A stretch of DNA of 64,000 bases from IMG/VR virus record IMGVR_UViG_3300031669_008155; one strand, given 5' to 3'. Each line of letters starts with the position of its first letter. Within the stretch, counting starts at the first letter, position 1. Positions 1 to 64,000 of the stretch are shown one piece after another. Made by a program: the position numbers and the translations under genes. Below the pieces are notes generated by a model. That model saw only the letters and a program-made list of their open reading frames with translations, had not been told where the DNA came from and searched no databases. Source of the stretch: a virus.

Positions 1-525
1 AAGTTGTTCTTCTTTACTTAAAATTTCCAAAAATTTATAAATAAGATCACTTCCATCATAAACCACTTTAACGTAAACTGTATTATATGCTTTAATTTCT
101 TCAAGAGTTTTTAATGATTTATCAATGTCTTCAGAACAGAAGATTTTAGGCGAGAACATAAATTTTATTTTCTTTGAATAGTCAACTTCAGATAATAATT
201 CTTTTAGATGATATCCATTTGATTCAACATTTGCTATGGGGTATTCTAATTCGTTTAAGAGAGAAACGGTTTCATTAAAATGTCTTTCTACTGTTGGTTC
301 CCCTCCTGTTACTAAAATTCCAGCATTTCTTTCAAATATTGTATTTTGAATATCTTTTAATTTATGTGGAGCTTCAGCAGAAATTCTCATTTTGACAGAT
401 GTATCACACCAGGGACATTTAAGATTACACGTTTTAAATCTAAGTATAATCATTGTTTTCCCTGAATCTGGTCCTTCACCTTGCCAACTTACAAAATTTT
501 CAATTAATCTAACTTCACCTTCCAT
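1..525 (-). CDS. queE: 7-carboxy-7-deazaguanine synthase QueE (radical SAM), 3'-truncated by window edge; not in ORF track
   Basis: ATG at 525 after AAGGAG. Manual translation MEGEVRLIENFVSWQGEGPDSGKTMIILRFKTCNLKCPWCDT...VTGGEP...VESNG shows the QGEG, CxxxCxxC and TGGEP motifs; frame stays open to base 1. Confidence 0.85.
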   Translation of the reverse strand, partial: MEGEVRLIENFVSWQGEGPDSGKTMIILRFKTCNLKCPWCDTSVKMRISAEAPHKLKDIQNTIFERNAGILVTGGEPTVERHFNETVSLLNELEYPIANVESNGYHLKELLSEVDYSKKIKFMFSPKIFCSEDIDKSLKTLEEIKAYNTVYVKVVYDGSDLIYKFLEILSKEEQL

Positions 526-559
526 ATTATATTCTCCTTCATGTTTATTTGTTCTAAAT

Positions 560-3500
560 TTAAAATAAAATAACCTCATTTTTCTTTTCTTCTATTGCTT
601 TGAATAATGGTTTTAAGAATAATGCATGTCTATCTTCAAATGTAAATTTTAATGTTGACTGAACATCTGGAATAAAATAATGTGGTAATTTTTCTTCTTC
701 ATCTGGAATTGCTATTACTTCCAATTTTTTACCTCCAGATATAAATTTATGATACTTTTCTAAAACATCTTTTGGCGCTTTATCAATATCTATTCCTTTC
801 ACCCAGTATAAATAACCCTTTGCACCTGTGCGATGAATATCATACATTATACTATTCCATGCCTGCATACTTCTTACTCCCTGTGGAACCATTTTATAAT
901 CCTCTAATTTTTTACCCCATGATACAGGTCTACCAATTTTCTTATCCCCATTTCTTATCATTTCTACAAAATCTCTTTTGCTTCTATTAATAAAATCCAT
1001 AATTTTAGGAGGTGACATCTTTTCAGATTTTGACTTTAATAAAAGTTCAGATAACTCTATTAAAAATTCTTTTGATTTACTTGGATAATCAGATCTTTTA
1101 ATTTCAACTCCCATAAAATTAGTTTTATCAACTTCCTTCCCTTCATTATTTACAACATGAATTGCATATCGTTTTTTAGCAAGAAATAATCCTCTTGAAA
1201 TAATTAACTCATTTTTTAATTTCAATCTGTTATACTCTAAATTAACATTATATCTCTTTACAACTTCAGCAATTTTATCATTATTTAAAAAATCTTCTAT
1301 TTTATCACACCATTTACGAATATTATCAATCGTTTTCTCTTCCACAAAATTTTCAAACTTACAAAAAATTGAATCTGTATCTCCAGTTATAATGAAATCG
1401 TTTGATCTGTCAGGTAATGTATATAACTCTGGTTCTGCCTTTGGATCTGCAAACATTTCTTCTTTTGTTAAAGTCTTTGGTTTTATATACTCTATTCCTG
1501 TTGCCATACTTCTCATTAAAGCATCGCCTTCAATAATTGAAGTTTTCAATGCTTCTTGACCAGTCAATGTGATTGCTGATGCTAGTGATAGATCATAAAA
1601 TCTAAATGACTTGTTTGCAACAACCCCATATAAAGTATTTGCTAAAACCTTATAAACAAGTTGTCTTGTATAAAAGAATTTTTCTGCATTCTTATCTTTC
1701 TTTTCAATAGCATCAAACATCTGACTTTTATATGTATCACGAGATGACATTAACATCTCGACTACTTCTCCAAACACAGAAAACTTTTTCTTATGCGAGT
1801 TAAAAAAGCATCCATTAACTGTATAAACTAACTCTTTTTCTTTTATCAATTTCAATAACCCATTTTTATCAATTTCTACAAGTTCTTTCTTATATAGAGG
1901 ATCAACAACTACACTTATTTTATCTGGCAACTTTTCTGGATTATATGCAATATCATATCCAAGATGCGGATTGGTTGTTTTCATTACAAAACTATTAATA
2001 CCAATATTATAAGTAATCATTAAACTTGGATACAGAGACTTAAAATCAAAATCTGTTATCCAACTATAAAGTCCAGGTATTGGTTCATAGACATAAGCTC
2101 CAGGATAACTTTCTTTTGAAATGTGTGGATCAGAATTTTTAGAAGCTATTCCCTTACTTCTTAAATATGAAACCATCAATGAATCAATCTGCCCCATAGA
2201 TGTGACAGAATCAAAACTTGTATTACAAATAATTCTCAATTCATTTAACAAATTAATATGACCTAATTTATCATCTAATTCTTTTAACAATTCTGTATCT
2301 CGAATATTATACTTAATCGTCATATTTAACTTCTGCCAATACATCTCATTGAAGGACAACGGCAATTGAATTTTTGTACGCCCCAGCTCACTCTCTGCAA
2401 TAAATCCAAGTTTATAATTTTCCATTTTTGTAAATGTAAATGTTCTATATAAAAAATCTTGATCAATAGCAACACATCCAGGAATTAAACAAATCCATCT
2501 TGCACCATCAACAAAAAATTCCCCAAATTTTGTCATTAAAGTATCAGGTATTTTTAAATTTCTAATTCTATTAAAAATGTATTGCATATCAAAACTAATT
2601 AAATTCCATCCAGAAATAAAATCAGGATCAGTATCTCTAAAATCTTTCATAAATGTACGCAACATCTTATTTTCATCTTTTATATCAAAAATCTTATAAA
2701 CAACACCATCAACTTTTTCTATTGGTTCAGTTTTATTATCAAGAACATAAGTGGTTGTAACACCATTATAAATTGATGTAAACATATTTATTGAAAACTC
2801 TGCTTCTATTGGACTTGGAAAGATCTTTTCTTTTCCAGTATCAATTTCAATATCAAAAAACATAACATTAGATTCTACCTTTGGAGCATCCCCTTTGTTA
2901 AAATGATAATAATCCATAGCATGTTTAGTTGTTATTCTAATATCCCCTTCATACGTTATATCTGGATCTAATTGATTTCTATCTCTATATGATAAAGAAA
3001 TTTGTTTAAGATCTTCATAAGGAATAATCTTTCTTGCTTCAACTCCATCTTTTATCTGATAACAAATATATTCATCACTTTCTGTATGATAAATTTTTTT
3101 ATTATTTCTATCTCTAAAAATATAAAGAACCTCTTGCTTTTTACTAATAAATTGAACATCAATGAGTCTGTAATCGTCTGTATAAAACTTCTCTGGAATC
3201 TTATATCTGTATATGCCTTCTCCAATTTTCTTCTCATTAACTTTAAATGATACGTCTGAAACAACGCCATTTAACAAATCTGAAATTTTTAACATATCTT
3301 CTTCAAATTTTGGTTCCCATACCTTTAAATTTCTATTAGCAAAAGAAGGATGGATTGTTAAAAAAACTTTAAATCCTTCCCATTCAAACGTTTTACCATG
3401 AAGATTAGTTATACCCGATTTAGCAATGCCAAATGCACTCATAGGAGTTGCACCCATCAAAACAATCAACTTTGGTTTACATTGTCTAATAATTTCCATA

Positions 3501-3835
3501 CAATTCATTTTACATCTTTCAATAACATCTGGTTCTGGATTGCCAGTTGTTTTATCTGGATTTATTGTCTGACATAAAACTGTATTTGTTAGAAGATATT
3601 TTACTTTATTTAATTCATATTTTGCAAAATATTTTCTAAACATTCTGCCTGACTTACCAACCAACGGTGCTGGTTCTGGTTTTTTGGCAACCTCATTCTT
3701 ACCAGGATTCTCTGCTACAAATACAATTTCAACCTGTGTAAGATCAACTTTTGAATTTGTTTCTAGAATACAAGAAGGAGCATCTAATAATTGACAAGTT
3801 GAGCAATCAGCAAAAGAATCTTTAATTGAAATCAT
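560..3835 (-). CDS. polB: Family-B DNA polymerase with N-terminal family-4 uracil-DNA glycosylase domain
   Basis: UDG4: CxxC, AENPG, PLVGKSG, NTVLC, HPSF. Exonuclease: FDIEID, GWNLISFD, YNIRD. Polymerase: DFKSLYPS, KVLANTLYG, TGDTDS, KKRYA. Confidence 0.95.
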   Translation of the reverse strand: MISIKDSFADCSTCQLLDAPSCILETNSKVDLTQVEIVFVAENPGKNEVAKKPEPAPLVGKSGRMFRKYFAKYELNKVKYLLTNTVLCQTINPDKTTGNPEPDVIERCKMNCMEIIRQCKPKLIVLMGATPMSAFGIAKSGITNLHGKTFEWEGFKVFLTIHPSFANRNLKVWEPKFEEDMLKISDLLNGVVSDVSFKVNEKKIGEGIYRYKIPEKFYTDDYRLIDVQFISKKQEVLYIFRDRNNKKIYHTESDEYICYQIKDGVEARKIIPYEDLKQISLSYRDRNQLDPDITYEGDIRITTKHAMDYYHFNKGDAPKVESNVMFFDIEIDTGKEKIFPSPIEAEFSINMFTSIYNGVTTTYVLDNKTEPIEKVDGVVYKIFDIKDENKMLRTFMKDFRDTDPDFISGWNLISFDMQYIFNRIRNLKIPDTLMTKFGEFFVDGARWICLIPGCVAIDQDFLYRTFTFTKMENYKLGFIAESELGRTKIQLPLSFNEMYWQKLNMTIKYNIRDTELLKELDDKLGHINLLNELRIICNTSFDSVTSMGQIDSLMVSYLRSKGIASKNSDPHISKESYPGAYVYEPIPGLYSWITDFDFKSLYPSLMITYNIGINSFVMKTTNPHLGYDIAYNPEKLPDKISVVVDPLYKKELVEIDKNGLLKLIKEKELVYTVNGCFFNSHKKKFSVFGEVVEMLMSSRDTYKSQMFDAIEKKDKNAEKFFYTRQLVYKVLANTLYGVVANKSFRFYDLSLASAITLTGQEALKTSIIEGDALMRSMATGIEYIKPKTLTKEEMFADPKAEPELYTLPDRSNDFIITGDTDSIFCKFENFVEEKTIDNIRKWCDKIEDFLNNDKIAEVVKRYNVNLEYNRLKLKNELIISRGLFLAKKRYAIHVVNNEGKEVDKTNFMGVEIKRSDYPSKSKEFLIELSELLLKSKSEKMSPPKIMDFINRSKRDFVEMIRNGDKKIGRPVSWGKKLEDYKMVPQGVRSMQAWNSIMYDIHRTGAKGYLYWVKGIDIDKAPKDVLEKYHKFISGGKKLEVIAIPDEEEKLPHYFIPDVQSTLKFTFEDRHALFLKPLFKAIEEKKNEVILF

Positions 3836-3839
3836 TTAA

Positions 3840-3870
3840 ATCCTCCATTTCATCATTTTATTTTTGTTAC
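3840..3870 (-). promoter_or_regulatory. Conserved upstream element B (GTAACAAA..TAAAAT.GAT.GAAA.GGAG), copy 1
   Basis: Near-identical copies at 7700-7729 and 36527-36557; each ends in the SD of a minus-strand gene. Confidence 0.55.
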
Positions 3871-3907
3871 GCAAACAAAAATTATTTTCCCATTTAAACA
3901 AAAGTAT

Positions 3908-3927
3908 CTATATATATTAATAAGTGA
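3908..3927 (+). promoter_or_regulatory. Conserved motif A CTATATATATWAATAANTGA, copy 1
   Basis: Five copies in the window, all in divergent intergenic regions. Confidence 0.6.
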
Positions 3928-4053
3928 ATATTGAATTTGGTTTATTTTTTTTTAAATTAACTTTCAACAAAAGGAGGTCAATGTGGATAAAAAACTAAAT
4001 AACTGACTATGGCGGAAACAAAAATTAACAAGAGTATCGAAATGATATAGGAG

Positions 4054-4956
4054 ATGTGGATGACCAAAATAGTACAGCAAGTTAGCTCCGGGAACAATTC
4101 TGAAATTGACCCAAATTCTATAAAATATTATAAGCAGTTAGATCGAATTAAAAAATTGGCTCTTGATACCAATGTACCAGAAGATTTTCATATTAAATGG
4201 TTGCAAGCTAAAACAATAATTGGAGTTCAAGATAACCTCATTGAAGATACTGTACATATTTTAAAATCCTTTCTAGTAAAATATGTTGATGAGGAGGAAC
4301 AACAAAAATTAATTGATTTAAAAAATGCAAGAAATTTATTAATTGAAACAAACCTTCTAACCCAAATTCATACCACAGGACAATTTGAAAAATGGAAAAA
4401 ACCATTTTCAAATACTTGTCAAAAATGTAAAGGTGCAGGTGAACTTCTACTTTTCAATCGTATTACAAAAGATGTAACTTGTAATAAATGTAAACATGGA
4501 ATAGTCTGGTTACCTTGCCCAAAATGTGATGGAACTGGTAGAGTTATCGTTAGATATAAAAAAGGTGGAGGAACAGATTCAATATGTGATAAATGTTTAG
4601 AATCAACTAAAGAGTATATAAAAACTGAAGAATATGGGACTCTTCTCAAACTAAATGAAAAAAATCCAGAATCTCATCCCCTTAATATTAATAAAATAAA
4701 AGTATCTTGTAGAACATGCAAGGGAACAACAATTGCAAAAATTTTAGTTTTAGATTATTCTTTAAAATCTACTACTCCTTGTGATTCATGTGATTCATTA
4801 GGTTATATAATTAAAACCCAAACCCCCAAGAAAAAACAAAAAGAACCAATTCCAGATAATCCAGTCTTAAATCAAGAGCTAGCACTAAAAATTAACCTCC
4901 TATTAGACAGTCAAAAAGATCTCAATTCCACAGACGAAACCAACCCTACAACATAA
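4054..4956 (+). CDS. Protein with DnaJ-type CxxCxGxG zinc-finger repeats (no J domain)
   Basis: CQKCKGAG, CNKCKHG, CPKCDGTG, CRTCKGT, CDSCDSLG. Confidence 0.65.
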   Translation: MWMTKIVQQVSSGNNSEIDPNSIKYYKQLDRIKKLALDTNVPEDFHIKWLQAKTIIGVQDNLIEDTVHILKSFLVKYVDEEEQQKLIDLKNARNLLIETNLLTQIHTTGQFEKWKKPFSNTCQKCKGAGELLLFNRITKDVTCNKCKHGIVWLPCPKCDGTGRVIVRYKKGGGTDSICDKCLESTKEYIKTEEYGTLLKLNEKNPESHPLNINKIKVSCRTCKGTTIAKILVLDYSLKSTTPCDSCDSLGYIIKTQTPKKKQKEPIPDNPVLNQELALKINLLLDSQKDLNSTDETNPTT

Positions 4957-4981
4957 CATTTCCAAATAGCTGAAAACTTTT

Positions 4982-5518
4982 CTACACTTCCATGATAGAG
5001 AAGTTTTCAGCTATAAAATCTTTCAATGATTTTTTAACTACTATTTTTTTTGTAGATTTTATTTTTTGCTTTTTAATATTCTCAAGTCCTAAAGAATTAT
5101 AAAAAGTATCTCTTTTATCAGACTTATTTATTATATCACACAGAAAGTCCACTTCAAAAGATTTTAACTGTGGATATCTTTTTTCAATAACATTATAAAG
5201 TTTATCATTATACTTTCTTTTATAATAAGTTGTATCATATTTACCAACTCTAAACTCCAATACACATTTCTTAATAAAATATAAAAGCTCTTCCCTTGGA
5301 ATTGAATAAATATTTATATTATTAAAGTATTGATCTAAATATTTATTTAATGAAAGATTTCTTAAAAATACACTGATAACATATCTATTTGTTATTGGAC
5401 TATTATACTTTAATATATTTGGAACAATAACTTTTCCATCTTCAGTCGTTCTTGGTGCTGGAATTTTACTATTTATATTTCCATCAAATAACCAATTGAA
5501 ATACGTTTTAAATGGCAT
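4982..5518 (-). CDS. Hypothetical protein
   Basis: 178-aa ORF with SD, in a minus-strand operon. Confidence 0.6.
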   Translation of the reverse strand: MPFKTYFNWLFDGNINSKIPAPRTTEDGKVIVPNILKYNSPITNRYVISVFLRNLSLNKYLDQYFNNINIYSIPREELLYFIKKCVLEFRVGKYDTTYYKRKYNDKLYNVIEKRYPQLKSFEVDFLCDIINKSDKRDTFYNSLGLENIKKQKIKSTKKIVVKKSLKDFIAENFSIMEV

Positions 5519-5529
5519 TATTTCTCCTT

Positions 5530-6051
5530 TTAGAAAAGAATAATATGTTCCGCTCTATTCTTGTAAGTTCTCTCTTTAGCTTCAAAGTAATTATGTTCTG
5601 TATTAAGACATAATAACAAATTCCATTCATTATCATCCCAATAATTTCCATTCCAATGATGTATATGCCAAATAAACTCTTTTCCATACAATAACTTGCC
5701 ACTTGGACCATAAACTGCCTTAACATTTCCGAATAGATCTTTATTCGGTATAACAGGAAATTTATAATTTAATTCTGGACGAGCTTGAAAATAATACAGT
5801 GTATGCTTTCCCATTGATGGTAAATTGATCAATCCATATTTACTAAACACCTTTGAACTAGGATAAACCCTTATCCTTCTTTCATTTATTTTACTATCAT
5901 AAATACTGCTAAAACAAAAAGGACAATCTATACAAACAGTATTTTTAAGATTTCTATCAACAACATTACACATCTGACAATCACCTTTTAATTCTGAATC
6001 AATGCCTGAATAATCAACTGGTATATTATTAGAAAAATCAATATTTGCCAT
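5530..6051 (-). CDS. HNH-motif protein with N-terminal Cys cluster
   Basis: HIHHWNGNYWDDNEWNLLLCLNTEH resembles the HNH beta-beta-alpha-metal motif; CQMC and CIDCPFC at the N-terminus. Confidence 0.5.
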   Translation of the reverse strand: MANIDFSNNIPVDYSGIDSELKGDCQMCNVVDRNLKNTVCIDCPFCFSSIYDSKINERRIRVYPSSKVFSKYGLINLPSMGKHTLYYFQARPELNYKFPVIPNKDLFGNVKAVYGPSGKLLYGKEFIWHIHHWNGNYWDDNEWNLLLCLNTEHNYFEAKERTYKNRAEHIILF

Positions 6052-6066
6052 TTGAACCTCCTTTCT

Positions 6067-7005
6067 CTACATCATTCTATGTATTATATTCTCGTAAAAC
6101 ATCTTCATTTCCCCTTCACATATAAGAGATGGAACTCTTAATCTACCTCTATCAACTGCTTCAATTTTATCAATAAGGTCTTCTTTATCATTATAAATGT
6201 ATTGTCTTGGAAGAATCTCTGGATAAGCACATCTATTAGGAGCTAGTGGAATACAATTGTTCATAACAGCATCCACGATTTGATAACCAAATGTATCCTC
6301 ATGCGCTGATATTAAAAGAATCTTACTCATACTCAAAAATTTATAATAATTTTCCCAAGTATTTTTTTCTTTATCTCGAGTTCTTCTAACAATGTCAATA
6401 CCCTTCTCCAATTCTGCATCAACTTTCTGTCTTGTTGGTCTTGATGCTGAAGCAATACCAATCGTTTTTTCAGAAACTAAATTTGATATATCTTTGAAAG
6501 GAGGAAAAGGTAATCTAACAACCACTGTATTTGCCCATTTTAACTTTTTCTGATGATAATTTGAACCAATGAAAATTTCATCAAACATTCTTGAATGCGC
6601 TGTCTCAACTAAAAATTTACTATCACTCACACTTTCAAAATAATCAAATTTATTAATACTTGTTGCATGACAATAAGCAAACGATTTCTTTGGTTTCTTA
6701 TGATATAGAACATTACAGAAGAAACCTGGAAAACTTATATCTGCGACAAATAAAATATCATCAACTTTTAAATCCATTGCCATATATTCTTTTATCTGTT
6801 CAGATTCAAATCTAATAGCTGCCTCGATTGGAGAAAACATTCCTTTTGTCTCAACACCTTTAATGTTATATTTAGCTGCTTTTTCTCCCAGAATATAAAC
6901 TTCAAATCCTGCGTTTCTAAATTCTAGAGGAAACTTTGAGTACCACCATTCCTGATATCTCATAGGAGTTGGATATTGAGGCACAAAAATAATTCTCTTA
7001 TTCAT
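6067..7005 (-). CDS. GT-B (GT4-like) glycosyltransferase
   Basis: SAHEDTFGYQIVDAVMNNCIPLAP matches the E-x-F-G-x4-E-A-like donor-binding motif. Confidence 0.7.
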   Translation of the reverse strand: MNKRIIFVPQYPTPMRYQEWWYSKFPLEFRNAGFEVYILGEKAAKYNIKGVETKGMFSPIEAAIRFESEQIKEYMAMDLKVDDILFVADISFPGFFCNVLYHKKPKKSFAYCHATSINKFDYFESVSDSKFLVETAHSRMFDEIFIGSNYHQKKLKWANTVVVRLPFPPFKDISNLVSEKTIGIASASRPTRQKVDAELEKGIDIVRRTRDKEKNTWENYYKFLSMSKILLISAHEDTFGYQIVDAVMNNCIPLAPNRCAYPEILPRQYIYNDKEDLIDKIEAVDRGRLRVPSLICEGEMKMFYENIIHRMM

Positions 7006-7214
7006 TATTCTTTCTCCTTTCTGCTCCTTTTTAAAAGTTTAGGAATATCTAATGGTCTTCTATATTTACACGCCCAGCAATAATTTTCTCCAATATTATT
7101 ATACATTTCACAAACAACATCATATATACACCAATCTTTCATACCTAATTTCAAATTATAATATTTCCTATATTTTATATCTTCATCTTTTATTCCTGAT
7201 GGTCCTTTACTCAT
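7005..7214 (-). CDS. Small hypothetical protein (CxxC)
   Basis: Translationally coupled ORF within the operon. Confidence 0.5.
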   Translation of the reverse strand: MSKGPSGIKDEDIKYRKYYNLKLGMKDWCIYDVVCEMYNNIGENYCWACKYRRPLDIPKLLKRSRKEKE

Positions 7215-7223
7215 ATTGCCTCC

Positions 7224-7694
7224 TTAAAACACCCATTTGCAATAACCTTCAAAGAGAACATACTTCTTCTCATATTTCCACATATCACGTTGACTTGCAT
7301 AAACTTCATTTAATATATATTCCTTTCTAGTTGGTTCCAATGACTCGTGAATATATGGAGCATTCATTATAGTGCTATAAAAAGTTACATCAATTCCTGA
7401 TCTAGCATATAATTCTCCAGTCATACCCAATTCTCTATGTTTTGGATGAGTCTCATAGATTGGATCAGGAAAATAAAACTTATGATTTTTATTAATCATT
7501 GCCATAGGAATACTACTTTGAAACATTTGAACCTTAATTCCATCTATATATTCTTTTAACCTCATTGCTTCCTTTCTACGATTTGCATTTACATCTGGAG
7601 AATAAATAATTATAATAGTTTCCTCTCTTTTCAATACCTCATAACATCCAATAATTTCATCATCAGGATGTGGTGCCACAATTACATGATTCAT
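7224..7694 (-). CDS. PIG-L/LmbE family deacetylase
   Basis: VIVAPHPDDEIIG metal motif and HPKH. Confidence 0.75.
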   Translation of the reverse strand: MNHVIVAPHPDDEIIGCYEVLKREETIIIIYSPDVNANRRKEAMRLKEYIDGIKVQMFQSSIPMAMINKNHKFYFPDPIYETHPKHRELGMTGELYARSGIDVTFYSTIMNAPYIHESLEPTRKEYILNEVYASQRDMWKYEKKYVLFEGYCKWVF

Positions 7695-7699
7695 AAATG

Positions 7700-7729
7700 T
7701 CTCCTTTCAATCATTTTATTATTTGTTAC
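7700..7729 (-). promoter_or_regulatory. Conserved upstream element B, copy 2
   Basis: Reverse complement GTAACAAATAATAAAATGATTGAAAGGAGA. Confidence 0.55.
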
Positions 7730-7781
7730 CATATCAAATAAAATTATCTTAATTATTTTTTCTCAAATTTAAAAATCTGAT

Positions 7782-7801
7782 CTATATATATTAATAATTG
7801 A
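7782..7801 (+). promoter_or_regulatory. Motif A, copy 2
   Basis: CTATATATATTAATAATTGA. Confidence 0.6.
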
Positions 7802-7862
7802 GAAGGAGGTTTTTATTCATTTTTTTAAGAATAAATAATAAGAATTTAAGGAGAAACACGCC

Positions 7863-8132
7863 ATGTTAAAAACTCTTCAAAAGTGTATAGATGGAGCTCG
7901 AATAACAGCAGTTAAAGATTCCATCAAGATAGGAAAATCGTTAGACATCATTAAATCAACTGTAGAGCATGGAGAGTGGTTACCGTTTATAAAGAAAAAT
8001 TTCTCTATTAGTATTCGAAGCTGTCAAAACTTTATGTATCTTGCTAAACAACCAATTGCTAAAAAGTATTATAAACTTGGCACTGAGGAGTTAATAATAC
8101 GTCTTCGCAACGGAGAGGATTTATCTATTTAA
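7863..8132 (+). CDS. DUF3102-like protein
   Basis: IGKSL...HGEWLPFIKKNFSISIRSCQNFMYLA resembles the DUF3102 signature. Confidence 0.6.
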   Translation: MLKTLQKCIDGARITAVKDSIKIGKSLDIIKSTVEHGEWLPFIKKNFSISIRSCQNFMYLAKQPIAKKYYKLGTEELIIRLRNGEDLSI

Positions 8133-8154
8133 AGAACAAAATATAAATTCAGTT

Positions 8155-8244
8155 TGCATGGGGCACTGGGCAGGGCGCTATTTAGGATGGTCCTGAGCAA
8201 ACCACCAAAGATGGCATCTCCTCCTGATCCTGGTGTTCCATGCA
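8155..8244 (+). ncRNA. Unassigned structured RNA 1 (terminal stem enclosing a multiloop)
   Basis: TGCATGGGGCAC pairs with GTGTTCCATGCA (G-U pairs favour the + strand), extended by a further bulged stem; GC-rich island in AT-rich DNA. Confidence 0.5.
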
Positions 8245-8253
8245 ATTAAAGCT

Positions 8254-8331
8254 TGCGCACGATGTTGACATAGAACGATTAAAGGTTGCGCTCCTCGTCG
8301 TTCTAGCAATAATCCGTCTTCATCGTGCGCA
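8254..8331 (+). ncRNA. Unassigned structured RNA 2 (long hairpin)
   Basis: TGCGCACGATG/CATCGTGCGCA (11 bp perfect), GAC/GTC, TAGAACGA/TCGTTCTA (8 bp). Confidence 0.5.
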
Positions 8332-8395
8332 TTTTAATTTAGTTCGTTTCTTAATATTATTTTAATTTTTTTAAGAACATATTATAAATATATAT

Positions 8396-8475
8396 CGGAA
8401 CGTAGCTCAGTCTGGTATTAGAGCGCGTGGTTTGGGTCCACGAAGTCGGAGGTTCGAATCCTCTCGTTCCGACCA
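8396..8475 (+). tRNA. tRNA-Pro(TGG)
   Basis: Cloverleaf; anticodon arm CGTGG-TTTGGGT-CCACG; CCA end. Confidence 0.95.
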
Positions 8476-8480
8476 TCTTT

Positions 8481-8566
8481 GCCCGAGTAGACGAATTGGC
8501 ATAGTCAACAGGTTTAGGCCCTGTGCATTAAATTGCGTGGGAGTTCGACTCTCCCCTTGGGCACCA
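8481..8566 (+). tRNA. tRNA-Leu(TAG)
   Basis: ACAGG-TTTAGGC-CCTGT; long variable arm; CCA. Confidence 0.93.
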
Positions 8567-8640
8567 TTCTCATATAAAAATGGTTATGTATATCTTTTGT
8601 CTCAAATTTAAATATTACAACGAAAGGTAAAAAAATTACT

Positions 8641-8988
8641 ATGCGAAAAGATGACAAGATGAAAGCATATATCAGTAAACATGTCTATCTATCCAACGCT
8701 CGTAAAAAATTAGATAGCAGCGGAAGATATTTAGTTCCTCCTGAAGAAGGAAGAATATTAAGATGTGGTAATTTTATCAACCAGGGAATATTTAGAACCT
8801 TTACAAACAATAATATTGAATTATGGCAAGAGATTGAGATAGAAGCTCCATATGATGAAGAAGAATCAATAAAGAAACTTGATGAAATAACAACTTGGAA
8901 TCCAGGAAGAAAATTTGCAATTTGTAAAGTATTAATACATCAAATCAAAAAAGATATAAAAAACAAAAAATTTGATAACCAATTTTAG
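8641..8988 (+). CDS. Hypothetical protein
   Basis: ORF filling the gap between tRNAs. Confidence 0.6.
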   Translation: MRKDDKMKAYISKHVYLSNARKKLDSSGRYLVPPEEGRILRCGNFINQGIFRTFTNNNIELWQEIEIEAPYDEEESIKKLDEITTWNPGRKFAICKVLIHQIKKDIKNKKFDNQF

Positions 8989-8990
8989 AT

Positions 8991-9077
8991 GCCACCGTCG
9001 CTTAGTGGACGATAGCGCTGGATTTGTAATCCAGAGATCCTTGATCCTCGTAGGTTCGAATCCTACCGGTGGCTCCA
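8991..9077 (+). tRNA. tRNA-Thr(TGT) with atypical 15-nt variable region
   Basis: GCCACCG/CGGTGGC acceptor, U73, CTGGA-TTTGTAA-TCCAG, variable AGATCCTTGATCCTC. Confidence 0.85.
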
Positions 9078-9107
9078 TTGTTAAAAGGTTACAGAGGTAA
9101 CTATAAT

Positions 9108-9566
9108 ATGATATCTAATTATCTTAAATTTTTACAATCTGAAAAATACAATTACAATGAAGAAGACTTATCCAGTCATCATGGAGTTTCTGCAATTATT
9201 TATGATAAGAATAAAAGAATTCTTATGCAGGAACATGTTAAGTTAAAATTTTGGACAATACCAGTAGGCAAAGTCAAATCAGATGAAACTGTAATTCAAG
9301 GTTTGAAAAAAGAGATTTTGGAAGAGTGTGGAATCAAATTAATAAAATTTAAAGAAGTAGTAAAATTTAATAAAAAATATACCAGGCATGGAAAGAATGT
9401 AACAGTATTTGGTCATATTTTTGAAGTAGAAAAATATTCAGGTACTCCACGTAATCTTGAACCCCAAAAACATAAGCAGCAAATTTTTATGAGTATTGAA
9501 GAGATTAAAAAGAAAGCAAAATTATCAGATTCGACTATTCAAGCATTAAAATATTTAGAAAAATAA
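9108..9566 (+). CDS. NUDIX hydrolase
   Basis: PVGKVKSDETVIQGLKKEILEECG Nudix box. Start moved to ATG 9108 because the track start lies inside tRNA-Thr. Confidence 0.85.
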   Translation: MISNYLKFLQSEKYNYNEEDLSSHHGVSAIIYDKNKRILMQEHVKLKFWTIPVGKVKSDETVIQGLKKEILEECGIKLIKFKEVVKFNKKYTRHGKNVTVFGHIFEVEKYSGTPRNLEPQKHKQQIFMSIEEIKKKAKLSDSTIQALKYLEK

Positions 9567-9646
9567 GACCCTGTAGCTCAGTCCGGATTTAGAGCATCTG
9601 ATTACGAATCAGAAAGTCGGAGGTTCAAATCCTCTCAGGGTCTCCA
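9567..9646 (+). tRNA. tRNA-Arg(ACG)
   Basis: TCTGA-TTACGAA-TCAGA; CCA. Confidence 0.95.
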
Positions 9647-9652
9647 ATCATT

Positions 9653-9727
9653 GCCCCCATAGCTCAACGGATAGAGTAAGGTGCTTCTACCGCCTCGACG
9701 TGCGTTCAACTCGTACTGGGGGTACCA
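9653..9727 (+). tRNA. tRNA-Arg(TCT)
   Basis: AGGTG-CTTCTAC-CGCCT; CCA. Confidence 0.9.
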
Positions 9728-9742
9728 AATGAAAGAAACACC

Positions 9743-9988
9743 ATGTACACAAAAAAAGATTATAGAGGTGCAATCAATTTTGGTCTAAATTTTCCTCCAG
9801 ATTTTGATCTTGTTAAACATGATATAGAAAAGGATCTATATAGGGTTTATGTATTTGATGGAGGTTGGTATGATATAAATCTACATGGATATTACGTTAG
9901 ATCTTGTTTAAAATGGAAAGGAATTAAGAAATGGGATCATCATGGTCAGATGGAAAATGCCAAAGATGCCAAAAGGAAACAACCATAA
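9743..9988 (+). CDS. Hypothetical protein
   Basis: 81-aa ORF. Confidence 0.5.
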   Translation: MYTKKDYRGAINFGLNFPPDFDLVKHDIEKDLYRVYVFDGGWYDINLHGYYVRSCLKWKGIKKWDHHGQMENAKDAKRKQP

Positions 9989-10146
9989 CCACTATGAGTA
10001 TGTTTAATACTGATCATTGCTGTCTTGAATGTATAGATAAAGAGAAGAAACATCCAGATTATAAATATGCTAAACAAATGGAATTATTAGCAATTGAAAC
10101 TGGTAATTATAACTTTCCAGGAATTGGATTACCAGATGATTTATAA
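9931..10146 (+). CDS. Small Cys-rich protein
   Basis: CQRC...MSMFNTDHCCLEC...YNFPGIG; protein-like composition. Confidence 0.55.
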   Translation: MGSSWSDGKCQRCQKETTITTMSMFNTDHCCLECIDKEKKHPDYKYAKQMELLAIETGNYNFPGIGLPDDL

Positions 10147-10150
10147 ATTT

Positions 10151-10227
10151 AGAGGCGTTGTCTAGCGGTCCAAGACACAAGACTTTGACTCTTGTATTCG
10201 TAGGTTCAAATCCTACCGCCTCTTCCA
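10151..10227 (+). tRNA. tRNA-Gln(TTG)
   Basis: CAAGA-CTTTGAC-TCTTG; CCA. Confidence 0.92.
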
Positions 10228-10284
10228 AACAAATGAAAGGAGAATTTATAAAGTGTGAAAACCTGTAAAGATGAATAATATTAA

Positions 10285-10368
10285 GGGGGAATAGACGAAC
10301 TGGTCCAGTCAAGGGATTTAAAATCCCTGCTTAAGTGCGTCCGGGTTCAACTCCCGGTTCCCCTACCA
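10285..10368 (+). tRNA. tRNA-Leu(TAA)
   Basis: AGGGA-TTTAAAA-TCCCT; variable arm; CCA. Confidence 0.92.
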
Positions 10369-10389
10369 AAAGTGAAAGGACTATATTAA

Positions 10390-10737
10390 ATGAAAGTTTA
10401 TACAGAAATTCATACACCATTCAGTTTTGGCGCAAAATATGCATATATCAAAACTGAAATTGAAGAATATCAAAGAATTGATATTGGAAAAGGATATTTT
10501 GGAATCCTCTTTAAAAATCCTTCCAGAAAACTATGGCATATAGTGCAAGAGGACTGTGGAGCTCTTATTGGAACTAATAAATCAAAATCTAAACTTATTA
10601 AATCTGTATTAAATGATGTTGCAAGTGGGGATACTAAATTAATGCAAGAACAAATTGAAATCGGAAAAAAGCAAATGTCCCAAGCTCATTCTCTTGAAAG
10701 AGATGAATGGTTCAAACGTTTTCCAAAATCTAAGTAA
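10390..10737 (+). CDS. Hypothetical protein
   Basis: AAAGGA SD; 115 aa. Confidence 0.65.
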   Translation: MKVYTEIHTPFSFGAKYAYIKTEIEEYQRIDIGKGYFGILFKNPSRKLWHIVQEDCGALIGTNKSKSKLIKSVLNDVASGDTKLMQEQIEIGKKQMSQAHSLERDEWFKRFPKSK

Positions 10738-10748
10738 TACAGGAGCTT

Positions 10749-11195
10749 ATGAATATGATAAAAAAATTCTTTATAACAATTTCAATCATATCAGTATTAA
10801 TATTGTCAATGATACCATCTGTATTCGCACAAGATCAAGAAATAACACTAGCTTGGGATGCTAATGTAGAACCTGATCTAAAACTTTATACCATCTACTA
10901 CGGAACAGCTAGTGGAGACTATAGTCATGTTATTAATACAGAAACAGATACTTCTGGAAGACCTCCAGCATGCACCACTTATGATCCATTTGATGCCAAC
11001 TGCTGCGAATACACAGTAAAAGGATTGAGTATAGGAACATATTATTTTGCAGCTACAGCATCTGATCAAGATGGAAATCAAAGTGAATTTTCAATAGAAT
11101 TGACTCACACATTTATAGATGATAGCACTACTGAAAAGTTACCTAAACAACTAGAACAACCATCTAAAATTCAAAGCATTCCACCAATAGAATAA
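10749..11195 (+). CDS. Secreted fibronectin type III-like protein
   Basis: Signal peptide ending VFA; ITLAWDAN.EPDL..Y.IYYG...YYFAATA.D..GNQS pattern. Confidence 0.75.
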   Translation: MNMIKKFFITISIISVLILSMIPSVFAQDQEITLAWDANVEPDLKLYTIYYGTASGDYSHVINTETDTSGRPPACTTYDPFDANCCEYTVKGLSIGTYYFAATASDQDGNQSEFSIELTHTFIDDSTTEKLPKQLEQPSKIQSIPPIE

Positions 11196-11249
11196 AACGA
11201 AAATCAGAAAAAGATTTCTATCAACCACTAACTGCAAAGGAGACAATAT

Positions 11250-11780
11250 GTGGAACGAAACCCGAACCATACCGAAACTACAATTGGATTGTTTGGAACA
11301 TGTGATAACAGTCAATGGAGACTCCCATTTATTAAAAAGTATGACGAGTTGGGAATAGCTTGGTTCAACCCTGATGCTGGAGATAACTGGCATCCTGGAT
11401 TAATTGAGCTTGAGAATTATTATCTCAATTATGCAGAGATTATATTATTTCCAATTTTGAAAGAGTCTCTTGGTTCAGGAAGTTTAGGAGAAATTGGATT
11501 CAGTGTTCAAAATGTTATTAGAAATATTCAAAATGGAAGGCAACAAACCCTGATTGCTCTCATCGACAATGATTGTACAGATGAAAGAAAATCAGAAGAA
11601 GAAAGAAAACGTTCTATTAAAGACAGAAAACTTGTAAAAACAAAATTCTTAAAAAACGTTTCCTGTCCTGTGATTACATTAGTCAATACATTAGATGAAA
11701 TGCTGATAATGAGTCTTGAATTATATGACTTCTTTACTAAAGGTTGTCCAGTAGAAGAAACAGCACCAAGATCAGCATAA
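11250..11780 (+). CDS. Nucleoside 2-deoxyribosyltransferase-like protein
   Basis: GLFGTC..SQWR, WFNPD..DNW, ILFPI..ES.GSGSLGEIG resemble NDT-like domains. Confidence 0.55.
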   Translation: MERNPNHTETTIGLFGTCDNSQWRLPFIKKYDELGIAWFNPDAGDNWHPGLIELENYYLNYAEIILFPILKESLGSGSLGEIGFSVQNVIRNIQNGRQQTLIALIDNDCTDERKSEEERKRSIKDRKLVKTKFLKNVSCPVITLVNTLDEMLIMSLELYDFFTKGCPVEETAPRSA

Positions 11781-11787
11781 CATCAAT

Positions 11788-11865
11788 AGCTCTGTGGTGG
11801 AACGGTATACACGATTGATTCAAAATCAATTAGGATTAAGGGTTCAAATCCCTTCAGAGCTACCA
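11788..11865 (+). tRNA. tRNA-Leu(CAA), short variable region
   Basis: ATTGA-TTCAAAA-TCAAT; Leu-type D loop; 7-nt variable region. Confidence 0.88.
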
Positions 11866-11874
11866 ACAGAACAA

Positions 11875-11963
11875 TGCGGGGTAGAGTAGTCCGGTCCAAC
11901 TCGCTGGTCTCATAAGCCAGATCTCGAAAGAGAACGTGGGTTCAAATCCCACCCCCGCTACCA
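11875..11963 (+). tRNA. tRNA-Met(CAT), initiator-like body with inserted variable hairpin
   Basis: GCGGGG/CCCCGC acceptor with 1:72 mismatch; CTGGT-CTCATAA-GCCAG; variable ATCTCGAAAGAGAAC. Confidence 0.85.
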
Positions 11964-12004
11964 TTCATATAGAGAGATCATATTAAAATGAAAGGATATT
12001 AAAA

Positions 12005-12283
12005 ATGGAAGATGTAGATGATTTAGAAGAAACTGGATATATAAAACTAAAAAAATCAAAGAATATAATATACGCCCATTGTAGAAACTGTATTCACGAC
12101 ATGGAACCAGGTTATAATCCAGCAAAATGGGCTGATCTCGAAGCAATCATTGATCTTAAAACTGGGATATTAACTCTTGGTTGTAGAAGATGTAACCTTC
12201 CTATTTTATGCGCCATGGTCCCAAGTGACATGGTAAAGCATGTAGACCATTGTGGATGCGAAATGTGTAAAACTGAACAATAG
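12005..12283 (+). CDS. Small putative Zn-binding protein
   Basis: HCRNC, GCRRC, CGCEMC. Confidence 0.6.
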   Translation: MEDVDDLEETGYIKLKKSKNIIYAHCRNCIHDMEPGYNPAKWADLEAIIDLKTGILTLGCRRCNLPILCAMVPSDMVKHVDHCGCEMCKTEQ

Positions 12284-12307
12284 ACCAAACTCATCTGGGA
12301 GCGAATC

Positions 12308-13120
12308 ATGACCAAAACATTCAAAGGTGGTGAGATACCTAAATCTCCAAGTGCTAGTGGAATTTTAATTGGAGGTAAAGTAACACTCGAAGAACATGTT
12401 TTTCTTGAAGAAGCAAAAGAACTTGGTGAAGAACTGACTCCTGATAATGTAAAACCATATCACAAAACAAAAATAAAATATAAAGATCATAAGGAGTCAA
12501 ATAAACCTGGAAGAATACTCACCAGACGTGAAATTAACAAAGAACAATGGGAGAAAATTATTATGGCACAAACAACAATTGATAGCGTAATTATTGGTGC
12601 ACTATTATCAGGAAGAGAAATAGCTGGAACCGAATTAATGAATATCGTATTAGAAAAAGTTCCTGAAAAATTAAAAACAGACTATTCCTGCAGAAGCTCA
12701 TACATGTTCCATAAAACCGATTTTGGCAAATTTGTTACAGATAGACAAGTAGGAAATGGAAAGATGTTTAAACTTGTAACTGCTGCACTTGATTGTACAG
12801 TAGATGAACTGCTTCCTTTCCTTTATAAAGAAAAGGTAGATGAAAGGTTAGCAACTTTGGATAAGCATATAGCTCTCCGTCCTTTTCTGGAACAAACCAA
12901 ACCAGAAAAACAGATTGAAGTTGAATCCGTAGAATTTAAACCAGATGAACCAAAAGTTGAACCAGAAATTGTCAATCTGAAAGATTTCGAAAATATCAAA
13001 AAGACAAACGAAAAGGTAAATACCGCCATTGAATCTGCCATATCAAAAGTAATAAATGAACTTGGAATCAATGTCACCGTGAATGGTAAAGTAGAGTTCG
13101 TATTCAAATGGGGAAATTAA
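12308..13120 (+). CDS. Hypothetical protein
   Basis: 270-aa ORF. Confidence 0.7.
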   Translation: MTKTFKGGEIPKSPSASGILIGGKVTLEEHVFLEEAKELGEELTPDNVKPYHKTKIKYKDHKESNKPGRILTRREINKEQWEKIIMAQTTIDSVIIGALLSGREIAGTELMNIVLEKVPEKLKTDYSCRSSYMFHKTDFGKFVTDRQVGNGKMFKLVTAALDCTVDELLPFLYKEKVDERLATLDKHIALRPFLEQTKPEKQIEVESVEFKPDEPKVEPEIVNLKDFENIKKTNEKVNTAIESAISKVINELGINVTVNGKVEFVFKWGN

Positions 13121-13123
13121 TAA

Positions 13124-13184
13124 AAAACGAAGAGATTCTCTTTCTGTAATATTAAAAAATCAGACAAGAGAATCTCTTCGTTTT
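13124..13184. repeat. 18-bp perfect inverted repeat (terminator or operator pair)
   Basis: AAAACGAAGAGATTCTCT ... AGAGAATCTCTTCGTTTT with a 25-nt spacer. Confidence 0.7.
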
Positions 13185-13205
13185 AAATGTGAATAAGGAA
13201 TTGAA

Positions 13206-13745
13206 ATGATAATACACTCAATTAGCACACATAATATGATTACCGTTGCAACAGATAAACGTTCAATTGCAGAATTGTCAGCGATCATTCCAATTAAAGA
13301 TATACCAGGAAAAGTTTTTTATTTTCATAGAATTAAAGTTCTTCCCAAATATGAAGGAACAGGAGAAGGAAGAGAACTGATAATTGAAGTATGCAAACTT
13401 ATAGATAAACAAAATGCAACAATTTATAATGAACTAAATCCTTATGGTAAAAGAGATTTGAAAGGTTTAATAAGTTTCTTTAAAGCTTCTAGATTTGAGA
13501 TGTACAAAGAACCAAATATTATGATACGAAAACCAAAAGATACAACACGGGAATACCCATATATAATTAAAGAGAAAATAATTAAAGAAAGAAATTATAA
13601 CATAAATTATGGGGATGATAGAATATGTGAATGTGGACATCCTTATCATAGACACTTTGACCCATATGAAAATATGAATCCTTGTGGTTGTAAATATTGC
13701 AACTGTTATATATTCATAGAGAAAAAAGAGAAAGGAAAAAAATGA
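13206..13745 (+). CDS. GNAT-like acetyltransferase with C-terminal Cys/His cluster
   Basis: IKVLPKYEGTGEGRELI motif A; CECGHPYHRH...CGCKYCNC. Confidence 0.6.
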   Translation: MIIHSISTHNMITVATDKRSIAELSAIIPIKDIPGKVFYFHRIKVLPKYEGTGEGRELIIEVCKLIDKQNATIYNELNPYGKRDLKGLISFFKASRFEMYKEPNIMIRKPKDTTREYPYIIKEKIIKERNYNINYGDDRICECGHPYHRHFDPYENMNPCGCKYCNCYIFIEKKEKGKK

Positions 13746-14092
13746 GAATAAAACTTCCAACAAATATAACACTAACAAACTTTATATCTATACAATGGTT
13801 AAAAAATTTGAAAGATTCATCGTTTATCAAATCTATCAAAAGATTTGGTAGAAGCAATAAAGTTTCTAACTTTATTATAACAACCATTGCATCTATTATC
13901 ATTCTACTATTTGCTCTTATTCCCACTTGGTTTTATTTTGGAATAAGATTTCTTATTGAACCAGAAGGATTTTGGCAAGAATTTGCTCTTGTCACCATAT
14001 GTATGATTGTAATAGGATGGTTACAAGCAATTATGCTCATTATTGCAGTAGGTTTAATTTTTCACATCATCTTAGATGATTCCCCATACTAA
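13742..14092 (+). CDS. Membrane protein (about 2 TM segments)
   Basis: Hydrophobic segments; ATG 13742 overlaps the upstream stop. Confidence 0.6.
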   Translation: MRIKLPTNITLTNFISIQWLKNLKDSSFIKSIKRFGRSNKVSNFIITTIASIIILLFALIPTWFYFGIRFLIEPEGFWQEFALVTICMIVIGWLQAIMLIIAVGLIFHIILDDSPY

Positions 14093-14102
14093 AGGAGAAA
14101 CA

Positions 14103-14558
14103 ATGAATACGCCCGAAACTGAAAATACAATATCATATAAAACAATGAAATTAGACGAAATTGGCAACTCAATTTATTATAGAGTAGCTTGCCAATGTGG
14201 AAGTCAAGATTGTGATTTAGTTTTAGAATTAGAATATGATAAAGATTTTGATTCCATCAACATTAGAATGTATAAAAAATTACACGCTTCTGCACACTGG
14301 GGTGAATCCTGGGATCATTTTGACTTTATCAGAGTTCTGTGGAACAAAATCAAAATGTGCAGTATAGTTATGACAAAAGGTTATGTTGAAATTACCGAAG
14401 AAACAATGATTCAGGGGGAAGAACATATTGACAGTTTTATTTCAGCTTTACAACAAGGCAAGAGATTTATTGTTGGAAAGGAGAAGGAATGGCAGAAATT
14501 CCTAGAATTACAAAAACAAGAACCAAAAAACTTGTCCAATGCAGAGAAGGACAAATAG
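14103..14558 (+). CDS. Hypothetical protein
   Basis: AAGGAG SD before ATG 14103. Confidence 0.65.
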   Translation: MNTPETENTISYKTMKLDEIGNSIYYRVACQCGSQDCDLVLELEYDKDFDSINIRMYKKLHASAHWGESWDHFDFIRVLWNKIKMCSIVMTKGYVEITEETMIQGEEHIDSFISALQQGKRFIVGKEKEWQKFLELQKQEPKNLSNAEKDK

Positions 14559-14695
14559 TAAAATTTCCAACCGCTATGGCACAAATGGATGTTGAAGAAA
14601 TTGCAACTGAATATGGATTTAGAGTTTGGTTCTTTGAACCAGGCGATATGGAATATAACAAACATGGACGGAATGTTGTTAAACTTATAAAATAA
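14489..14695 (+). CDS. Small hypothetical protein (start uncertain)
   Basis: 3' half fills the gap before tRNA-Ser. Confidence 0.35.
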   Translation: MAEIPRITKTRTKKLVQCREGQIVKFPTAMAQMDVEEIATEYGFRVWFFEPGDMEYNKHGRNVVKLIK

Positions 14696-14785
14696 GGCGA
14701 GTTACCCAAGTCAGGTTTAAGGGAGCTGTTTGCTAAACAGTCGGGGATAAAACCTCCACAGGTTCGAATCCTGTACTCGCCGCCA
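14696..14785 (+). tRNA. tRNA-Ser(GCT)
   Basis: GCTGT-TTGCTAA-ACAGT; long variable arm; G73. Confidence 0.93.
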
Positions 14786-14891
14786 GTCAGGGATACGTGG
14801 GAGGTCCAGTAGGACGGCACAATCAGGGGTGGGCACTTGTGCAACAGAAAGAGAAAATGAATCTATTACTAAAACATAGAGGAGAGATACA

Positions 14892-15977
14892 ATGAAAAAA
14901 AGTCTTTTACTAATTACAATTTTATTATTAACGCTGTATGGAGTTGCTCAAGCTGCCAGAGTAACTAATAATTTAGTTTTATTATATGATTTTACTGAAA
15001 CAACCGGTGAAGTTATAACAGACAAAGCAACCGGAACACCAATGCTCAATTTAGATATTACTGAACCCGCAGATGTAACATTTTTAAATCCAGGATTGAG
15101 GGTGACAGCAGCAACTATTATTAAGACAAGTGCTGCACGTACCAAATTAGGTGCTAGCGTCTTTTTCACCAATGGTATCACAATAGAGGCATGGTTAAAA
15201 CCTCTTAACAATACTCAAGGTGGACCTGCACGCATCATTTCTTTTTCTTCAGATAGTGGAAATCGTAATTTCACTCTTGGACAAGTAAATGATAAATGGG
15301 ACGTAAGATTCAGAACTAGTGTCAATCCTGGTAATGGAACTGCTCCAAGCACCACAACTCTCGCTGGTAGTATTGCTGCAACTCCTGCACTTCAGCATGT
15401 TGTCTACACTAGAGATTCAGCAGGTAATGCAAAAATTTATATTGATAAAGTTGAAGTAGCAACACAGTCTATTCCAGGAGATGGAAGCAATTGGGATATC
15501 TCGTATGGATTTGGATTGTTCAATGAGTTATCTTATCCTGCTATCCCTGATGATGAAAGAACATGGTTGGGAGATATATTCATAGCTGCAATTTATGGTA
15601 AGAATTTGACTATAGCTGAAATAACCCAGAATTTTGATGCCGGTCCTAATGCAACACCAGCTCCACCTGTATTACCAGTAACAAGATCTTATAAAATTAC
15701 TACAACTTTATGTGATTCAACAACAAAGGTTACTAACTCAAAATTTGATCCCGGCATGACTTGGGCAACATTCATGGCACAAAATAAAGGTACAGATAAC
15801 TTTGTTGATGCCCCAAATACAAATCCTGCTACTAAAGGAGAAGTAGCTGGAATGTATATGCCTGCTGATCCAACAGAAGTTGTTGCTGCAAATCTTAGAT
15901 CAACAATAGTATCAGCAGATGAAACAAGAACAATTAGAATATATAAAGCTATATGTTCTTCTGTCTTTTTAGAATGA
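14892..15977 (+). CDS. Secreted LamG/concanavalin-A-like protein
   Basis: Signal peptide (AQA); ITIEAWLKP, ARIISFS, HVVYTRD..G.AKIYID, AAIY...LT.AEI.QNF. Confidence 0.8.
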   Translation: MKKSLLLITILLLTLYGVAQAARVTNNLVLLYDFTETTGEVITDKATGTPMLNLDITEPADVTFLNPGLRVTAATIIKTSAARTKLGASVFFTNGITIEAWLKPLNNTQGGPARIISFSSDSGNRNFTLGQVNDKWDVRFRTSVNPGNGTAPSTTTLAGSIAATPALQHVVYTRDSAGNAKIYIDKVEVATQSIPGDGSNWDISYGFGLFNELSYPAIPDDERTWLGDIFIAAIYGKNLTIAEITQNFDAGPNATPAPPVLPVTRSYKITTTLCDSTTKVTNSKFDPGMTWATFMAQNKGTDNFVDAPNTNPATKGEVAGMYMPADPTEVVAANLRSTIVSADETRTIRIYKAICSSVFLE

Positions 15978-15984
15978 GGTATAA

Positions 15985-16236
15985 ATGGAAGAACCAACAG
16001 TCGCAAAAGCAATAATGGGAAGGAGATTCCTAGTTACAGATTCACAACTAAGTACTCTTTTTGAATATATTAGAAGAAATGATACAAAAAGAGCATCCAT
16101 ATTAATTAAATCCATAAGAAAATTACAATATGTTTTTGAGTCTCAAAATATTATTTCTGAGGATGTTGATAGAGTACAAGGAAGAGCTGGTAGTATTCTA
16201 ACTGATATATTGGAGGGGTGGTCAAGTATGGTGTGA
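15985..16236 (+). CDS. Hypothetical protein
   Basis: GAGG SD; 3' end overlaps tRNA-Ser. Confidence 0.5.
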   Translation: MEEPTVAKAIMGRRFLVTDSQLSTLFEYIRRNDTKRASILIKSIRKLQYVFESQNIISEDVDRVQGRAGSILTDILEGWSSMV

Positions 16237-16300
16237 CAGCAGTCTTGAAAACTGTCGGGTGTAAAAAGCTTTGCAGGTTCGAATCCTGTCCCCTCCGCCA
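16212..16300 (+). tRNA. tRNA-Ser(TGA)
   Basis: GCAGT-CTTGAAA-ACTGT; long variable arm; G73. Confidence 0.93.
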
Positions 16301-16316
16301 ACAAAAAGGGTTTCTA

Positions 16317-16592
16317 ATGGTAAAATACAATACATCGAAATATAACATTGGTGATCTTGTTACTATTGTAAGCACCAAAAACTCTAGTCCTAATCATTTA
16401 ATGATAAATATGATTGGACATGTATATCCAATACAAGGAATTCCAGATCATACTTCTTGTATTATTAATAACTTTTACTGGTCCTCTAAGGATATTAAAA
16501 AATTTCATCCAGACAAAGAAAACAAAGAAAATATGAAACCAAAAAAATTTAATGTGAATAACTTGCTTATTGAGGAACAATATGAAAAATAA
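16317..16592 (+). CDS. Hypothetical protein
   Basis: Start moved to ATG 16317, downstream of the tRNA. Confidence 0.55.
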   Translation: MVKYNTSKYNIGDLVTIVSTKNSSPNHLMINMIGHVYPIQGIPDHTSCIINNFYWSSKDIKKFHPDKENKENMKPKKFNVNNLLIEEQYEK

Positions 16593-16908
16593 TTGGGATC
16601 TAGAACAAATCAGAATTCATATTCACTGGACTGATAAGTTATTAGCTTTAGGAGCTTGTGGTGGCAATTTAAGAGTTGAAATGATAAATCCTTTAAAAGG
16701 ACATACAAGACAAAAATTACTCACCGCAAGAGTCAAAGTGGAAAGATTTAACAGTGGTTATAATAACATTGAATGGTACAACAATTTAACACAAAAAGAG
16801 TTTGAAGAACATCTTAAAGATACCATAGATGTAATGATAAAATCATATCATAGAGGAATGCTTTTACTAGATGAAGATTATAACTGGATTGAAAACTGGC
16901 AATTATGA
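16570..16908 (+). CDS. Hypothetical protein
   Basis: Overlapping operon ORF. Confidence 0.55.
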   Translation: MRNNMKNNWDLEQIRIHIHWTDKLLALGACGGNLRVEMINPLKGHTRQKLLTARVKVERFNSGYNNIEWYNNLTQKEFEEHLKDTIDVMIKSYHRGMLLLDEDYNWIENWQL

Positions 16909-17192
16909 CAATCTCTGATATGGTATCAAAAGTATTTGAGAAACAATTATTACCTTGTAAAAACTGTTTCGTTCAACCAATATGTCAAACTAAAACTCCA
17001 TGGAATCATAGATTTAGAATCTGTAGCAGATATATAAAATATAGACAAAATATTAATACATACAAAAATATATTAGAAACTCTTCGCACGTGTATAACAC
17101 TTTTTATAATCTTCTTAATTTTTCTTTATATAATAGTAACATTTTTTATGGGTCTAATTCATCAATATCTTTTAATTTTTGAGGGCGTATAG
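16905..17192 (+). CDS. Small membrane protein with PCxxC motif
   Basis: PCKNCFVQPIC; C-terminal hydrophobic segment. Confidence 0.55.
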   Translation: MTISDMVSKVFEKQLLPCKNCFVQPICQTKTPWNHRFRICSRYIKYRQNINTYKNILETLRTCITLFIIFLIFLYIIVTFFMGLIHQYLLIFEGV

Positions 17193-17265
17193 CTCAGTGG
17201 TAGAGCACCTTGGTCAATTGCTATCACCTTGGAGGTCGATGGTTCGAATCCATCTACGCCTAACA
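17183..17265 (+). tRNA. Aberrant or pseudo tRNA with enlarged anticodon arm
   Basis: Normal acceptor, D and T arms; 25-nt anticodon region CCTTGGTCAATTGCTATCACCTTGG; ends AACA rather than NCCA. Confidence 0.6.
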
Positions 17266-17286
17266 TTTATAAGGAGGTACCAAATT

Positions 17287-17453
17287 ATGGGGAAGCAAAG
17301 AGAAAGTATCACATAGTAGAATTTAATGATCATTGGAAGGTTGAAAAAAGAATTATATTTGATCTTTGGTTCTACGTTAGAGACAAAAAATTAAAAAAGA
17401 TAAAGTTTAATAATTTTCAAGAAGTTGTGAAATATGTCAACAAAAGAAAATAA
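17287..17453 (+). pseudogene. Small gene apparently frameshifted just after its start
   Basis: Strong SD AAGGAGGT plus ATG 17287 gives MGKQRESIT-TAG-TAG; the protein-like reading (KRKYHIVEFNDHWKVEK...) is in the -1 frame across a G4 run. Confidence 0.35.
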
Positions 17454-17461
17454 TCTAAGAT

Positions 17462-17550
17462 GGGGGGTGTTCCTGTTGCTGGGCTGTAAACTCAGTGTCA
17501 TAAAACATATAGGAGGGTGACGAGAGGTTCAATTCCTTCGCCCCCCACCA
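17462..17550 (+). tRNA. tRNA-Tyr(GTA)-like RNA lacking a D stem
   Basis: G6/C6 acceptor, CTGGG-CTGTAAA-CTCAG, TTCAATT T loop, ACCA; only 11 nt in the D region and about 25 nt variable region. Confidence 0.65.
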
Positions 17551-17571
17551 TTTGAGAAGGAATTCTAATGT

Positions 17572-17814
17572 ATGAAAAACCCATGTGACATATGCATTTG
17601 TAAGGTAATATGTACTGAAATATGTCCAGAAAAAGAAAACTATCTAACATTAATTAAAAATGCTATTATCCAAAATTCTTATTCAAAAAGAGGAATTCGA
17701 ATACCAAAAAATGATAATTTTAGAAAATATCTTGAAATGCAACAACAACATTTCAAAGATACAGCGAAAATCAATGTGAGAAATTATAAGAAGAGGGGAG
17801 GAATGATTTCATGA
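17572..17814 (+). CDS. Small PCxxC-x5-C-x3-C protein
   Basis: NPCDICICKVICTEICPEK. Confidence 0.55.
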   Translation: MKNPCDICICKVICTEICPEKENYLTLIKNAIIQNSYSKRGIRIPKNDNFRKYLEMQQQHFKDTAKINVRNYKKRGGMIS

Positions 17815-19010
17815 TCCCGTATCAAGGAAAATATGGAAAAGCTTCTGTAATGCTTAACGAACTAAACGATCAGAATACTATTAGTCAGATATATGAATTT
17901 TTAAATCATCCAGCATTTACAAATCCAATTGCTATCATGCCAGATTGTCATTATGGAAAGGGTGCTGTAATTGGATTTACAATGGAAATGACTGATATGA
18001 TTATTCCAAATATAGTCGGGGTCGATATTAATTGTGGTATGCTTTCTCTATTTCTTGGACCCAATGCTTTAGAAAAATTAACTATCGAACAAATTGATCA
18101 GAAAATAAGACAAAAGATTCCCTTATCAAAACATGTCCATCAAGAAGTAACATTATCTCATCATATGCTAGACAATTATTTTTGGAAACATGCAAGCTAT
18201 AATCACAAACATTTTACCTTACAATATAATAAACGATATGGAACCAAATATGATCCATTTAAATTTGATATTGATTGGTTTGAAGATAAATGCAAACAAA
18301 TCAAAATGGATTTTACAAGAGCTTTATCATCTATTGGAACCTTGGGAGGCGGAAACCATTTTTTAGAACTGGGTAAATTAGTCAATCGAAAAGAATACCT
18401 TTTCACAATCCATTCAGGATCAAGACAATTTGGATTGAAAGTTTGTGATTACTGGCAACGAAAAGCTGGAAAAGGTCATTTAGCATATTTGACCGGAGAT
18501 GATATGTTTGGTTATCTTACAGATATGGTATTTACCCAAATATATGCACAAACAAATAGAGAAGCAATGGCAACGATCATTGAACGTATTTTTGATATTC
18601 AATCTTATAAGACGATTGAAACATGCCATAACTTTATAAGTATTCAAGATTTTATTATTCGCAAAGGTGCAATAGCTTCTTATAAGGAACATCAGATGAT
18701 CATTCCATTAAACATGGAAGATGGTTTATTAATATGTGAAGGAAAATCAAATCCAGAATGGAATTATTCAGCTCCCCACGGAGCAGGAAGAATTAGTTCA
18801 AGATCTAGTATTAAAAGAAAAATGAAAGAAAAATCATCCGCTGAAATTGTTCAAGAACGAATGAAAGAGAAAGGAATATACATATCAGTAGTTCCATTGG
18901 ATGAAACAAAAGAAGCATATAAAGATCCAAAACTAATTGAAGATACTATTGACCCAACTGCATCAATTATTGATCGTGTAATGCCTGTGCTCAATATTAA
19001 AGCAATTTAA
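17811..19010 (+). CDS. rtcB: RNA 3'-phosphate/5'-OH ligase RtcB
   Basis: MPDCH.GKG, VGVDINCG, GTLGGGNHFLE, HSGSR.FG, HN, RKGA, IIPLNM, SAPHGAGR. Confidence 0.95.
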   Translation: MIPYQGKYGKASVMLNELNDQNTISQIYEFLNHPAFTNPIAIMPDCHYGKGAVIGFTMEMTDMIIPNIVGVDINCGMLSLFLGPNALEKLTIEQIDQKIRQKIPLSKHVHQEVTLSHHMLDNYFWKHASYNHKHFTLQYNKRYGTKYDPFKFDIDWFEDKCKQIKMDFTRALSSIGTLGGGNHFLELGKLVNRKEYLFTIHSGSRQFGLKVCDYWQRKAGKGHLAYLTGDDMFGYLTDMVFTQIYAQTNREAMATIIERIFDIQSYKTIETCHNFISIQDFIIRKGAIASYKEHQMIIPLNMEDGLLICEGKSNPEWNYSAPHGAGRISSRSSIKRKMKEKSSAEIVQERMKEKGIYISVVPLDETKEAYKDPKLIEDTIDPTASIIDRVMPVLNIKAI

Positions 19011-19457
19011 TTGAATGTTAAATCGAAAGGAGATAACCATTCATTGGATATAGATGGTTTTAAAAAATATATTCATACGGGAAGATCGTATATACCCAAA
19101 GTAACTATTAGAAAAAATGGAGTACTCGCTTTCAATAGTGGTGCTGTTCAAAAGTATGATCTATATGCATATAAATATGCTATACTTTATATCTCGGATG
19201 ATAGGAATAGAATAGCAGTCAGATTTACAAATAGTGAAAAGGAATCTGGTATTCTTCAAATACAAAGTAGACCAGGAAATTTTCAAATATCTGCTAGAAC
19301 CTTTTTTGGTCTATATGATATTGATTGGTCTGAAAATCGTAACTATGATTTCCTATGGAATGAAAGAGATAAAACAGCAATTTTAAAAGTAAAGGACTCA
19401 AAACCAGAAATTATTAAACAACAAAGAGAGACTCTTCTTGCTATTAAGAACAAATAA
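19011..19457 (+). CDS. Hypothetical protein
   Basis: 148-aa ORF directly after rtcB; start uncertain. Confidence 0.6.
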   Translation: MNVKSKGDNHSLDIDGFKKYIHTGRSYIPKVTIRKNGVLAFNSGAVQKYDLYAYKYAILYISDDRNRIAVRFTNSEKESGILQIQSRPGNFQISARTFFGLYDIDWSENRNYDFLWNERDKTAILKVKDSKPEIIKQQRETLLAIKNK

Positions 19458-19486
19458 CAAATTTGCTTATACAAAGGAGAATAGCT

Positions 19487-19624
19487 ATGAATGATAAAGC
19501 TGTAAATCTAATTCATTAGGTTTACACCAATCCACCGTAGAGTTGTAGAGGTCCCCCCAGTTGTTTTCATTCAAATAATAACTTTAACTTTGAACTGAAA
19601 ACAAAAAGGGGAATAAAACAATGA
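19487..19624 (+). promoter_or_regulatory. Putative leader peptide/attenuator with two in-frame TAG codons and RGPP motif
   Basis: AAGGAG SD; MNDKAVNLIH*VYTNPP*SCRGPPSCFHSNNNFNFELKTKRGIKQ-TGA, with TGA overlapping ATG 19621. Hairpin 19555-19611 pairs with the downstream SD. Confidence 0.6.
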
Positions 19625-19992
19625 CACGAAAAGAATTGAAGAATAAAATAAAAGAAGAACAAAAATTATTAGCAATCAAAATTAAAAGAGGAAAGTTTCT
19701 TAATAAACCTAGTCATAGAGAAAATATGACTGAGGAAGAAAAAGAATTCTATATCTCAATTTATGATGGAATATCACATTTCAAAGATTGGAAAGTTGGA
19801 CAATTAAGTCATGAGTATCGTCATAAACATATCATCTATTGTCAAATGTTTAACAATACTCCTTATGAAAAAATTGAACACCCAAGAGTCAGTAATAAAC
19901 CCACTCCCCAACATCTAAAACTTTATAAAGAACGATGGGAAGTGATACTTTGGGAAGCACAACGTGATGAAGCTTTACATAATAATACGTAA
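19621..19992 (+). CDS. Hypothetical protein upstream of PTH2-like gene
   Basis: 123 aa; LSHEYRHKHIIYC...TPYEKIE. Confidence 0.7.
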   Translation: MTRKELKNKIKEEQKLLAIKIKRGKFLNKPSHRENMTEEEKEFYISIYDGISHFKDWKVGQLSHEYRHKHIIYCQMFNNTPYEKIEHPRVSNKPTPQHLKLYKERWEVILWEAQRDEALHNNT

Positions 19993-20257
19993 AGATTTAT
20001 CAATTTCACAAAGGGCAGTGCAGGCAGGACATGCTGTAGCGGAGTTTTGTCTGCGCGGTCCTATCTCGAGTTGGTCTAATGGAACTCTAATCTACTTGGG
20101 GGTTAGAAACTTAAATCAACTTGAAAAATTAATGTATCAACTTAATAATGAAAATATTAGATATATCGAATTTCGTGAACCTGACTTATATAATCAAGTA
20201 ACAGCAATAGCAACTGATCAACACTGTGAAATTTTTGAAAGGATAAGATTATTATGA
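19964..20257 (+). CDS. Peptidyl-tRNA hydrolase PTH2-like protein
   Basis: LYIIIRKDLS...AVQAGHAVAEF and FREPDL.NQVTAIA; the usual GK is replaced by QR. Confidence 0.65.
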   Translation: MMKLYIIIRKDLSISQRAVQAGHAVAEFCLRGPISSWSNGTLIYLGVRNLNQLEKLMYQLNNENIRYIEFREPDLYNQVTAIATDQHCEIFERIRLL

Positions 20258-20532
20258 TTAAACTTGGAGAAAAAAGAATCAATCCTAACAATATAATTAA
20301 ATATTATCCAGAACTAGAAAACTCTATTAAATTTGAATTAGTTAATGGCAAATCTGAAAGTATCTTTTTTAGACATCAGCAAGAACGAGATGAAATGTTA
20401 AAAATGCTAGATGATTATCTGGTATTTTTTGACAACGGAATACTGAAGGGAATACGAGATCAAAATTTGCCATCATTTATTATTAATGATACAGACAAAG
20501 GATACGGTCCAGGCGGAATACCAATGCAATAA
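20254..20532 (+). CDS. Hypothetical protein
   Basis: ATGA-coupled to the PTH2-like gene. Confidence 0.6.
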   Translation: MIKLGEKRINPNNIIKYYPELENSIKFELVNGKSESIFFRHQQERDEMLKMLDDYLVFFDNGILKGIRDQNLPSFIINDTDKGYGPGGIPMQ

Positions 20533-20540
20533 AATTTAGT

Positions 20541-20618
20541 GGTCCAGTAGCTCCAGTGGTTAGAGCAGGAAACTCTAAATTTCCGTTTGCGAGGGTTCGA
20601 ATCCCTCCTGGACCACCA
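20541..20618 (+). tRNA. Amber suppressor tRNA (anticodon CTA)
   Basis: GGTCCAG/CTGGACC acceptor, GCTC/GAGC D stem, GGAAA-CTCTAAA-TTTCC anticodon arm, GAGGG-TTCGAAT-CCCTC T arm, ACCA. Confidence 0.92.
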
Positions 20619-20639
20619 AAGTAAAAGAAAGGATATAGA

Positions 20640-20846
20640 ATGCAAACAATAAAGTGTATTAGCGATTATTCTATAGAAGCAGAGGGGACAATAAAATTTG
20701 GAACAATTTTAACTGAAATGCCTGAATCTGACACGGGATTTGCTCAATATAGAAATGAGAAAGGAGAAATATTCTATTTCGATGCTGAAGAAATTATGTT
20801 TTCTGATGAATTCTCGCAATCATTTAGATTAATTTCAAATGAATAA
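20640..20846 (+). CDS. Hypothetical protein
   Basis: AAAGGA SD. Confidence 0.55.
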   Translation: MQTIKCISDYSIEAEGTIKFGTILTEMPESDTGFAQYRNEKGEIFYFDAEEIMFSDEFSQSFRLISNE

Positions 20847-20873
20847 TCATGTGTCAGTATCGAAAGGATAACA

Positions 20874-21119
20874 ATGATAACTCAAGTGATTGGAAAAGGA
20901 ACAACAATATTAGATCAACAAGAATTTGATGAAATTCCAACATTAATTGCTAATGAACTTCCAAATGCTGATATGTATCCTACTATATTACAATTTAAAA
21001 TGATTGGCATGGATGGAAATTGGCTCTTATTTGATATTATTCATGTAAACGGAAAGGATGAAATTCAACAAGGTATTAATATATTTGCTACCAAAATTCA
21101 AGTTGAAACAGATGATTAG
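20874..21119 (+). CDS. Hypothetical protein
   Basis: AAAGGA SD. Confidence 0.55.
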   Translation: MITQVIGKGTTILDQQEFDEIPTLIANELPNADMYPTILQFKMIGMDGNWLLFDIIHVNGKDEIQQGINIFATKIQVETDD

Positions 21120-21136
21120 AAAGGATAAAAAAAATA

Positions 21137-21328
21137 ATGTCAGCAACTGTTAAACAGGATGAATCTAAATTAGTTTTCTGTTCATTCTGTTCTAAAAGCA
21201 ATCAAATGATATATATTTATTGTGGTGAAACCGCTTCAATTTGTGACGAATGTTTGAATATAGTAAATCAGATAAAGATTATGCGTGACAAGAATGTTAT
21301 CAAATTTATTGGAAAAATCCCAGAATGA
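21137..21328 (+). CDS. ClpX C4-type zinc-finger protein
   Basis: CSFCSKS...I.CG...SICDECL. Confidence 0.7.
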   Translation: MSATVKQDESKLVFCSFCSKSNQMIYIYCGETASICDECLNIVNQIKIMRDKNVIKFIGKIPE

Positions 21329-21405
21329 TCCTGTAGTCCAAATAGGCATAAGGATATGAGACTTTCAATCTCAACACGAGGGTTCGAGTCCCTCCAGGAT
21401 CACCA
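21327..21405 (+). tRNA. tRNA-Glu(TTC)
   Basis: TGAGA-CTTTCAA-TCTCA; CCA. Confidence 0.92.
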
Positions 21406-21426
21406 ACTTTAAGAAAGGATAAAATC

Positions 21427-21693
21427 ATGCCATTTTTTGTTTTAAGACTTATTCTTGTTCTTGGATCTATAGTTGGAGGAGTTTTTGGATTTAAAAAATT
21501 AACTGAAATTGCTGAAAAAAAATACTTCAATAATGGAAGCTGTAAGAAATGCGGTGGGCACTTTAAAATAATTGAAGGGGATGTTGGTAATGATCCAAAA
21601 GGATACAAATGCGATGTCTGTGATAATTGTGTTTGGATTTCTTATGGTTCAGATATAGGATATAAATACACACCAAGCAAACATTCTCAATAA
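21427..21693 (+). CDS. Membrane-anchored zinc-ribbon protein
   Basis: N-terminal TM; CKKC...CDVC. Confidence 0.6.
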   Translation: MPFFVLRLILVLGSIVGGVFGFKKLTEIAEKKYFNNGSCKKCGGHFKIIEGDVGNDPKGYKCDVCDNCVWISYGSDIGYKYTPSKHSQ

Positions 21694-21698
21694 CAATT

Positions 21699-21804
21699 TG
21701 GTTTGTAGTCCAGATCCTGACCAGTGAAGGACGACGTTTCCAAGGGTGAAATTAATCGAAACAGGTCGGGTTGGTCCCCTTCAATGTCGTGATAAAGTAA
21801 CCCA
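21699..21804 (+). ncRNA. Unassigned GC-rich structured element
   Basis: CCAGATCCTGACC/GGTCGGGTTGG, GTTTC/GAAAC and GAAGG/CCTTC pairings (possible pseudoknot). Confidence 0.4.
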
Positions 21805-21874
21805 AAAACATACTATACGTATAAGGAAAAATTATATAATGATTAAAATAAAAAATCGACAATAGGAGAAAATT

Positions 21875-23248
21875 ATGTTCATCCCCAACAACATAAATCT
21901 TCTATATATAGAAGATGATGAGGAAAATGCAAATCTTATTCTGTCATTTTTAAAATTATCTGAATATACAAAATTTAATACAACTCATAAAAGTACATTA
22001 GAACAAGGTTTAGACTATATTACAGATAACTGTATTTCTACTTGTAATAACACTTGTAAAACTCAAAATATTGAAAACTGTGGAACAGATGTTATTTTAT
22101 TAGATCTAGTTTTACAAAATAGTCGAGGAGTTGATACATATAAATCAGTTTTAGAAAAATGCCCCTGTATTCCAATTGTTATCATATCTGGATATGAACA
22201 AATGGCATATGAATGTGTTAAACTAGGAGCTCAAGACTATTTAGTAAAACCCCATATTAATCCAGGTTTAATTATCAGATCATTGGTATATGCAATTGAA
22301 AGAAATAATCTAGAAAACTCAAAAATACAAGCTGAAAAGAAATTTAGAGAAGTTATTTATGCAACTCCAATTGGTTTTCATAATTATGAACTAAAAGAAG
22401 AAGATCTAATATTTATAGGTTATAATCCAGCAGCAGATCGAATACTAAAAATTGATCATAAACAATTATTAGGAAAAACAATTGATCAAGCATTTCCCTC
22501 TCTAACTAAAATGAAAATTCCTGAAAAATATAAAATAGTTGCAAAAACAGGCAAACCATGGGAATCACAAATTTTAGAATACGAAGACCATAATATTAAA
22601 AAAGCTTATTTTAAAATACATGCATTTAGAACATACCCTGGTTCTATAACCTCTTCATTTGAGGATATTACAGAGCAAATAATAGCAACAGAAAAACTAG
22701 AATATAGTGAAAAAAGATTTAGAAACCTAGTTGAAATAACAGGTGCAGGAATATATGAAATAGATCTCACTAATGGAAAATTTACTTATGTAAATCATGT
22801 TATGTGTAAACAAACTGGATATACTAAAGAAGAACTTTTTGAAATTGGACCTTCTGGACTTTTAACTCAAAAAAGCTATCTTGACTGGGTTGATAGATGG
22901 GAAAGATTTACTGATCCAGAATATATTAATGGAGGAGCTTATGATGGTCCATTTCAATATGAAGCTATTGCAAAAGATGGTTCTCATCTTTGGTCATTAG
23001 TTATAGCAGAATTTGTAATGGATAAAAATAAAAATATAACCAAAGCAAATGTTGTTGCTATTGATATAACGAAACAAAAATTAATAGAATCTCAATTAAA
23101 GAAAAAAGAAGATATTATATTCAATCAATTAGAAGATAAAATACATCAATGGAGGGATGAAATAACCGAAAGATCTTCAGTTGAATTTCAAAAATTAAAA
23201 GACATGGACAATAAAATAATATCCATTAGTAATCAAATTGTGGAGTAA
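21875..23248 (+). CDS. Response-regulator receiver plus two PAS domains
   Basis: YIEDD, ILLD, IISG and GAQDYLVKP receiver motifs; two PAS segments (YNPAA..IL; YVNHVMCKQTGYTKEEL); no output domain. Confidence 0.85.
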   Translation: MFIPNNINLLYIEDDEENANLILSFLKLSEYTKFNTTHKSTLEQGLDYITDNCISTCNNTCKTQNIENCGTDVILLDLVLQNSRGVDTYKSVLEKCPCIPIVIISGYEQMAYECVKLGAQDYLVKPHINPGLIIRSLVYAIERNNLENSKIQAEKKFREVIYATPIGFHNYELKEEDLIFIGYNPAADRILKIDHKQLLGKTIDQAFPSLTKMKIPEKYKIVAKTGKPWESQILEYEDHNIKKAYFKIHAFRTYPGSITSSFEDITEQIIATEKLEYSEKRFRNLVEITGAGIYEIDLTNGKFTYVNHVMCKQTGYTKEELFEIGPSGLLTQKSYLDWVDRWERFTDPEYINGGAYDGPFQYEAIAKDGSHLWSLVIAEFVMDKNKNITKANVVAIDITKQKLIESQLKKKEDIIFNQLEDKIHQWRDEITERSSVEFQKLKDMDNKIISISNQIVE

Positions 23249-23251
23249 CTT

Positions 23252-23779
23252 ATGCCAGAAAATATAGATCTGATGGTTAAATTATTTGATACTTTAAAGC
23301 AATCATCAGATAAAAATGAAGCAACTCTTCAAAAATTAATAGAGCAGCAACGATCTCTAATTGGTCATATAGAGTATCTACCGATTAAAGATTTACAGCA
23401 AGCTCTAAAAGAACACAATGCTCATTCATCCTCCGAAATTAACTCATGTACAGAAACTGTTAATACAACAACTAATAACATATTGGATAAAGTAAAGAAT
23501 ATCGAATCTAAAATAGCAAGGATGATTGTAGTTGTCCTTGTTGCATCTAGTGTTTTAGGACTTGCTTTTCTTGTAGGACGACTATCTCTTGATACAGGAT
23601 CATTAGAAAAAAAAATTGAAGATAGACAACAGGCAGAACACAAAGAAATAATTGATTCTGTTAGAAAATTAGTGCGTCAGGAATTTCAAACTATAGAAGA
23701 AAAAATAAATAAATTCCACAATTATGAAAAAAAAGAAAAAATTGAAGATACACACAATACAGAAAAAAAATTTAAATAA
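23252..23779 (+). CDS. Coiled-coil membrane protein
   Basis: Central TM segment. Confidence 0.65.
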   Translation: MPENIDLMVKLFDTLKQSSDKNEATLQKLIEQQRSLIGHIEYLPIKDLQQALKEHNAHSSSEINSCTETVNTTTNNILDKVKNIESKIARMIVVVLVASSVLGLAFLVGRLSLDTGSLEKKIEDRQQAEHKEIIDSVRKLVRQEFQTIEEKINKFHNYEKKEKIEDTHNTEKKFK

Positions 23780-23835
23780 AAAAAGAATTTAAATTAATAT
23801 ATGAATAATAATCTAACTAAAAGAAGGAGAGAAAA

Positions 23836-24114
23836 ATGAAAAATCTAATGCTATATTTTGAAAATCCATTAACCGTTCTCTATATTTTACTAATTTTTAA
23901 TTTAGTGGTTGCTGCGATAGTTATACTAGCTTCTAACTTTATAAGAAAAGCAATGAAAAATATTATTAAAGTTACCGAAGTACAATTTGATGCAAGCAAG
24001 CAGATGGAAAAATCATTTACAACAATGATGGAAGCAATGGTTAAAATGACAGAATTAAGAAAACAAATAATTCTTTCTACTGATGATGAAAAAACAAAAA
24101 AGATTTCTCAATAA
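23836..24114 (+). CDS. Small membrane protein
   Basis: AAGGAG SD; N-terminal TM. Confidence 0.6.
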   Translation: MKNLMLYFENPLTVLYILLIFNLVVAAIVILASNFIRKAMKNIIKVTEVQFDASKQMEKSFTTMMEAMVKMTELRKQIILSTDDEKTKKISQ

Positions 24115-24125
24115 AACCAAAATTT

Positions 24126-24199
24126 GGGGTGGGATCTGGTTATGATCAAAGAGGACTCCAAACCCTCTTATCAGAGTTCGATTCTCTGTCACCCTGCCA
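24126..24199 (+). tRNA. tRNA-Trp(CCA)
   Basis: CTCCAAA loop, G73, A31:C39 mismatch, compact D arm. Confidence 0.8.
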
Positions 24200-24230
24200 T
24201 TTTATAAAATTTCATAAATAGAACAAATAT

Positions 24231-24734
24231 TTGAAATATATAATCGAGGAGATGACTAGAATGAAATCTAAAAGTTTTCTTAAACTAATTTTAATTTTGA
24301 CATTTTTATTTTTTTCATTAAGCGCATATGCATGGGAGGAAATAGATTACCATTTGTACTATGGAGATACTTCAAAATTTATAACTGTTGCGTGGGGAGA
24401 TCCAAGAGTTACAACACCAGAGAATACAATGGATGATTATAATCCTGCAACTGATAGCTTTGAAATTTCAATTTTTAACAAAGAAAGAAATATAGAGCAA
24501 GTTGTAGCAACTAATATCCCTGGTAATGTATTTGAATATAGTTTCCGTGCACCTAAAACAGGACATTGGATTCCTAAAATAAGAGTAGTTAGATATGAAA
24601 TTGTAGATGGGGTAGAAGAAAATACAGTTACAGATTGGTCTGAATCAATTAACCCAGAAGTAGCAGAGGTCAATGGTCTTCCAAAAGCATGGTGGATATT
24701 TGCATGGATAGCACCAGTAGGACCAATTGAATAG
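24231..24734 (+). CDS. Secreted beta-rich protein
   Basis: Signal peptide ending AYA; start probably at the downstream ATG (MKSKSF). Confidence 0.65.
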   Translation: MKYIIEEMTRMKSKSFLKLILILTFLFFSLSAYAWEEIDYHLYYGDTSKFITVAWGDPRVTTPENTMDDYNPATDSFEISIFNKERNIEQVVATNIPGNVFEYSFRAPKTGHWIPKIRVVRYEIVDGVEENTVTDWSESINPEVAEVNGLPKAWWIFAWIAPVGPIE

Positions 24735-24864
24735 TGTTTAGTAGTACAGAAAATCGTGTAATAGAATATCAACAATAAATTTAAAAAATTGAATTCTCTA
24801 TAAAGAGAATCTCTTATAAAATTCTCTTTATAATATAAAGAGAGTTCGGTAGGAGGAATTTAAC

Positions 24865-25182
24865 ATGGCAAAATTAGTAGGATTAAAAATTAAATTTCAA
24901 GCTTCAGCTTCACCAGATGTTGTAACAAATAAACTGTATTATGTTGAAAGTCCAGCAGTTGTAGATTATGATTCACCATTTGTAGATGTAGGAAATGTCA
25001 AAGATGAGAGCGGTTTTGTAATTGTAGATCTTGCTCAATATCTTTCAGGTTTAGAAGGTCGATATAATATAGGTGTTGCTGCAGTTGATGATGCTGGTAA
25101 TGAAGCTGATATGTCTAAGGCAAATGACCTCCCTTTAAATTTCCTGGCGCCAGAAAGTGTTGGAGCTATCATCGTCCTGTAG
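24865..25182 (+). CDS. FN3-like domain protein
   Basis: ASASPDVV.NKLYY...YNIGVAAVDDAGNEAD pattern. Confidence 0.6.
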   Translation: MAKLVGLKIKFQASASPDVVTNKLYYVESPAVVDYDSPFVDVGNVKDESGFVIVDLAQYLSGLEGRYNIGVAAVDDAGNEADMSKANDLPLNFLAPESVGAIIVL

Positions 25183-25299
25183 ACATTTTTTGGTGCCTCA
25201 TAAGAGAGGCATTAGATGCTCTTGAACTTATGCAACAAGAAGCTGGTAAAAAAGCAAAAGATCTTGAAGAATAAGTTCTAGCATGTTTTATTCAATGAC

Positions 25300-25378
25300 G
25301 CCTGTGTGGTAGTAGGTGGTGAGCTACGCGAGACTGTCGATCTTGAGATAGCGGGTTCGATTCCCGTCATGGGCGCCA
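25300..25378 (+). tRNA. tRNA-Asp(GTC)
   Basis: CGAGA-CTGTCGA-TCTTG; G73. Confidence 0.9.
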
Positions 25379-25417
25379 AACAAAATTTTTAGAACAAAAA
25401 ATTCTATAAAATTAAAT

Positions 25418-25493
25418 GGGGGTGTAGCTCAGTTGGGAGAGCGCTGCTTTTGCACGGCAGAGGTCGCAGGTTCGATTCCTGTCACTTCCACCA
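25418..25493 (+). tRNA. tRNA-Ala(TGC)
   Basis: G3-U70; CTGCT-TTTGCAC-GGCAG. Confidence 0.95.
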
Positions 25494-25497
25494 ATAT

Positions 25498-25572
25498 GGG
25501 AGTGTAGCTCAATGGTAGAGCAATCAACTTATAATTGATAGAAGTGAGGTTCGATTCCTCTCGCTCCTACCA
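25498..25572 (+). tRNA. tRNA-Ile(TAT)
   Basis: ATCAA-CTTATAA-TTGAT; CCA. Confidence 0.88.
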
Positions 25573-25606
25573 ATTTAAACTGTGAAAATGTGAAGGAAGA
25601 AAAATT

Positions 25607-25771
25607 ATGATTTTTGGAATTGTAGGTGCAATAGTTATTCTTTATTTGTTATTTGGTTGTATAATGGCGTGGTATGAAAGTTCTCAAACAGATGACCAAT
25701 TTAAGTGGCAGTCAGTAATTTTATGGTTACCTAAAATGCTGGGAGTGAAAATTGGTGACGCAAGAAAATGA
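25607..25771 (+). CDS. Small membrane protein (54 aa, not in track)
   Basis: AAGGA SD; MIFGIVGAIVILYLLFGCIMAWYE... Confidence 0.5.
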   Translation: MIFGIVGAIVILYLLFGCIMAWYESSQTDDQFKWQSVILWLPKMLGVKIGDARK

Positions 25772-25785
25772 ATAGGTGAAACTCA

Positions 25786-26178
25786 ATGAGAAATCTTATG
25801 CAAGAAAGTCAAACAATTGAAAACCTAAAAATTATGCTAAAAGAACAAGATCTTGGAATGATCATTAAAAATGATTTCTTTAAAAATACTCTCGAATATC
25901 CAAATAAGAAAAATTTCAAGGTCAATAAAGTTTGTGAGCACTGTGGTTCATCATATACAGATAAAGAAGCATTTATTAAATATAAACAATCTAGAGATGA
26001 ATACCAGGCAGAAGAAAATAGACTATATTATTTATTTAGAGATTCTCTGTTTTTGAATCACAATATAGAAATAACAGACAAAGGAAAAGTAATGTTTGAG
26101 ATAGCATGGTCAAGGGGACATTCATCCGGACTATATGATGTATTTTTATGTTTTGAGGAAATGGTTGAAATATTATAA
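25786..26178 (+). CDS. Hypothetical protein
   Basis: CEHC motif; AWSRGHSSG. Confidence 0.65.
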   Translation: MRNLMQESQTIENLKIMLKEQDLGMIIKNDFFKNTLEYPNKKNFKVNKVCEHCGSSYTDKEAFIKYKQSRDEYQAEENRLYYLFRDSLFLNHNIEITDKGKVMFEIAWSRGHSSGLYDVFLCFEEMVEIL

Positions 26179-26375
26179 TGGAAATATTAGATTTTGAAGT
26201 TGGTTATTATTATTTACATATAAATAGTCAAATAATATGGAAACCTAGAATTGTAGTTGAATCCGATTTAGACTATTTTAATAGTCCTTTCGTTGTAAAA
26301 CATTGGAAAGTCGAAAATAATTTTGAGTTTCAAAAAATGAAATCTGAAGCAAAAGCAATTGATTCAGGAGCGTAA
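26178..26375 (+). CDS. Hypothetical protein
   Basis: Coupled ORF. Confidence 0.55.
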   Translation: MEILDFEVGYYYLHINSQIIWKPRIVVESDLDYFNSPFVVKHWKVENNFEFQKMKSEAKAIDSGA

Positions 26376-26568
26376 GATGGGTAAGTCCAAAAATGAGCAT
26401 AATAAAGGTTGGAATCCACCAAATCGTTTTCTAAAAGAAAGTTTGAAAGGAAAAAGAAGATTAGCAGAAAGAATGTATCTACATAAGTTGAAGGAAGATC
26501 CATATTACTATGAAGAAAAAGACATAGAAAAAGATGATGAGTTAGATGATATTGATAATTGGGAATAG
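26359..26568 (+). CDS. Hypothetical charged protein
   Basis: Overlapping ORF with acidic tail. Confidence 0.5.
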   Translation: MIQERKMGKSKNEHNKGWNPPNRFLKESLKGKRRLAERMYLHKLKEDPYYYEEKDIEKDDELDDIDNWE

Positions 26569-26572
26569 TTAT

Positions 26573-26649
26573 TCCAGGGTGGCTCAATGGTGAAGCGGGT
26601 GACTGTTAATCACTGTCTTATGTGGGTTCGATTCCCACCCCTGGAGCCA
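26573..26649 (+). tRNA. tRNA-Asn(GTT)
   Basis: GGTGA-CTGTTAA-TCACT; G73. Confidence 0.93.
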
Positions 26650-26653
26650 AAAC

Positions 26654-27202
26654 TTGTTAAGAGATTGGAGAAGAATGAAAATAATTGAAAAAATTGAAAG
26701 TTTATACTATAGAATAGATCGTATGTCTCCATTTCGGAATATTAAATATGGAGTTCGAAATCTTATCAAATGGTTTCCAGTGATATGGAATGATAGAGAT
26801 TGGGACTTCTTCTTCATCTGGACTATATTACATAAAAAATTAGAACTAATGGAAAAAGAAATTAGAGTCAATGGTCATCATAAAAATAATATTAGAGACG
26901 CAAATCAAATTAAGTTATGTGTCAATCTTCTCAAAAGATTAATAGATGATCAATACCATGAAAATGTTTTTATACATCACGAAAAGAAATGGGGTAAATC
27001 CCATATGAAATGGGAACCAACTGAAGATCCAGAATTACAGTCTCTACATATAATAAGAGACAATGTAAATACAGATGAAGAAAAAGAACAAGAAACAAAA
27101 GAATTTCAAAGATTAAGTCCAAAAGTTGAGGAGTTAAGACAACAAGACATCAATCATTTATTTGACTATATGAAAAAACATATACTTGGTTGGTGGGATT
27201 AA
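26654..27202 (+). CDS. Hypothetical phage protein
   Basis: 182 aa; WFPVIWNDRDWD...LGWWD. Confidence 0.7.
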   Translation: MLRDWRRMKIIEKIESLYYRIDRMSPFRNIKYGVRNLIKWFPVIWNDRDWDFFFIWTILHKKLELMEKEIRVNGHHKNNIRDANQIKLCVNLLKRLIDDQYHENVFIHHEKKWGKSHMKWEPTEDPELQSLHIIRDNVNTDEEKEQETKEFQRLSPKVEELRQQDINHLFDYMKKHILGWWD

Positions 27203-27276
27203 AGCACCGTAGCTCAAGGGAAGAGCAAGCGACCGATAATCGCTCGACATCAGTTCAACTCTGTTCGGTGCTACCA
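27203..27276 (+). tRNA. tRNA-Ile(GAT)
   Basis: AGCGA-CCGATAA-TCGCT. Confidence 0.9.
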
Positions 27277-27282
27277 TTTAAA

Positions 27283-27365
27283 GCGGACGTCGTCCAAGTG
27301 GTAGGACACTAGATTTCCAATCTGGCGCTTCGGCATTGCAGGTTCAAATCCTGTCGTCCGCTCCA
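27283..27365 (+). tRNA. tRNA-Gly(TCC) with 12-nt variable region containing a GC-TTCG-GC hairpin
   Basis: CTAGA-TTTCCAA-TCTGG; U73. Confidence 0.88.
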
Positions 27366-27499
27366 TTCTAAAGAGGACTACAAATGAAAAAAGATCCTTT
27401 AAAAACTTCAAAGATTAAACCAGTAGGTTTAATAAAAATTGGTAAAGATTTAAAAATACCATTAAAACTAATAAAGAAATCTGATCAAAAAAGGAAAAA

Positions 27500-27712
27500 A
27501 TGAAGATTGAAATTGAAATAGGAGATAATCTTAAAGATTTTCTTATATCACAAAATTATGATACAAAAGAAGAATTAGAAATTATAATGAAATCATTAGA
27601 AAGAATGTTTGAAAATCAAAAAGTTTACACCTGTCAATTATGTGGTGGTGCTCATTATGTAGGAGATATATGTCCTTATCAACAAACAGAAAAATTAAAT
27701 ATGCGGGCGTAG
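27500..27712 (+). CDS. Small protein with CxxC-x4-H-x4-C knuckle
   Basis: CQLCGGAHYVGDIC. Confidence 0.5.
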   Translation: MKIEIEIGDNLKDFLISQNYDTKEELEIIMKSLERMFENQKVYTCQLCGGAHYVGDICPYQQTEKLNMRA

Positions 27713-27778
27713 CTCAGTGGTAGAGCGTCATTCTCCCCGAATGAAGATCGCAGTGTTCAAATCCTGTCGTCCGCTCCA
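27703..27778 (+). tRNA. tRNA-Gly(CCC)
   Basis: TCATT-CTCCCCG-AATGA; bulged T stem; U73. Confidence 0.8.
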
Positions 27779-27962
27779 TTTTTGAAAGGATGGATATATT
27801 GATACTTATAAAAAGACCAATGTTTTTTGCTAAAAAAGGTTGGTGGGGTGAACATGGTTATATTAGAATATCTTTTTTAAAATACTTATATATAAGAAGA
27901 GAATATGTAACAAAAGTAAAATGGTTTAAATGTGGAAAGTAATTGATACAGGATTAGACTAA

Positions 27963-28319
27963 ATGCAAATAAAAGTTAAGGATATAATATGGGAAACTTG
28001 GGGAGCTATAAGTTACACTATCATTTTTGGAGATAATGAAATTCCATGCTTTGTTATGCTGCAAGAGATACAAATTGGCGAAAGAAATAATATAGATAAA
28101 ATCCCTAAAGAAGTTTATAAAATTGCAGAAGATTTTGGTTTTATGATTCAAAATAAAATAACAAAAATTATCAAAAAGCAACTTTCTAGATATGAAGATG
28201 TTATTATTTCTCCTATTAATGATCAAAAAAAATGTCCTAAAACAATGAATTACATTTCTTTTGTTTCCGATGAAGTTAACTGGTTAGTTAATGCTGACTC
28301 TCTAAGGTTAGTAGTTTAA
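27963..28319 (+). CDS. Hypothetical protein
   Basis: 118-aa ORF. Confidence 0.6.
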   Translation: MQIKVKDIIWETWGAISYTIIFGDNEIPCFVMLQEIQIGERNNIDKIPKEVYKIAEDFGFMIQNKITKIIKKQLSRYEDVIISPINDQKKCPKTMNYISFVSDEVNWLVNADSLRLVV

Positions 28320-28350
28320 TATTAGAACAAATAAATACTAGAAAATATAT

Positions 28351-28427
28351 GCCACGTGTAGCTCACCGGTAGAGCTCTAGCTTGAAGCGCTGGGTAGCAG
28401 GGAGTTCAATTCTCCTCCGTGGCACCA
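28351..28427 (+). tRNA. tRNA-Phe(GAA), irregular acceptor/T junction
   Basis: CTAGC-TTGAAGC-GCTGG; one extra nucleotide before U8, giving an 8/4-like or bulged fold. Confidence 0.75.
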
Positions 28428-28435
28428 AAGCTTAT

Positions 28436-28514
28436 GGTGGTCATACTCGAGTAAGGTCTCAGAGGCAAGGTTGTGGCCCTTGTTACGTGGGTTCAAATCC
28501 CACTGATCACCCCA
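28436..28514 (+). tRNA. tRNA-His(GTG)
   Basis: Encoded G-1 and C73; CAAGG-TTGTGGC-CCTTG. Confidence 0.95.
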
Positions 28515-28533
28515 TTCTGAAAGGAATTGTGAA

Positions 28534-28737
28534 ATGACTAAACCATATCATTGTTTATTTTGTGGAAGAGAAAATAAAAAAGTTAAAAAAATGTTCTGTT
28601 CAGAAGAAACCAAATGTATTTGTAATGAATGTTTAGATCTTTGTAAAGAGATCGATGAAAATGGTGAAAAGAAAATAGTTATTAATCTAAATATACCAAC
28701 GTTGAAAAGAATTGATCATCCAGACATTGTAGCATGA
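28534..28737 (+). CDS. ClpX C4-type zinc-finger protein
   Basis: CLFCGR..KKVKKM......CICNECLDLCKEI. Confidence 0.75.
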   Translation: MTKPYHCLFCGRENKKVKKMFCSEETKCICNECLDLCKEIDENGEKKIVINLNIPTLKRIDHPDIVA

Positions 28738-29117
28738 ATGAATCATGCTGGCATTATGTAATCAAATTTATTAATGAACATGAAGATGGCGAAATATTAA
28801 ATGCAACATCAATGCTTCATTACGTTAGAAAGCATAAACCAGAATATAAAAGAAAATATTATTACACGGGTATATATGACCATGTTGGAGTAGATGCTTT
28901 ACCAGATCTAGTATACTCATATAGAGTTATATTAGAAAGACTAGGTTTTCTCAAACACATAAAAAAAGGTTCGTGGATAAAAGTTAGAAGTTTTCCAGAA
29001 CATATTAGTAGCTATAAAGCTAAAAAGATTGCATTTTCAAAGTTACCTTGGCAAGCATGGTTCATCCCTCCAGGATGGATAGTAGAAGGAAAAACTCAAA
29101 AATCAAAGGGGGGTTAA
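28734..29117 (+). CDS. Hypothetical protein
   Basis: ATGA-coupled ORF. Confidence 0.6.
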   Translation: MNESCWHYVIKFINEHEDGEILNATSMLHYVRKHKPEYKRKYYYTGIYDHVGVDALPDLVYSYRVILERLGFLKHIKKGSWIKVRSFPEHISSYKAKKIAFSKLPWQAWFIPPGWIVEGKTQKSKGG

Positions 29118-29869
29118 TGGAAGATGTAGCAGTAAATTTGCCCAATGGTGATATTACAACAGATAAAGATAAATTAAATCAATTATTAGATTCAAGTTAT
29201 CCTTTACTACAAAAATTTAGAGAGTTATGCCCTGGTTCTTATAAACACTCTCAATCAGTATCTTCCATGGTGGAAGGAATATCACTATCACTAGGTTTAA
29301 ACGTTACTTTTATGAAAGTAGCATCTCTTTATCATGATATTGGAAAAATGTTTAATCCAAAATATTTCACTGAGAATCAGTTAGAAGATGAGAATATCCA
29401 TGATAAACTAGATGCAAAAATTAGTTATCAATATATTTCAAGACATATTTCAGATACTGCATTGATATTATTAAATGATGAAAACTTTCCAAGAGATTTG
29501 ATTGAAATAATTACACAGCATCATGGTACAACTGTTATTAAATACTTCTTTGATAAATCAGGAAGTGATATAGAAGACAACTTTAGATACAAGTCAAAGA
29601 GACCAAAAAAAATTGAATCCATGTTATTAATGATATGCGATTCTATAGAAGCTAAGTCAAGATCTCTTGTTCAAAGTGGTAACTTTGATCCAACTGAAAC
29701 CATAGAAGAAACTATTAATAATCTTCTAAGTGATGGACAATTGGATGATGTTGTAATGAGACTTGGAGATTTACAAAAATTAAAAGACGGACTAGCAAAA
29801 GAACTAGAAGGAACCTACCAAAAAAGGGTTAATTATTCTAAAGCAAAAGATGAAGTAAAATCTGAATAA
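29117..29869 (+). CDS. Stand-alone HD (HDIG) phosphohydrolase resembling the PgpH/7TM-HD catalytic domain
   Basis: PGSYKHS, YHDIGK, P.YF.ENQ, IITQHHGT, FRY...RP, LMICD.IEA.SRSL; no TM helices. Confidence 0.8.
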   Translation: MEDVAVNLPNGDITTDKDKLNQLLDSSYPLLQKFRELCPGSYKHSQSVSSMVEGISLSLGLNVTFMKVASLYHDIGKMFNPKYFTENQLEDENIHDKLDAKISYQYISRHISDTALILLNDENFPRDLIEIITQHHGTTVIKYFFDKSGSDIEDNFRYKSKRPKKIESMLLMICDSIEAKSRSLVQSGNFDPTETIEETINNLLSDGQLDDVVMRLGDLQKLKDGLAKELEGTYQKRVNYSKAKDEVKSE

Positions 29870-29920
29870 TAACTCATACCATCTTGTGCCAGAAGATCCA
29901 AAATCCTGGGACTCCCATTT

Positions 29921-30208
29921 TTGAATGGATTAAGAGTCACCAGAAAGGATTCTTCTGGCACAACTTTATTGAAAGATATTATGGAGTGGATAGATATGCA
30001 ACAGAAAAGAATATTAGTCATATTAGTATTTCTTTTTTTATTTATATCTTGTGCTAAAAAATATACAATTAATCACGATCATCCATATCATCCTTCTCCT
30101 GCTATAAAATATAACTGTCCATATGATAGCTGTCCCTATCCACCATTTTTTCATGAACACAAAGGATATGGCAGACATCAACATGAATATAAAGGCGAAT
30201 ATGAATAA
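29921..30208 (+). CDS. Putative His-rich lipoprotein (start probably about 29997)
   Basis: MQQKRILVILVFLFLFISC lipobox-like sequence. Confidence 0.5.
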   Translation: MNGLRVTRKDSSGTTLLKDIMEWIDMQQKRILVILVFLFLFISCAKKYTINHDHPYHPSPAIKYNCPYDSCPYPPFFHEHKGYGRHQHEYKGEYE

Positions 30209-30212
30209 TAGT

Positions 30213-30287
30213 GGCGGTGTATCCAAGTGGGAAGGAAGCTGACTGCAAATCAGTTATACGGGAGTTCGATTCTCTCCACCGCCTCCA
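30213..30287 (+). tRNA. tRNA-Cys(GCA)
   Basis: GCTGA-CTGCAAA-TCAGT; U73. Confidence 0.95.
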
Positions 30288-30300
30288 TTTAATTTTTAAT

Positions 30301-30379
30301 GGGATAGTAACTCAGCTAGGATTAGAGTAACTGACTTTTAATCAGTAAGTCGTGGGTTCGATTCCCACCTGTCCCACCA
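30301..30379 (+). tRNA. tRNA-Lys(TTT)
   Basis: ACTGA-CTTTTAA-TCAGT. Confidence 0.95.
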
Positions 30380-30717
30380 TTAAAACGACCCAGACACTCA
30401 GGACATCTTTCTAATAAATCCCTGAGTGCCTTATTTTTATCAACTTCCCAATACTGTTTTTCTTGAGATAAATCTAAAATACAAGCACATTCTTCTTCAC
30501 ACATATCACTCTTATGATTATATCCTCTATTAATCATTTCTTCTTTCAAATCTTCATGTCTTTGATATAATACACGTGGTTCAAATAAATTATTCTTAAA
30601 ATATCCATCTAATTTTTTTTGCTTCTTTAATGATCCGAGAAACATATGCATCTCTAAATGTTCCCCACATAAATGCTTCTGACACATAATCTTTGGATCA
30701 CATAACCACATTCTCAT
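30322..30717 (-). CDS. Pyrimidine-dimer DNA glycosylase/endonuclease V-like protein
   Basis: MRMW.CDP..MC.KHL.GEH.E.HM, RHEDL.EEM..RGYNH; tail runs antisense into tRNA-Lys. Confidence 0.65.
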   Translation of the reverse strand: MRMWLCDPKIMCQKHLCGEHLEMHMFLGSLKKQKKLDGYFKNNLFEPRVLYQRHEDLKEEMINRGYNHKSDMCEEECACILDLSQEKQYWEVDKNKALRDLLERCPECLGRFNGGTGGNRTHDLLIKSQLL

Positions 30718-30718
30718 C

Positions 30719-31006
30719 TTACCAAGTTCCTTTCGCCTGTCTCTTCTTCCTTTCCATAGATAATTCAAGTCTTAATTTTGTAATACAAGTGTGCTTGATC
30801 TTGCCAGTTCTAAATCCAGTTCCTGTTAGATAGTTCATTACCACTCTTATCTTATCATTAGATGTGCTAGATATGGGACCCAAATACTTTCTCAATCGAG
30901 CACAACACCATTCAGGATCCTCTTTCCATTTTCCTAAAAGACTCTTACGAACAGCTTGCCACTCTGGACTTTTAACCAATACATTTTTTGGATTTTCATC
31001 ACTCAT
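30719..31006 (-). CDS. Hypothetical protein
   Basis: AGGAG SD; 95 aa. Confidence 0.65.
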   Translation of the reverse strand: MSDENPKNVLVKSPEWQAVRKSLLGKWKEDPEWCCARLRKYLGPISSTSNDKIRVVMNYLTGTGFRTGKIKHTCITKLRLELSMERKKRQAKGTW

Positions 31007-31015
31007 TATTATCTC

Positions 31016-31606
31016 CTATACAGTTACTCTCTTAAACCATCCCCTTGCATATTTTTTTTGCTTTGAATTACCATCCATATAATCCATATAATGTTGTCCT
31101 TGAAGTGTATTAAGCATTTTAACTAATACTTTTTCATCCCCACCTTTTTCACTAAGAGAATTAAGTGCGCTCAATGTTTTTTTACCAATTTTTCCATCCA
31201 CCTCAAGTTCATCAAATAACTCACCATTTCTGTTCAGATAATTTAATGACCTTTGTAAGAATTTAGCAGCTCTAAGAACACCCAAATTTACACCAGTATC
31301 AAACATTTCTTCTGCTACTTCTTGTGAAAATTCATCAAGACAATTTATGTTCCAATATTTATCTTTAAAAAAACTTGCAACTTCATTTTTAAGTCTAAGT
31401 GAATCATCTAAACTCTTTGGAAAATAAGGATCATATCTATGAAAATCAATAATTTCCCATCCATACCAATCAGGATTAAATTTTCTTGAAATTCCTTTAT
31501 ATGTTTCTCCTCCTGCATCATCCATATCATTTACATAACCACCTTCATTAATCATTGTTTTTTCAAAAGCATCAATAAAACTCGACTTACAAATAGCGCT
31601 TTCCAT
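31016..31606 (-). CDS. GH108 lysozyme/endolysin with peptidoglycan-binding domain
   Basis: EGGYVND.DD.GGETYKGI; MFDTGVN.G; FLQRSLN; DGKIG.KTL. Confidence 0.9.
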   Translation of the reverse strand: MESAICKSSFIDAFEKTMINEGGYVNDMDDAGGETYKGISRKFNPDWYGWEIIDFHRYDPYFPKSLDDSLRLKNEVASFFKDKYWNINCLDEFSQEVAEEMFDTGVNLGVLRAAKFLQRSLNYLNRNGELFDELEVDGKIGKKTLSALNSLSEKGGDEKVLVKMLNTLQGQHYMDYMDGNSKQKKYARGWFKRVTV

Positions 31607-31872
31607 TACATAATTCCCCCAGACGGTTTAAAACTAACACCTATTCTGACCATTGAAATAATTTTTCTTGATCTCTTTAACTGATCAAACTTTTTCCAAA
31701 ATTTCTGATTACCAAAAACCTTACGATAAATTGGGCAAGTTTCAGAATAATCAATATAACCATTATCATTCACACAAACAGAACCACAAGCAAATGTACT
31801 ATCTAACCAATAGTGTATCTTATTATATGTCAACCCACTTACCCTCTTCCAATTTACATCTATATGAATCAT
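31606..31872 (-). CDS. Hypothetical protein
   Basis: Coupled ORF. Confidence 0.45.
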   Translation of the reverse strand: MIHIDVNWKRVSGLTYNKIHYWLDSTFACGSVCVNDNGYIDYSETCPIYRKVFGNQKFWKKFDQLKRSRKIISMVRIGVSFKPSGGIM

Positions 31873-32206
31873 CGTCAGAATGAGTCGTTGATACTTCTAT
31901 AAATACACAACCATATTCTGTTTCTGATGTAAATCTATGTCTAATATAAGGTTTTATCCTGAATAATTCTCCGGGTCCTAAGATTTCAAATGTATGCTCC
32001 TCACCTTTAACATAATCAAGATGTAGAAATCCATCTAATACATAAAATGTCTCATCTTTAATTTTGTGATAATGAAACTCACCCTTTGAAGACCATTTTT
32101 CAAAAGCAACATATATCTTCTTTCCACAATATCCAACATTCTCTTCATTGACATTAGCAAACCAAATCTCATGTCCCCATGTTTTCTTCACAAATTCTCC
32201 TGTCAT
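31823..32206 (-). CDS. Cupin-domain protein
   Basis: VKKTWGHEIW, HYHKIKDETFYVLDG, HRF, EVST. Confidence 0.8.
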   Translation of the reverse strand: MTGEFVKKTWGHEIWFANVNEENVGYCGKKIYVAFEKWSSKGEFHYHKIKDETFYVLDGFLHLDYVKGEEHTFEILGPGELFRIKPYIRHRFTSETEYGCVFIEVSTTHSDDDSYRCKLEEGKWVDI

Positions 32207-32225
32207 ATATCCTCCTTTGGTTTAT

Positions 32226-32645
32226 TTAGAATCTTTTTTCCCCAAAACCCATAAAAGAGAAATCTTTTACATCTTTCCACCATTCGTTTATATCTTCCAT
32301 TATAAGTTCGCCATCATCTTCATTTCTATCTGTTCGATCTATATTCCTATAAAATTTTGGAGACCATTTTTTTATAAAACTTTTTGCATCTTCTAATGTT
32401 TCGCCTTTCCATGTTACTACTAAATTTTTCTCAATTGCTTTTATAAATTTTTTTTGTTTATTTGTTGGAGGAAATGGTTTATTATTTTTAATATAGTACA
32501 GTCTTTGTTCGTTTTTATGTTTCGATATAAATGCTTCTACTTCTTCTCTATCCATCAATTTTCCAGAGTATTTAATATTAAGATCTCTACATATAGATTT
32601 TAAATATTCTCTTTGTGCTTTGGTGCTTTTTATTATATTTTTCAT
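32226..32645 (-). CDS. Hypothetical protein
   Basis: Internal repeat (STKAQ..YLKSI / PTNKQ..FIKAI). Confidence 0.6.
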   Translation of the reverse strand: MKNIIKSTKAQREYLKSICRDLNIKYSGKLMDREEVEAFISKHKNEQRLYYIKNNKPFPPTNKQKKFIKAIEKNLVVTWKGETLEDAKSFIKKWSPKFYRNIDRTDRNEDDGELIMEDINEWWKDVKDFSFMGFGEKRF

Positions 32646-32842
32646 TTGTTATACTCCTCTAAATATAAATCAGATATTTTCTTTATTGTTTCTATAATGT
32701 TTGTCTTTGATAACCATGCATCATTTGAAATATCAGTTATTAGAGAAGAAAATTTTTGTCCAAACGATTCAATGAGATCTTCAAATTCCGAAAATCTAAT
32801 GTCTTCGGAGAGAGTTTTATATACAGCTTCTTCTATTTCCAT
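32642..32842 (-). CDS. Small acidic protein
   Basis: GGAGG SD. Confidence 0.55.
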   Translation of the reverse strand: MEIEEAVYKTLSEDIRFSEFEDLIESFGQKFSSLITDISNDAWLSKTNIIETIKKISDLYLEEYNK

Positions 32843-32857
32843 TAGATTTTATCCTCC

Positions 32858-33334
32858 CTATATATGTGGCAAAGTATTTACAATCTGATAAAACTCCATA
32901 GCACATTTTTCATGAGTCATAAAATCACCATAGGCAGATGAACAGAACAACTTATCAACATACCAACAGACAATCACACCTTCTGCAACTCCACGTTTCA
33001 CTTTATTATAATGCTTTACAATTTCATCACTCAACATACCACATGTATTTCTCACACCTTGAATTGTTCCATTTACAAAATCAAGTTCTCTTGCTCCATC
33101 CATAATATCATTTACAACGTCATCTAAATCATTGAGATTTGCGTCACATATAATACCAATATACATTGGCCATCCTTCCATTTGATATTTCCTGACAATT
33201 AAAGGACTCCAATTTTTATCTAATAATCTTGTAGAAGTTGAACTATCATCTCTTGTCATTCCAGCATTTGCTTCACTTCCCATATTCTTATTTCTCTCTA
33301 CATGATCGGTCATTTGCTTTTCATCTCCTTCCAT
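32858..33334 (-). CDS. Hypothetical protein
   Basis: 158-aa ORF. Confidence 0.65.
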   Translation of the reverse strand: MEGDEKQMTDHVERNKNMGSEANAGMTRDDSSTSTRLLDKNWSPLIVRKYQMEGWPMYIGIICDANLNDLDDVVNDIMDGARELDFVNGTIQGVRNTCGMLSDEIVKHYNKVKRGVAEGVIVCWYVDKLFCSSAYGDFMTHEKCAMEFYQIVNTLPHI

Positions 33335-33504
33335 TTTGTTATTACTTCTTGAACTATTTCTTCACTTGATGCAGGTAAATAAAATACAGTATTCCCACCT
33401 TTTGAATTGCCACTATACCACCAAGCATCTGGAAATTTCATTAATATATATTGCTCTTCTTCATAGGATTCTGTAATTATTTCTATTACCAATTTATGTT
33501 TCAT
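33310..33504 (-). CDS. Hypothetical protein
   Basis: Operon ORF. Confidence 0.5.
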   Translation of the reverse strand: MKHKLVIEIITESYEEEQYILMKFPDAWWYSGNSKGGNTVFYLPASSEEIVQEVITKWKEMKSK

Positions 33505-33991
33505 TATTATGTTCCTTTAATAGTCCATTGTATTCTTTATCTTTACCTTCCCTAACCAACCTTCTCCACATTTCTATTCTACGATTTCTCTCCTCTTCAT
33601 CCATCAAATCTAAAGTATATGGAATTCTTTCATCTTGTCCAATACCATTTCTTTCATACTCCATAAGAGCAAAACATCCCCACACAACCATCGCTAAGTG
33701 ATGGCAATTACTTTCTTCGTCTAATTTCTCACCACGAATCCATTTCCATAGATGTCTCAAAAGTGGACCAATAACATCCTTTCTCCATTTTAATCCCTTC
33801 CACCAATTATAATTTTCATCATCGTATTTGGTTGTAGCATATGTATAGACCTTCGCTAATTCATGCAATGGCGAAGCAGGGATCAAATCATGGCGAGTTT
33901 TACCTTCACTGAACCTTGCACCTGTATCACATAATAACTCTTGCTCTTCCTCGACATTTTTAATATACTCTTTAATTTTATTATCTTTCAC
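33494..33991 (-). CDS. dATP/dGTP diphosphohydrolase (DUF5664-type)
   Basis: GARFSEGKTRHDLIP, KY...NWWKG, LLRHLWKW..GE..D.ES..HHL. Confidence 0.8.
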   Translation of the reverse strand: MKDNKIKEYIKNVEEEQELLCDTGARFSEGKTRHDLIPASPLHELAKVYTYATTKYDDENYNWWKGLKWRKDVIGPLLRHLWKWIRGEKLDEESNCHHLAMVVWGCFALMEYERNGIGQDERIPYTLDLMDEEERNRRIEMWRRLVREGKDKEYNGLLKEHNNET

Positions 33992-34009
33992 TATTCTAAT
34001 TCCTTTTTT

Positions 34010-34279
34010 TTACATACCAACTCTTTTATATGTCCATCCTTTTTCCAAATAAATTAGATTAGGAACACTTATACTTTCACAAAGCATATCTTTAACAACC
34101 ATATATTTACTTTCACAAAGTGCTTCTTTAATATCAGAATAAGCTTTTCTCGTAAACTCCATAGTCGTCCCATATACTACCCTATTGTGAATATCAATAA
34201 TTTCTTTCTTATCACATATAGTGGAACAAGCTGGCATAACAAAACAATTTTTACAGGGATCATCTCTAACCTTTTTCAT
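34010..34279 (-). CDS. PCxxC-x5-C-x3-C protein
   Basis: DPCKNCFVMPACSTICDKK. Confidence 0.55.
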   Translation of the reverse strand: MKKVRDDPCKNCFVMPACSTICDKKEIIDIHNRVVYGTTMEFTRKAYSDIKEALCESKYMVVKDMLCESISVPNLIYLEKGWTYKRVGM

Positions 34280-34677
34280 ACTATTTCAATTCTCCAATCA
34301 TCTATATGTGATTTGACATATTTTCTCAATGTATCTTCTGTTCCGCCTGTCTTTCTTTTTAGAACTTTTTCTACTCCCTCTTGATGTCTCATAACACAAG
34401 CAATTATTAAATCTGAATTTTTAGCTATATCACTATTTCTTACAAATCCAGCACCTTTTCCAAATTTTTTCCAATTAGCATAAAATATAATAATTGGAAT
34501 GCCATGATCTTTAGCGATCATTTCAGCAAATCTATCTCCACCTTTTGAACATCCACCAGAACAAATAAAATCTCCTTCTTCATAAATACTTAAAAACTTT
34601 TGTTCAACAAGCTTATAAGAAAATTGATCATCCCTTCCTCTAGTCCCAACTATTCCTATTACTCTTTTTATTTTCAT
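34276..34677 (-). CDS. SLOG (YspA/DprA-like) nucleotide-binding protein
   Basis: IGIVGTR, SGGCSKGGD, GKGAG.VRN..I..NSD, GGT..T. Confidence 0.75.
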   Translation of the reverse strand: MKIKRVIGIVGTRGRDDQFSYKLVEQKFLSIYEEGDFICSGGCSKGGDRFAEMIAKDHGIPIIIFYANWKKFGKGAGFVRNSDIAKNSDLIIACVMRHQEGVEKVLKRKTGGTEDTLRKYVKSHIDDWRIEIV

Positions 34678-34679
34678 TT

Positions 34680-35030
34680 CTATTCCTTAAACTTACCTTC
34701 AACTCCTCTTCTTTGTCTATCTTGTGTTCTAGAATCTAACCAGTGTAAAGCTTCTTCTAATTTTGTCAAAGCTAAAGCATTTTCACGACAAGGAAAATTA
34801 CCACTCTGAAATCCACGTAATCTATCAATAACAACTGCAATTAAATCTTCATTGAAGCAACCATTGGCCACTGTCTCTTCAACTGGTCCTTTTTGAAATT
34901 TAATCCTTGTGACCATTTGCCTACCTTCTTTTCTAATAATGTCATACTCATGACAAGCTCCTCCCATACCAGGTTCATCAAAAGCATAAATAGTGGTAAA
35001 TCTTTCTGATCCAATTTCTACTTTTCTCAT
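34680..35030 (-). CDS. tad1: Tad1-family cyclic-nucleotide sponge (anti-Thoeris/anti-CBASS)
   Basis: GMGGACHEY.I, IKFQKG, DL..V.IDRL.GFQSG.F.CRENALALTKLEEALHWL..RT.DR..R.VEG follow the Tad1 pattern along the whole length. Confidence 0.85.
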   Translation of the reverse strand: MRKVEIGSERFTTIYAFDEPGMGGACHEYDIIRKEGRQMVTRIKFQKGPVEETVANGCFNEDLIAVVIDRLRGFQSGNFPCRENALALTKLEEALHWLDSRTQDRQRRGVEGKFKE

Positions 35031-35041
35031 TTTATTTCTCC

Positions 35042-35611
35042 TCAATATTCTTCATTTTCATTAATATTTAAATGATTATAAACCCTATATTTTATTCCTG
35101 ATTCTTTAAGCAAATATTGAGATGAGTAATCATAGTAACTTATCTTCGTAACTATGATCTCATCTATTCCAGCATTTATAATTTCCACCATACATTGAGA
35201 ACAAGGAATGCCACAATTCATATACAACTTTGCACCATTGGTAGCAATTCCATGTCTTGCAGCATTAATCAATACATTTCGTTCCGCGTGTCCTGCTAAA
35301 CACCATTCAAGACCTTCACCTGATTTAAATCCCATCTCGGGAATATGTCTTGGACATTTTCCTTCTAGATTTTCTTCATAAAATTCTTTAGTAACAAACT
35401 TAAAATTTGCCGCCTCTTGCATCTTCACATCATAATTCCATCTTTCATCACAAGTTCTTATTCCCCTTGGAGGTCCATTATATCCCTGACATATAATTGT
35501 TTTATCTCTAACTAATATAGCTCCAATTTGTCTAGATAGACATTGACTCTTTTTTGCCACAGTTCTACACATCTCATGATACCAAGGATCCCATTCCATC
35601 CCTTTTCTCAT
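35042..35611 (-). CDS. dCMP deaminase
   Basis: C.SRQIGA, GYNG, HAERN, PCSQC. Confidence 0.9.
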   Translation of the reverse strand: MRKGMEWDPWYHEMCRTVAKKSQCLSRQIGAILVRDKTIICQGYNGPPRGIRTCDERWNYDVKMQEAANFKFVTKEFYEENLEGKCPRHIPEMGFKSGEGLEWCLAGHAERNVLINAARHGIATNGAKLYMNCGIPCSQCMVEIINAGIDEIIVTKISYYDYSSQYLLKESGIKYRVYNHLNINENEEY

Positions 35612-35949
35612 CTATCATCTCCTTCTCCCTTTATTTTATTTCTTTCTTTCCTATCTAATAATTTTTTCAAATTCTCTTCTGCAACTTCATCAAAATCTAT
35701 TCCAAGAGTATCCATAAGTCTAGCAAGATACCACATAATATCTCCAGCTTCTTTGATAATCTCATCCATCCTTTTAGGAGTCATTTGACCATAATCATCT
35801 CTAAAATGTTTCTTTACCTTTTCAATAAGTTCTCCAGTTTCACCTCCAATTCCCAAAACATAATACAACCATGCTGGACTAATTCCATGCTCAGGTCCAG
35901 TTCCTCTATCCGTAATTCTAGTACTCATCTGATATTCTCTTAATTCCAT
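35608..35949 (-). CDS. MazG-like nucleotide pyrophosphohydrolase
   Basis: LGIGGETGELIEKVKK, EAGDIMWY, N..KL.DR..R..I.G.GD.R. Confidence 0.88.
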   Translation of the reverse strand: MELREYQMSTRITDRGTGPEHGISPAWLYYVLGIGGETGELIEKVKKHFRDDYGQMTPKRMDEIIKEAGDIMWYLARLMDTLGIDFDEVAEENLKKLLDRKERNKIKGEGDDR

Positions 35950-36519
35950 TTATAAATCTCCATATCCACTAAAGATTTCACTTTTATCAATCTTCTTTTT
36001 TCTTAAAATTAAATTTACAATCCTCTTTGACATTCCGCTCAATGGAGCTTCTAACCTTATTCGTTTTGATCCATTAACTTTGAGGACCTTATTTACACGA
36101 CCCAACCATTCTTGTTTACAATCTGCAAATTGATTTAAATAATCATCCCAATCTGCTCCTAACCAAATAGTCTCTATTCCCTTACTTTCTGCTATAGATG
36201 CTGCAATTGATACAAACATCAAGTTACGACTAGGAACATGCATCTCATTGACTCCTTCATATGTTCCCTTAACACCATCCCCTGTTAAACCGCTATTGAT
36301 ATTAAGTCCATTAATCTTTACTGTATCCCAAGGAATTTGCTTCTTTGCTAAATACTCACATGCTTTATCAAGTTCCTCAATATGAAGTTGTCCATATTCA
36401 ATCAAAACACAATGCGGTTTCATATCTAAACCAAGTGCCAACTCCAACATCAATACGCTATCCGCACCACCACTAAATAAAATTACTACATCATCATCTC
36501 TCTTATTCCTCTTTCCCAT
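35950..36519 (-). CDS. queC: QueC-like (7-cyano-7-deazaguanine synthase) protein lacking the C-terminal Zn-binding Cys motif
   Basis: LFSGGADS, YGQ.H..E, VPSRNLMFVSIAAS.AE, FADC, LEAPL; ATG 36519 after AAAGGAG. Confidence 0.8.
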   Translation of the reverse strand: MGKRNKRDDDVVILFSGGADSVLMLELALGLDMKPHCVLIEYGQLHIEELDKACEYLAKKQIPWDTVKINGLNINSGLTGDGVKGTYEGVNEMHVPSRNLMFVSIAASIAESKGIETIWLGADWDDYLNQFADCKQEWLGRVNKVLKVNGSKRIRLEAPLSGMSKRIVNLILRKKKIDKSEIFSGYGDL

Positions 36520-36526
36520 TTTTAAA

Positions 36527-36557
36527 TCTCCTTTCAATCAATTTTATTATTTGTTAC
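36527..36557 (-). promoter_or_regulatory. Conserved upstream element B, copy 3
   Basis: Reverse complement GTAACAAATAATAAAATTGATTGAAAGGAGA. Confidence 0.55.
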
Positions 36558-36606
36558 CTTTAATAATTAAAACATCTCATAAATAAATTAGATATTAATC
36601 TCATTA

Positions 36607-36626
36607 CTATATATATAAATAATTGA
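36607..36626 (+). promoter_or_regulatory. Motif A, copy 3
   Basis: CTATATATATAAATAATTGA. Confidence 0.6.
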
Positions 36627-36663
36627 ATATAAACTGTCACCCCTCTAAAAAGGAGATTAATAT

Positions 36664-36831
36664 ATGGAAAAATTAACAAAATCCATATTAATTATTCTGC
36701 AACTTGGAGTAATTGTCATGACCATATTTATGAAAATATTTTCAAACCTAGTTGGAAAATTTTCTGGAGCAATAGAAACATCAGACCCAAATGGGAATGG
36801 AAATGAGAATAATGGAAAGGATACAGTATGA
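36664..36831 (+). CDS. Small membrane protein (55 aa, not in track)
   Basis: AAGGAG SD; MEKLTKSILIILQLGVIVMTIF... Confidence 0.5.
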   Translation: MEKLTKSILIILQLGVIVMTIFMKIFSNLVGKFSGAIETSDPNGNGNENNGKDTV

Positions 36832-37037
36832 AAAACAAATTTGTAGGTTTAGACATAGCATACTCTTCATTTGCATCGTTTCTGCATATGTTATTTCTAA
36901 TATTAAATGGAATATCATATGTAGGTTTGTTGATGTTAAAATCTAACATCAACAAATTAAAACCAAAATCAGACGATACAAAGAAAAAAAAGAAACAATC
37001 AATCAGAGAAGAAATTAAAAAATTTCTAACAGTCTAA
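36828..37037 (+). CDS. Small membrane protein
   Basis: TM segment with basic tail. Confidence 0.5.
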   Translation: MKNKFVGLDIAYSSFASFLHMLFLILNGISYVGLLMLKSNINKLKPKSDDTKKKKKQSIREEIKKFLTV

Positions 37038-37055
37038 AGAAAAGGAGAAATTATC

Positions 37056-37823
37056 ATGGAAAAAGAAAAAGCAGAAAAAATCTTGAAAATTGCTAAAACC
37101 GCAGGTAAGATTGTAACAACTCTTTCAAAAATCCTGTTGGTATTATTGGTAATAGCTGGCAGCGGATTCATTGGTGCTGGAGCTCACATGATCTTCAGAG
37201 TTCCGGAACCTCTTCCTATTATTCCCCCATGTCCAACGTGTGAAACCTGTCCCGAGGTTGCGGAAGTTGCGGAATGTCCCGAAGTTGCAGAAACTCCAAA
37301 GTCTGAATCTGCCTGGTATGCCCAGTTATGGGATGCAGTAACTCCAGGTAACGCAACAGCTGAAATTCCTCCTGCTGTTGTTACGAAATATCAAAAACTT
37401 ACTCCTACCATTGTTCCTGCTACCAAAATTACTATTACTCCTCCTGTTGCTGCTCCTCCCCCGGAACCAAGATCACTATTTAAAATCTGGTGGGAAGATA
37501 CCTTTCAAACCTGGTTGAGTAAGACGTTTGGTTGGAAAGAACAAATAACTACAATTACCAAAGAAACAACAGTGGTTGTTCAAACAACATTGTCCAATGA
37601 TACAAAAGAATTATTGAACAAAAACATGGCAAGAATAGTTGAACTGACAGCTAAGATGACCGATAAAAAGATGAACGTTAAAAATAGAAAGGGAATTCAG
37701 AAAAGAATAAACTTTCATATTGAGACTATTGTTGCCCTAATCGAAAAAGATGATGGGAAAAAAGTTGCTCCTATTATCGACTTAGATTCAAAACCTAAAA
37801 AACCAGTCGCTCCCAAAGGATAA
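37056..37823 (+). CDS. Membrane-anchored Pro/Thr-rich protein
   Basis: N-terminal TM; CPTCETCPEVAEVAECPEVAE repeat. Confidence 0.7.
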   Translation: MEKEKAEKILKIAKTAGKIVTTLSKILLVLLVIAGSGFIGAGAHMIFRVPEPLPIIPPCPTCETCPEVAEVAECPEVAETPKSESAWYAQLWDAVTPGNATAEIPPAVVTKYQKLTPTIVPATKITITPPVAAPPPEPRSLFKIWWEDTFQTWLSKTFGWKEQITTITKETTVVVQTTLSNDTKELLNKNMARIVELTAKMTDKKMNVKNRKGIQKRINFHIETIVALIEKDDGKKVAPIIDLDSKPKKPVAPKG

Positions 37824-37842
37824 TGGTTCAGCATACGATTCA

Positions 37843-37885
37843 AAAAAAATATAAGTGGATTTCTATAACCCACTTATATTTTTTT
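37843..37885. terminator. Bidirectional hairpin between convergent genes
   Basis: AAAAAAATATAAGTGG ... CCACTTATATTTTTTT. Confidence 0.7.
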
Positions 37886-38893
37886 CCAAATATCATAATT
37901 TTTTTTGTTGACATTTTCAAAAGAATAAATTTTCTCTCTTCCATCCAATGCATTTTTCTTAAATCTATCTCTGGATTTTATCCCATCCCTTAATCTTCTC
38001 ATAGCTGTATTTGCATTACATTCTATCACCCCTTGTTGTTTAAAAAATGGCAATAATCTAACTGTATCTCTAACAATCAATGGAGTTCCAGACATTAATA
38101 TTTCTGTTGATACTCTCGGGCAACCATCATTTTGATTACTCATATTTATTCCAAAGAAACTTCTATTTAAAATTTCATTCAACTTTTCTCTAACAACTGA
38201 TCCCATAAAATGGATATTCTTTAATCCCCTATCTTTTGCCATTTGATGTCCAACTTCTGGTTTATTACCGCAATGAACAATTTTCATTTTTCTTAAACTA
38301 CTACAACTACCAATTACATCCATAAAAAATGCTTGACCTTTATATGATGACTGACTAAAATTGGATGGCCAGCAGAAGTGCCAGTCTTTTGTAACATTCT
38401 CTAATGGTTTAAATATTTCTGGAGAAGCTGTTTTGTAGAAAGGCATTGAATTCTTTGCTTTTTCAATATCTCTCTCATCTTCTATCAAATAGATATCATA
38501 TTTACCACCCCATTGAGATGTTATTCTACGACCAGCACCTAAATACAATTTAAGACCAAATTGTTTTGGTTTTTCTTTTGTGATCTTATCGTATTCCAGA
38601 AACCCGCCTCTAAAAAATGATATTTCTGGTTTTTCATAATCATATGTTTCATTAAAATTACGAACCCATCTCTGTATAAACTGTTTTCCATTAACGTCAA
38701 ATATAATATCTGGTCTATCTCTTTTAGTCAATCTCCAGATAATTACTTCATCAAAAAAATTATTTTTCAGCAACCATAGAGGTAGGAGTAAATAATAATC
38801 GTGACACTTCTTTTCAAATGTTTCAAGATCTTTAAATTTATGATAATATTCTAAACTCTTTATATCTGATCTAAACAACCAAAAGCTTCTCAT
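37874..38893 (-). CDS. GT-B glycosyltransferase-like protein
   Basis: NDGCPRVSTEILMSGTPLIV donor-binding region. Confidence 0.65.
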   Translation of the reverse strand: MRSFWLFRSDIKSLEYYHKFKDLETFEKKCHDYYLLLPLWLLKNNFFDEVIIWRLTKRDRPDIIFDVNGKQFIQRWVRNFNETYDYEKPEISFFRGGFLEYDKITKEKPKQFGLKLYLGAGRRITSQWGGKYDIYLIEDERDIEKAKNSMPFYKTASPEIFKPLENVTKDWHFCWPSNFSQSSYKGQAFFMDVIGSCSSLRKMKIVHCGNKPEVGHQMAKDRGLKNIHFMGSVVREKLNEILNRSFFGINMSNQNDGCPRVSTEILMSGTPLIVRDTVRLLPFFKQQGVIECNANTAMRRLRDGIKSRDRFKKNALDGREKIYSFENVNKKNYDIWKKI

Positions 38894-39546
38894 AATCTAT
38901 ATTCCAATCTTTCAGTAAATTGATCGTAGTCTATTTCTAGATTAGAATTACTTCTAACTCTATATGCATATGCTCTTTCAGGATTTATTTTTCCAAACTT
39001 TAATGTAGTGTTCATAACACTCTTAACTATCTTTTTATCATCTTTTAAATTTAAAAATTTAAAAATTTTAGATAAATATAATTCAGGTTCTAAAACTAAA
39101 TCTTCATAAACAATAGTAGCGCATCTTCTATCTGTATTAATAAAATCAATATACTTGGGGAGAGAATTAAAAATTAAATCTAATGCATTTTTACCAGGAG
39201 AACCATTCAAACTTCCTGATGATGCTACATCAATAGGGTGTCGTAATATATGAATTATTCTAGCTTTCTTTCCAAAAAACTTCAACCACTTTTTTGAAAA
39301 TCCTATTACTCTCTCCCCATGTTTATCACTTGGTCTATTACCCCAAGGGATCTTTTCTCCCCAAGCATATTTCTTTAAATTAGGGACTCTCTTTTTCGCC
39401 ATCATCACAATCCAGTCTTTCGGTTTATCAAATTCGATATATCCCTCTTCGGACTCAATCCAACCAACTTCAGGATGACAATTAATTAATTGTTGTAGCA
39501 ACGTTGTACCACTATGTTGAAATCCTGTTATCAATATTTTATTCAT
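38890..39546 (-). CDS. Sulfotransferase family protein
   Basis: ITGFQHSGTTLL..L.NCHP (5'-PSB), ILRHPIDV.SS (3'-PB), VYEDLV.EP. Confidence 0.85.
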   Translation of the reverse strand: MNKILITGFQHSGTTLLQQLINCHPEVGWIESEEGYIEFDKPKDWIVMMAKKRVPNLKKYAWGEKIPWGNRPSDKHGERVIGFSKKWLKFFGKKARIIHILRHPIDVASSGSLNGSPGKNALDLIFNSLPKYIDFINTDRRCATIVYEDLVLEPELYLSKIFKFLNLKDDKKIVKSVMNTTLKFGKINPERAYAYRVRSNSNLEIDYDQFTERLEYRL

Positions 39547-39884
39547 TTTGCAGTAGTATCTTCTGATGGATCTTGTTCAGAAGCTTGATATGGTTCATAA
39601 GAAGGTTCTGGATTCCTATAATACATATAATCTATCATACTTTCCGAATACCATTTTTCAACACTACCATTATCAAGCAAACAAATATTTCCTCCTGTCT
39701 GATTAACACCCAACGCTGTAATATTTCCTACAAAACCAATATTTCTAACCTGAACATAATCTCCAATATAATGTTCGAAAACAACAATATTCTCTATTGG
39801 AGGTGGTGGTGGCATTGGTCCAGGCATAATATTAGGATCTGGAATCATTCTTGCCTCTTTACTTTCACCAGTTTTCTTACTCAT
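39543..39884 (-). CDS. Hypothetical Pro-rich protein
   Basis: GGAGG SD. Confidence 0.55.
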   Translation of the reverse strand: MSKKTGESKEARMIPDPNIMPGPMPPPPPIENIVVFEHYIGDYVQVRNIGFVGNITALGVNQTGGNICLLDNGSVEKWYSESMIDYMYYRNPEPSYEPYQASEQDPSEDTTAK

Positions 39885-39951
39885 TTTGTATTCCTCCTTG
39901 CTAGTTTATTAGTTTGTACAACACTTATAAATAACTTTATATTATTTACAA

Positions 39952-39971
39952 CTATATATATAAATAAATGA
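39952..39971 (+). promoter_or_regulatory. Motif A, copy 4
   Basis: CTATATATATAAATAAATGA. Confidence 0.6.
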
Positions 39972-40013
39972 ATAGGGAACTTTTATACTAAAAATTTAAT
40001 AAGGGGGTTTTAC

Positions 40014-40253
40014 ATGGATCGACGTAGTTATGAAGACACTAATTATCCAGAGACACCAGAAATAGTTGGCAGAGGAAGTGATATATCATTTACCTCATCA
40101 ACACAAGGTGGCATGTGGTGTCCTCTTTGCTTCTTCTTAGAGAGAAAATATCACTGGATAGAAAATGTATCAGAAAATAAATTTGCACTATGTAACAAAC
40201 AAAACAAAAAATTTCAAGTGACTAGAGAACATATTAATAGAAAGCATTTATAA
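40014..40253 (+). CDS. Small zinc-ribbon-like protein
   Basis: WCPLC; lies downstream of motif A. Confidence 0.5.
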   Translation: MDRRSYEDTNYPETPEIVGRGSDISFTSSTQGGMWCPLCFFLERKYHWIENVSENKFALCNKQNKKFQVTREHINRKHL

Positions 40254-41126
40254 TAAACTCCGTGCTCCTGCCAACATATCTCTCGTAACACTCAAATCTC
40301 TACATGTCCAGGCATCCCATGCAAAATTACGAACATAGTAATAACTTACATAACCATATCCTTTTTGTCCCCACTTATCTGACCAACTATTTTTAAATTT
40401 GATGAGTTTTTTATTATCATCATAACCTACAGCACAGACAGCATGACCGCCATAACAAAATTGTGGATACTTCGGATCTTCAACTATACCATCATCTCCA
40501 ACAGACAACATCTCTTCATACACTCCCATTCCAAGAACAACGGGACCATCTTTTAAAGCATCCCTTAGTTCTTCTAATGATGTAACCCTCCAGTATGAAT
40601 CAATCAATGCCCACCTGGCAACAAGATGCGCCCACTTCTCTGGAGAACCCTTGACTACATCATCATATGGCCAAGCTTTCTCAGTTGGAGATCCAATTCT
40701 ATGTAAAACTTTCATAGCACATCTAATTGATGTTCCTTCGATGCCTGGCCACGGATCAATCTTTTTACTCATCCAATAAATCCAAGCTTCTGAAAGATCA
40801 TAATACTTATCACTTCTATGATCAAATTTTCCAGATTCAACCTCTGCTCGATGTTCCTTTTGCTCTTGCCATTCTTTTAAAGCAGCAACTGAAAAACCAA
40901 CGCAACTCCCCAATCTCATTTGATCTTTAACAGGAGACATAGAATCTGTCCAATCAACTGAATTTGGAGATAATAATCTAGCATCAGCTATACTAGCATA
41001 TGGAGCTCTTGGTTCATATAGATAATCTCTTTCATCATAACTATCTTTTCTATAAGTAAAACTGTATTGTTTTTCTGTTGGTCTTTTCATTCCTGGCATT
41101 TTTATATCCTCGCTTAATATCTCCAA
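40248..41126 (-). CDS. Papain-like C1A cysteine protease
   Basis: PVKDQ..LGSCVGFS, GHAVCAVGY, FKNSW...WG..GYG. Confidence 0.92.
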   Translation of the reverse strand: MEILSEDIKMPGMKRPTEKQYSFTYRKDSYDERDYLYEPRAPYASIADARLLSPNSVDWTDSMSPVKDQMRLGSCVGFSVAALKEWQEQKEHRAEVESGKFDHRSDKYYDLSEAWIYWMSKKIDPWPGIEGTSIRCAMKVLHRIGSPTEKAWPYDDVVKGSPEKWAHLVARWALIDSYWRVTSLEELRDALKDGPVVLGMGVYEEMLSVGDDGIVEDPKYPQFCYGGHAVCAVGYDDNKKLIKFKNSWSDKWGQKGYGYVSYYYVRNFAWDAWTCRDLSVTRDMLAGARSLL

Positions 41127-42127
41127 TCTGGAATCTGTTCTAATCTAGTATCAAATATATTTGCTTTTTTATCAGATCTGATTCTCTTAAAAGATGGATG
41201 TGAAAAGGTAATGGATTGTTTATATCCAATTTTTTCATATTTTTTATTTTTAAATCTATATGTTGGAGTATCAGTAAATCTAAATCTAAAAAATTTCATC
41301 TCAATAACCAATAACGGTTTGATAAAAACTTCTCCACCTTCTCTATATAATTCATTATCAATTATAAATTTATACATTGAAGATCTACTCTGATCTGTAA
41401 AACCGGTTCCTACCTTTGAACTCGATCTAATCAAATCATTCTTATCAATAAAACCTGTTAATAAATATGAAACTTGACTCTTTTCCCAAGCAGGTAATTT
41501 TTCTCTACCTGCACCTATGACTAATAAATCAACAGTATTGGAAAATTTAATCTTATAATTTTTACCTTTTAGATCTCGAGCTACTATGCCATCAAATCCC
41601 TCTTTTGAACTTGCTTCGCTGTATAATTCCCTAAATTTTTCTATTCCTCCAATAGCTATTTTTGGATTTGAAATATGTTTAGATTTAAATCTATTTTTAA
41701 TCAATGGAAGTATCTGTCTGAAATTCAAACTTTTATTATCTATAGAATAAACATCCAATGGATAATGATAAATTAAATCTTTATTCTCCGGTTTGTGATA
41801 TGTTTTAACAATACTCATGGTTTCATTGAATGGAAGAATTTCTTTATTTTTCTTTGCAACCAGTTCCCCTGGAATTTTAGCTTCCTTAATCCCAAGATCT
41901 TGTAGAATTTTCATATACTCATCAACCAAAGGAATCTCATTAATTATTCCACCCCAAGATGTTTGAAAGAATCCACTATTACCATCATAGATAAACATCC
42001 CCAACATTCCATCAACCTTTTCCATATATATTACATTCGATTCTGAAGGGAAGTCAGTAACAAAATCATCATATGAATATTGTATCAACTTCGTTTTCTT
42101 TTTCCATTCATACGCATAATTTATCAT
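41114..42127 (-). CDS. ATP-dependent DNA ligase
   Basis: YMEKVDG, EGFDGIVAR, KIK...TVDLLVIG, KVGTGFT, HPSFKRIRSDK. Confidence 0.88.
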   Translation of the reverse strand: MINYAYEWKKKTKLIQYSYDDFVTDFPSESNVIYMEKVDGMLGMFIYDGNSGFFQTSWGGIINEIPLVDEYMKILQDLGIKEAKIPGELVAKKNKEILPFNETMSIVKTYHKPENKDLIYHYPLDVYSIDNKSLNFRQILPLIKNRFKSKHISNPKIAIGGIEKFRELYSEASSKEGFDGIVARDLKGKNYKIKFSNTVDLLVIGAGREKLPAWEKSQVSYLLTGFIDKNDLIRSSSKVGTGFTDQSRSSMYKFIIDNELYREGGEVFIKPLLVIEMKFFRFRFTDTPTYRFKNKKYEKIGYKQSITFSHPSFKRIRSDKKANIFDTRLEQIPDWRY

Positions 42128-42825
42128 TATGATATCCTTGCTTTATTTTGATTAAATTTAAACAGGTCATTATAAGATACCTCCATGCATTTCAATCCAA
42201 CAAGAGATAATGAATGTAATGTTATATAATTACCTCGAAATTTGTTAGGAGCTAAATCTATATTTGGAACACCTGCTTTTCGTTTTCCAGATATAGTATA
42301 TATTTTAGCTAATTCAGATTGTTGTAAAAATTTTTGAAGTAGAAAACGAATTGAATCAATTTTCATCTTTCTATTAAAATAGCATATTATATGAAATGAG
42401 GTCTTCCCTGTAAATCTTATTTGAGCTTTTCTGACAATTGGCATCTTATCCATTGCAAATTCATATACATCATTAGTAGCTTTCTGCGCCCATTTGAATC
42501 CATCATAATCGGTAACATCAATATCAATAATACCAAAATCTTCATAATTTCCCATTGATGAATATATAGTTACTGTTCTACCAGTAATAACTTCATCATA
42601 ATTTTGTGGAGTTAATCTTATCCAATCTTGACCTTTAGCATGTCTTCGCAATACTGTCTTATTCAAATCTACCATAAGTCCAAACATAAGATCCCTAGAT
42701 TTTGTTTCATTTAAAATTTCACGTTTGACTTTTTGATAATACGTCCAGATATCTATCTCTCTCAGACCTTTAGGATAATATGAATTTTTTAAAACTATAG
42801 TTTCTGGATTTTTTGGATATGCCAT
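42127..42825 (-). CDS. AEP-superfamily primase-polymerase (LigD Pol-like)
   Basis: GIIDID, FTGKTSFHI, N.IDL..N; YY.KV...IL at the N-terminus. Confidence 0.7.
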   Translation of the reverse strand: MAYPKNPETIVLKNSYYPKGLREIDIWTYYQKVKREILNETKSRDLMFGLMVDLNKTVLRRHAKGQDWIRLTPQNYDEVITGRTVTIYSSMGNYEDFGIIDIDVTDYDGFKWAQKATNDVYEFAMDKMPIVRKAQIRFTGKTSFHIICYFNRKMKIDSIRFLLQKFLQQSELAKIYTISGKRKAGVPNIDLAPNKFRGNYITLHSLSLVGLKCMEVSYNDLFKFNQNKARIS

Positions 42826-42864
42826 TTATTACTCCTTTTTATCTCCTATATATATATGTTCTAA

Positions 42865-42884
42865 CTATATATATAAATAACTGA
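42865..42884 (+). promoter_or_regulatory. Motif A, copy 5
   Basis: CTATATATATAAATAACTGA. Confidence 0.6.
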
Positions 42885-42922
42885 ACAGAGAACGCTTACA
42901 CTAAATTTTAAGGAGATGCAAA

Positions 42923-43144
42923 ATGAATACATTAGAACAACAAGAACTTCTAAAAGAACTTCTAAAAGATCTGAAAAAAGAACAAATGTTTCTAGAAGCT
43001 AAAAGAAGAAATCCGGGAAAACAAATTACACCCTGCGGAAACCGAAAAACAATACTTCAAAGCTTTGATGAGTTTGGAGGACAACTTGGCTTATGGTATA
43101 ATGTAGGCAAAGACACTAAATTAGTGCCAGAGAACGATGTATGA
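42923..43144 (+). CDS. Hypothetical protein
   Basis: AAGGAG SD. Confidence 0.6.
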   Translation: MNTLEQQELLKELLKDLKKEQMFLEAKRRNPGKQITPCGNRKTILQSFDEFGGQLGLWYNVGKDTKLVPENDV

Positions 43145-43170
43145 TTTTATATCGTCTTCTGATTTAACTC

Positions 43171-43206
43171 AAAAAAGGGGTCAATAAAGTTTCAACCCCT
43201 TTTTTT
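43171..43206. terminator. Bidirectional rho-independent terminator
   Basis: AAAAAAGGGGT...ACCCCTTTTTT between convergent genes. Confidence 0.75.
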
Positions 43207-43515
43207 CTAAAAATTTAAACAAAAAGCATCAACATTATAAACATGAACTATCTCAATACGAACTCTATCACCCTTTGAAAAAGGATGGAGCAATTTTAAA
43301 TTACTTAAAATTTCAACTATATAACCACAACTACAAACTTCAATAACTCGACCCCAAATTCTCTCATAACCTTGATTAAATTCAATACAGTAACCAACTT
43401 CAACATCTGATAATTTTTGTATAGGATTAGGTGACTCATTACAACTATATTCTCTTGATAATGCCCAAGCATCAACACAGTCATTACATTTATAATCATA
43501 TACACTACAACCCAT
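43207..43515 (-). CDS. Cys-rich hypothetical protein
   Basis: GGGGA SD; 102 aa. Confidence 0.55.
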   Translation of the reverse strand: MGCSVYDYKCNDCVDAWALSREYSCNESPNPIQKLSDVEVGYCIEFNQGYERIWGRVIEVCSCGYIVEILSNLKLLHPFSKGDRVRIEIVHVYNVDAFCLNF

Positions 43516-43545
43516 AATCTATTTCCCCCAAAGATTATTATTTTT

Positions 43546-44619
43546 TTAAAATCTATATTTCTTAATTATCTCTGCCATTCTTTCTGATGCTTTGCCATCA
43601 TTTAACCTTTTTAATTCTTCAGGAAAATCTGTATGTTTACGTTCATCATTATTCATAGGATATATTGCTGCTTTATATATCTTATCTCTATCTGGTTCAA
43701 CCAACTTATTAGTTCCATACTTAATCGTATATTCAATATTAGTTGTATCTCTAATTGAAATACATGGTATATCTAAAACTGAAGTTTCTTGCTGTATGCC
43801 ATCTGAATCTGTAATTACAACACAAGAATGAATCATATATTTCAAGAAATCAAAGTATCCCATACCATCACTACAATCAACCATATTTAAATATTTCCAC
43901 AATTTAAATTCATCAATCATTTTTTTGGTTCGAGGATGGATTGAAAATACAACATGATATGATACTGATAACTGATATAATGCAATAATAATTTCTTTTA
44001 AATTATTCTCATTATCAACATTAGCTGGTCTATGAACTTCAACCAAAATGTGTTTTTCATTAGTTGGTGGTTCTTTTAACATCCTTGAGTAATGTAATAG
44101 ATTATCAATCATTACATCGCCCACTAAATGTATTTTAGATATATCAATACCCTCACTAAAAAGATTCAATTTATCTTTAGGAGATATAGGAAATAAATAA
44201 TCAGATATATGATCGGTGACAATTCGATTTATTTCCTCTGGCATTTTCATATCACCTGATCTCATACCAGCTTCTTGATGAGCAACAGGTATATGCATTT
44301 TAGAAGCTACAAGTGCAGCTGCCATAGTAGAATTAACATCTCCAACGACACAGACTAAACTGGGCACAGAATCAAAACAAAATCTTTCAAATCGTTCCAT
44401 TATTTTTCCAGTTTGTTCTCCATGAGGACCTGAACCAACTTCTAAATGAACTAAAGGATCTTTTAAATCAAACTCTTCAAAAAATACTTTACTCATATTA
44501 TATTCATAATGCTGCCCTGTATGGATAATTTCATATAAAAGATCATACTTTTCAAATGCTCTTGAGATTGCTGCAATCTTAATAAAATTTGGTCGTGTTC
44601 CACCAACTAAATAAATCAT
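43546..44619 (-). CDS. wecB: Non-hydrolysing UDP-N-acetylglucosamine 2-epimerase (WecB/WbpI-like)
   Basis: GTRPNFIK, HTGQH, GDVNST, EAGMRS, PEEINR, HRPANVD, TDS.GIQ.E. Confidence 0.92.
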   Translation of the reverse strand: MIYLVGGTRPNFIKIAAISRAFEKYDLLYEIIHTGQHYEYNMSKVFFEEFDLKDPLVHLEVGSGPHGEQTGKIMERFERFCFDSVPSLVCVVGDVNSTMAAALVASKMHIPVAHQEAGMRSGDMKMPEEINRIVTDHISDYLFPISPKDKLNLFSEGIDISKIHLVGDVMIDNLLHYSRMLKEPPTNEKHILVEVHRPANVDNENNLKEIIIALYQLSVSYHVVFSIHPRTKKMIDEFKLWKYLNMVDCSDGMGYFDFLKYMIHSCVVITDSDGIQQETSVLDIPCISIRDTTNIEYTIKYGTNKLVEPDRDKIYKAAIYPMNNDERKHTDFPEELKRLNDGKASERMAEIIKKYRF

Positions 44620-45476
44620 GATCTCTCCCTTATTTCTTGAACTAATCTTATAGATTTTCTTGAATCTTCAATACCAAATCCGTAACCTTTTAAGATATTT
44701 ATATATGATTCTATATGAAGTTCAGAAAATACATTATCAAATTCTATCTTCTCACGATCAACAATCATTCTTCGATAAAATTTTTGAGTTTTAATTGGAA
44801 GATCATTTCTATCAATAGATAAATACCAAATAACATTTGCTCTTTCTAATTGTAAACATCCAACAGATTTCTTTTCATCCCGACTTGTAATTTCAAATTT
44901 TTCAGCATCTCCAAATAACCATATCAATATATCGAAAAAATGAATCCCAATGTTTGTTTCAATCCCTCCAGATTCTCTTTCCCTTCCTTTCCAACTTTGA
45001 AAATACCATTGTCCTCTTGGTGTAATATATTTTAAATCAACAAGATATTTTTTATTTGAATCAATCTTACTTTTAAGTTCCTTAACATTTGGATGTAGTC
45101 TTAACTGTAAAATTGAATATACTTTTTTATTAGTTTGTTTTTCAACTATTTCGAGTTGGTCAAGATTATCAACTGTCGTTGCTAAAGGTTTTTCACATAT
45201 AACATTTGCTCCCAATCTCATTCCTAATTTACAATGGGATTCGTGTAAATAATTAGGAGAACATACAACCATATAATCCAATTGTTCATTCTTTGTGATA
45301 TGTCTATCAAATGGTTCTTGTTGTGTAAAAAATTTACAGTCTGGAAAATACTTATCAAGAATACCAACTGAATCATTTGGGTCAAGAGCAACAACCAATT
45401 CATTACCTGTATTTTTAATCGCTTCCATATGTCTTGGAGCAATATATCCACCTGCTCCGATTAATCCAAATTTCAT
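44616..45476 (-). CDS. Gfo/Idh/MocA oxidoreductase, WbpB/WlbA-like
   Basis: GAGGYIAPRH..AI, CSPNYLH, EKPL, LQLRLHP, NIGIHFFD. Confidence 0.88.
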   Translation of the reverse strand: MKFGLIGAGGYIAPRHMEAIKNTGNELVVALDPNDSVGILDKYFPDCKFFTQQEPFDRHITKNEQLDYMVVCSPNYLHESHCKLGMRLGANVICEKPLATTVDNLDQLEIVEKQTNKKVYSILQLRLHPNVKELKSKIDSNKKYLVDLKYITPRGQWYFQSWKGRERESGGIETNIGIHFFDILIWLFGDAEKFEITSRDEKKSVGCLQLERANVIWYLSIDRNDLPIKTQKFYRRMIVDREKIEFDNVFSELHIESYINILKGYGFGIEDSRKSIRLVQEIRERS

Positions 45477-45955
45477 AGTATTTCATCCTTTTCAACTTCC
45501 TTTATATACCTAGCGGGAACACCAATATATACTCCTTTTGGATTAGTGTTTTTTGTAACAACTGATCCTGCTCCAATCAAACAATTTTCTCCAATTATAA
45601 CACCAGGTAACAATGTTACACCAACCCCAATTCTTGCTGCATAACAAATTCTAGGTGGAGTATTTATATCCTTGTATGGTCTCAAATAAGCAATCTTTCT
45701 TGTATTTGAGGTCATACACCCCATTCCAATAAATACTTTATCTTCTATGACAGTGCTTTTACATATATCAGAAAATGGTCTAATTAAAACATAATTTCCT
45801 ATTCTTACATCTTCACCTATGTAACAATGAGATCTTATCTGTGTATTATCTCCTATTGTAGCTCCTTTTCTTATAAGAGTAAAGTGACCAACATAACAAT
45901 TTTTTCCCATAATCACATCAGATTCAACAACTGCAGTTGATTCAATTTTATTCAT
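45473..45955 (-). CDS. Hexapeptide-repeat acetyltransferase (WbpD-like)
   Basis: LbH repeats; GAGSVVTK, GVPAR. Confidence 0.88.
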   Translation of the reverse strand: MNKIESTAVVESDVIMGKNCYVGHFTLIRKGATIGDNTQIRSHCYIGEDVRIGNYVLIRPFSDICKSTVIEDKVFIGMGCMTSNTRKIAYLRPYKDINTPPRICYAARIGVGVTLLPGVIIGENCLIGAGSVVTKNTNPKGVYIGVPARYIKEVEKDEIL

Positions 45956-45956
45956 A

Positions 45957-47189
45957 CTATTTCCTTTTATAACTCTTAAAAAAAGATTTTTTATTCCTAT
46001 GCATTTTAAGAATAGATTGTTTATGATAAGATAAAACTGATTTGCTTTTATCTATCAAATCATTCTCAACACAATAGTTATATAACTTCGTGCCAGGAAA
46101 TGGATAGAACCATGTTACTTGAACAAAATCCGGTTCAATTTCTTTATTAAAATCAGAAGTTATTTTTGTTAATTGATCATCATTATCAAATGGCCACCCT
46201 ATCATATTGAATGAGATAGTATCTATATTAGCTTTTTTCAACAATTTAAAAGATTTTCTTATTTGATCATTAGACATAAATCTATTAAGATATTTTCGTC
46301 TAAATTTCTCATCACCACATTCTATTCCCATTGCTACGACTTTACAACCAGTTCTTTTAAGAAGATCTACCATTTCTTCATTGATACATTCAACTCTACT
46401 CATGCATCCATATGGAATATTTAATTCTCTTTTCAATGATGTAAACAAATCTCTAACATAATTCATATTAGACAACACCGTATCATCACCAAAATGAAAT
46501 CTTTTGAACTTATAATCATTTCTTAAATCTCCAAGTTCATCAATAACATCTTTTACAGGTCGATATCTAACATAATCTTTACCATACATCTTTAAAAAAG
46601 TTGAGTTACAGCAGTAAGTGCATGAATATGGACATCCCCTTGTAGCTGTTACATTCAAACTACCATTTGGATTAACAACTCTTTTGAATAATTTCCATGG
46701 AAATCTCGGAATCTTTGATAAATCCTCTGGTGGTCGTATAGGATTAGAATAAACTTTTCCATCCTTCATATAAGCTAAATTCTCTATTTCAAATAGACTA
46801 TCTTTACCATAATTATCTAAAAAATCTTTAATAAAACTTTCGCCCTCTCCTATACACAAATAATCAATGTTTCTATTATCTTTTAAAAGTTCAGGACCAG
46901 CTACAGTAGGATGAACCCCACCCATCAAAACAGGAATATTTTTAGCATCTTTGATATTTTTTATTAAAATACAAGCATCCAAGTATAATGTAGTAGTAGT
47001 AGATATCATAACAATGTCAACATTTTCTTTAACTAATATTTCAGGAAGTTTAGTGTATTTAGAATCCGTAGAGGGATTCATCATACAATAAAACAATAAC
47101 TCATGTTCTCGTGGTATAGATGCAGCTACATAACCTGCTCCTCTGACTGGGGCACCTTTTGGATCCATTGATACAAAAGCTATTTTCAT
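45957..47189 (-). CDS. B12-binding radical SAM protein
   Basis: GGVHPT, GEGE, RGCPYSCTYC, GIECG. Confidence 0.9.
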   Translation of the reverse strand: MKIAFVSMDPKGAPVRGAGYVAASIPREHELLFYCMMNPSTDSKYTKLPEILVKENVDIVMISTTTTLYLDACILIKNIKDAKNIPVLMGGVHPTVAGPELLKDNRNIDYLCIGEGESFIKDFLDNYGKDSLFEIENLAYMKDGKVYSNPIRPPEDLSKIPRFPWKLFKRVVNPNGSLNVTATRGCPYSCTYCCNSTFLKMYGKDYVRYRPVKDVIDELGDLRNDYKFKRFHFGDDTVLSNMNYVRDLFTSLKRELNIPYGCMSRVECINEEMVDLLKRTGCKVVAMGIECGDEKFRRKYLNRFMSNDQIRKSFKLLKKANIDTISFNMIGWPFDNDDQLTKITSDFNKEIEPDFVQVTWFYPFPGTKLYNYCVENDLIDKSKSVLSYHKQSILKMHRNKKSFFKSYKRK

Positions 47190-47192
47190 ATT

Positions 47193-47750
47193 TTAAACTC
47201 CTTTCATTTCTACTACAAACACTCTTTCCTCTTTTTTTCCTTGTTTATTAAAATCCTCAAGTTTTAAAACATTACCAAATTTACAAAGTTCTTCTTCTAT
47301 CCAAATAGATCTGTGTGGACCAAATTTATTTTTGTATTTTCCATATTTTTGTTGACTTGGATACATTGGTAAAGAAATAATAGCTTGTTTACAATGCTCT
47401 TTTATATCTTGTAATAACGTCATTCCTTGTTTCTTTTCTAAATGTTCTAACATATCTACAGATAAAATTAAATCATATAGATCCAACGTTTTAATAATTT
47501 TTGTGGCATCTCCTATATAAATATTATCATAGATAATTTTTTGCAACTTGGTTATATATTTTTCAAATGCTTCTATACCATCTATTTTAGTCTTCCATTC
47601 AAAATGATTTCCATAATGAATATCAGTATATTCACGAGATAGAAAACCATACTTACCAAAACCTATTCCTATATCTAATACAGATTTAGGTTTAAATTCT
47701 ATTATTTTACTACAAATATATGTAAGAGCAGCTGGAGTAGAAGTGCCCAT
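47193..47750 (-). CDS. Class I SAM-dependent methyltransferase
   Basis: VLDIGIGFGKYG, DGIE, DMLEHL. Confidence 0.85.
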   Translation of the reverse strand: MGTSTPAALTYICSKIIEFKPKSVLDIGIGFGKYGFLSREYTDIHYGNHFEWKTKIDGIEAFEKYITKLQKIIYDNIYIGDATKIIKTLDLYDLILSVDMLEHLEKKQGMTLLQDIKEHCKQAIISLPMYPSQQKYGKYKNKFGPHRSIWIEEELCKFGNVLKLEDFNKQGKKEERVFVVEMKGV

Positions 47751-48685
47751 TATATTATTTCCTCATATGTTTTTTTAAGTCGCAAACCAATACTTTCCAA
47801 ACTATGATAATTCTCAACCCACTTTCGAGTTTTATATTTTAGTTTAAGTAATTCATCTTTTGATTTTGATAATAATTTTATAAGAATACTTTCCATATCC
47901 TTTTCTGAATTAGCTATTTGAAGATAACATTTTCCATATTGTTTCTTATATTCAGATTCTCCTAAAAAATTAGTTAAAACAACTTTGCCCAATGCAGCAG
48001 CTTCAAGAGCAGTCATTCCCCAAACTCCAGTTTTGGACCATTTTTTATTTCTTTTACCTTTAGTTTTTAAACTCATTCTCTCAACATATATATCAACTGC
48101 AGACATCCGCTCAATCTGTTCTCTCCAACAAACTTTTTTATAACTATATCTATACTCAAAATCAGAAACTTTATTTCTAATATTTTCTATTATTTTTATA
48201 ATGTTATCTGATCCCTTTGTTATTCTACTTGATGGAAAGTGGGCCACTATTATCTTTTTACCTTTTGTTTCATAAATAGGTTTTATTGATTTTGTATCTA
48301 TTGGAGGTAAAATCCATTTTTCATTTTTAGCGCCAAGTCCAAATAGATCATATGTTTGTATTAATGAACAATCAACTATAGGATTAAATATTTTACATAT
48401 CCTTTCATGACCTTCTCTGAATTTTCCACCCCCATGAAAAACTACTATTTTCTTTCCTACCAAATTGATACCAAATTCTAATTTCTCACTATGCATAAAT
48501 TGTATAATATCACATTCGATAGAAAACCTTTTAGCTTCATTAACACCTATTGAAGTGCATGGATGTTTATAATTGCCCAATTTAGAAACGTAAAATTTAG
48601 CATCAACTCCAACAGACAAAAGACTTTGTGTTAAAAGATTACCAACTCCTGACCAATCATTTTTAGCAAGTAATAAAATCTTCAT
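47750..48685 (-). CDS. GT4-like glycosyltransferase
   Basis: HFPSS...KG; GMTALEAAALGKVV. Confidence 0.75.
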   Translation of the reverse strand: MKILLLAKNDWSGVGNLLTQSLLSVGVDAKFYVSKLGNYKHPCTSIGVNEAKRFSIECDIIQFMHSEKLEFGINLVGKKIVVFHGGGKFREGHERICKIFNPIVDCSLIQTYDLFGLGAKNEKWILPPIDTKSIKPIYETKGKKIIVAHFPSSRITKGSDNIIKIIENIRNKVSDFEYRYSYKKVCWREQIERMSAVDIYVERMSLKTKGKRNKKWSKTGVWGMTALEAAALGKVVLTNFLGESEYKKQYGKCYLQIANSEKDMESILIKLLSKSKDELLKLKYKTRKWVENYHSLESIGLRLKKTYEEII

Positions 48686-49596
48686 TATATACTCAATTTT
48701 TCAGTAAACTGTTTAACTCTTATAATATTATTATGATTATTTCTCACAAACTCCATTCCTTGTATAGCAATTTTTTCACGTTCCTTTTTATTATTTAAAT
48801 AATATTTTATTTTATCTTTTAAGGCATTTAAATCTTTATAAATAACTAAATGCTTTCCATCTTCAAATCCTAATCTATCCATATCAGCAGGTTTATCACA
48901 TAATACAAATGAACCACAACTTGTAAACTCTGTAAATTTCATATTAGGAGAGTTAAAAACATTATTACTAATTATACAAATTTTACTTTGATTGATACAA
49001 GTTATATACTGTTGGTGAACAACCTTTTTCATAACAGCTTTTAGTTTTAATTTACCAACTAACTTATTTACTTTTACTCTATTTGGATAAACATCATTCC
49101 TTTTAGTTGAAGATGTTAAAACATCATATATTTTTTTAATATTTAATTTCTTATAAATATTAGTATCAACTGAAAATGGAAACCAAAAAGTTGGACCAGT
49201 AAATCCAATCTCTTTTAAATACTCTGCCTGGCATCCTTGTCGATAAAATAAAATATCATAGTTATTTCTTTCTAAAAATTGTTTATATCTAGTATGCATT
49301 CCTCCTCTATATCCTCCAGAGTGGGGAGGAAAAAGATCAACAACAATATGAACTTTTTTAATTTTTATATCACCAACATTCTTAAATGGCAAAGTATATC
49401 TCAAACCATAAGTTAATAAAAGATCAAATGGACCATACTTATCTACTATTTGTGGTGCTGTCAATTTATTATTAAAATTTGAATAACCATTACCATAATA
49501 CATAACCTCATGATGTTTACCAATCTCATTTCTAAATAACTGATGCCCCCAATTATATCTACCAATTTGATTAGGACTTAATAAGAGTATTTTCAT
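48685..49596 (-). CDS. CgeB-like GT-B glycosyltransferase
   Basis: PFSVD, KFTEFTSCGSFVL, F.DG.HLV.Y, IA.QG.EFV...H. Confidence 0.75.
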   Translation of the reverse strand: MKILLLSPNQIGRYNWGHQLFRNEIGKHHEVMYYGNGYSNFNNKLTAPQIVDKYGPFDLLLTYGLRYTLPFKNVGDIKIKKVHIVVDLFPPHSGGYRGGMHTRYKQFLERNNYDILFYRQGCQAEYLKEIGFTGPTFWFPFSVDTNIYKKLNIKKIYDVLTSSTKRNDVYPNRVKVNKLVGKLKLKAVMKKVVHQQYITCINQSKICIISNNVFNSPNMKFTEFTSCGSFVLCDKPADMDRLGFEDGKHLVIYKDLNALKDKIKYYLNNKKEREKIAIQGMEFVRNNHNNIIRVKQFTEKLSI

Positions 49597-50141
49597 TTCT
49601 TAATACAACATAACCATAAAAAATTTTCTAGTATATTTTCATACACGACTCTTAATTTATATTCTTCAATATATTCACTTACTTCATAAAAAGTTATTCT
49701 TCCACTTGATTTTTCATCTTTGTGTTTATAATAATCATGACTCATCAGACAATCATCTTTCTTTAACAATGGGGCAAATCTTTTAAATTGCGGCAATTTT
49801 AAAGCACCATCATTTAATATTAAAACTCTACTAAATGATTCTAATAACCTTTCAATCATATTATTTTCATTAATATCTTCACAATAAAAACAACCATCTA
49901 ATTTATTTAATCTACTTTTAACTTTTTCACTAATATCTTTTATATCAAATGTTATAAATGTTGCAGACATTTCTTTAGATTTTTTAGCTAAATAAATAGA
50001 AAAATTTCCAGAACCAGTGCCAATTTCAATAATAGTTTTAAATTTTTCTTTGGCAAAAAATGAATCAAAAACATCCAAAACTCCCTTCTTTTGTTTCATT
50101 CCTTTTTCACGTTCTCTTAAATTTCCAACTTTAGATTTCAT
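49593..50141 (-). CDS. Class I methyltransferase-like protein
   Basis: IIEIGTGSG; HDY. Confidence 0.65.
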   Translation of the reverse strand: MKSKVGNLREREKGMKQKKGVLDVFDSFFAKEKFKTIIEIGTGSGNFSIYLAKKSKEMSATFITFDIKDISEKVKSRLNKLDGCFYCEDINENNMIERLLESFSRVLILNDGALKLPQFKRFAPLLKKDDCLMSHDYYKHKDEKSSGRITFYEVSEYIEEYKLRVVYENILENFLWLCCIKK

Positions 50142-50760
50142 ATATCATTCTCCTAATTATTAATCCTTCTGCGTGTGCATCTATATCATCTGAAACTAAA
50201 GTTGCCCAATATGCTTCCATCTTTTGTCTACGATCTAATTTGAGTGCGCCACATTTAATCTGTGATTCAAAACAATTAATCATTTCCATTTTCTTTTCAT
50301 AATCAATAAAACTAAATAAATTAGGATAAAATTCAATAGAAGAACCACAATAATAAAAGATTGTAGTTATATTTCTTTTTCGCCCAACTGATTGAGCTAT
50401 CTTTGAACAACGTATATGATCTTGGTGTGTATCATTATGATACGGAGTATATATAATATCCGGTTTCATTTGATCCAACTCTGAAATAATAAAAGCAGAA
50501 TCATCATTTGTTGAAAACATACAAAGATCATCTTTCATCAAACCATAAACTTCCATTGCTTTTAGTTGTTCATTGATTCTTATTTTTGGGTCTCCTGTTC
50601 GAAACTCATCTGTACTCATGATAATAACTTTTATTCTATCTCCATTTTCGTGGTGTCTTAATAATGTGCCTCCAATACCTGTCTCAACATCATCAAAATG
50701 AGCTCCAGTTGCTAATATTAGCTTAGGGTTTCTTGTGCCACAATTCATCTTCTCTAACAT
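50131..50760 (-). CDS. PIG-L family deacetylase
   Basis: GAHFDDVE.G.GGT, HQDH. Confidence 0.88.
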   Translation of the reverse strand: MLEKMNCGTRNPKLILATGAHFDDVETGIGGTLLRHHENGDRIKVIIMSTDEFRTGDPKIRINEQLKAMEVYGLMKDDLCMFSTNDDSAFIISELDQMKPDIIYTPYHNDTHQDHIRCSKIAQSVGRKRNITTIFYYCGSSIEFYPNLFSFIDYEKKMEMINCFESQIKCGALKLDRRQKMEAYWATLVSDDIDAHAEGLIIRRMIYEI

Positions 50761-51301
50761 CTCTCAATCTCCTCGCTGGTATCCCTGCATATACTCCATT
50801 TGGTTCGGTATCCTTATTAACAAAAGCACATGCACCAATTATACAATTTTCAGCTATTGTAATTCCGCCCATAATAATTGAATTATCTCCAAAAAACGAT
50901 CCTTCTTTTATATGTAATGCCTTTTGTGTTGCTTGTGCAGAATGATCCAGAAAAATAGTTTTCACACCCGCTGTAAAGAAATTATTATCTTCAATAATAA
51001 CATTTCTTGCAATAACTGTTCTGTATCTTAAAGTAACGTTATTTCCTATACTACAAGCTCCAGAAGATAAAACATAACTATCAATATAGCAATCGTTTCC
51101 AATTTTTGTACCCGGTTTTAATAAAACATAATTTTGAATATCAACATTATCTCCCACCACAACATCTCTCATAATTGTATTAAAGCTTCCAACTTTAATA
51201 TTTCTACCAAATATGAAATCTTGAGAAATATCATTATATTTTCCAAACATCTTTTGTTTTAGTATATTTTCCATTTCTTCATATCCTGATATACTTTTCA
51301 T
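50723..51301 (-). CDS. Hexapeptide-repeat acyltransferase
   Basis: LbH repeats; GIPARR. Confidence 0.85.
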   Translation of the reverse strand: MKSISGYEEMENILKQKMFGKYNDISQDFIFGRNIKVGSFNTIMRDVVVGDNVDIQNYVLLKPGTKIGNDCYIDSYVLSSGACSIGNNVTLRYRTVIARNVIIEDNNFFTAGVKTIFLDHSAQATQKALHIKEGSFFGDNSIIMGGITIAENCIIGACAFVNKDTEPNGVYAGIPARRLRDVREDELWHKKP

Positions 51302-51313
51302 TTTTCATCTCCT

Positions 51314-52087
51314 TTATCTCAATGAACTATCATAAGGTTTCACATATTTTGCAGGACTGCCTATATAAGTTCCCGATTCTCTTATATCTTTTAATACAAC
51401 AGATCCAGCTCCAATAATAACTTTATCACAAATTGAAATGTTACTTCTTGTTATAACCCCCTGCCATATATAACAATAATCCCCTACTGTACATCCTCCT
51501 CCCAATAAAACTCCTGGTGCAATAAAAGATCTTTTTCCAATAATACAATTATGTCCTATATTACACTTAACACAAACTTTAGTTCCCTCACCAATAATTG
51601 TAGAAGTCATTCCTGCTCGATGTACAATTGATAGTGCCTCAATGTCTACATTGTCTTCGATAATAATATTACCCATATGTTTTAAATTTATCATACTTCC
51701 ATCTGGGCATCGGCAATAAGTATTACCATGAACCCCAAATACAACACTTTCATGAATATTAACATTCTTTCCGATTATGTTTTCTTTTGGTTCTTTATTT
51801 TCATTTATTAGATTGTGGGCATAAGTAAAAACATATTCTATACTATCGGATTCATCTATAACGTGAACATTAATATTTTCAGGAAGATTCTTAATAACTT
51901 CTTCATCCATATGATATGGAACTACAACATCTAAATTTAAACCTATTTTATTAAGTCTTCTAAGATAATCAGAACTTCTGGCAAATGTTAAACTATCATC
52001 AACAGGTTCTAATATTGAGCATGTTTTATCAAATTTTAATAATTTCGCATATTTTTTTTCTACTAATCCCATCATTTTTTCTCCCAT
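51314..52087 (-). CDS. LpxD-like hexapeptide acyltransferase
   Basis: GNIIIEDNVDI, NIGHNC.IG, GSPAK. Confidence 0.8.
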   Translation of the reverse strand: MGEKMMGLVEKKYAKLLKFDKTCSILEPVDDSLTFARSSDYLRRLNKIGLNLDVVVPYHMDEEVIKNLPENINVHVIDESDSIEYVFTYAHNLINENKEPKENIIGKNVNIHESVVFGVHGNTYCRCPDGSMINLKHMGNIIIEDNVDIEALSIVHRAGMTSTIIGEGTKVCVKCNIGHNCIIGKRSFIAPGVLLGGGCTVGDYCYIWQGVITRSNISICDKVIIGAGSVVLKDIRESGTYIGSPAKYVKPYDSSLR

Positions 52088-52809
52088 TTCACAAATGTTT
52101 CTCCCTTTGGTTTTCCAAGTTTTAGTTTATTCTTCCACTCCTGTCCTTTCCTACCATCTATCATTCTCAAATCACCTTGCTTTGTATATAAACCATATTG
52201 CCAATTCTTAATATGTTCTCTCATATAATTTTGTGAAAATCTAAATTGTTTTTCAGGATTTATATTATCAACCATACATTTAAGAGCACCATCAATAAAT
52301 GCTTTTTTTATTAAAATCGGGTTCAATCCAAATTGTTTCTTCCAATCCTTAGCTAAATAAAAACCTTCCGGTTGATAAATCCATTTACAAGAAAATGTGT
52401 GTATCACTTTTACTCTTGGGGTTGAGTGTTTATACAATCTCAAGCTTGATAATTTTGGATACTTTTCATGTATAGAAATCATATCATCAATATCAATTGG
52501 TCTTAATATATTAATATCATCTTCCCAATGAAAAGCATATGGTGCCTCAACTTGTGACCAAACCCATTTAACAGCTTTAGGAAATGATGGTTCTTTAGCA
52601 ATATTATATTTAACTTCATCAAAGAATTTTTTAGCTGTTTTAACCACCTTCATTGGATCTATGTCTTCCCCTATTGGATCAACATTAATAATTAAACGAA
52701 AACCTTTTTGTTTTTTGATAACATTCTTATGTATTGTTCTAAGGGTGCTGGCAAGCATTTTTGGTCTAATAACTGCAGTCATTGTAATGTCAACTTTATG
52801 ATCAATCAT
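52072..52809 (-). CDS. GT-A (GT2-like) glycosyltransferase
   Basis: INVDP; FHWEDD DxD-like motif. Confidence 0.6.
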   Translation of the reverse strand: MIDHKVDITMTAVIRPKMLASTLRTIHKNVIKKQKGFRLIINVDPIGEDIDPMKVVKTAKKFFDEVKYNIAKEPSFPKAVKWVWSQVEAPYAFHWEDDINILRPIDIDDMISIHEKYPKLSSLRLYKHSTPRVKVIHTFSCKWIYQPEGFYLAKDWKKQFGLNPILIKKAFIDGALKCMVDNINPEKQFRFSQNYMREHIKNWQYGLYTKQGDLRMIDGRKGQEWKNKLKLGKPKGETFVKWEKK

Positions 52810-53636
52810 ATATACCTTCCAAATAATTTACCTTTATCATACAATTTGATCTCTAAATCATTTTTTGGATTTCTTATAAGAAAAGGTTGTAATCTGGGAT
52901 GTAATTCATGACCAATCCAAAACTCAACAATAAAACCAATATCAATAGTTCTGCCACCATTCTCTTTTATTAAACCAGAGTATATTCTTCCTAATTCTCC
53001 AGCTGCTACCAACCAGAAATCATATTTATTAGCAAATTCAAAAATTTTATTAGAAACATTTTTAAATGAATTTTTATATTGATTTTCATATTGACCTACA
53101 ATTTCAACAATATCAACATCATAACCATAACTTTCTAATGTCTCTTTAATTTTAGGAACTGCTGTTATAATACAAACTTTCCTATCTTTCATTAAATCTA
53201 AAATATTTCTTGTATTTTTATTAAATCTAATTGTCATTAAATAATTAGATTCTGGATTACAGTAATTTTCATTATCAATCTCAAATCTACTATATAAATC
53301 TTTCCAAATAGTTAATTTTTTAGCAGTAGAATCACTAATATTTCTAATATCAGATTTTACTCTTGGCCAAAAATATCCATCAAAATACACTTGTGCAGAA
53401 TCAATAAAATCAGCTTGTCTAGCATAATACCCCCATAGATCGAGTATCTCCAATATTCGGTTATGTGGCATTCCTTCTTTTTTCATAATTTTAGCTAAAT
53501 GACTGGCATCACCTTTTAACACAGCAGACATATATTTCAAACCGCCATCTCCAAATCTAATATGTGAAAATGGTATATCATTTTCAATACAATTTTCTAG
53601 CTTTGAAAGAATCTCTCTAACTCTATATATTTTCAT
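52806..53636 (-). CDS. GT-D-fold-like protein
   Basis: SHIRFGDG and LVAAGELG...IDIG resemble DUF1792/GT-D proteins. Confidence 0.6.
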   Translation of the reverse strand: MKIYRVREILSKLENCIENDIPFSHIRFGDGGLKYMSAVLKGDASHLAKIMKKEGMPHNRILEILDLWGYYARQADFIDSAQVYFDGYFWPRVKSDIRNISDSTAKKLTIWKDLYSRFEIDNENYCNPESNYLMTIRFNKNTRNILDLMKDRKVCIITAVPKIKETLESYGYDVDIVEIVGQYENQYKNSFKNVSNKIFEFANKYDFWLVAAGELGRIYSGLIKENGGRTIDIGFIVEFWIGHELHPRLQPFLIRNPKNDLEIKLYDKGKLFGRYI

Positions 53637-54651
53637 CTTTTAACCTTTTCAAAAGATTAACAAATTCAATCATATTTTCTTCTCTACTACCTAGTTCAAT
53701 AATTTTCTTTCTTCCTCTCTTTCCAAGTTCCTCTTGGAGCTTCAAATCATTCATAAGATTTCTAGTTGCTTTGACAAATGATGTTAAATTATTTAAACAA
53801 ATCAATCCCGTTTTCATATGAGTTAAATAATCCTTCATTCCGTTCATTTCACTGTCTGTTCCAATGACAGCACACTCTGTTAAAAGAGCTTCAGCAGGAG
53901 GCATATGTAAACCCTCAAGAGAACTAGGAGCTAACCAAATATTAACACGATTATAAAATTCATTTTTTTCTTTTAATGATGGTTTCTGAATATAATGTTC
54001 CATTAAAAAACCTTTTGGTCTTGAATGAGTTCCAAACATCCAAAATTCAACATCATTTCTTTTAGTTTTTATTTCAAAAGCTGTTTGATATAACCATGAT
54101 GTTCTCTTCTCTTGATTTTTTCTATCTTCATTATACAAACCACCAATAATTATTTTTTGATTATTTTCTCGAATTCCTAAGGGTTTAAAACTATCAATAT
54201 CATATCCAGGTCTAACAATGTGGCATTTACAATTATAAAATTCAAGTTTCTTTTGAAGTCCAATACCATTAACTAATTTAATTGTTGGAGCTCCCAAAAT
54301 TTTTTTGACAATATCACGTTCAGGCATCTGCCATGTCTCCCATGCTCTCAACCAATGCAGTTTAATACCACAACTGGAAGGAGCACTAACAGTTGGACCA
54401 ACTGATTTATAACCTGTCGCAATAATAAAATCTGCATCGGGAATTCTATTACATCTCAAATGTTCAGCTTTTAAAGGAGTCCATGTATGACAATTCTTTC
54501 CACTATCAACAATATAAACCTCATGACCCAAATCAACTAATGTATTTGCTGAATTAATTATTGTGCTACTTCCACCATTATCCCCAAGTCCAACTCTTCT
54601 AAGATCGAAAGTAATCCTCATACTGATCAATTCCCTCATCAACTGTATCAC
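53623..54651 (-). CDS. GT4 glycosyltransferase (start probably 54621)
   Basis: NGGSSTI; SSLEGLHMPPAEAL; HMKTGL. Confidence 0.85.
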   Translation of the reverse strand: MIQLMRELISMRITFDLRRVGLGDNGGSSTIINSANTLVDLGHEVYIVDSGKNCHTWTPLKAEHLRCNRIPDADFIIATGYKSVGPTVSAPSSCGIKLHWLRAWETWQMPERDIVKKILGAPTIKLVNGIGLQKKLEFYNCKCHIVRPGYDIDSFKPLGIRENNQKIIIGGLYNEDRKNQEKRTSWLYQTAFEIKTKRNDVEFWMFGTHSRPKGFLMEHYIQKPSLKEKNEFYNRVNIWLAPSSLEGLHMPPAEALLTECAVIGTDSEMNGMKDYLTHMKTGLICLNNLTSFVKATRNLMNDLKLQEELGKRGRKKIIELGSREENMIEFVNLLKRLKDENI

Positions 54652-55408
54652 ATTTAATTACTACACTCTTCAATGGATTCATCAAATTTATAGCATCATT
54701 AGTAAATTTCTCTTTAACTGTTATTACACTAGTTCCACATAAAACTGCAAATTTTGCTAAATCATCATCAAAATTTGAAATAACAAATTTACACTTCTTT
54801 AAAAGTTCAATCAAACATCCTAATGTAGAAGAACTTTCAGTGCACATATATTTTATCTTCTCATAAAAACTCTCACTTGTAATCACATTATAATTTTCTA
54901 ATTCTATACTTTCATCATTTGTAACTACAATATTCGTTAAATCTTCATAAACTTTATTGATTATGTAAGAGTTTTCAGATCTTGGTTTATAATCATAATC
55001 CATATGTGCTCGTGGAAATTGCCATTTCACTTTATACATAAAACCTTCAATTCTAGGTGCATAATGATCTACTATCTTATATGTCTTCATATACTTTTTT
55101 TCTATAAAATTATAAATATGCACATATTCATCAACATAATATCCTTTAATCTTAAATCCATCCTCCTTATATATATTGTCATCTATTTTAAGAGGGACCA
55201 ATATACTTGCGTACTGCCCATATAAATCGAAACTTCTTGATCTCGTAAAAACTATTAGATGATAATTAGGAAATCTCTTTTTTAATGAGATAGCATATGG
55301 AGCAAATCTATACATCTCCCAATACAACTCACCAATAAAAGGACCAAATATAAATGCTTTTTTACTTCCCTTTACCTTTCTCTGGTTTCGGATCATTAGT
55401 TTTCTCAT
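54599..55408 (-). CDS. Putative glycosyltransferase-like protein, paralog of 55591-56517
   Basis: GPFIGELYWEMYRFAP shared with the neighbouring ORF. Confidence 0.55.
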   Translation of the reverse strand: MRKLMIRNQRKVKGSKKAFIFGPFIGELYWEMYRFAPYAISLKKRFPNYHLIVFTRSRSFDLYGQYASILVPLKIDDNIYKEDGFKIKGYYVDEYVHIYNFIEKKYMKTYKIVDHYAPRIEGFMYKVKWQFPRAHMDYDYKPRSENSYIINKVYEDLTNIVVTNDESIELENYNVITSESFYEKIKYMCTESSSTLGCLIELLKKCKFVISNFDDDLAKFAVLCGTSVITVKEKFTNDAINLMNPLKSVVIKCDTVDEGIDQYEDYFRS

Positions 55409-55598
55409 TCACTAATATAGTTAGTCTTTTAACCTCACCTTGTAATTTTGCAATCTCATATTTCATACCACTTAGCATTCCTCTAATTTCTCTAATCGGA
55501 AATTCTTCATAACTTCCGCCCATCATTTCTAATTCAATAAGATGTTTATCAATCTTCTCAATCTTTCTTAAATTCGCTTCCAAAAATGCATTATCCAT
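55362..55598 (-). CDS. Small coiled-coil protein
   Basis: AAAGGAG SD. Confidence 0.55.
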   Translation of the reverse strand: MDNAFLEANLRKIEKIDKHLIELEMMGGSYEEFPIREIRGMLSGMKYEIAKLQGEVKRLTILVNEKTNDPKPEKGKGK

Positions 55599-56517
55599 TT
55601 TTTATTTCTCCTTTTTTTCTATTTAAAATTTTCTTAAAATTTTCATATATTTTCTTTGGTTCAATATCGTATTTACAATCATCAATAAATACGATTGAAG
55701 TATTATGAACATTATACGTTTTCGTATGCAACGATTTCTGACATCCAAATTCTAACACTGGAACTTTATACAGCAAAGAAATATTTGGAATGGCACTTTG
55801 AGAACCAAATGTGAAAAATGCCTTTTCCATTATTACTAATAAAATACCAACCAAGGAAGAGCTTCCATTTAGTTTTATTTTATTCATATCCAAAAATCTA
55901 TCATACTTATCCGGTACATATTCATTAACCTTTCCACAGATTATAAAATTATAAAATTCATTTAAATCTTTATCCTCATAAAGCATATCATAAAAACTTT
56001 GCCAGTGTATCCAATTTCTTCTAAATCCAATTCTAAATCTCGGGGAAATAACCACAATAGGTTTGTCTTTTGGTAAATATGCGTCAACCAAATTATAATT
56101 ATTTTCTCTTGGAGCAAATTTGAAAACCATACGTTGTCTATCATACTGATGTTTTCTATCAAAGAATCCCTTCTTGACATTGGGATAGATATGTTCCATT
56201 ATATTATACTTAACTTCATATTTTTTTCTAAATTTTTTACTAATTTCTTCATATTCTTCAGGATTCAAACCATTTAATCTAAAACAATTTGGTTGTTTTT
56301 TACCTACATAATCTCCATCAATTCTTAAAGGAACTAAAATACTAGCAAACTTTCCATATAAATCAAACCTTTCTTCTCTAGTATAAATAATATATTTAAC
56401 ATTTCTTTTTTTATATTTTTTAGATCTCATAAAAGGAAGCATTGGTGCAAATCTACCACATTCCCAATAAAGCTCTCCAACGAAAGGTCCCATAAGAACA
56501 GCATCTTCTTTCTTCAT
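55591..56517 (-). CDS. Putative GT-B/GT9-like protein
   Basis: GPFVGELYWECGRFAP; GSQSAIPNISLLYKVP resembles the GT9 C-terminal motif. Confidence 0.55.
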   Translation of the reverse strand: MKKEDAVLMGPFVGELYWECGRFAPMLPFMRSKKYKKRNVKYIIYTREERFDLYGKFASILVPLRIDGDYVGKKQPNCFRLNGLNPEEYEEISKKFRKKYEVKYNIMEHIYPNVKKGFFDRKHQYDRQRMVFKFAPRENNYNLVDAYLPKDKPIVVISPRFRIGFRRNWIHWQSFYDMLYEDKDLNEFYNFIICGKVNEYVPDKYDRFLDMNKIKLNGSSSLVGILLVIMEKAFFTFGSQSAIPNISLLYKVPVLEFGCQKSLHTKTYNVHNTSIVFIDDCKYDIEPKKIYENFKKILNRKKGEIKNG

Positions 56518-56518
56518 A

Positions 56519-57352
56519 TTACCAATCCTTGTTCATAGATTGATCATTAGAAACCTTTTCATAGAAATCTTTAAATGTAAAGCTTTCAATATTCTTTTCA
56601 GCTTCTACAAATTGAATTAATTTTTCCCTTTTTGGATCATTTTTATGACTCGTTAATTTATTACAAACAGACCCCGCCATCTTTCCACAATGAACTCCTA
56701 ATTTAACACCTATGCCCATTATGTAAGGTTTGTTTTCATTTTTTTGTTGCATAAGTTTCCAATAGTGTTGATCGTGCTTTTTATCTTGCTTCACTAATGG
56801 TCCCAATGCAAGAGTTCCAACATCTGAAAAAAAATTATTTCTCATACTCCAAAGACCCGAACCTCCCAAGTGACCAACTTTTGCATCAACTCCATTAATT
56901 TTAATATTATCAGAAATTTGTTTAATTCCTCCAGGTAGCTGTCCAATAACTTTAATATGTTTCATTTTATTTTCTTTAACATAATTCCATGCCAACTTAA
57001 GATTTTTATCCCATTCTGGAGCAACAATAATATCATTATCTAAACATACTAAAAAATCATACTTGTGTTTTATAGGATCCTCTTCATGCTGTCTACCAAA
57101 GAAATTAAATGCTGACGCTTTACTAAAAGCATTGAATGTTGAATCTTTTGTTGTAAATGTAATCTGCGCAATTTTACCTGCAATATACTGCTCACAAAAA
57201 TAAGCAAAGTGTTTAGCTACCATATAATTAGTGCTATTATCATAAACATATATTTGGTGTGGTATTGTTGAATGCCTTCTTAATCCTTCAAGACACTTCT
57301 TTGTTATCTCTAATCTATTTCTTACCGAAATAAATATCTTAATCATTAGCAA
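56519..57352 (-). CDS. GT2-like glycosyltransferase
   Basis: IYVYDN.T; LDNDIIV. Confidence 0.75.
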   Translation of the reverse strand: MLMIKIFISVRNRLEITKKCLEGLRRHSTIPHQIYVYDNSTNYMVAKHFAYFCEQYIAGKIAQITFTTKDSTFNAFSKASAFNFFGRQHEEDPIKHKYDFLVCLDNDIIVAPEWDKNLKLAWNYVKENKMKHIKVIGQLPGGIKQISDNIKINGVDAKVGHLGGSGLWSMRNNFFSDVGTLALGPLVKQDKKHDQHYWKLMQQKNENKPYIMGIGVKLGVHCGKMAGSVCNKLTSHKNDPKREKLIQFVEAEKNIESFTFKDFYEKVSNDQSMNKDW

Positions 57353-58643
57353 TTAACTCCTCAATTTTTTCAACTGCTAGATCCTTATCTATTTGATCGT
57401 AACAGGGACTTGCACCATCTGATCCTGCTTTTGGACAAGGATTATGACCATGAAGAAAACAAGGAGAACAAGGCAAAACACCATCAACCCAACCTGCTTT
57501 AGGATATGTTTTTAATCTAATAAAACCTGGGAATGGACCATATATACCATAACAAGGAATATTCATTGATGCTGCAATGTGATTTAATGCTGAATCGGTT
57601 GCTACAGCACATTTTGATAAATAAGTTAGAGCAATTGTATAATCTAGAGTTTTTGAAAATTTTGAAAAGTTATAAACCTTACTTCTATCACAACTTAAAT
57701 AATCCTGTATGAAATTATCCATCTGTTCTTCTTGTCTCTTCGTATCAGTTAAAACAACATTATGCCCTTTATCTACTAATTTATTAATTAATTCTCCAAA
57801 AAACTCTGGTCGAGGTGTACGTATTGGAGAACTAGCTCGAACTTGCATAATAATAAAATTCTTTTCTTCCAATTCCCAACCACCAAGAACATCTTTAACC
57901 TCATCAACAATATGCCATTTTGGTTCTTGCTCAGGAATTAATAATTTATCATCCAAGTCCAAACCAATCCATCTAGAAAAAAGATTATATGCATTTTGGT
58001 GTTGAGCTAACTTACATCTTTCAATAACACCTTCAAATAAAACATGATAATCAGAATCTAATAATAATCTTAATTGATAAGGTAGCTCAAGTAACTCATC
58101 AATACAATCCCAATTTTCAACCATCGCTTTATATTGCGGACCACAGGCAAATCTAATATAACAATTTGGATATTTTTCTTTTAGATATTTAAGATTTGGT
58201 TGAATAAATAAAAGATCTCCAATGCCACCTGTCCTAGAAACTAAAATTGACTTTCCATCCAATTCCTCTCCAGCATATGGACGATACACTCTTGAAAATT
58301 CAGGTTTGGTAGGTTTTAGAAGTGCTTTGCCACCTTTTTCTGGTTTGTGTAATTGCTGATAAACCCCTAATCCCATAACATACTTATTACCTTTTTTAAG
58401 AACCTGCTCCTTAAAAAAGTTTTGAACAAATGAAACTCTAGTTCTAGCTTCTGCAACAATAATATTTGGAGGACTCTTTCTCAATTCATCAAAATCAGCA
58501 ACCATTTTAATATCTGCTGATTTCAAACCAAGTTCACGCATTTTTGATTTTGATACCTTTCGAAACTTTTTCATTTTTGGAAGATCGCTATACCAATACC
58601 CAAGATTACTTTCTGAATTCTCACCATTCAATTCAATAGACAT
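57339..58643 (-). CDS. GT9 (heptosyltransferase-like) glycosyltransferase
   Basis: RTGGIGDLL, ATDSALNHIAA...PCYGIYGP, PCSPC. Confidence 0.85.
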   Translation of the reverse strand: MSIELNGENSESNLGYWYSDLPKMKKFRKVSKSKMRELGLKSADIKMVADFDELRKSPPNIIVAEARTRVSFVQNFFKEQVLKKGNKYVMGLGVYQQLHKPEKGGKALLKPTKPEFSRVYRPYAGEELDGKSILVSRTGGIGDLLFIQPNLKYLKEKYPNCYIRFACGPQYKAMVENWDCIDELLELPYQLRLLLDSDYHVLFEGVIERCKLAQHQNAYNLFSRWIGLDLDDKLLIPEQEPKWHIVDEVKDVLGGWELEEKNFIIMQVRASSPIRTPRPEFFGELINKLVDKGHNVVLTDTKRQEEQMDNFIQDYLSCDRSKVYNFSKFSKTLDYTIALTYLSKCAVATDSALNHIAASMNIPCYGIYGPFPGFIRLKTYPKAGWVDGVLPCSPCFLHGHNPCPKAGSDGASPCYDQIDKDLAVEKIEELIAND

Positions 58644-58664
58644 TATTCACTTCCTTTCTTGTAT

Positions 58665-59255
58665 TTATTTTTTCAACTCATTATCTAATTCTACACTTGC
58701 AATTGCTTTATAAATTAAAGCTTTTTCTGAAATAACTTCATCATATGCATTCTCAATAAGATACTTTACACTAAATTCTCTACCTTCAAGTTGATTTCTA
58801 TCTTCTTCTTCACATCCTAATTCATCTTCAATATTACTCAAAAGCTCATCAGCATCTTCATCTGGAACATGATCTATAGCATTAAAGACTTCAGCTACTC
58901 CTTTTTTACCTTTCCAACCTTTACTAACTGCAGCAAAAAATTGTTTTTTCTTTTCTCCTTCTAACTCATTTGGAGAATTAACACCAAATTTTTGTAGCAT
59001 TCCTTTAAAATATTCTTGATATCCACTTTCTTCTCTTATATTATATTTTTCACTCATATCTAAAATAATATCAACCATGTCCATAGCTGATTCAATAAGT
59101 TTAACTTTACCATATCTTCCATCTAAAATATCGTCAACTAATGTATCTGAATCGCTCATAATTTTTTGCTCCTTAGTTGGAACTCCCATAGGACCCTGAC
59201 CTTTTCCTCTGCCTTGACTTTTTTGTTCTCCCTCCGGGATACATTTTTTTCTCAT
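58665..59255 (-). CDS. Acidic hypothetical protein, possibly head-associated
   Basis: YQEYFKGMLQKFGVNSPNEL...KKKQFF helical motif. Confidence 0.6.
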   Translation of the reverse strand: MRKKCIPEGEQKSQGRGKGQGPMGVPTKEQKIMSDSDTLVDDILDGRYGKVKLIESAMDMVDIILDMSEKYNIREESGYQEYFKGMLQKFGVNSPNELEGEKKKQFFAAVSKGWKGKKGVAEVFNAIDHVPDEDADELLSNIEDELGCEEEDRNQLEGREFSVKYLIENAYDEVISEKALIYKAIASVELDNELKK

Positions 59256-59298
59256 TGGTCAATAAACCATCCCTTCTGGACATTTTGGATCTGCCATT

Positions 59299-59697
59299 TT
59301 ATTCTCCTCCAGTGCCAGTACGCCTACGATAAGCGGCAACTTTTCTTGTTATTTGTGATATTCTATTACGTATTTCTAATCGTTTTTTTCTATATGAGTC
59401 AACAGCTGCATTGATTCCCTTTGAACATAATTTTGGATTACTTGCTTCCACACATTGACTTCTTAATGTAATAATTCTTGCCAGAGCTTTATCAATAGCA
59501 CCCATATGACAAGTTTCTTTACATAAATCTCTTACATATTTATTTTCTTCTCTCACACATCTAGAATCATAACAATCAGTCCAATCCAAATTTTTTTGTC
59601 CTTTAATTCTAGCAATAGCTAATGTGGAACTGAATTCCTCTGATAAAAGCTCCAGCTTTTCATCTACAAGAACTTCAGCGTCATATAATTTAGACAT
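59299..59697 (-). CDS. Cys-rich helical protein
   Basis: SQCVEASNPKLC motif shared with 59708 and 62796. Confidence 0.6.
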   Translation of the reverse strand: MSKLYDAEVLVDEKLELLSEEFSSTLAIARIKGQKNLDWTDCYDSRCVREENKYVRDLCKETCHMGAIDKALARIITLRSQCVEASNPKLCSKGINAAVDSYRKKRLEIRNRISQITRKVAAYRRRTGTGGE

Positions 59698-59707
59698 TAT
59701 ATTTTCC

Positions 59708-60382
59708 TCAATCTTGTATATAATTTAAATATTTTAAAATCTCTTCTTCTTTTAACTTACTTTTATATTTTTTTATCTTCGCTTTAAGTTTATTTATTTT
59801 AGAATCCATTTTCTGAATACATTGTTTAGGATTTTTTGTTTCTTTACAATCTTTTTTCTTATTTTGAATTGCAGAAATATAATGTTCAGCAGCTTTTGAT
59901 TTAAAACTATTTATACAATTTTCTTTATCATTGCCACTTCTTCCTTTACACGCTTTAGCTGCTTGAGAAAAGAATTTTTTATAAGCAACAATTCCTACTG
60001 CAACAGCAGAACCAACAAGCAAAGCGACTCCAATTCCGATAGCAATATTTTGATCTAACCCCAAAATTTTATCAGCAGATGTTGTTTTTGAATGTGACCC
60101 TAATGGTATTTTATCTGCATCTTGCCATTTTTCATATGCTCCTCTTGACTTAAAATATTTGCTTTGAGCTGTTCGTCTGGCGTCCTTAATTTTTTCATAG
60201 TTATCTTTCACAAATTTTATTACATTCTCATCACCAGTTTTTCTAGCATCTTGTAATACATGAGCTGTATTTCTTTCCTCTCTTTTTAAACTAATAAAAT
60301 ATCTAAAAAGACCATTTAATTTCTTTTCAGCTTCTGGATCATAACGACTCTCTAATATATATTCAGTGATTGGATCTATCAT
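59708..60382 (-). CDS. TM plus 4-Cys helical domain protein
   Basis: TM segment then ACKG....KENCI...DCKETKNPKQCIQKMD.KI. Confidence 0.65.
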   Translation of the reverse strand: MIDPITEYILESRYDPEAEKKLNGLFRYFISLKREERNTAHVLQDARKTGDENVIKFVKDNYEKIKDARRTAQSKYFKSRGAYEKWQDADKIPLGSHSKTTSADKILGLDQNIAIGIGVALLVGSAVAVGIVAYKKFFSQAAKACKGRSGNDKENCINSFKSKAAEHYISAIQNKKKDCKETKNPKQCIQKMDSKINKLKAKIKKYKSKLKEEEILKYLNYIQD

Positions 60383-60395
60383 TATTTAGTTCTCC

Positions 60396-61412
60396 CTATT
60401 TTCCCATTCCTTTAACATCTGCAATAGTTCTAATAAGTAAACCATTGGCAACAGCAGTCAAAGGGTTTTTAGCTCGTCGAATCTCTGATACTTCAAATGG
60501 TAATTCTTTCTGCATAATTATTTGTCTAAATAAAGTTACAAATCCCTCTGGTAAAGAAGTTCCACCTGAAATTACAATTGGAATAGCATCATCCAATTCA
60601 ATATCAGCTTTATCATTAAATTCTTTTATTATTTTTTTAATTGTATATTCAATCAATGCTTTATGATAATAAAATAAAGCTTCTAACATTCTTTTATCTT
60701 TTTTATTTTTAATGTTGACTTCGCCCTTTAACTTCATATACTTTTCTTTTTTATTAGTAACTCTATTTACAACTACACCCATATCAGCAGCTACTTGTTC
60801 ATCAATCCAATCTCCAGCTCTAGCTGTTGAAAATTTCAATACTTCAATACCTTTATAAGCTATTGCAGCATTTGCCATACCAGCACCAAAACTAATACCA
60901 ATTCCACTAAATTTTTCCTTTGCACACTCTGAAAATATAATTGCCATAGCTTCATTTACAGATGTATGGTTAACACCCAAACTATTTAAAATTCTTGCAA
61001 ATACACCTTCGTGATAAGTTATAGAACGTTCATTGTCAATGGACTCTGCTGGAATTGAATATGAACAATACATATCTTTATCTTTTGTTTCACCAATCAA
61101 ATCTTTAATAATCAATGTTAAAACATCAATAGCATTAATTTCCTTGGATGAAATAAGACCCTTTTCCATAGGTCTTGAAACTTTTTGACCTAACATATTT
61201 GCTAACTCAAAAGCATGAGATCCAATCACATAAGTTTCACCTTCACTACTTTCAACATAACTTATATCAGCAATATCTGGAATATCATCTTTATCTACTT
61301 CTAAAAATACATTTCTTGTCATTCTTATATCATCTGAATCAGATCTAGCACAAACAATATTCATCGTACCAACATCGAGACCTATACAAGAAACCTTTGA
61401 TTTCTCGCTCAT
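60396..61412 (-). CDS. Actin-fold ATPase (MreB/ParM/FtsA superfamily)
   Basis: GLDVGTMNI (phosphate 1), VNEAMA (connect 1), SFGAG (phosphate 2), VISGGTS (adenosine), NPLTAVANG (connect 2). Confidence 0.8.
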   Translation of the reverse strand: MSEKSKVSCIGLDVGTMNIVCARSDSDDIRMTRNVFLEVDKDDIPDIADISYVESSEGETYVIGSHAFELANMLGQKVSRPMEKGLISSKEINAIDVLTLIIKDLIGETKDKDMYCSYSIPAESIDNERSITYHEGVFARILNSLGVNHTSVNEAMAIIFSECAKEKFSGIGISFGAGMANAAIAYKGIEVLKFSTARAGDWIDEQVAADMGVVVNRVTNKKEKYMKLKGEVNIKNKKDKRMLEALFYYHKALIEYTIKKIIKEFNDKADIELDDAIPIVISGGTSLPEGFVTLFRQIIMQKELPFEVSEIRRAKNPLTAVANGLLIRTIADVKGMGK

Positions 61413-61999
61413 TTACGTCCTCCCAATAATTTTGATAATGATTTTGCAGCATTATCAATTTCTTCTTTTTGATCTTGTTTTAAAGATCTAACAGAAGATG
61501 ATTTCAATTTTAAACTATCAATATCAACTTCTGGAATAAAGGCAATATCATCTTCATCATCTCTTTCTTTAATTTTTTGATAAATTAATCCATTACCTTT
61601 TTGTTTCTTTAAGATTTCTTGTGACATTCGTTCGAGTTGATTTAGCTTTTCAGTAATTTGTTCTTTATTTGAATTTTCATTTCCTTTTACTTCTCGATGA
61701 AATAGCATCGAGATCATCTTTTCTAATTTATCAAATCGACTTTCAATCTGCTTTCTATATGGATCAATCTTTTTTTTCTTCTTTTTCTCTGGTGCAAAAT
61801 CTTTTTCTCTATAAACTTCTCTATGACCTTTTTCATTTACAGCAACTATTTCATATTGACTTATTCCACACACTTGCAAATGACCAATAACTGTTCTTAT
61901 TTCAATTCTCGAAACATCAATATCAGCGGGTGTTCTAAAAGGAGCTACACCTGGAATTTCAATCAAGTGACCCTTTTCCATAACTCTTAAAGTTATCAC
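61409..61999 (-). CDS. Hypothetical protein
   Basis: Coupled operon ORF. Confidence 0.65.
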   Translation of the reverse strand: MITLRVMEKGHLIEIPGVAPFRTPADIDVSRIEIRTVIGHLQVCGISQYEIVAVNEKGHREVYREKDFAPEKKKKKKIDPYRKQIESRFDKLEKMISMLFHREVKGNENSNKEQITEKLNQLERMSQEILKKQKGNGLIYQKIKERDDEDDIAFIPEVDIDSLKLKSSSVRSLKQDQKEEIDNAAKSLSKLLGGRK

Positions 62000-62787
62000 C
62001 TTAATTTTACCTTTGGAATTTTTCTCTTAAAATCGTTAATCATTCCTTTATATTTTATATCATCTTTTCTATACTTATGGTATGCTGTATATACAATCGC
62101 CAATGTTAAATTATATGCTGACTTTCCTAACCATGGAATAGATAAACCAAAAGCAGCTCCAGTTCCAAATAAAGTTATTAGCATCAATCCCTCAGGACTA
62201 GCAAACAATGTAACAAGAGAGTAACTTCCAACTAATGCTAATCCAATATCTGTAAAATTAAAATCATAATCTAAGTCACCAATAAAAGTCATATTCAACC
62301 AAAGATATAAAAGAAGACCAGCAATAACAACACCAGTAATTTTTTTAAGTATAGGATATTTATTTAAAACTTCATCAACCTTCATTACACCAGCTTCTAA
62401 TTTTTGAAATACTCTAGTTTTATGAATTTCCTTAAAAACTTGTAACAAACCACCTCTTATTAATTTTGTAACCTCTCCAATACTTTTAAATATTAACTTA
62501 ATATTGAATTTAAAAGCTTTAAACATACTATAAATATCTTTTTGTTTAAATGCGGAAACTAGTTCTGGAACTCCTATTTTAAAATCTTTTGCAATCTTAC
62601 CAAGATTATATTTTAAATCACCAAATAGTCTCACAAGTTCCCTTGATAAACTCATCTGTTTTATTCTATCAAAGAAACCTTCTGTTAACTGATTTGACAT
62701 TACGAGATCGAACGCTTCACAATAAATCTCATAAGTTATAAAATCAAAATCTGTTTGAAGATATTCTAGATATGCTTCTGTTTCCAT
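61996..62787 (-). CDS. Membrane protein
   Basis: C-terminal hydrophobic helices. Confidence 0.65.
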   Translation of the reverse strand: METEAYLEYLQTDFDFITYEIYCEAFDLVMSNQLTEGFFDRIKQMSLSRELVRLFGDLKYNLGKIAKDFKIGVPELVSAFKQKDIYSMFKAFKFNIKLIFKSIGEVTKLIRGGLLQVFKEIHKTRVFQKLEAGVMKVDEVLNKYPILKKITGVVIAGLLLYLWLNMTFIGDLDYDFNFTDIGLALVGSYSLVTLFASPEGLMLITLFGTGAAFGLSIPWLGKSAYNLTLAIVYTAYHKYRKDDIKYKGMINDFKRKIPKVKLR

Positions 62788-62795
62788 GTTGATCC

Positions 62796-63653
62796 TTATT
62801 TCATCTTTGACTTAACTTTTGAAATTTTTTCATCTAATTTGTCACTACACTTTTGTGGATTTGGTGTTTTAACACAATAACTTTTAGCTTTTTGTAACAT
62901 CTCAATCTGTTTTTTTCTACCAGCATTTTTAAATTTTTCAATGCATTTTGTTTTAGCTTCTCCTTTACTACTCTTACAAGCATCAACTGCACCACTTGCT
63001 TTACTTCTATATGCTGAAAATGCTCCAGCTACTGCCCAAGCTAATAGAACTCCTAATGCTATAGCAGTACGATTACTTATCTGATAATCTGTAGTTGCAC
63101 TACTATATACTGTAACCCATTCTTTTAGATTTTCTAAATGTTCATCTACAACATCATTATCTGAAAAATTATTATCTGGATCCATTGTAATTGACCTCCC
63201 TATATTTAAAGCTTTCTCAATTATTTTTCTTTGATCAGGCATGACCAACATACCAGCTTGTCCCACTTCCAAAATAAATTTATAATCACTATGCTCTTTT
63301 GATAGTCTAATTTTTTGATCTGGATTCAACATTCGACATAAAAAATTATAGCAGGTAGTTTGTCTTTCCCCTCTATCAGCTAAATAAGTAAATTTATCAA
63401 TGTATTTAATAGGAGTTACATCTAAACCAGTTTCTTCCTTAACTTCTCTTTTTAAACATTTGATTATATCTTCACCAACAGGTTTATCACATTTTCCGCG
63501 AGGAAATTCCCAATGAAGTGGCCAATGATCATCTGCAGATCTCTGTATCAATAATATCATTGTCTCACCATTTTCGCCTTCCTTCATTACAATTCCAGCA
63601 GCTGCTTTCATAAATACTTTTGGTTTATCACTTATCATCTTCCTTTTCCTCAT
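62796..63653 (-). CDS. NUDIX hydrolase fused to TM plus 4-Cys helical domain
   Basis: WEFPRGKCD...GED...CLKREVKEETG; C-terminal domain paralogous to 59708-60382. Confidence 0.85.
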   Translation of the reverse strand: MRKRKMISDKPKVFMKAAAGIVMKEGENGETMILLIQRSADDHWPLHWEFPRGKCDKPVGEDIIKCLKREVKEETGLDVTPIKYIDKFTYLADRGERQTTCYNFLCRMLNPDQKIRLSKEHSDYKFILEVGQAGMLVMPDQRKIIEKALNIGRSITMDPDNNFSDNDVVDEHLENLKEWVTVYSSATTDYQISNRTAIALGVLLAWAVAGAFSAYRSKASGAVDACKSSKGEAKTKCIEKFKNAGRKKQIEMLQKAKSYCVKTPNPQKCSDKLDEKISKVKSKMK

Positions 63654-63999
63654 CTAACATAAGACTTAAAACTTCCATCTGTCTCGGTGTTATTTTATTT
63701 GGATAACAACTCAAAGGAACTTTAACAAATTCAATTTTAGCTGTTTTCTCTAATAATGCATCTAATTCTTTTTGTTTATTCTTAACTCCCTCAATATATT
63801 TAGAATGTTTTTCATCAACTATTTTCATCTCACCTATAAACAAGTTTTTATTATTTCCAGTAAATACAAAATGACCCCGACCATCAATTGGTGACTTTTC
63901 ACTTTTGAAATTTTTTTGTTCATCTCTTTCAGCATATTTTTCAATTACTGCCATTCGATCATTTCTATATTCCTCCCCACCTTCTATGGCAGTTAAAGA
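63628..63999 (-). CDS. Hypothetical protein, probably 5'-truncated by the window edge
   Basis: Frame stays open upstream of the track ATG (63954) to the window end. Confidence 0.5.
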   Translation of the reverse strand, partial: SLTAIEGGEEYRNDRMAVIEKYAERDEQKNFKSEKSPIDGRGHFVFTGNNKNLFIGEMKIVDEKHSKYIEGVKNKQKELDALLEKTAKIEFVKVPLSCYPNKITPRQMEVLSLMLDEEKEDDK

Positions 64000-64000
64000 A

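What the first reader, a model, noticed from the sequence alone, without database searches (positions are those of the whole stretch)
19470..20257. Amber-gated ribosome-arrest leader controlling a peptidyl-tRNA-hydrolase-like operon
Seen: a strong SD (AAGGAG) and ATG 19487 give MNDKAVNLIH-TAG-VYTNPP-TAG-SCRGPPSCF...KRGIKQ-TGA, and the TGA overlaps the ATG of 19621. A hairpin (CCCC 19555-58 with GGGG 19608-11; TTGTTTTCA/TGAAAACAA; TTCAAA/TTTGAA) buries the downstream SD. No start codon lies between the second TAG and RGPP, so RGPP can only be reached by reading through both ambers. Known: RGPP/RAPP-type motifs and Pro-Pro-stop stall ribosomes, and stalled ribosomes open attenuator hairpins. Inference: amber readthrough, possibly by the phage's own tRNA-CUA 1 kb downstream, places a ribosome on RGPP or through the hairpin and switches on the 123-aa gene and the PTH2-like gene. 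That would be a suppression or termination sensor wired to ribosome rescue.
Basis: partly seen in the sequence, partly recalled or inferred. Interest (0 to 1): 0.88.

Follow-up and report, generated by a model that had tools for sequence, protein, structure and literature searches.

The report
Amber-gated ribosome-arrest leader in phage
A large phage carries a short leader whose two UAG stop codons must be read through before a ribosome-stalling motif can unmask the next gene; this is a conserved natural sensor of whether the phage's own stop-codon-reading tRNA is working.

Summary

Window 19487-19624 encodes M-N-D-K-A-V-N-L-I-H-TAG-VYTNPP-TAG-SC-RGPP... The Pro codons of RGPP form the foot of a hairpin (19552-19612). 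That hairpin pairs with the Shine-Dalgarno sequence (SD) of the 123-aa gene.

- **Conservation.** 65 of 70 non-redundant loci with enough upstream DNA show the same grammar. It runs SD-ATG, then TAG (two in 57 loci), then 1-3 codons, then R-[G/D/A/S]-P-P, then an SD-sequestering hairpin.
- **Translation.** Arg switches between AGA and CGN codons. The second residue is limited to the published arrest-permissive set. No start codon follows the last TAG.
- **Structure.** The inner helix covaries (own arms -10.7 kcal/mol, swapped arms -4.1).
- **Linkage.** A tRNA-CUA lies downstream wherever the leader occurs. The two loci with no leader have no tRNA-CUA.
- **Genetic code.** The related 223-kb phage contig is not TAG-recoded, so the TAGs act as gates, not as ordinary sense codons.

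Best reading: amber suppression lets ribosomes reach RxPP, stall, melt the hairpin and switch on the 123-aa and PTH2-like genes.

I found no published description. The scan itself noted the same design before on other DNA.

The parts
19474..19479 (+). Shine-Dalgarno (AAGGAG) of the leader ORF
   Evidence: Read directly. All 50 unique leaders whose upstream part is on the contig have an SD-preceded ATG in frame with TAG1.
19487..19624 (+). Leader ORF of 45 codons if both TAGs are decoded: MNDKAVNLIH-TAG-VYTNPP-TAG-SC-RGPP-SCFHSNNNFNFELKTKRGIKQ-TGA
   Evidence: The part after RGPP is not conserved in relatives.
19517..19519 (+). First gate codon, TAG1
   Evidence: Present in every pattern-positive leader. 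It lies 4-8 codons before TAG2.
19532..19540 (+). Pro-Pro (CCA CCG) followed by the second gate codon, TAG2 (19538-19540)
   Evidence: The residue before TAG2 is P in 37 and T in 15 of 54 leaders. The residue before that is P in 35. About 50 of 54 have a purine after TAG2. Poly-Pro before UAG and the 3' base are reported to weaken RF1 termination (PMC6412442).
19547..19558 (+). RGPP ribosome-arrest motif (AGA GGT CCC CCC)
   Evidence: Among 54 unique leaders, R is coded by AGA 32, CGT 10, CGG 6, CGC 2, CGA 2, AGG 1 (one AAA Lys). The second residue is G 36, D 14, A 3, S 1, followed by P-P. RGPP and RAPP give robust arrest that EF-P does not relieve. RDPP and RSPP are arrest-permissive (PMC12992588). 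This is the only R[GADS]PP in six frames of the window.
19552..19612 (+). SD-sequestering hairpin. Outer helix 19552-19556 with 19608-19612; inner helix 19561-19578 with 19584-19604
   Evidence: dG -20.8 kcal/mol, z -3.6 for the R-to-ATG segment. The same architecture appears in 52 of 54 leaders (median z -4.0). The swap test shows covariation of the inner helix.
19606..19612 (+). Shine-Dalgarno (AAGGGGA) of the 123-aa gene, 9 nt before ATG 19621 and paired in the hairpin
19621..19992 (+). 123-aa gene, the first regulated gene. A conserved helical protein of unknown function (motifs YRHxHIAYC and TPYxxIE)
   Evidence: Homologues lie directly after the leader in more than 50 loci. AlphaFold2 pLDDT is 94.9. 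No convincing fold or family match was found.
19964..20257 (+). PTH2-like gene. Its likely start is ATG 19967, and it overlaps the end of the 123-aa gene by about 26-29 nt
   Evidence: Pfam PF01981 E 9e-5. PHROG 3668 'hydrolase'. Profile against PDB Pth2 structures gives E 0.0011 and 0.014. The overlap with the upstream gene is conserved.
20254..20532 (+). 92-aa ORF of unknown function between the PTH2-like gene and the tRNA
   Evidence: No family hit. This slot varies among relatives.
20541..20618 (+). Amber suppressor tRNA (anticodon CUA, class I, CCA encoded)
   Evidence: ARAGORN and Rfam (57.3 bits). A tRNA-CUA follows the PTH2-like gene in all 40 leader-bearing loci that have at least 1 kb of downstream DNA.

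Best explanation
The 19487-19624 leader is a translational switch whose input is decoding of UAG.

**Proposed mechanism**
1. A ribosome starts at ATG 19487.
2. If UAG is read as stop, the ribosome is released at TAG1 or TAG2. A ribosome at TAG2 reaches at most the foot of the hairpin. The SD of the 123-aa gene stays paired with the Pro-Pro codons, and the 123-aa and PTH2-like genes stay off.
3. If UAG is decoded, presumably by the phage tRNA-CUA 0.9 kb downstream, the ribosome passes both gates.
4. [quoted passage not shown] This is the published RAPP/RGPP mechanism.
5. The arrested ribosome covers about 15 nt downstream of the first Pro codon. That unwinds the outer helix and much of the inner helix, and frees the SD.
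6. The 123-aa gene is then translated, and the overlapping PTH2-like gene with it.

Two TAGs make the response steep and nearly leak-free. Pro-Pro before TAG2 and a purine after it favour the suppressor over RF1.

**What is shown.** The anatomy, its conservation, codon-level evidence of translation through the TAGs, covariation of the hairpin, and linkage to tRNA-CUA.

**What is inferred.** Arrest at RxPP in this host, ON as the direction of the switch, the tRNA-CUA as the decoder, and the role of the output proteins. I think the output proteins most likely handle peptidyl-tRNA or stalled-ribosome products that suppression creates. A feedback on the suppressor itself is also possible.
For: 1. 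**Conservation.** 65 of 70 non-redundant assessable loci carry the leader, and 57 have two TAGs. The loci span PTH2-like identities of 41-78%.
2. **Translation through the TAGs.**
   - Arg switches codon family (AGA 32, CGN 20).
   - Gly uses GGA, GGT and GGC.
   - The second residue is only G, D, A or S.
   - Spacings differ by whole codons.
   - Every leader has an SD-ATG in frame upstream of TAG1.
   - No leader has ATG, GTG or TTG between TAG2 and R.
3. **The motif set matches published arrest motifs.** RGPP and RAPP arrest robustly and resist EF-P. RDPP and RSPP are arrest-permissive. All four are depleted from proteomes (PMC12992588). [quoted passage not shown]
4. **Hairpin.** The SD pairs with the Pro-Pro codons in 52 of 54 leaders. 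Median z is -4.0, and 48 of 54 fall below -2. The inner helix has diverse sequences (median arm identity 35%). It pairs with its own partner at -10.7 kcal/mol and with other leaders' partners at -4.1 (p 9e-28).
5. **The sequence after RxPP is unconstrained.** Eight leaders stop directly after RGPP. This is expected if the ribosome stops there.
6. **The TAGs are gates, not ordinary sense codons.**
   - The 223-kb relative G001 is not recoded. It has only 3 TAG junctions between long frames, and each separates two genes.
   - TAG ends 19 of 109 crude gene calls in the window.
   - Read up to the first TAA or TGA, the 54 123-aa genes and 81 PTH2-like genes hold only 6 TAG codons, in 5 genes. One is two codons, another four codons, before that stop.
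7. **Linkage.** The table is leader with tRNA-CUA 40, leader without tRNA 0, no leader with no tRNA 2.
8. **No conserved RNA structure around the TAGs.** Median z is 0.16. Their conservation is therefore not structural.
9. **Agreement with engineering experience.** Multiplexed UAG lowers leak, and poly-Pro weakens RF1 termination. A UAG placed in the tna leader gives an amino-acid-dependent switch (PMC6412442).
Against: - There is no experiment: no toeprint, reporter or ribosome profile.
- The host is unknown. RAPP-type arrest shows species specificity outside the core motif, so arrest efficiency here is assumed.
- CCUCC (Pro-Pro codons) is complementary to GGAGG in any case. Part of the SD pairing would exist without selection. 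The covarying inner helix is what carries the argument.
- The leader set was collected with a pattern that requires the features. The unfiltered listing and the 65 of 70 count limit this bias but do not remove it.
- Five to eight loci have one TAG or a deviant motif (KDPP, RPPP, RASP-TAG, KPP-TAA).
- The amino acid carried by the tRNA-CUA is unresolved. Acceptor stems and discriminator bases vary.
- The 123-aa output protein has no recognisable function.
- RNA-library contigs cover only 20193-20732, at low depth, and may derive from DNA.
Confidence: 0.75

Rival explanations
1. This is an ordinary RAPP-type arrest leader in a lineage where UAG is simply a sense codon. The TAGs carry no regulatory meaning. 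Arrest would be controlled by something else, for example the Cys-rich acidic N-terminal domain of the long leaders sensing a metal or a partner.
For: L002's homologue of the 123-aa gene has TAG as codon 3. Six PTH2-like genes carry an in-frame TAG, so UAG is decoded in this group. 34 of 50 leaders have a roughly 50-aa Cys-rich acidic N-terminal part ending in a conserved C.EC.I[DE]W..[DE][DE]. Known RAPP leaders sense copper or secretion.
Against: If TAG were one synonym among several, it would not be fixed at two positions within about 10 codons in 57 of 70 loci. The adjacent genes hold only 6 TAG codons in about 13,600 codons. G001 and the window use TAG as a stop and are not recoded. 14 leaders, including this window's, have only 2-10 residues before TAG1, so the N-terminal domain is dispensable.
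Confidence: 0.1
2. This is a termination sensor, not a read-through sensor. The signal would be a ribosome pausing at (Pro-)Pro-UAG when RF1 is scarce or inhibited. RxPP would be a secondary brake for the few ribosomes that read through.
For: The residue before TAG2 is Pro in 37 of 54 leaders, and Pro-Pro in about 35. C-terminal prolines slow RF-mediated release (PMC6412442). In the L003 variant the second TAG directly follows R-A-S-P and lies in the 5' arm of the hairpin. L102 has M-K-TAG-VLKPP-TAA. Relatives carry a tmRNA next to the module.
Against: TAG2 lies 11-19 nt upstream of the first paired base. A ribosome with TAG2 in its A site hardly enters the hairpin. This inference rests on the known footprint of about 12-13 nt beyond the A-site codon. 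15 of 54 leaders have Thr, not Pro, before TAG2. RxPP is more strictly conserved than Pro-Pro-TAG, and at the amino-acid level, which needs translation past TAG2.
Confidence: 0.1
3. The leader is an untranslated structured RNA, for example a T-box-like element that binds the tRNA-CUA anticodon through the UAG triplets.
For: The UAG triplets are complementary to the CUA anticodon. CCACCGTAG is conserved at the nucleotide level in many leaders.
Against: Arg switches codon family, and the residue set is restricted to G, D, A and S. An in-frame SD-ATG is present in all leaders, and spacing varies by whole codons. There is no conserved structure around the TAGs (median z 0.16). Rfam finds nothing but tRNAs in the window.
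Confidence: 0.03
4. This is a chance ORF and an incidental hairpin in an AT-rich intergenic spacer.
For: One RxPP per 64 kb is about the chance expectation (and my estimate).
Against: The whole grammar recurs in 65 of 70 loci down to 41% protein identity, with a covarying hairpin.
Confidence: 0.01

Closest known systems
RAPP-like ribosome arrest peptides (ApdA, ApdP, ApcA, CruR and Streptomyces RAPP/RGPP uORFs; related to SecM RAGP)
   Same: A core R-[A/G]-P-P motif lies near the end of a short upstream ORF. The tolerated variants RDPP and RSPP also occur. [quoted passage not shown] A downstream hairpin hides the SD of the regulated gene.
   Different: There is no signal peptide or membrane segment, so no pulling-force relief. 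Access to the motif is gated by one or two in-frame UAG codons. The leader is phage-encoded. The regulated genes are a PTH2-like hydrolase and an unknown protein beside a suppressor tRNA, not Sec, YidC or metal-homeostasis genes. ORF-based surveys made with the standard code would not have seen these leaders, because the annotated ORF ends at TAG1.
Leader-peptide attenuation with tandem regulatory codons (trpL, hisL, pheL)
   Same: A short leader carries repeated copies of the codon whose decoding capacity is being measured. The position of the ribosome decides between alternative mRNA states.
   Different: The codon measured here is a stop codon. Failure to decode releases the ribosome instead of stalling it. 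The output is SD unmasking, not transcription antitermination, and no terminator-like site is found. The stall that does the work comes from a separate arrest motif.
Engineered UAG-gated leader switches (TAG placed in the tna leader, Liu, Qi, Yanofsky and Arkin 2011; multiplexed-UAG translational switches), as reviewed in PMC6412442
   Same: Read-through of UAG in a leader peptide switches on downstream genes. Several UAGs cut the leak from near-cognate read-through. Proline before UAG and the 3' base tune the competition with RF1.
   Different: Those are laboratory constructs that act through Rho-dependent transcription termination. This one is natural, translational, and joined to an RxPP arrest.
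prfB (RF2) autoregulatory frameshift and tnaC
   Same: Expression is set by how efficiently a particular stop codon in a short upstream frame is handled.
   Different: prfB senses RF2 by frameshifting at UGA, and tnaC senses tryptophan by blocking release. Neither senses a suppressor tRNA, and neither uses two gates followed by an arrest motif.
'Code-change modules' of stop-codon-recoded phages (suppressor tRNA, aaRS and release factor; Borges et al., bioRxiv 10.1101/2021.08.26.457843)
   Same: A phage-encoded suppressor tRNA is clustered with translation-related genes.
   Different: That work describes no leader, arrest motif, hydrolase or tmRNA; the terms are absent from its text. The phages here are not recoded.

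Membership tests
RAPP-like ribosome arrest peptides | Core R-[A/G]-P-P motif (RDPP and RSPP tolerated) | tested here: met
   RGPP lies at 19547-19558. Across non-redundant loci the counts are RGPP 46, RDPP 14, RAPP 4, RSPP 1 and three deviants.
RAPP-like ribosome arrest peptides | The motif lies near the C-terminus of a small ORF directly upstream of the regulated gene | tested here: met
   0-25 codons follow RxPP. The R codon lies 64-105 nt before the downstream ATG.
RAPP-like ribosome arrest peptides | An mRNA secondary structure occludes the downstream SD and lies within reach of the arrested ribosome | tested here: met
   The SD pairs with the Pro-Pro codons in 52 of 54 leaders, with median z -4.0. 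The inner helix covaries. These are predictions, not probing data.
RAPP-like ribosome arrest peptides | An N-terminal signal peptide or membrane segment lets secretion or insertion relieve the arrest (monitoring substrate) | tested here: not met
   The window leader begins MNDKAVNLIH. The others have 2-10 residues or an acidic Cys-rich part of about 50 residues, and none is hydrophobic. This was judged by eye; no predictor was run.
RAPP-like ribosome arrest peptides | Elongation arrest demonstrated (toeprint, peptidyl-tRNA accumulation) | not testable with these tools
   Needs in vitro translation with and without a suppressor tRNA.
Leader-peptide transcription attenuators (trpL type) | Alternative terminator and antiterminator hairpins with a U-tract | tested here: not met
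   No terminator-like site lies in 18900-20700. The hairpin is followed by the SD and ATG, not by a T run.
Stop-codon-recoded (code 15) phages | Many genes, typically late ones, are interrupted by in-frame TAG, and coding density recovers only when TAG is read as sense | tested here: not met
   The window is 92% coding under code 11, with 19 of 109 crude genes ending in TAG. G001 (223 kb) has only 3 TAG junctions between long frames, each separating two distinct genes. The G002 terminase has no internal stop.
PTH2 peptidyl-tRNA hydrolase (PF01981), for the 97-aa product | Significant match to the family profile | tested here: inconclusive
   Pfam gives 23.1 bits against a cut-off of 23 (E 9e-5), covering profile positions 1-81 of 115. 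A family profile against PDB hits Pth2 chains at E 0.0011, 0.014 and 0.083. Catalytic residues and activity were not examined.

The most novel reading that the evidence does not exclude
The module is a natural sensor of genetic-code state that forms a closed feedback loop. The level of amber suppression sets the level of a PTH2-like enzyme and its 123-aa companion. These in turn act on the suppressor system itself, or on what it produces. Possible targets are deacylation or hydrolysis of tRNA-CUA species, release of the RxPP-stalled complex, and clearing of read-through products together with the phage tmRNA. This would let a standard-code giant phage keep UAG read-through at a tolerable, timed level. 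Such a circuit would be the kind of intermediate expected on the path from 'orphan' suppressor tRNAs to full stop-codon reassignment.
Probability: 0.3. Interest if true: 0.92.

Novelty: new variant of a known kind. Interest (0 to 1): 0.86.

Why it matters
**A target for 'orphan' suppressor tRNAs.** Many large phages that use the standard code carry suppressor tRNAs with no known purpose. This leader gives the tRNA-CUA a conserved natural target and a plausible control circuit.

**A new input for arrest peptides.** Known RAPP-type arrest peptides sense secretion, membrane insertion or metals. Here the input would be the decoding status of a stop codon, and the system is viral.

**Convergence with engineering.** Natural selection has arrived at rules that synthetic biologists found for UAG switches: several gates, proline before UAG, and a leader-to-gene converter.

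**A blind spot in annotation.** Any ORF-based search ends these leaders at TAG1, so similar gated leaders may be common and unseen.

**Testability.** The hypothesis can be tested with ordinary reporters and toeprinting. The leader is also a compact part (about 135 nt) for measuring suppression in vivo.

Tried and rejected
- **Whole-genome TAG recoding.** Rejected for the window and for the 223-kb relative G001. The three TAG junctions between long frames in G001 each separate two genes.
- **TAG junctions in the window.** Junctions at 6067 (-), 12281 (+) and 31016 (-) gave no domain spanning the TAG.
- **Other amber-gated genes.** I looked for an SD-ATG with a TAG in the first 25 codons of a long frame. 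There was no excess over the TGA and TAA controls in the window or in G001.
- **A conserved RNA structure around TAG1 and TAG2.** None was found (median z 0.16). The small hairpin at 19501-19527 is peculiar to this window.
- **Function of the 123-aa protein.** The model is confident (pLDDT 94.9). There was still no informative match in Pfam, PHROGs, PDB sequences, Foldseek against PDB or AFDB clusters, VIA-align wide (best Z 6.3, generic helical hits) or the ESM Atlas.
- **Complex of the 123-aa protein with the PTH2-like protein.** The job gave no verdict (score 0.01). It is not evidence for or against binding.
- **Identity of the amino acid on tRNA-CUA.** 57 distinct sequences are class I, with varied acceptor stems and discriminator bases (T 25, A 20, C 7, G 5). 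No assignment was possible.
- **Close relatives among deposited phage genomes.** blastn found only short RtcB matches.
- **Expression.** RNA-library contigs touch only 20193-20732, at low depth, and DNA carry-over cannot be excluded.
- **The window's own genome.** It is not held.
Full report
**What is in the window**

The window comes from an AT-rich (31% GC) large phage. It holds a family-B DNA polymerase, a GH108 endolysin, RtcB and 25 tRNA genes. Under the standard code it is 92% coding, and TAG ends 19 of 109 crude gene calls.

- AAGGAG is at 19474-19479 and the ATG at 19487.
- Ten sense codons follow, then TAG at 19517.
- Six codons ending Pro-Pro follow, then TAG at 19538.
- Next come AGT TGT, then AGA GGT CCC CCC (RGPP, 19547-19558).
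- The frame then stays open to TGA 19622, which overlaps ATG 19621 of a 123-aa gene.
- A PTH2-like gene overlaps the end of that gene (Pfam PF01981, E 9e-5; PDB Pth2 profile hit, E 0.0011).
- A 92-aa ORF and tRNA-CUA (20541-20618) follow.

The intergenic RNA folds much better than shuffles (z -3.7, 0 of 200). In the fold, 19552-19556 pairs with the GGGG of the SD at 19608-19612. An 18-bp interrupted inner helix lies between them. No terminator-like site is present.

**Is it more than chance?**

Taken alone it is not. One R[GADS]PP in six frames of 64 kb is close to what base composition predicts (and my estimate).

I therefore collected relatives.
- Four loci came from IMG/VR.
- Eighty came from metagenomes, using a profile of the PTH2-like protein.
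- Nine came from genome bins.

An unfiltered listing of the DNA upstream of every homologue of the 123-aa gene showed the same grammar again and again. The in-frame pattern TAG-(3-10 codons)-TAG-(0-6 codons)-R-x-P-P occurs exactly once in 61 of 85 loci. It is always on the coding strand, 370-460 nt before the PTH2-like start. Most of the remaining loci are cut off upstream.

Counting non-redundant loci with at least 560 nt of upstream DNA, 65 of 70 have a TAG-gated [R/K]xPP leader and 57 have two TAGs. The exceptions are informative.
- L041 has KDPP.
- L047, L073, L076 and L079 have a single TAG. L073 reads M-L-TAG-ISS-RDPP.
- L003 reads M-T-TAG-INIRASP-TAG.
- L102 reads M-K-TAG-VLKPP-TAA.
- Only L052 and L105 have no leader at all.

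**The leader is translated through the TAGs**

This rests on 54 unique leaders.
- Arg is coded by AGA (32), CGT (10), CGG (6), CGC (2), CGA (2) and AGG (1).
- Such a switch between codon families keeps the amino acid but not the RNA sequence.
- The next residue is G (36), D (14), A (3) or S (1), followed by Pro-Pro.
- Spacings vary only by whole codons: 4-8 between the TAGs, and 1-3 from TAG2 to R.
- Every leader whose upstream part is on the contig has an SD-preceded ATG in frame with TAG1.
- None has ATG, GTG or TTG between TAG2 and R.
- The stretch around the TAGs has no conserved secondary structure (median z 0.16).
- After RxPP there is no conservation, and eight leaders stop at once.

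RxPP is therefore under selection as a peptide, and it can be reached only by decoding UAG.

**The motif is a known arrest motif**

Fujiwara et al. (EMBO J 2025, PMC12992588) report three relevant points.
- RAPP and RGPP give robust arrest that EF-P does not relieve.
- RGPP is the most under-represented tetrapeptide in most bacterial phyla.
- RDPP and RSPP are arrest-permissive variants.

Morici et al. (PMC10951233) show that the stall leaves R-A-P on the P-site tRNA. Pro-tRNA is accommodated in the A site but is unable to react.

The phage leaders use exactly this set of motifs. In the related 223-kb contig G001, RGPP occurs once in all six frames, and that occurrence is the leader.

**The hairpin is under selection**

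In 52 of 54 leaders the MFE structure pairs the SD of the 123-aa gene with the Pro-Pro codons. Median z against dinucleotide shuffles is -4.0, and 48 of 54 fall below -2.

CCUCC would pair with GGAGG regardless. I therefore tested only the inner helix, leaving out the Pro codons and the SD.
- Its 5' arms are diverse (median identity 35%).
- Each pairs with its own 3' arm at -10.7 kcal/mol on average.
- It pairs with the arms of other leaders at only -4.1 (Mann-Whitney p 9e-28).
- The own partner is the best of 54 in 27 cases.

That is covariation.

**The TAGs are gates, not ordinary sense codons**

- G001 (223 kb, about 71% of a genome of roughly 310 kb) shows no sign of recoding.
- It has only three TAG junctions between long frames, fewer than the 19 for TAA. 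Each separates two different genes.
- Read up to the first TAA or TGA, the 123-aa and PTH2-like genes of all loci hold six TAG codons in about 13,600 codons, in five genes. One of the six lies two codons, and another four codons, before that stop.
- By contrast, the leader has two TAGs within about ten codons at fixed positions.
- UAG is nevertheless decodable in this group. L002 has TAG as codon 3 of its 123-aa homologue, and six PTH2-like genes carry an in-frame TAG.

**Linkage to the suppressor tRNA**

A tRNA-CUA follows the PTH2-like gene on the same strand in all 40 leader-bearing loci with at least 1 kb of downstream DNA. The two loci with no leader at all (L052, L105) have no tRNA-CUA. 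No locus has a leader and lacks the tRNA.

About half of the loci with enough downstream DNA also carry a phage tmRNA with the tag ADDYY..LAA. None is found in this window.

**How it most likely works**

- **Shown:** the anatomy, the conservation, translation through the TAGs, the covarying hairpin and the linkage to the tRNA.
- **Inferred from ribosome footprints:** a ribosome with TAG2 in the A site reaches about 12-13 nt further. That is at most the foot of the hairpin (19552), so release at either TAG leaves the SD buried. A ribosome arrested with 19553-19555 in the P site covers to about 19568. That opens the outer helix and half of the inner one, and frees 19596-19612 with the SD.
- **Inferred from engineering experience (PMC6412442):** two UAGs suppress leak from near-cognate read-through and steepen the response. 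Prolines before UAG and the following base weaken RF1. In the leaders, the residue before TAG2 is P in 37 and T in 15 of 54, and a purine follows TAG2 in about 50 of 54.

The switch therefore reports that UAG is being read, and turns on the 123-aa and PTH2-like genes.

**What the output does is open**

- The PTH2-like fold and the tmRNA in relatives suggest that the proteins handle peptidyl-tRNA and stalled ribosomes, which suppression creates on host and phage messages ending in UAG.
- A feedback on the suppressor, or on the stalled leader complex, is equally possible.
- The 123-aa protein gives a confident helical model (pLDDT 94.9).
- That model has no informative relative.
- A complex prediction for the two proteins gave no verdict.

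**Rivals**

- **An ordinary arrest leader in a lineage where UAG is sense.** This fails to explain why both TAGs are fixed in genomes that are not recoded.
- **A termination-pause sensor at Pro-Pro-UAG.** This fits some variants (L003, L102). It does not fit the geometry, the 15 leaders with Thr before TAG2, or the amino-acid-level conservation of RxPP.
- **An untranslated tRNA-binding RNA.** The codon evidence contradicts it.
- **Chance.** The comparative data exclude it.

**Comparison with what is known**

It works like a RAPP-type arrest leader and meets that family's sequence and position criteria. It lacks the secretion or membrane signal that makes those peptides monitoring substrates. 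Arrest itself is untested.

It resembles trp-type leaders in using repeated codons to gauge decoding capacity, but it has no terminator.

Its nearest functional analogue is man-made: a UAG placed in the tna leader (Liu et al. 2011, cited in PMC6412442).

Full-text searches combined arrest peptides, suppressor tRNAs, phages, tmRNA and in-frame TAG. They found no description of a natural system of this kind. The main survey of phage stop-codon recoding mentions no leader, hydrolase, tmRNA or sensor.

**Earlier notes of this scan**

Three notes on other genomes describe the same design (e1-5319523, e1-5319517, e1-1902475). I reached the reading before consulting them and tested their main claims here.
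- **Recurrence in about a hundred loci:** confirmed on my own set.
- **Otherwise standard code:** confirmed for G001.
- **Presence in Acidobacteria:** seen once, as an Acidobacteriota bin contig with M-L-TAG-A-RPPP and a tRNA-CUA.

They are AI notes, not independent evidence.

**Context**

The phage DNA is found in soil and sediment metagenomes. Contigs from an RNA library cover only 20193-20732, which is the end of the PTH2-like gene through the tRNA-CUA. Depth is low and DNA carry-over cannot be excluded.

**Verdict**

This is a new variant of arrest-peptide control with an input not described before, the decoding state of UAG, and it is of high interest.

Noticed in passing
L012, L016, L018-L022, L027, L031, L036, L037, L039-L046, L054, L067, L098, L103 (e.g. 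L001:4548-4933): Relatives carry a phage-encoded tmRNA (tag peptide ADDYY..LAA) a few hundred bases downstream of the tRNA-CUA, in 19 of 39 loci with enough DNA. A tRNA-Val(UAC) often lies 1-2 kb upstream of the leader. No tmRNA was found in this 64-kb window.
   Followed up: partly
L065, L068, L076, L080, L100, L102 (PTH2-like genes); L002:2869-3186: Some PTH2-like genes carry an in-frame TAG. In L080 it replaces a nearly invariant Gly of the YLGV motif. L002's homologue of the 123-aa gene has TAG as its third codon. UAG is therefore decoded in this group, but the inserted amino acid is unknown.
   Followed up: partly
L001:2753-2893, L004, L005, L011, L014, L018 and about 30 others: In 34 of 50 leaders the part before TAG1 is an acidic, Cys-rich peptide of about 50 aa ending in a conserved C.EC.I[DE]W..[DE][DE]. 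It may be a small protein in its own right when UAG is read as stop. The window's leader has only 10 residues there.
   Followed up: no
L003:2643-2700 (contig G002, 244 kb): A variant leader reads M-T-TAG-INI-RASP-TAG. The second TAG directly follows R-A-S-P and lies in the 5' arm of the SD-sequestering hairpin. This could be a form that stalls at termination.
   Followed up: no
window 30719-31606 (-): A GH108 plus PG_binding_3 endolysin (196 aa) ends in TAG and is followed in the same frame by a 95-98 aa open frame. It is a candidate read-through extension or a separate gene. The Pfam domains end before the TAG.
   Followed up: partly
window 17811-19457 (+): The RtcB RNA ligase gene (399 aa) sits inside the tRNA cluster. 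A 148-aa ORF of unknown function follows it directly after its TAA stop, in the same frame. That ORF ends 29 nt before the leader ATG, so the leader is probably co-transcribed with these genes.
   Followed up: no
window 21839-23248 (+): A phage-encoded response-regulator receiver plus PAS protein (457 aa). An 8-codon SD-ATG mini-ORF ending in TAG lies in frame just upstream (ATG 21839). This could be chance.
   Followed up: no
window 8396-30379 (+): Twenty-five tRNA genes lie on one strand, nearly all with an encoded CCA, interspersed with small ORFs. They include two tRNA-Ala(UGC) and tRNA-Ile(UAU).
   Followed up: no
window 37874-64000 (-): A long minus-strand block encodes glycosyltransferases (families 1 and 9) and a B12-binding radical SAM enzyme. 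It looks like a polysaccharide or lipopolysaccharide-modification cluster inside a phage genome.
   Followed up: no
window 19501-19527 (+): A perfect 10-bp hairpin encloses TAG1. It is not conserved in the other leaders.
   Followed up: yes
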